A stretch of DNA of 14,005 bases from Candidatus Altiarchaeota archaeon (GCA_043804895.1 JAZDIN010000051.1:1-14005), one strand, 5' to 3'; positions 1 through 14,005 are shown, counted from the first letter of the stretch. The notes: generated from the letters alone by a model not told the origin. Made by a program: numbers and translations.

Positions 1-241
1 TGGCTGGTAGGGTGAAGGTTTTACCCTGGTCTACGGTTAGCCAGTCTTTCAAGTCTCCGCTGAACTCCACAGTACATGATAAATCCTCGTCTCCGCTGGT
101 GCTTACGGTGATAGTTTCCTCAGCGTAACCGCCCCGAACCAACTTACCGAAATCGATAGTGCTGGGACCAGCACCAATACTAACAGCACAGACTGTTCCA
201 GAGAGCAGAAGTAATGTGAGAAATATGCCGATGTGTCTCAT
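1..241 (-). CDS. Secreted DUF916/WxLIP-like (PapD-like Ig fold) protein, 3'-truncated by window edge; paralog of 280..1473
   Basis: Not in the ORF track; translated by hand from the ATG at 241: MRHIGIFLTLLLLSGTVCAVSIGAGPSTIDFGKLVRGGYAEETITVSTSGDEDLSCTVEFSGDLKDWLTVDQGKTFTLPA, open to base 1. It has a signal peptide and aligns with the 397 aa ORF (G.xP.T, RGG, L.CT, SGD..DW, TF.L). The CDS is well supported; the family name is inference. Confidence 0.9.
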   Translation of the reverse strand, partial: MRHIGIFLTLLLLSGTVCAVSIGAGPSTIDFGKLVRGGYAEETITVSTSGDEDLSCTVEFSGDLKDWLTVDQGKTFTLPA

Positions 242-266
242 CTCATTTTAAGTATCTATCGGACTC

Positions 267-277
267 CTTAAATACGG
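267..277 (-). promoter_or_regulatory. Putative archaeal TATA box (CCGTATTTAAG) for the gene starting at 241
   Basis: TTTAA begins 31 nt upstream of the ATG in a 38 nt intergenic gap. A near-identical element with similar spacing precedes ATG 3361. Confidence 0.5.
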
Positions 278-279
278 TA

Positions 280-1473
280 CTAATCCTGTGGCCGATATTT
301 CCTGTAGTAGATGACAATCCACGCTACTATCAGGAGTATCGCAGGGGCGGCTATGGTGTAGAAGTTTATGTCGAAGTTGAATAGTGGCGTAGTGTAGTTC
401 CAGACTCTTATGGTAGTCTCTCGCACTGCGGTCCTCACACCCGCATATTCTGCCCACAGGCGGACCTTGTATTCTCCGGTTTCCGTTGGCTTATACGTGA
501 GGCTCGTGCTTTTGGTCGCGCCTTTCTCGAGGTATTCGTTCTTAGTCTCCTGGATGTGCGTGCTCTTCCCGTCTTTTATGAATTCTACCCTGAGTTTAGC
601 GTCTATTGGCATGTCTCCGGTGTTCGTGAGCTTCGCGTAGACTGTGACAGTCTCCCCTAACGTCATGTTGGTGGCTGATACTGAGGCGTCCTCGAGGACG
701 CCCTCGACTTTGACTGCATCGTCTTTGGCATCCAATGACACTATGTAGAATGATTCCATAGTGTTCCAGTATTCCCTCTCGTCCATCTCCACCCTCATCT
801 CCATGAGGTAGAGTCCGGGGGCCATGCCTGTGGAGCGGAGGTTGGTTGTGAACGTCTTCTTCGACTGGGGGTCAACGGATTCCGAGTTTATCACGCTCGC
901 GGAGTATGTGGTCTCCTTGTCGCGGCTTAGGGCTCTGAAGGAGACGGTCGGCTTCGCAGCGGTTGCAGCGTTGTTTTTCAGCGTTAACTCGGATTTTATC
1001 GGCTGCCCCTCCTTCGCACTAGCTACGGTAGTCTTGAGCACCCTCAGCCAGGAGCCTTCGGTGCCGAGGACCTCTACTGAAACTTTAACAGATAAACTTG
1101 TTTCCAGGCTCATGCCAGTGTAGCCTGCGGCCATGGATTTCGGCTTGGTGGTAAGTTGTATTCTCCCAGTGTATACTCCATTTGGCGTTGAATCCGGGAT
1201 GCTGACGTAGACTGGGATGTCATGTTGGCCATCAAGGACGAATGTATTGTCTTCGAACCTTATCCAATCCGCTATGTCGCCTGATTTTGAGAGCGTGCAT
1301 AGTAGGTTCCTGTCGGCCGTGCTGGCTGTCAGGTGGGTCCGGTACTCTCCGCCGCGCGTGGTGTTCTTAACTTCCAATGTGGCTGGGCTGACGCCAAGGG
1401 TTATGGCTTGCGCATTGGACGCTAGGAGGATAATCGTCGCCGTCAATAATATTCGTACGGGTTGTCTTTTCAT
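280..1473 (-). CDS. Type I membrane-anchored surface protein: signal peptide, DUF916/WxLIP-like domain, Ig-like domain, CARDB-like domain, C-terminal TM helix and basic tail
   Basis: 397 aa. Signal peptide ends AQA, followed by LGVSPATLEV and V.VSIPDSTPNGVYTGRIQL (DUF916-like). GETVTVYAKLTNTG...LTYKPTETGEYKV is CARDB-like. The C-terminus IAAPAILLIVAWIVIYY-RKYR is a TM helix plus basic tail. Starts 4 nt after the upstream stop. Confidence 0.88.
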   Translation of the reverse strand: MKRQPVRILLTATIILLASNAQAITLGVSPATLEVKNTTRGGEYRTHLTASTADRNLLCTLSKSGDIADWIRFEDNTFVLDGQHDIPVYVSIPDSTPNGVYTGRIQLTTKPKSMAAGYTGMSLETSLSVKVSVEVLGTEGSWLRVLKTTVASAKEGQPIKSELTLKNNAATAAKPTVSFRALSRDKETTYSASVINSESVDPQSKKTFTTNLRSTGMAPGLYLMEMRVEMDEREYWNTMESFYIVSLDAKDDAVKVEGVLEDASVSATNMTLGETVTVYAKLTNTGDMPIDAKLRVEFIKDGKSTHIQETKNEYLEKGATKSTSLTYKPTETGEYKVRLWAEYAGVRTAVRETTIRVWNYTTPLFNFDINFYTIAAPAILLIVAWIVIYYRKYRPQD

Positions 1474-1477
1474 AAGT

Positions 1478-3361
1478 CTACTCCTCTTCTGCCATCAGTG
1501 ACAGTGTACCGTTGCAGGTCCCGCCTACTCCGGACACCGGAATTTTAATCCTCCAGTATATTGGCTTTTCGCTCGAAGTACCGTCTAACGTCTTCCCAAG
1601 GTCGAAGTATTCCTTGAGGATGTCGTCGGTTTCGTCCTGGTCGTAGGTGAGTGCGAACATGCTATCATAGACTGTTAGTGTAGTATTGTGGTATTTGACT
1701 TGGCCGACGCCTATGGGGTCCCCGATTGTGCACGGGAGGTCGGTTCCGTTCGTTAACATGTCTTGGACGACGTTGCCGATGTTCTGTACTGTGATATTGT
1801 CCTCCCTGCTAGTCTCACCAAAGGTAAAGGTAGAGCCCCCCTCATCGGTTTTGAATATGAGACTGGGGTTTGTTATGTTGATGGCCAGGAGCGAGTTGAC
1901 TGTGAGGGGGTATGTGACGTTGTGGCCCCATAGGTCCTCGTCCCAGGCACTCATGTTTATCGCCCATTCATCTGAAGCGTTCGCGTAGTATGCGAGGTTG
2001 AATGAGCATTCTGCGTTCCCTGAGGGACAGCTGAAGGAGCAGCTGTCGTTGATGTAGACTGAGTTGTCATTAGGTCCTGAATCATGGGTTGCGGAATGGT
2101 TGTCCCACAGGACTGCCTTTACCAGGTTTATGTCAAGGCATCCGTCGTCATCAGACACTGTAGCGTTGTATGTGACGTTCTTCCAGCTGCCTGGATTCAG
2201 GACTATTCCAGTGTCGCCGTATATCGTGTGAACCACTGGAGGCTTGTTCAGTGTCGTGGATGTTGAGGTAGTAGTCGTAACACCGGTTGAGACGTTCAAT
2301 GTGACGTTGTTGCTGACTGTCCAGCCTCCGCGGCCGTCTGAGCCTGTGAAGACCGCGTATTCTATGCCGTACCAGTTGTTTATGGGTTGTATGTCTACTG
2401 TGTGGTCTGTGTCGTCTATGGTTAGGAGGACGTTTGGGTGGTCTGGGGAGGTTTGGAAGGTGAGAGTGTCAGCGTCAAGGTCCCAGAAGTAGTCGTCCAG
2501 GTCGAATGCGTCTGACAGGGTCTGGTTGCTGTACATGTGCTGTTGTCGTATCGTGTAGTTTATCTCAAGCTTCGGCGTTAGTGAGCTGTCTGTGGCGTTG
2601 CTGCTGTAGTACTGCCGGAGCGTATTGTCCTGCCCCTCCTCCCCTATAATTATGACTCCCTTGTTGTTGTCTATGCTCCCGACCCAGTTGGATGTTAGGT
2701 CTATGACGTTCCACGTCACCCAGCCTGCGAGCTCCACTGCGCGGTATGATGTTAGGGTGGGATCAGTTTTGAAAACCGCTACCCCCCCCTCATAGCTGAG
2801 TACCGTGCAGTCGTCGCAGTCCACGTCGTCTTTAAGTATCTTCACGCTCTGGAAGCTGAGGTTCCTGAGAGTCATCTTCCCTGTCTTGTTGACTGCAGTC
2901 ATCGTCGTAACGTTCAATTCGATATAGTTGAATGTGAGGTTCACGTCCCTGTCGAGGTTCAGGTTCGCAGTGTTCGTGAAGTCGACTGTAGGCTCGAAGA
3001 TGACGGTTGCGTTGACTGCGCTGAGGTTGAGGGTGAGCGCAGCCCAAGCGACTTCGCCTTTGATGCGGCTGTAGTTGAATATCCCGTAGGAGTCGACTAT
3101 CGTCGGCGGCTTGTTCACGAGCATCAAATCAAGCCTCCCATCCCCCTCATCAGAGACGTGAGGGTACATTCCGGCCCGCACGTTGTATGTGAGGGCTAGG
3201 CCGTCGGATTCCACTAGCGTGTTCCTGCGGACTCCTGAGTCGATGGCGTACTGTATGCTGTTGTTCACAGGCTCATTGAGCTCGGTGGAGGACGTCTGTT
3301 GTATGTTGAGCGCAAGGATGAATAATGCTGCCGCGGCAACCAGCCTAGAAACTCTTCCCAT
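1478..3361 (-). CDS. Secreted multi-domain surface glycoprotein (~627 aa): DNRLRE-like C-half, cadherin-like Ig, Thr linker, Ig-like domain, WxL/pilin-like C-terminal domain
   Basis: Start moved from 3469 to ATG 3361 (MGRVSRLVAAAALFILAL, a signal peptide), which removes the overlap with the upstream gene. Motifs: GWVTWNVIDL..W...NNKGVII...YYSSNA....PKLEINY; FDLDDYFWDLDADTLTF; TTTTSTSTT; C-terminal YWRIKIP..G.GGTCNGTLSLMA. Many N-x-S/T sequons and no C-terminal TM. Confidence 0.88.
   Translation of the reverse strand: MGRVSRLVAAAALFILALNIQQTSSTELNEPVNNSIQYAIDSGVRRNTLVESDGLALTYNVRAGMYPHVSDEGDGRLDLMLVNKPPTIVDSYGIFNYSRIKGEVAWAALTLNLSAVNATVIFEPTVDFTNTANLNLDRDVNLTFNYIELNVTTMTAVNKTGKMTLRNLSFQSVKILKDDVDCDDCTVLSYEGGVAVFKTDPTLTSYRAVELAGWVTWNVIDLTSNWVGSIDNNKGVIIIGEEGQDNTLRQYYSSNATDSSLTPKLEINYTIRQQHMYSNQTLSDAFDLDDYFWDLDADTLTFQTSPDHPNVLLTIDDTDHTVDIQPINNWYGIEYAVFTGSDGRGGWTVSNNVTLNVSTGVTTTTSTSTTLNKPPVVHTIYGDTGIVLNPGSWKNVTYNATVSDDDGCLDINLVKAVLWDNHSATHDSGPNDNSVYINDSCSFSCPSGNAECSFNLAYYANASDEWAINMSAWDEDLWGHNVTYPLTVNSLLAINITNPSLIFKTDEGGSTFTFGETSREDNITVQNIGNVVQDMLTNGTDLPCTIGDPIGVGQVKYHNTTLTVYDSMFALTYDQDETDDILKEYFDLGKTLDGTSSEKPIYWRIKIPVSGVGGTCNGTLSLMAEEE
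1481..1890 (-). other. WxL-like / pilin-like C-terminal beta-sandwich domain
   Basis: LAINI...LIF, ITVQNIGNV..D and a terminal YW.I.IP...G...GTL.L.A strand pair resemble WxL/CS1-pilin-like domain ends. It lacks a literal terminal WxL motif; adjacency to DUF916-like genes supports the call. Confidence 0.45.
2555..2764 (-). other. C-terminal half of a DNRLRE (CBM96-like) domain
   Basis: DPTLTSYRAVELAGWVTWNVIDLTSNWVGSIDNNKGVIIIGEEGQDNTLRQYYSSNATDSSLTPKLEINY matches the recalled GW..WDVT.LV..W....N.G......F.SSE......P.L.V.Y pattern. Confidence 0.75.
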
Positions 3362-3385
3362 AGGTAATAAAATGGGCTTTATTGA

Positions 3386-3397
3386 ATTAAATATCGG
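3386..3397 (-). promoter_or_regulatory. Putative archaeal BRE/TATA (CCGATATTTAAT) for the gene starting at 3361
   Basis: TTTAA begins 30 nt upstream of ATG 3361 in a 38 nt AT-rich intergenic gap. Confidence 0.5.
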
Positions 3398-3399
3398 CG

Positions 3400-3804
3400 C
3401 TATGGGGCTGGTATTACGTAGCTTGCGTTTCTGACTAGGACTTCCTGCATGCACGTGTACTCTGCGCACTGCTTTATGGCAGTCACGTTCAGCGAATTCA
3501 ACGGGTAGACCATATTACCTTGCGAGGTCTGAACACTGCAAACGGCCTGGCCGTCTTTCATAGCGCAGTATTTGTTAACCCACTCCTGGGGGGCGTAGTA
3601 TCTGTTGCAGACGAGGCCGTTGCACGCCCAGTACGTCTTATCCAGTCGCTCATCAGCTAACACTGGTTTATCGTATGTGACCTTCAAGTCCTTCGGAACC
3701 GTGCACTGCACCGACTGTTTCGCAGTGTTCACAGACACCAACAATGCTGCAAGAACGACAACAACTGTGACCAAGGCCACGATGGCGATGTTCTGGACTT
3801 CCAT
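3400..3804 (-). CDS. Small Cys-rich membrane-anchored or secreted hypothetical protein (~134 aa)
   Basis: ATG 3804 is preferred over the track's 3810. N-terminal hydrophobic helix IAIVALVTVVVVLAALLVSV, 7 Cys, sequons NVT and NAS. Fits cleanly between the neighbouring genes. Confidence 0.8.
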   Translation of the reverse strand: MEVQNIAIVALVTVVVVLAALLVSVNTAKQSVQCTVPKDLKVTYDKPVLADERLDKTYWACNGLVCNRYYAPQEWVNKYCAMKDGQAVCSVQTSQGNMVYPLNSLNVTAIKQCAEYTCMQEVLVRNASYVIPAP

Positions 3805-3824
3805 AACCAACCATTACGTATCCT

Positions 3825-3833
3825 AATATATAA
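3825..3833 (-). promoter_or_regulatory. Putative archaeal TATA box (TTATATATT) for the gene starting at 3804
   Basis: TTATATA begins 29 nt upstream of ATG 3804 and 6 nt after the TGA of the giant gene. Confidence 0.55.
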
Positions 3834-3839
3834 GTAAGC

Positions 3840-6800
3840 TCAGACGTAGTCTCCGCCTTCAATGTCCCATTGCACATCAGTTTGCCTATCCTCCCATGTT
3901 GTCTGGCTTTCATCCCAGGTGTTGGTCAGGTTGTAGGCTGTGTCCTTTATGCTGTATGAGCTGTTGTAGAGGTAGAGGCTGAGTATCGTCTGGTTGAGTG
4001 TCGCATTCGCTGGAATCTGTGTGGTGTTGAACCACAGTAGGCTGCGGAAAGAGTATGTGAGTTTACCTACTTTCAGCGTCCTGTCAACACAGTAAATGCA
4101 TGGTGGCAATTCACCCACCTCATCGTCTATGATGTAGCTGTCGTTCGCGCTCTCCTCCACAGGTTGGATGTTCCGGTAACCGAATACGGGGTTTGCGTTT
4201 CCAGGGGCCTCCCCGACCGTGAACATCCATTTTGTCGTGTTAGTGTAGAATCCTCCGTCTGTGGCGTTCACATACCACCAGTAGCTTCCGTTTTTGAGCC
4301 GGTAGAGGTCGAGTATCTCATCAGCTGAGAGGCTCCGATTCCAGACGGCGACCTCGTCGATGGAGCCGTTGAATTCGAAGGTTGAGATGTCTGGGCATCC
4401 GAAACATAATCTTCCTATCCCGATATTGTCTGTTGAATCGGCGAGGAGTCCCGTCCCGGTTGTGTCTGAGCCGCATTCTGCACCATTATGGTATAACCGC
4501 AGGATGATGCTGTCCCATGTCATCGCCACAAACTGCCACTCATTGAGGGATATTATGCTGGTGCAGGGAGCATACGTTCCAGTCCCATTTGATAGACCAT
4601 TTCCATGGATTACATGCCCTTCCAGCGCGTTATTTGTCGTGTTCCAGTATAGGCTGAACTGTCCTTCGATTTTTCTGTCCACGATCCTCGGGAAACTTGT
4701 TGAGGGTATGTATGGTTTAATCCAAGCTGAGACTGTCATGTTTTTTCTTTTGAGCACGTCCCCTGGGTTTGGTATGTGGATGTAGCTGTCTGTGCCGTTT
4801 AAGCTGAAAGCCATCCCGTATTTTCCGGTCTCGTTCGGTAGCGCGCCGGCCATGGCCGTGCCGTTGTACCCGTATCCTGAGTGGTCGTAGACCCATGTGT
4901 CGTTTTCCCCGTATTTGCTGTCGTTGTCGAGGTGGTAGAGCATTATCATGTCAGAGTCGTAGGTTGATGAGGCTGGTAGGGCTGTGATGTTGTAGTTGAC
5001 CCAGGTGTCGTTGTAGACTGTCTGGTTGTAGTAGACGAGTCTTGTCACGTCCGAGGAACTGTTGCCTGCGTATATCCATACCCCTAAGGTGTCGTTGTTC
5101 AAGTCTGCGACTGTGGCGTTGAGGATTCTGAACGTCTCAGGTGCTATGGACATGTGCAGTGGCGTCTGGAGTGTGACGTTCGGCGCTGTTGGCGCGCCGC
5201 CTCCGCCCCATTGTATGACGACGCCGGCTCCTATGGTGAACGTCCTCTGCAGGCTTCCTGTGCTCGTTTTCCCGTCTGACACGTTAACATTCCAATGGTA
5301 TATTCCGTCTGTGAGGTTTGTCCAGTCGTAGGTGACTTTGATGAGTGCTGGTGGTAGGCCGCGGGCGGTCTTCGCTAGGGCGTATGAGTCAGTCTCCTGG
5401 CTGTCGTGTTGTATGGCCCTCAGCCTTAGTGTGTATCTTCCGTCTTCAGGTAGTTCGGAGACGTTCCACGTGTATAGTACGCTGTCGGCTACTTCGCTGT
5501 ATCCTGTGTAGAGGAGGGTGAACTCACCATCTGCGCCGTATCCGTCCGCAACTGACAGCTCATACCTTGAGAAGTCAGTCCCCCTAGCAGTCCCAAGAAA
5601 CTGTATCAGGCCGCCTGTTGTGCCATTCATTGTATAGATCTCCGCTATGGGCGGGAGGGTGGTGGAGTTGAATATCCCCCTCAGGTTGACGCGGCCTTGT
5701 CCTTGTGTTAGTATGTCGTAGCCTAGGTCTGTTGCAGTCGATTTTAGGAGTGATTTAACCTCAGTCTGGTCGAGGTCACCCCAATTTTGGAGTAGAAGTG
5801 CTGCTGCTCCTGCGACGTGCGGTGCTGCCACGCTCGTTCCGGAGCGTGTGATGTGGCTTCCGTCAAGGCATAAGCTTCCCGGGAGGATGCTGTCCCACCT
5901 GGCTGAGCAGATGTTGACTCCAGGGGCTGTTATGTCAGGCTTCAAGAGCACTCCCGTGCCCCACTCCACGGGGCCTTTTGAGTTGAAGTCCGCGATTCTG
6001 TCATTCTTGTCTGATGCTGCGACTGTGATGGCCTTCCTTGCCGTTGCCGGGGATGTGATTGTACCAGTTCCTCCGCCGTTTCCTGCAGCAACGACGATGA
6101 CTATCCCGTTGTCTGCTGCGTTGTCGACTGATGTGGATAGGGGGTCGTCTGGGCCGCAGTACTGGCTGTATGTTCCGCAGCTTGTGCCTAGGGCAAGGAG
6201 GATTATGTCAGCATGGTCTGAGTAGTCTCCGTCACCGTTCGGGTCTGAGGCCTTCTCTATGGCTGCGAGGACGTCAGAGTATGAGCCGCTCCCGTCAGAC
6301 TTAAGGGCTTTGTATGCTAGGATGGTTGCGCCGGGAGCCACTCCCTTTAAGGCGCCGTCGCCTGCTGCTACTCCCGCCGTGTGTGTTCCGTGGCCGTTGT
6401 CGTCCATGGGGTCGCTGTCGTTGTTGACGAAGTCCCATCCTCCTGCGACTTTACATCCTGGGCCTAGGCATCCGCCAAGATCTGGGTGAGTGTAGTCGAC
6501 TCCAGTGTCTATCACCGCTATTGTGACGTTGCTGCCTGTTATTTCGTTATCCTCCGGGTCCCACAACTGCCATACGGTGTCGGCTCCAATCAACGGCACG
6601 GAGTCCATGAGCGTAGCATCCACCTTGTAGTTCGGGTATACGCTCTTCACCTGAGGCATATTCCTCAACTCCTCAGCCTCCTCTCTTGTTAGGTTCAAAG
6701 TCATCCCATTGAATAGACTGATGAATCTCTGTTTTATCCTCCTCCCATCCTTCAATGTTGGGATATTATCCTGGATGGCCCGGAGTGCGGTCTTTTGTTC

Positions 6801-9800
6801 GTCCAGGATTCTGCTTCTGGATAGTGCAGCGCTGTCAGGCAGCTGTTCTTTGAGGACGGTTATCTCATTTTTGAGGAGTACTTCGTCATATATCTTCACG
6901 CCCTTCTTCCTTGTCTTAACTTCCCTTTCTGTTATGTTCCTCATGATTTTCGCCCGCTCTTTCAGGATGTTAGGTTGGTGGAATTCGACGATGTAGCCTG
7001 AGATTTCCGGTTCCTCTACTGTTGAGACGTTAGTTGAAACGACGGTGTTGTAGAGCATCCTCTCCTCTGTCGCGTTCCCTCCTATGAACGAGACATCCAC
7101 TTGGTCTCCGTCAGCGTCAGAAAGGGATGCACTCAGTGTCACAAAGTTGCCGACTGAGGTGATGCCATCTGCTGGGGAGAGGAAAGATATCGTCGGCGGA
7201 TTGTTCATGCTGCACCATAAGGGATTTTGCGCTATCATTACATTCCCGTCAGCAGCGTCTGCTGTTTCGCCTGACCCTCCGCTTCCGTCGAATGAGATTG
7301 TGCTATTTTCTAGTGTGTCGCAGTATCCTATTGCAATCGAACCGCCTCCCCCTCCGGTTCCTCCGATGCTGTCTCCTCCGCTCACGTTCAATGTTTGGGC
7401 GAGCGTGATGTCCCTGGCTTCGACCGTTATCGCCCCGCCTGACCCGCCTACTCCTCCATTGACGTCAACTCCGCCGTATGCGTTCAATCCTGCAGTCACT
7501 TCAGCCTTACCCTTGTGCGCTGCCACAGTTATTGTCCCGCCTCCGTTGTTCACTGACTGGTCTGATGTCCCCGAAGATGCGGATAGGTCGCAGGTTACTG
7601 TGATGTCGGAGGCTGTAGAGTTCAATCTTATTATTCCGCCTCTGCCTCCGGAGCCTGTCTGGGAGTCTCCCCCTGTTACGTTAGCGCATCCCATATGTAT
7701 CGCGCCTGATGCTGTGAGCGTAATATCCCCCCCGGGTCCTCCGTTGTCGTACCTTGAGTAACTGCCTGATGCGGATACGTCAGCGACTGTGATGCTGTCC
7801 TTAGAGTGTATCATCACTTGGCCTCCTCCTTTACTAGCCTGGTTATTTGAGGCCCCTGACTTCGTGGATATGTGGTTGACGTCAACCCATGAGCCGGCTG
7901 TGATGGTCACTTTGCCTCCACTTCCTCCGCTGCCGCCTTCAGTGGGCAAGAGGTCCACATCGCCTCCGTCCGTGGTTATATATCCTGACACTGACGCTGT
8001 CTTGGATTGTATTAATACATCGCCTCCGTCTCCGCCGTCAAGCGAGATAGAATCTGAGGAGCAGTCTCCTCCACTTGTTATTATCCCCCCATCTATCCTC
8101 ACATTATCAGCCTTAACGCTGACTGCCCCACCGTCCGGTTCCTGGACTTCATATCTTCCGCTGAATAGTATGACCCTGCCTGTCGCATTCACGAGGCCTT
8201 CGGGGGTTACCGTAAAGTTCCCTGTGCTGTTGAAGTAGATGTTGGTTGAGGAGTTCTCGCCTGATTCGAGGAGGTTGATTGTGCCGTTGACTGTTATATC
8301 CTGCGCTGAGCATATGTAGCCTCTTTGTGTGCTATCGTACGAGCATAACGGGCTGTCTAGGATGTCGTCGATGCTTGTGAGGACGATGCTCTGCGGCAAC
8401 GTCGCGTTACTCCATTCGACTATGAGCGTCGGCTTCCCCCCTGCTGCACTTGATGAGGTTAGTGAAGCGTAGTCCGCTGGGTTGCTTTCATCGAGAGAGG
8501 ATAATCCAACCGAGAATATGTTCCCCGGGAGTCTCGCCTTCAGGTCCTTCCTACCCCTTGCGCCGAGGCGGAACGTCTTAATCCCTTTAGAGTCGCATTT
8601 GTTGTTGAGGTCATATCTTGTGCCGTTGCCTATCTCCTCGTATAGTCCGTTAGCATCGGATGTCAGCGCATAATATGTTCCTGTGTCGCCCATCTGGTTG
8701 ACTGCGCATGAGCATTGGGTGCAGCCTTCCTCCATCTGGCTTTCAACGTTGACCCTTAATCTGACGTCGGAGATGGATGCGTCATCAGGTATCCCGCTCA
8801 CGTTAAAGTCTATGAAGCTCCTGGATACCGTGTCCGAGTTGTTTCCTAGGGGGAGGATTAGCGAGTCAGTGACCATGCTCCCGCCGTCGCTGTCCCCGTC
8901 TAATGTGACGTTCCCGCCACCCAAAGACCATGTGGGGTCGACGACGACGGGGTATCTTGCGTTCTTCATGAACTTCTCATCCAAGGTCATCGTATACAGG
9001 TAGTCTCTGGACTCCCAGGATAGTTCATCAGACACTTTCCCGCGTCTGCCGCGTGCGTCGTACATGTAAGGCTGGGAGAACCCGAACACCCTGACGTTGT
9101 TCCTGTCGTAGAATCCGTACCCTCCCGCCTCCTCCTTGAGTTGGAGTTTGGCGAGGGTGAGAACGAACTCGAATCTCCTGGGTGCGCTGTCGTTGTTGAG
9201 GATTATCACCTCCTTAAGCCTCCTGGGGCCGACCGAGTATATGAGGTCTGAGGCGTTCCATATGTTCAGGTAGGCTATCGTGTCGCCGCTTGCGAGGGCT
9301 GGCACATTGTTCGCATCCTTGGGTGTGGACAGGACGTAGCCTGAGCCGACGCCAAACCTTAACGGCCCGGATGCTGAGCTGAAGTATGTTGCGTAGTCGA
9401 CGTCAGCTACCGAGTAGTCGAAGTCCTCCGTTACCTCAGGGATTATGTGAGTGTCATATTCCTTCCATGTTCCATTTTCGAGGTAGTTGAGGGGTTCCAT
9501 GCTTATCTCGGAGGTGAGTGACCCGTCTGTGTTGATGAAGCTTCTGATGAATGCGCCGGTTGTGTTGGCGTCGCTCACCCTCTTGTCAACGTACATCCTG
9601 AACGTCCTGTTGCCCGAGTATGGTAGGCGCCATCCGGCCCAGTCTACCAACCCGTCACTGTCGGCGTCCGTGAGTGATAGATTGTAAAGGGGGTCGTTGC
9701 TTAGGTCATAGAGTAATCCTCCGTCGTCCTCGAAGAGGACTATCCTGTTGCGTTCGACCTTCGGAACGTTCGAGTACGCTATGACGTCCTTGTATTCTGT

Positions 9801-11636
9801 GACGCTCTCGACTGCGATGTTCTTCACCCACAAGTCCTCAGAATCGTATGAGACGTTCTCTTTCTTGGTGGGTCCGGGGGTGTCGTAGTACATGGTGTAG
9901 TTGCGTCCTCCAGTGAACACGCTCTGATACTGCCTATCCTTTGAACCTGACTCAGTAGTATCTGTGATGTTGAGCGTTTCCCCAGTCTTGTCATCGACTA
10001 TTCGAAGGTCCTGCGCAAATATGGGAGCAGTTACAACAACCTTGAAACTCAACTGCTTTGAATACCTTGTCGTTATCCTCGTGTACCATGAAACCGGGCT
10101 GTCAACGACCGCAGACCCCGGGTATGTCATTCCGCTATAGTCCAGGAAGTAGTCTAACACGCTCACATTGACTCCTGCGTAGAGGCCGGAGTGGCCTGCC
10201 CAAAAGGTGACTACGCTGTCGTTCTCCTTGAAGTCGACAGTGAACGGAACCCAGTTGAGGCAGTGGAAAGTCAGATAGTCGAATTCAGTGCACTCTGATA
10301 TCATAGTGACATCCCCCCTCTTCCTCAACGTAACAGTCATGTTATCGAACTCTAATTCAGGCGTCAACGCCACCACCCCAGTGGCCACGTTCGAGTCGTT
10401 GACGTCGTCAAAGACTGCGTTGATGCTCTCAGGCGTCCTCCTCAACCCATAAATCACAGCCTCTGAGGGGGATATTTGTGGTGCTGGCTCCTCAAGGTAT
10501 TTTGCCCCACCCCCAACTGCCGGGGCTTCAGTAGGCGAGCTAACTACATAAGGTATTGTGTTCGTTGAAGGCTTAGAGCTGAGTAGTAAAGTTACATTCC
10601 CCCCCTTTTGGCTCACCTCATAGTGGCCGAGGGGATTGTTATCCTTATCGGTGACTGACACTGCCAGGTCTGATATCCCAGCCATCGAATAATTTATACT
10701 CCCCCTCACGTTGCTCAGGTATTCGGCTTTTTCTAGGTGCAGTACCGTCCTGCCTCCCACTTCGGCGTTCAATATCAAGTCTTTAGAGATGTTGGTGAGC
10801 TCGCAGGATTCAGCGCATGCGTTCTCGAACATGAACTTCGGGTTGTAGAACAAACCAGGCTTGAACGCCCAACCGCCTTTCCTGACGAAGTACGTGGAGT
10901 TCCCCTCCTTCAGGTTTATGTCAGCGTAGACTACCCTGGCTCCGACGACGTTCTTATCTTCGATGATGGCAGCGCCGTAAGATAGGTAGTACGGGTCATC
11001 CCAGTTTTTGTATTGCACCGGTACTAGGCCGTATAAGAGGCAGCATGTTTCGCTGCCGTAACATACGGTGGTGATGTTGCCTGAGGAGGTTGAGTAAACC
11101 TGCCATAACGTGCACAGGTTGTTTTCCTTAGGAGTGAAGGCGAACGTGCTACCCTTAACACTATAGTCTATGGAGGAGTAGTAATATTCTCTCCCGTTAT
11201 CGTCAGCATCCCATATGCTCCCTGAAGCGTAATCCAATGTTGTGGTGACCTCATCTGAGGCGTCGGAGCTCGAATTCATGAGAGCCACTATCTCAGATAC
11301 GTTCTCATCCAGTATCGGCTTCACTTCAGTCAACATGCTACTGTTGAACACGAGAATCCTCCTATCCCCATCGATGACGTAGACGGCCGCATCATCGCCT
11401 CCTGTCGCGTAACCGCTCAGTCTCAGAGACGCCGGAGCAGCAGTCAAGGAAGCATTGACTGTGACGTTGCCGTTCACATCCAAGTCCAGAATGTCAGTGT
11501 AGCGCATCGGCCCGGACACCGCCATCCCAGTCAAACTGGGATTCAGGAAGTATATGGCGGCCATCGCGGAGGCGACAAGCGCCACCAGTATTAACGGCGT
11601 GTTACCCCCATTCTCAGCCCTCACGGTAAGTGCCAT
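3840..11636 (-). CDS. Giant (~2600 aa) secreted mosaic surface protein with S8 subtilisin-like serine protease, LamG, DNRLRE-like, Ig-like and Gly-rich beta-helix regions
   Basis: Uninterrupted 7.8 kb ORF; first ATG at 11636 (start uncertain, TTG 11642 and GTG 11624 are alternatives). N-terminal hydrophobic helix PLILVALVASAMAAIYFL is followed by NPSLTGMAV. S8 motifs VIDTGVD, HGTHTAG, AAGN and GTSVAAPHVAG; LamG motifs TVSAWIKP, WQFVAMTWD and FNGSIDEVAVWNRSLS. Confidence 0.95.
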   Translation of the reverse strand: MALTVRAENGGNTPLILVALVASAMAAIYFLNPSLTGMAVSGPMRYTDILDLDVNGNVTVNASLTAAPASLRLSGYATGGDDAAVYVIDGDRRILVFNSSMLTEVKPILDENVSEIVALMNSSSDASDEVTTTLDYASGSIWDADDNGREYYYSSIDYSVKGSTFAFTPKENNLCTLWQVYSTSSGNITTVCYGSETCCLLYGLVPVQYKNWDDPYYLSYGAAIIEDKNVVGARVVYADINLKEGNSTYFVRKGGWAFKPGLFYNPKFMFENACAESCELTNISKDLILNAEVGGRTVLHLEKAEYLSNVRGSINYSMAGISDLAVSVTDKDNNPLGHYEVSQKGGNVTLLLSSKPSTNTIPYVVSSPTEAPAVGGGAKYLEEPAPQISPSEAVIYGLRRTPESINAVFDDVNDSNVATGVVALTPELEFDNMTVTLRKRGDVTMISECTEFDYLTFHCLNWVPFTVDFKENDSVVTFWAGHSGLYAGVNVSVLDYFLDYSGMTYPGSAVVDSPVSWYTRITTRYSKQLSFKVVVTAPIFAQDLRIVDDKTGETLNITDTTESGSKDRQYQSVFTGGRNYTMYYDTPGPTKKENVSYDSEDLWVKNIAVESVTEYKDVIAYSNVPKVERNRIVLFEDDGGLLYDLSNDPLYNLSLTDADSDGLVDWAGWRLPYSGNRTFRMYVDKRVSDANTTGAFIRSFINTDGSLTSEISMEPLNYLENGTWKEYDTHIIPEVTEDFDYSVADVDYATYFSSASGPLRFGVGSGYVLSTPKDANNVPALASGDTIAYLNIWNASDLIYSVGPRRLKEVIILNNDSAPRRFEFVLTLAKLQLKEEAGGYGFYDRNNVRVFGFSQPYMYDARGRRGKVSDELSWESRDYLYTMTLDEKFMKNARYPVVVDPTWSLGGGNVTLDGDSDGGSMVTDSLILPLGNNSDTVSRSFIDFNVSGIPDDASISDVRLRVNVESQMEEGCTQCSCAVNQMGDTGTYYALTSDANGLYEEIGNGTRYDLNNKCDSKGIKTFRLGARGRKDLKARLPGNIFSVGLSSLDESNPADYASLTSSSAAGGKPTLIVEWSNATLPQSIVLTSIDDILDSPLCSYDSTQRGYICSAQDITVNGTINLLESGENSSTNIYFNSTGNFTVTPEGLVNATGRVILFSGRYEVQEPDGGAVSVKADNVRIDGGIITSGGDCSSDSISLDGGDGGDVLIQSKTASVSGYITTDGGDVDLLPTEGGSGGSGGKVTITAGSWVDVNHISTKSGASNNQASKGGGQVMIHSKDSITVADVSASGSYSRYDNGGPGGDITLTASGAIHMGCANVTGGDSQTGSGGRGGIIRLNSTASDITVTCDLSASSGTSDQSVNNGGGTITVAAHKGKAEVTAGLNAYGGVDVNGGVGGSGGAITVEARDITLAQTLNVSGGDSIGGTGGGGGSIAIGYCDTLENSTISFDGSGGSGETADAADGNVMIAQNPLWCSMNNPPTISFLSPADGITSVGNFVTLSASLSDADGDQVDVSFIGGNATEERMLYNTVVSTNVSTVEEPEISGYIVEFHQPNILKERAKIMRNITEREVKTRKKGVKIYDEVLLKNEITVLKEQLPDSAALSRSRILDEQKTALRAIQDNIPTLKDGRRIKQRFISLFNGMTLNLTREEAEELRNMPQVKSVYPNYKVDATLMDSVPLIGADTVWQLWDPEDNEITGSNVTIAVIDTGVDYTHPDLGGCLGPGCKVAGGWDFVNNDSDPMDDNGHGTHTAGVAAGDGALKGVAPGATILAYKALKSDGSGSYSDVLAAIEKASDPNGDGDYSDHADIILLALGTSCGTYSQYCGPDDPLSTSVDNAADNGIVIVVAAGNGGGTGTITSPATARKAITVAASDKNDRIADFNSKGPVEWGTGVLLKPDITAPGVNICSARWDSILPGSLCLDGSHITRSGTSVAAPHVAGAAALLLQNWGDLDQTEVKSLLKSTATDLGYDILTQGQGRVNLRGIFNSTTLPPIAEIYTMNGTTGGLIQFLGTARGTDFSRYELSVADGYGADGEFTLLYTGYSEVADSVLYTWNVSELPEDGRYTLRLRAIQHDSQETDSYALAKTARGLPPALIKVTYDWTNLTDGIYHWNVNVSDGKTSTGSLQRTFTIGAGVVIQWGGGGAPTAPNVTLQTPLHMSIAPETFRILNATVADLNNDTLGVWIYAGNSSSDVTRLVYYNQTVYNDTWVNYNITALPASSTYDSDMIMLYHLDNDSKYGENDTWVYDHSGYGYNGTAMAGALPNETGKYGMAFSLNGTDSYIHIPNPGDVLKRKNMTVSAWIKPYIPSTSFPRIVDRKIEGQFSLYWNTTNNALEGHVIHGNGLSNGTGTYAPCTSIISLNEWQFVAMTWDSIILRLYHNGAECGSDTTGTGLLADSTDNIGIGRLCFGCPDISTFEFNGSIDEVAVWNRSLSADEILDLYRLKNGSYWWYVNATDGGFYTNTTKWMFTVGEAPGNANPVFGYRNIQPVEESANDSYIIDDEVGELPPCIYCVDRTLKVGKLTYSFRSLLWFNTTQIPANATLNQTILSLYLYNSSYSIKDTAYNLTNTWDESQTTWEDRQTDVQWDIEGGDYV
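3843..4178 (-). other. N-terminal half of a DNRLRE (CBM96-like) domain, ending at the stop codon
   Basis: NIQP....ANDSYI...LKVG....FRSLLWFNTTQIPANATLNQTILSLYLY...AYNLTNTWDESQTTW......WDIEGGDYV, then TGA. Confidence 0.8.
4299..4976 (-). other. LamG / concanavalin A-like lectin domain
   Basis: LYHLDN, DHSGYGYNGT, GKYGMAFSLNGTDSYI, MTVSAWIKP, WQFVAMTWD..ILRLYHNG, FNGSIDEVAVWNRSLSADEI. Confidence 0.9.
5685..7000 (-). other. I9-type propeptide plus S8 subtilase catalytic domain
   Basis: Triad Asp at 6507-6509, His at 6390-6392, Ser at 5832-5834; oxyanion Asn in AAGN. Propeptide motifs YIVEF, FNGMTLNL and VKSVYPN, then LMDSVPLIGA. No PA domain insertion is visible. Confidence 0.93.
7228..8135 (-). 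repeat. Gly-rich protein-level tandem repeats (about 9 units of ~33 aa), probable beta-helix stalk
   Basis: Recurring GGxGG-x-[VI]-x-[IL]-x-[AS] units: DGGAVSVKA, GGDGGDVLIQS, GGSGGKVTITA, KGGGQVMIHS, GGPGGDITLTA, GGRGGIIRLNS, NGGGTITVAA, GGSGGAITVEA, GGGGGSIAIG. Confidence 0.8.
8412..8900 (-). other. Complete DNRLRE-like domain
   Basis: SRSFIDFNVSGIPDDASISDVRLRVNV ... FSVGL ... LTSS ... KPTLIVEW. Confidence 0.65.
8931..9551 (-). other. Module resembling the N-terminal region of Gram-positive WapA/Rhs-type secreted proteins
   Basis: F.N.DGS.T.EI...P.NY...G.W...DT; Y..IW...DL.Y......LKE.IIL....AP..F.F; F....PYMYDA.G; YPVVVDPT directly followed by a DNRLRE-like domain. Recognised from memory only. 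Confidence 0.6.
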
Positions 11637-11697
11637 ATTCAAAAAGTCAAGACTATAAGATATTTGGCATTACCTAGTAAAATAACCGAGAATTAGG

Positions 11698-14004
11698 CTA
11701 GAAACCAGGCCTGTCCGGAGGCAGGTCCACTCTATCGGGAGGCTCCGACTCCCTAGGCGGGCCTATATCCCACGCACTAGCCTTATACTCGTAGCCTAGG
11801 TACTTTTTTAAGAACTCCCTCGCGTCCATCTCGCGTATATCCTCTGAATATTCATACTTCTTACGGTCCAACGTAATGTCCACAACCTTATCTTGTCCCC
11901 AAGCACCATCTTTCCCGATGCCTTTGGATATGTAACACAGGTTGCCAAGTATGGAACCCATGTTCGGCGGTTCTCGGTTCACTCTCTTCGAATTTTCTAT
12001 GCACCAGAGGATATGGTTCCTCAACAAGGCCATTCTCCTTGTATTCCAGGAGACGCAATGACTCTCCAGCATCATAATCTCCTCGTCTGTCATCCTCTCT
12101 GCCTTCACTGGCACGTATTTCGCGTCGTCGTCGAATGACCTATTCACCATAGCTGACTCACGCTTATACGGGTTAGGATCTACCAGTTTAATTCTCACTT
12201 CAAAAAAATCCCCTAGGGAGTTATCTTCCGTGACGTTGTAGGCTAGCAACATCCGTCTGTCTTTGTCGAAATCGATAGTGAGTGTGGCTCTCCTACCCTC
12301 TACCATCCACCGTGCGTCCATCGGCTTGGGTCCGAGGTTGAGGTGCACCAAATCTCCGTTCACCACTCCCTTGTCTTTATATGCGGCCGTGACGGATTCC
12401 GTGAGCGCGCGTATTCCGACTTCATATGCCCAATCAAACTTTTCCTTGGAACTTGAAGGCCACTTTCCGTCTTCAACGTCGAATCTCCTGAACATGTCCT
12501 GGGACGTCAAGGATTCGGTGGGGGCGTCGATGGTGACATCCCTGCTCTTGTACCTGCACATTATGGGGTTTTCTAAGGTGTAGGGTTTTATGATGTAGGG
12601 TGTGTCATCTGAAAGCCGCACATCATGCACCTCATAGAGTATGCCTTTGTTGTGTTCGTCGTCGTAGAGTTTCCACGTGAGGTCCAGGTGCCTGCCTGGC
12701 GCAAGCTTAATGGCTAATTTTGCGTAGTCCCCACTAGCCCTATTTGGAGTATTTTCAGGTATGTTGTACTTGTACCACACTCCCTCCACGGCATGGTCGC
12801 CCACCTTGAAGTACACGCTCTGCGCTGACGGCCGTATCCCGTCATGCCTGTCCAACGCCCAGATGCCTTTCACAGCCTCAGTTATGTTTTTGACTGCTTT
12901 ATCGAAGCGTCCGTACACTTCACTGTCGTATGTGAGCCTCTCTGTGCTGCCCTCCTTGTCAGCCCCCTCCTTCGGCATCGGCAGTCTCCCGTTCCCGTCG
13001 TACAGTTCTAAGAAGTCGGATATGTCGACTGGGATTAACCCCATAGCCTGCACTGGAGGCTCACGACTGAGGCCGAGTCCTCTGCCGGCCTTGTGGAACA
13101 TCGAGGCTTTTCTATCGAATATTAGGCCGAATGGTTCGCCATACTTTGTCGAATAGTTCTGCGAGATTGTGTGTGATTGTGGGCGGGCCCAGTAGTCGTA
13201 GCTTTCGAAGGTCACCTTATCGAGGTCGCCTCGGCTACCGTCTTCCTTAAGGTCCCATGTGACTTTTATGTCTTTTTTAATCTCCCCCTCTGCGGATTCG
13301 GGTCTCAGCAACAGGTGTATCAGTTTATCCCTCTCATCCTTCCAGTATTCAGCTTTAACCTCTGTTCCATCCTCCATCTTCAGGGCTTTCACATTCCCCT
13401 TCTCCATGATGAACTTGAATCCCCCCTTCCCAGGATTCATCCACTCATTTTCATCCCGTCCGTGCAAGCCCCTTATGAGTCTGTCTACGCCGTATGTGAA
13501 TGCGTAATCTACCTTCCTCATGTCCTCTTCGTTGAGTTTTCCGTCGACGAGCCCGGGGAGTCTCCCGTCCTTGTCGTATACAGCAAGGAGGTCGCTTAAT
13601 GCGAGTGGCCCATGGGTCCATGTTATCGGTCGGTCCTCATCTCCCCCAGGAGTCATGAGTTTCCCGTCAGGGTAGGTTTTACTGAGGGAATGCACGATTT
13701 TTCCGCTGTCATCCCTCTCATGTATGCTCGCCTGATAGGGGTGTGGGGCCAATTGGCCTTCTTCGTTACATTCCCAGTGGATTGAGAGATTCTTTTTCTC
13801 CCCTAAGGGGATTGTCAGCGTGGCGTAGGATAATCCGCTCGTTCTCCTCGCCTTAACCCACGACCCATGCACTCTCTGGCCGTCTGCAAATATGAAATCC
13901 ACGTCCTGAAACGAAAATTTCACGCCTTTCCCGCTGATCTCATCGATTAACCCACCGACATCAGAGAAGGCCGCCTCAACCGCACTCTTGTGCTTCTCAT
14001 CATA
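11698..14004 (-). CDS. Hypothetical protein with about four degenerate 170-190 aa repeats, 5'-truncated by window edge
   Basis: The frame stays open upstream of the track's GTG 13923 to the window end (YDEKHKSAVEAAFSDVGGLIDEISGKG). Charged composition with no TM helix in the visible part. Repeated motifs DLLAVYDKDGRLP, DFLELYDGNGRLP and DMFRRFDVEDGKWP. Confidence 0.85.
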   Translation of the reverse strand, partial: YDEKHKSAVEAAFSDVGGLIDEISGKGVKFSFQDVDFIFADGQRVHGSWVKARRTSGLSYATLTIPLGEKKNLSIHWECNEEGQLAPHPYQASIHERDDSGKIVHSLSKTYPDGKLMTPGGDEDRPITWTHGPLALSDLLAVYDKDGRLPGLVDGKLNEEDMRKVDYAFTYGVDRLIRGLHGRDENEWMNPGKGGFKFIMEKGNVKALKMEDGTEVKAEYWKDERDKLIHLLLRPESAEGEIKKDIKVTWDLKEDGSRGDLDKVTFESYDYWARPQSHTISQNYSTKYGEPFGLIFDRKASMFHKAGRGLGLSREPPVQAMGLIPVDISDFLELYDGNGRLPMPKEGADKEGSTERLTYDSEVYGRFDKAVKNITEAVKGIWALDRHDGIRPSAQSVYFKVGDHAVEGVWYKYNIPENTPNRASGDYAKLAIKLAPGRHLDLTWKLYDDEHNKGILYEVHDVRLSDDTPYIIKPYTLENPIMCRYKSRDVTIDAPTESLTSQDMFRRFDVEDGKWPSSSKEKFDWAYEVGIRALTESVTAAYKDKGVVNGDLVHLNLGPKPMDARWMVEGRRATLTIDFDKDRRMLLAYNVTEDNSLGDFFEVRIKLVDPNPYKRESAMVNRSFDDDAKYVPVKAERMTDEEIMMLESHCVSWNTRRMALLRNHILWCIENSKRVNREPPNMGSILGNLCYISKGIGKDGAWGQDKVVDITLDRKKYEYSEDIREMDAREFLKKYLGYEYKASAWDIGPPRESEPPDRVDLPPDRPGF

Positions 14005-14005
14005 T

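Follow-up and report, generated by a model that had tools for sequence, protein, structure and literature searches.

A surface protein of Altiarchaeota is encoded in two pieces, the break falling inside a single domain, a beta-sandwich of the DNRLRE/CBM96 family. The cut, its conservation, a relative in which the two pieces are still fused and the one-to-one occurrence of the halves are all observed. The explanation that we favour, and regard as probable, is an old, conserved fission within this beta-sandwich whose products rebuild the domain in trans; export of both products, their assembly and a role for a small gene lying between them are what we infer in addition. The locus was analysed in one stretch of 14,005 nucleotides from a Candidatus Altiarchaeota archaeon (the window), where a giant protease-bearing protein ends in the first half of the domain, hereafter the tag, and a 627-aa adaptor carries the second (Table 1).

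Table 1. Features of the locus, numbered from the first letter of the window
Feature	Position	Strand	Remarks
Giant surface protein gene	3840..11642	(-)	2600 aa from TTG; 2598 aa from ATG at 11636
Giant ORF without stop	11642..3843	(-)	ORF reading
Giant N-terminus			Hydrophobic anchor or signal, read from ORF
Giant Inhibitor_I9 + Peptidase_S8	residues 1604-1983		Pfam/NCBIfam
Giant Laminin_G_3	residues 2282-2443		Pfam/NCBIfam
Giant C-terminal tag (half-domain)	3843..4199	(-)	Residues 2482-2600: NxxPxFG[YW] motif + DNRLRE/CBM96 N-half, GGDY-x end
Profile match within tag	4079-3879	(-)	NF033679
NANPVFG in tag	4179..4199	(-)	Candidate A-strand for adaptor's cadherin-like domain in trans
TGA cutting the domain after GGDYV	3840..3842	(-)	Giant C-terminus ...WDIEGGDYV
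TATA-like A/T stretch	3826..3833	(-)	~22-29 nt upstream of small gene's ATG at 3804; candidate, read by eye
Small gap gene	3400..3810	(-)	136 aa from TTG (ORF 3810..3403); in-frame ATG at 3804
TATA-like A/T stretch	3386..3394	(-)	~25-33 nt upstream of adaptor ATG at 3361; candidate, read by eye
627-aa adaptor gene	1478..3361	(-)	Coding 3361..1481; predicted secreted
Adaptor order			Signal peptide, N-terminal domain, DNRLRE C-half, cadherin-like domain, Thr-rich linker, C-terminal module
Adaptor N-terminal domain	2732..3274	(-)	Residues 30-210
Adaptor orphan DNRLRE/CBM96 C-half	2555..2731	(-)	Residues 211-269; profile 94-164
Adaptor cadherin-like/Big_9-like domain	2282..2554	(-)	Residues 270-360; without own A-strand in cis
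Adaptor C-terminal module	1481..2239	(-)	Residues 375-627
397-aa CARDB-like protein gene	280..1473	(-)	Signal peptide + C-terminal membrane anchor

A domain divided between two genes

As an earlier note on this DNA had claimed, the giant stops in mid-domain. The NCBIfam profile DNRLRE_dom (NF033679, 164 positions) matches its residues 2522-2588 at profile positions 19-93 (whole-protein E 2.1e-13, 50.7 bits, curated cut-off 34 bits), and the stop codon follows at 3842-3840. The ATG start of the giant coincides with that of the protein on record (P0013). On the adaptor, encoded in a different reading frame, the same profile matches residues 196-268 at positions 94-164 (E 3.7e-8), with a score that is borderline against the cut-off of 34 (33.6 bits in hmmscan, 34.8 bits in a six-frame search). 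Pfam aligns the giant to positions 23-95 of 164 in CBM96 and 11-99 of 179 in Disaggr_repeat, and its CBM96 model gave no match on the adaptor; this blindness to the C-half and the marginal score of the C-half by itself count against trans-assembly. The profile check proposed in the note thus returned complementary coverage: neither chain covers the whole profile, and the pair together spans positions 19-164. The same complementarity of tag and C-half is found in four other genomes (1-99/102-162, 12-93/94-164, 2-89/94-164 and 2-103/99-164).

The missing half had been placed in the adaptor at 2764-2555. Its coordinates (DPTLTSY begins at residue 200, base 2764, and Y269 of PKLEINY ends at base 2555), its frame and the presence of a C-half were borne out, but the strand DPTLTSYRAVE is probably not part of that half. 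It is assigned instead to the end of the adaptor's N-terminal domain, since the same domain ends with this strand in proteins devoid of a DNRLRE half, and it is missing from the interface predicted by co-folding. The argument from the GGD-to-GW spacing of the joined halves was built on this strand and is lost with it. The N-terminal domain has no match in Pfam and occurs elsewhere in DPANN without the DNRLRE half (a 594-aa frame in G013, a protein in G050 and a 790-aa protein of Woesearchaeota); because it stands on its own in these proteins, it is not a hidden N-half.

The cut may divide a second domain, cadherin-like (profiles PF17892 and PF17963), in which the first is nested. On the window's adaptor, Cadherin_5 aligns at profile positions 33-97 of 98, below its cut-off of 26.5 bits (12.7 bits, E 0.12), and Big_9 exceeds its own cut-off in the homologue P0004 (24.6 vs 23.6). 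Of the four adaptor homologues scanned, three are covered only from profile positions 16-33 onwards and P0006 from position 4, and the complete cadherin-like domain of P0164 starts with NRAPVL at position 1-2. An A-strand of its own (NxxPxx, profile 1-6) was not found in the cadherin-like domain of the window's adaptor; a candidate lies in the giant, where NANPVFG was confirmed at 4199-4179. These observations are consistent with a nested split in which NANPVFG would serve as an A-strand donated in trans. Further downstream, the C-terminal module of the adaptor recurs at the C-termini of many large proteins in related genomes, and more than 15 places among those listed match approximately adaptor residues 345-624.

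Fused as well as split orthologues, both sought at the suggestion of the note, exist among the relatives. In a sister genus, an unsplit homologue of 1276 aa (P0163, in G010) carries the DNRLRE domain on one chain: the tag aligns with its residues 663-830 (hhalign probability 96.5%, E 8.4e-10), and adaptor residues 214-624 align with its residues 851-1272 (BLASTP E 5e-41, 29% identity). Together with the conserved cut, this homologue upholds the proposal that an ancestral gene was split inside a domain and that both products were kept. An ancestor of about 3000 aa, as proposed in the note, is not supported, since the sole fused form found has 1276 aa.

Conservation of the cut and gene neighbourhood

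The cut falls at the same residue in five genomes from two genera. A C-terminus ending in PGGDY-x (PGGD in P0027) is present in 8 of the 150 matches listed, which are representatives of clusters at 50% identity and include the window's own, and it is also found in G001, G003 and G016. Since the split cases all belong to two genera within a single family, these counts are not independent. Within the tag alignment (A2), 22 columns are invariant, among them N8, P11, F13 and G14. The corresponding motif, NxxPxFG, occurs in 10 of 164 proteins compared, namely the fused homologue and all nine tag-bearing entries (eight clusters, the window's giant having two entries, P0001 and P0013). The proteins that bear the tag vary: giants with S8 and LamG, LamG giants devoid of S8, FG-GAP proteins and short LamG proteins. 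The adaptor family comprises ten members with 49-58% identity, all of which keep the orphan C-half, always directly preceded by the extra N-terminal domain.

Both halves are conserved to the same degree as their folded neighbours. In the C-half, 17 of 59 columns are invariant and the mean pairwise identity is 0.59, compared with 0.59 in the N-terminal domain, 0.60 in the cadherin-like domain and 0.45 in the C-terminal module; in the giants, the identity of the tag is 0.44 and that of other parts 0.27-0.50. Moreover, the five split genomes have one tag and one C-half apiece, and the remaining 56 of the 61 genomes searched yielded neither.

This conservation bears on the possibility of an artefact or a recent decay, i.e., a chimeric contig or a degenerating gene hit by a nonsense mutation. 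The window is an entire 14-kb contig of a metagenome-assembled genome that is 88.7% complete and consists of 71 contigs, which would leave room for misassembly. However, the same stop position and layout recur in independent assemblies (G016, G006, L048, L050, G001 and G003), both genes are intact, as the note had stated, and conserved at 38-59% identity, and the truncation is shared by five genomes instead of being confined to this one, so that the probability of an artefact or decay is close to negligible.

Of the seven loci that extend 1 kb or more upstream, five have the tag gene and the adaptor gene next to each other. In the window and three other loci, a conserved whole gene and approximately 0.5-1 kb separate the halves; this small gene is missing from that position in L050, where the tag gene's stop overlaps the adaptor gene's start by 8 nt (ATGAGTAG). 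G001 and G003 have the two genes unlinked, on separate contigs, a point against trans-assembly, and the small gene accompanies the adaptor in G001 and the tag protein in G003. The product of the small gene has a membrane helix at its N-terminus and a Cys-rich part of about 100 aa, and it matched no known family in Pfam or NCBIfam. Among the 61 genomes searched, homologues at E <= 1e-20 are confined to the five split ones, and there is one further weak match (E 0.009). The contents of the gap are those listed in the note, namely two candidate TATA-like stretches recognised by eye, the small gene and, after the second stretch, a new signal-peptide-like N-terminus of the adaptor. Directly downstream of the adaptor gene, a CARDB-like gene is conserved, with homologous genes following in G016, G001, G003, L047-L050 and, after the unsplit homologue, G010.

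A split present at the DNA level only, with read-through, frameshifting or another bypass still yielding one polypeptide, could in principle be accommodated by the stop/start overlap in L050, which might permit a frameshift. Nevertheless, such recoding is very improbable, given the intervening gene in four loci, the location of the two genes on different contigs in two genomes, a joined product in which a signal peptide and a 180-residue domain would end up buried within the fold, and the lack of any intein or Hint domain match in Pfam and NCBIfam. Protein trans-splicing by a split intein was likewise considered and rejected, since no such family is among the Pfam or NCBIfam matches (E values up to 1) of the giant, the adaptor and the small ORF between them, and the giant ends directly after GGDYV.

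Predicted assembly of the two halves

Co-folding of adaptor residues 28-365 with the tag gave a score of 0.83, against 0.02 for the best of three controls. Of 80 solved complexes, 58 attained this mark, as did 2 of 110 mismatched pairs; the counts hold only roughly here, because halves of a split domain tend to pass by likeness and because the alignments were shallow (10 rows each). The runs share at least 95% of contacts. The predicted interface is centred on adaptor residues 211-272 and takes in tag residues 8-22 and cadherin-like residues 286-300 and 340-351; tag residues ~45-102 contact the partner in the model, and the 345 contacts include the close pairs 217/80, 265/80, 238/60 and 265/18. 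Compared with the controls, these predictions support the proposed reassembly by fold complementation, and an inter-chain interface is predicted even when the N-terminal domain of the adaptor is present. Against trans-assembly, the fold has a solved single-chain structure (7VBO), so the pair could pass by likeness, and the score may reflect memory of that fold.

The fission could also be real and conserved with no complementation in trans. The adaptor C-half would then pack in cis on its own N-terminal domain, and the half-domain of the giant would be a self-sufficient remnant or bind another partner, e.g., the small Cys-rich membrane protein encoded next to it. The constant position of the extra domain directly before the C-half fits such packing, as do the closeness of N-domain residues 171-190 to the rebuilt domain in the model, the unlinked genes in G001 and G003 and the divided company of the small gene in these two genomes. 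However, the N-terminal domain stands alone in other proteins, and in the co-fold it is the tag, not this domain, that pairs with adaptor strands 214-217, 237-238, 251-252 and 265-266. Moreover, the pLDDT of the tag drops from 81 to 48 when the adaptor is replaced by an unrelated partner and averages 42 for the tag alone in AF2, values whose weight as evidence is reduced by the shallow alignments. With the one-to-one occurrence of tag and C-half in five genomes, and of neither in the other 56, packing in cis appears unlikely.

The favoured reading, fission followed by assembly in trans, would start from an ancestral layout of body, DNRLRE domain, cadherin-like domain and C-terminal module, a layout that the sister genus still has as one chain. 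The gene would have been cut in the loop after GGDY, and with the cut would have come a stop codon, in most cases the small membrane-protein gene, a new start codon, a signal peptide and the extra N-terminal domain. The upstream product now ends in a tag of ~120 residues, the N-half of the fold, and the 627-aa secreted protein bears the C-half; both would be exported separately. Outside the cell, the strands of the tag most likely insert between those of the C-half to rebuild one sandwich, and the first strand of the tag probably also completes the neighbouring cadherin-like domain. The ancestral architecture would be restored non-covalently in this manner, hanging the distal domains of the adaptor on the giant protease.

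A more far-reaching reading, advanced tentatively and with somewhat less than even confidence, is a natural tag-and-catcher acting outside archaeal cells, in which a portable half-domain docks cargo on a dedicated secreted receptor and completes two nested folds at once. The C-terminal tag of ~120 residues would be carried by exchangeable cargo (S8 protease giants, FG-GAP and LamG proteins), and the folds completed would be the CBM96-type sandwich and the cadherin-like domain that holds it as an insert, the latter via the invariant NxxPxFG strand. Until docking, the open half might be guarded or guided by the small Cys-rich membrane protein together with the extra N-terminal domain.

Relation to known systems

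In donor-strand complementation, known from chaperone-usher pili and from surface filaments of archaea, extracellular proteins are linked through a strand given to a neighbour's incomplete beta-sandwich. There a single strand is donated and the subunits that polymerise are identical or similar, whereas the Altiarchaeota pair is predicted to form a one-to-one heterodimer that rebuilds an ordinarily single-chain domain. Known DNRLRE/CBM96 members are single-chain beta-sandwiches; here no single split protein holds the whole fold, the halves resembling the family jointly, over profile positions 19-164, and the fused relative having it as one chain. The family (NF033679, PF24517) has been solved as TM6-N4 of the alginate lyase Dp0100 (PDB 7VBO), which is reported to bind a polysaccharide in an extended groove (PMC9971899).

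A closer likeness is offered by the baseplate of phage Tuc2009, where, in the crystal structure, BppU contributes its C-terminal beta-hairpin to complete a sheet in domain 2 of BppA (PMC4742702). In both cases a C-terminal extension gives strands that complete the sandwich of a partner and dock it, here by prediction. The phage hairpin has 25 residues, whereas approximately half of a 160-residue fold would be donated in this cellular archaeon. Furthermore, unlike in Tuc2009, the partner carries the receiving half internally, preceded by a signal peptide and an extra domain, and docking may simultaneously complete a second domain.

Split housekeeping enzymes of the same phylum likewise derive from a gene cut into two conserved ORFs, possibly apart in the genome. 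Those enzymes are cytoplasmic, whereas the protein described here, presumably exported, is a surface protein cut inside a small beta-sandwich, and its cut is further set apart by the gain of a new signal peptide and a new domain.

Profile coverage and gene order

The giant, a 2600-aa S8 surface protease, and the adaptor, a 627-aa secreted protein encoded downstream of it, match complementary parts of one DNRLRE/CBM96 domain, as the earlier note had claimed from the sequence. In separate profile matches of the two proteins, the giant matches the NCBIfam DNRLRE profile (164 positions) only at 19-93 (residues 2522-2588, 50.7 bits) and the adaptor only at 94-164 (residues 196-268, E 3.7e-8), the latter with 33.6 bits, just below the 34-bit cut-off, and with 34.8 bits by six-frame search. 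The giant is truncated likewise in Pfam CBM96 (23-95 of 164) and Disaggr_repeat (11-99 of 179). A PDB sequence search with the profile of the tag, i.e., the C-terminal ~120 residues of the giant with the N-half of the domain, gave no match at E up to 1, and Pfam and NCBIfam revealed no intein signature at the cut.

The window is an entire contig (C51) of 14,005 bases from a MAG of 1.58 Mb in 71 contigs, 88.7% complete, and all relevant genes lie on its minus strand. The positions given in the earlier note all hold on re-checking: the giant ends in WDIEGGDYV followed by TGA at 3842-3840, NANPVFG occupies 4199-4179, DPTLTSY begins at base 2764, the last base of PKLEINY is 2555, the frames of the two genes differ, and the gap between them holds a complete small gene, two A/T-rich TATA-like stretches (by eye) and a signal-peptide-like start.

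Features of the window and of the loci compared (L, loci; G, genomes, G000 being the window's own)
Feature	Location	Strand	Description
Upstream ORF	11698-14004	-	768 aa, open at contig end; no Pfam match at E up to 0.1
Giant	11642..3843	-	2600 aa; Inhibitor_I9, Peptidase_S8 (E 1.7e-56), Laminin_G_3 (Pfam)
Partial DNRLRE-like match in giant	8721-8852	-	Profile 21-65, E 7.6e-4
Gly-rich repeat region of giant	about 7200-8100	-	Long, N-terminal of the protease
Small ORF	3810..3403 (feature 3400-3810)	-	136 aa, 3' of giant; 8 Cys, membrane-anchored
Adaptor	3361..1481	-	627 aa, 3' of small ORF
Adaptor N-terminal domain	2732-3274; L013 1438-3219; L046 5299-7668; L011 1492-3822	- (window copy)	Residues 30-210
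Adaptor C-terminal module	1481-2239	-	~250 residues, ending ...YW.I.IP.SGVGG.C.G.L...
CARDB-like protein	1473..280	-	397 aa, C-terminal membrane anchor, last of the four genes
Second N-half-only match	G000:C25:32-274 (L004)		Secreted protein starting with a DNRLRE domain of different subtype
Overlap of tag and adaptor genes	L050 640-665		8 nt
Large protein ending in C.G...FT..EC module	L035 1-2346; L036 2668-6000		Upstream of FG-GAP tag proteins (G016, G003)

Two further N-half-only matches were considered as splits and rejected: in the second match of the window's own genome, whose protein is without an NxxPxFG motif, the contig ends after profile position 93, and in G010:C42 the domain is complete but diverged. 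At the place of the internal partial match and Gly-rich region of the window's giant, the giant orthologues of G001 and G006 carry a full DNRLRE domain.

Distribution of the two halves

A HMMER search with the last 121 residues of the giant against 1.84 billion representatives returned 399 matches (E up to 0.001). Of the 150 that were listed, eight proteins (the window's own counted) carry the tag at their extreme C-terminus, seven ending in PGGDY plus one variable residue and P0027 in PGGD. Six-frame searches found the same end in G001 (2588-aa frame, APGGDYV), G016 (815-aa frame, SAGGDYV) and G003 (896-aa frame, APGGDYT), and the G006 copy is interrupted by the contig end. The tag alignment (A2, 10 rows) shows 38-50% identity to the window and 22 invariant columns, and the tag is found on giants with S8 and LamG (P0013, P0018), LamG giants without S8 (P0029, P0040), FG-GAP proteins (P0017, P0043, and the G016 and G003 frames) and short LamG proteins (P0020, P0027).

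The adaptor family comprises 10 members among 5.8 billion clusters, with 49-58% identity to the window's protein. All four adaptors scanned with NCBIfam (the window's, P0004, P0009 and P0011) match the DNRLRE profile only from position 94-100 on, and six-frame searches agree that adaptors carry the C-half only. Mean pairwise identity is 0.59 both for this orphan C-half (17 of 59 columns invariant) and for the N-terminal domain, next to 0.60 for the cadherin-like domain and 0.45 for the C-terminal module; the tag of four giants reaches 0.44, versus 0.27-0.50 in 200-residue windows elsewhere. By their sequences, neither the tag nor the C-half has the look of a decaying remnant. Split orthologues thus occur in related genomes, the truncation is not unique to the window's genome, and an artefact or decay, which independent assemblies contradict, has a negligible probability.

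A fused relative, of the kind that the earlier note had proposed to look for, exists as an uninterrupted arrangement in P0163, a 1276-aa protein of G010, a genome of the same family but of another genus. Residues 663-830 of P0163 align with the tag profile, ending at GGDY (hhalign probability 96.5%, E 8.4e-10), and residues 851-1272 with adaptor residues 214-624 (BLASTP E 5e-41, 29% identity), with only about 20 residues between the two matches; CARDB-like membrane proteins follow 3', as in the window. P0163 matched no NCBIfam family, DNRLRE included; its homology is based on the hhalign and BLASTP alignments. The genomes examined commonly carry complete single-chain DNRLRE domains and, thus, the split state is derived.

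Seven loci extend at least 1 kb upstream of the adaptor gene (L047, L049 and L051 are too short), and in five of them, namely the window, G016:C8, G006:C5, L048 and L050, a tag-bearing gene lies directly upstream, with the small gene in between in four. In G001 and G003, the tag and adaptor genes are on different contigs, clearly with other neighbours. Recoding into one chain is very improbable, given the intervening gene and these unlinked copies. The tightest split form is seen in L050, which lacks the small gene at this place and where the stop of the tag gene and the start of the adaptor gene overlap by 8 nt (ATGAGTAG).

In all five split genomes there is exactly one strong tag match and exactly one match to the C-half only. 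Of the 61 genomes searched, these five alone gave full-length orthologues of the adaptor (E <= 1e-188) and tag matches at a C-terminus, counts that are not independent since the five belong to only two genera, all of one archaeal family. Other genomes gave weaker, partial matches elsewhere in the two queries. The small gene, at E <= 1e-20, is likewise restricted to the five among 61, with one further weak match at E 0.009, and its homologues at E <= 1e-20 always adjoin one of the two halves. Its Cys-rich product, with no family match and no usable ESM Atlas match, could be an anchor or a third subunit, or could act as a chaperone that keeps the open half-domains.

Predicted assembly and a possibly nested cadherin-like domain

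Co-folding of the tag with adaptor residues 28-365, the adaptor's own N-terminal domain being included on purpose, supports the binding that the earlier note had suggested, without showing it. The runs scored 0.83, 0.82 and 0.83, against 0.02 for the best of three controls, and their contacts agree in at least 95%. The mark was passed by 58 of 80 solved complexes and 2 of 110 mismatched pairs, a calibration that holds only roughly here because our own 10-row alignments were used. The pLDDT of the tag is 81 versus 48 with the adaptor replaced, and that of the adaptor 79 versus 70-71 with unrelated partners. The predicted interface comprises adaptor residues 211-272, a few N-domain residues (171-190) and cadherin-like parts (286-300, 340-351), facing tag residues 8-22, 25-28, 45-102, 123 and 125. 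The closest predicted adaptor/tag pairs (217/80, 265/80, 238/60 and 265/18) are as expected for interleaved strands of which the first and the last lie side by side. However, this fold has been solved as a single chain (7VBO; PMC9971899), so the pass may reflect likeness to it.

A second split, of a cadherin-like domain nested around the first, had also been proposed, and it is plausible that NANPVFG supplies the first strand to the cadherin-like domain that resumes after the C-half. The N, P, F and G of the motif are invariant in the tag alignment, and N..P.FG[YW] is found in 10 of 164 proteins compared, namely all nine tag-bearing entries (eight clusters, the window's giant appearing twice as P0001 and P0013) and the fused P0163; a stand-alone complete DNRLRE protein of G023, with no cadherin-like domain after it, is without the motif. 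In the adaptor family, most Cadherin_5/Big_9 matches begin at profile position 16-33, and in P0164, where the domain is complete, the match begins at position 1-2 (NRAPVL). With only about four residues from the last DNRLRE strand to the next cadherin-like element, there is no room for a cis A-strand. The predicted interface takes in the motif as well as the cadherin-like domain.

The probable explanation is an old fission after which the two products, both exported, rebuild the sandwich in trans; body, DNRLRE, cadherin-like domain and C-terminal module would then follow one another as in the ancestor. The main rival, rather unlikely, is that, after a real fission, the C-half rests against the N-terminal domain of the adaptor itself and the tag has another role, perhaps with the small membrane protein. 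AF2 is uninformative on a self-closed fold of the whole adaptor (10-row alignment; mean pLDDT 47.9, residues 18-373 under 50), and its prediction of the tag alone (10 rows, mean pLDDT 42) is weak and non-discriminating with so shallow an alignment. The adaptor's N-terminal domain also stands alone, followed by a Thr-rich linker, in a G013 protein, and precedes other domains in a G050 and a Woesearchaeota protein. In all three, a strand equivalent to PTLTSYRAVE ends this domain and, therefore, probably belongs to it; the DPTLTSYRAVE strand, which the earlier note had assigned to the DNRLRE half, is also absent from the predicted interface. These observations count against the adaptor hiding an N-half of its own.

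Gene fissions usually fall between domains, and donor-strand complementation is known in pili. A conserved cut in the middle of a small beta-sandwich, in proteins that have to be exported separately, would differ from this and would mean that two unfolded halves meet and co-fold outside the cell. PMC4975002 reports split genes of Altiarchaeales (pheT and a diphthamide synthase subunit) that encode cytoplasmic enzymes, in contrast to the surface proteins considered here. Inter-chain beta-sandwich completion has been solved in BppU-BppA of phage Tuc2009 (PMC4742702), where a 25-residue hairpin is donated, whereas the tag would donate about half of a 160-residue fold. In the main texts of the papers searched, we found neither a split DNRLRE/CBM96 domain nor this Altiarchaeota system described. 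If the modelled assembly is right, its new aspects would be the cellular archaeal host, the size of the donated part, a receiving half that is internal to the partner, and possibly the completion of two nested domains at once. Reassembly in trans would then provide a natural, genetically encoded, non-covalent joining pair of about 120 + 60 residues, a possible docking tag, and a concrete view of how such uncultured archaea put together very large surface assemblies out of parts that are secreted separately. Should the two halves not bind, the locus would still be a clean mid-domain fission with a surviving fused relative.

Other modules of the adaptor and its neighbours

The N-terminal domain of the adaptor, an undescribed module, is found repeatedly in surface proteins of DPANN archaea, with matches in Altiarchaeota, Woesearchaeota and Pacearchaeota. 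Its ESM Atlas neighbours, leads below the bar with TM up to 0.57, are Nup98 S59 autopeptidase-, GPS- and ZU5-like models, which represent autoproteolytic beta-sandwiches. Autoproteolysis at its last strand was considered and dropped, as the required Ser/Thr after the hydrophobic residue is not conserved (Gly in P0007, Leu in P0011).

The C-terminal module of the adaptor recurs at the C-terminus of many large proteins of related genomes (>15 places) and may be a general anchoring or pairing module. A gene for a CARDB-like membrane-anchored protein lies 3' of it in the loci inspected (G016, G001, G003, L047-L050 and G010). In G016 and G003, another module (C.G...FT..EC......GLTC....DY.[IV]SGL) ends the large protein whose gene precedes that of the FG-GAP tag protein; it is also found as an extra domain after the signal peptide in the longer adaptor homologues P0006 and P0008. 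This placement hints at more shuffling, or at a second junction, in the G016 and G003 loci.
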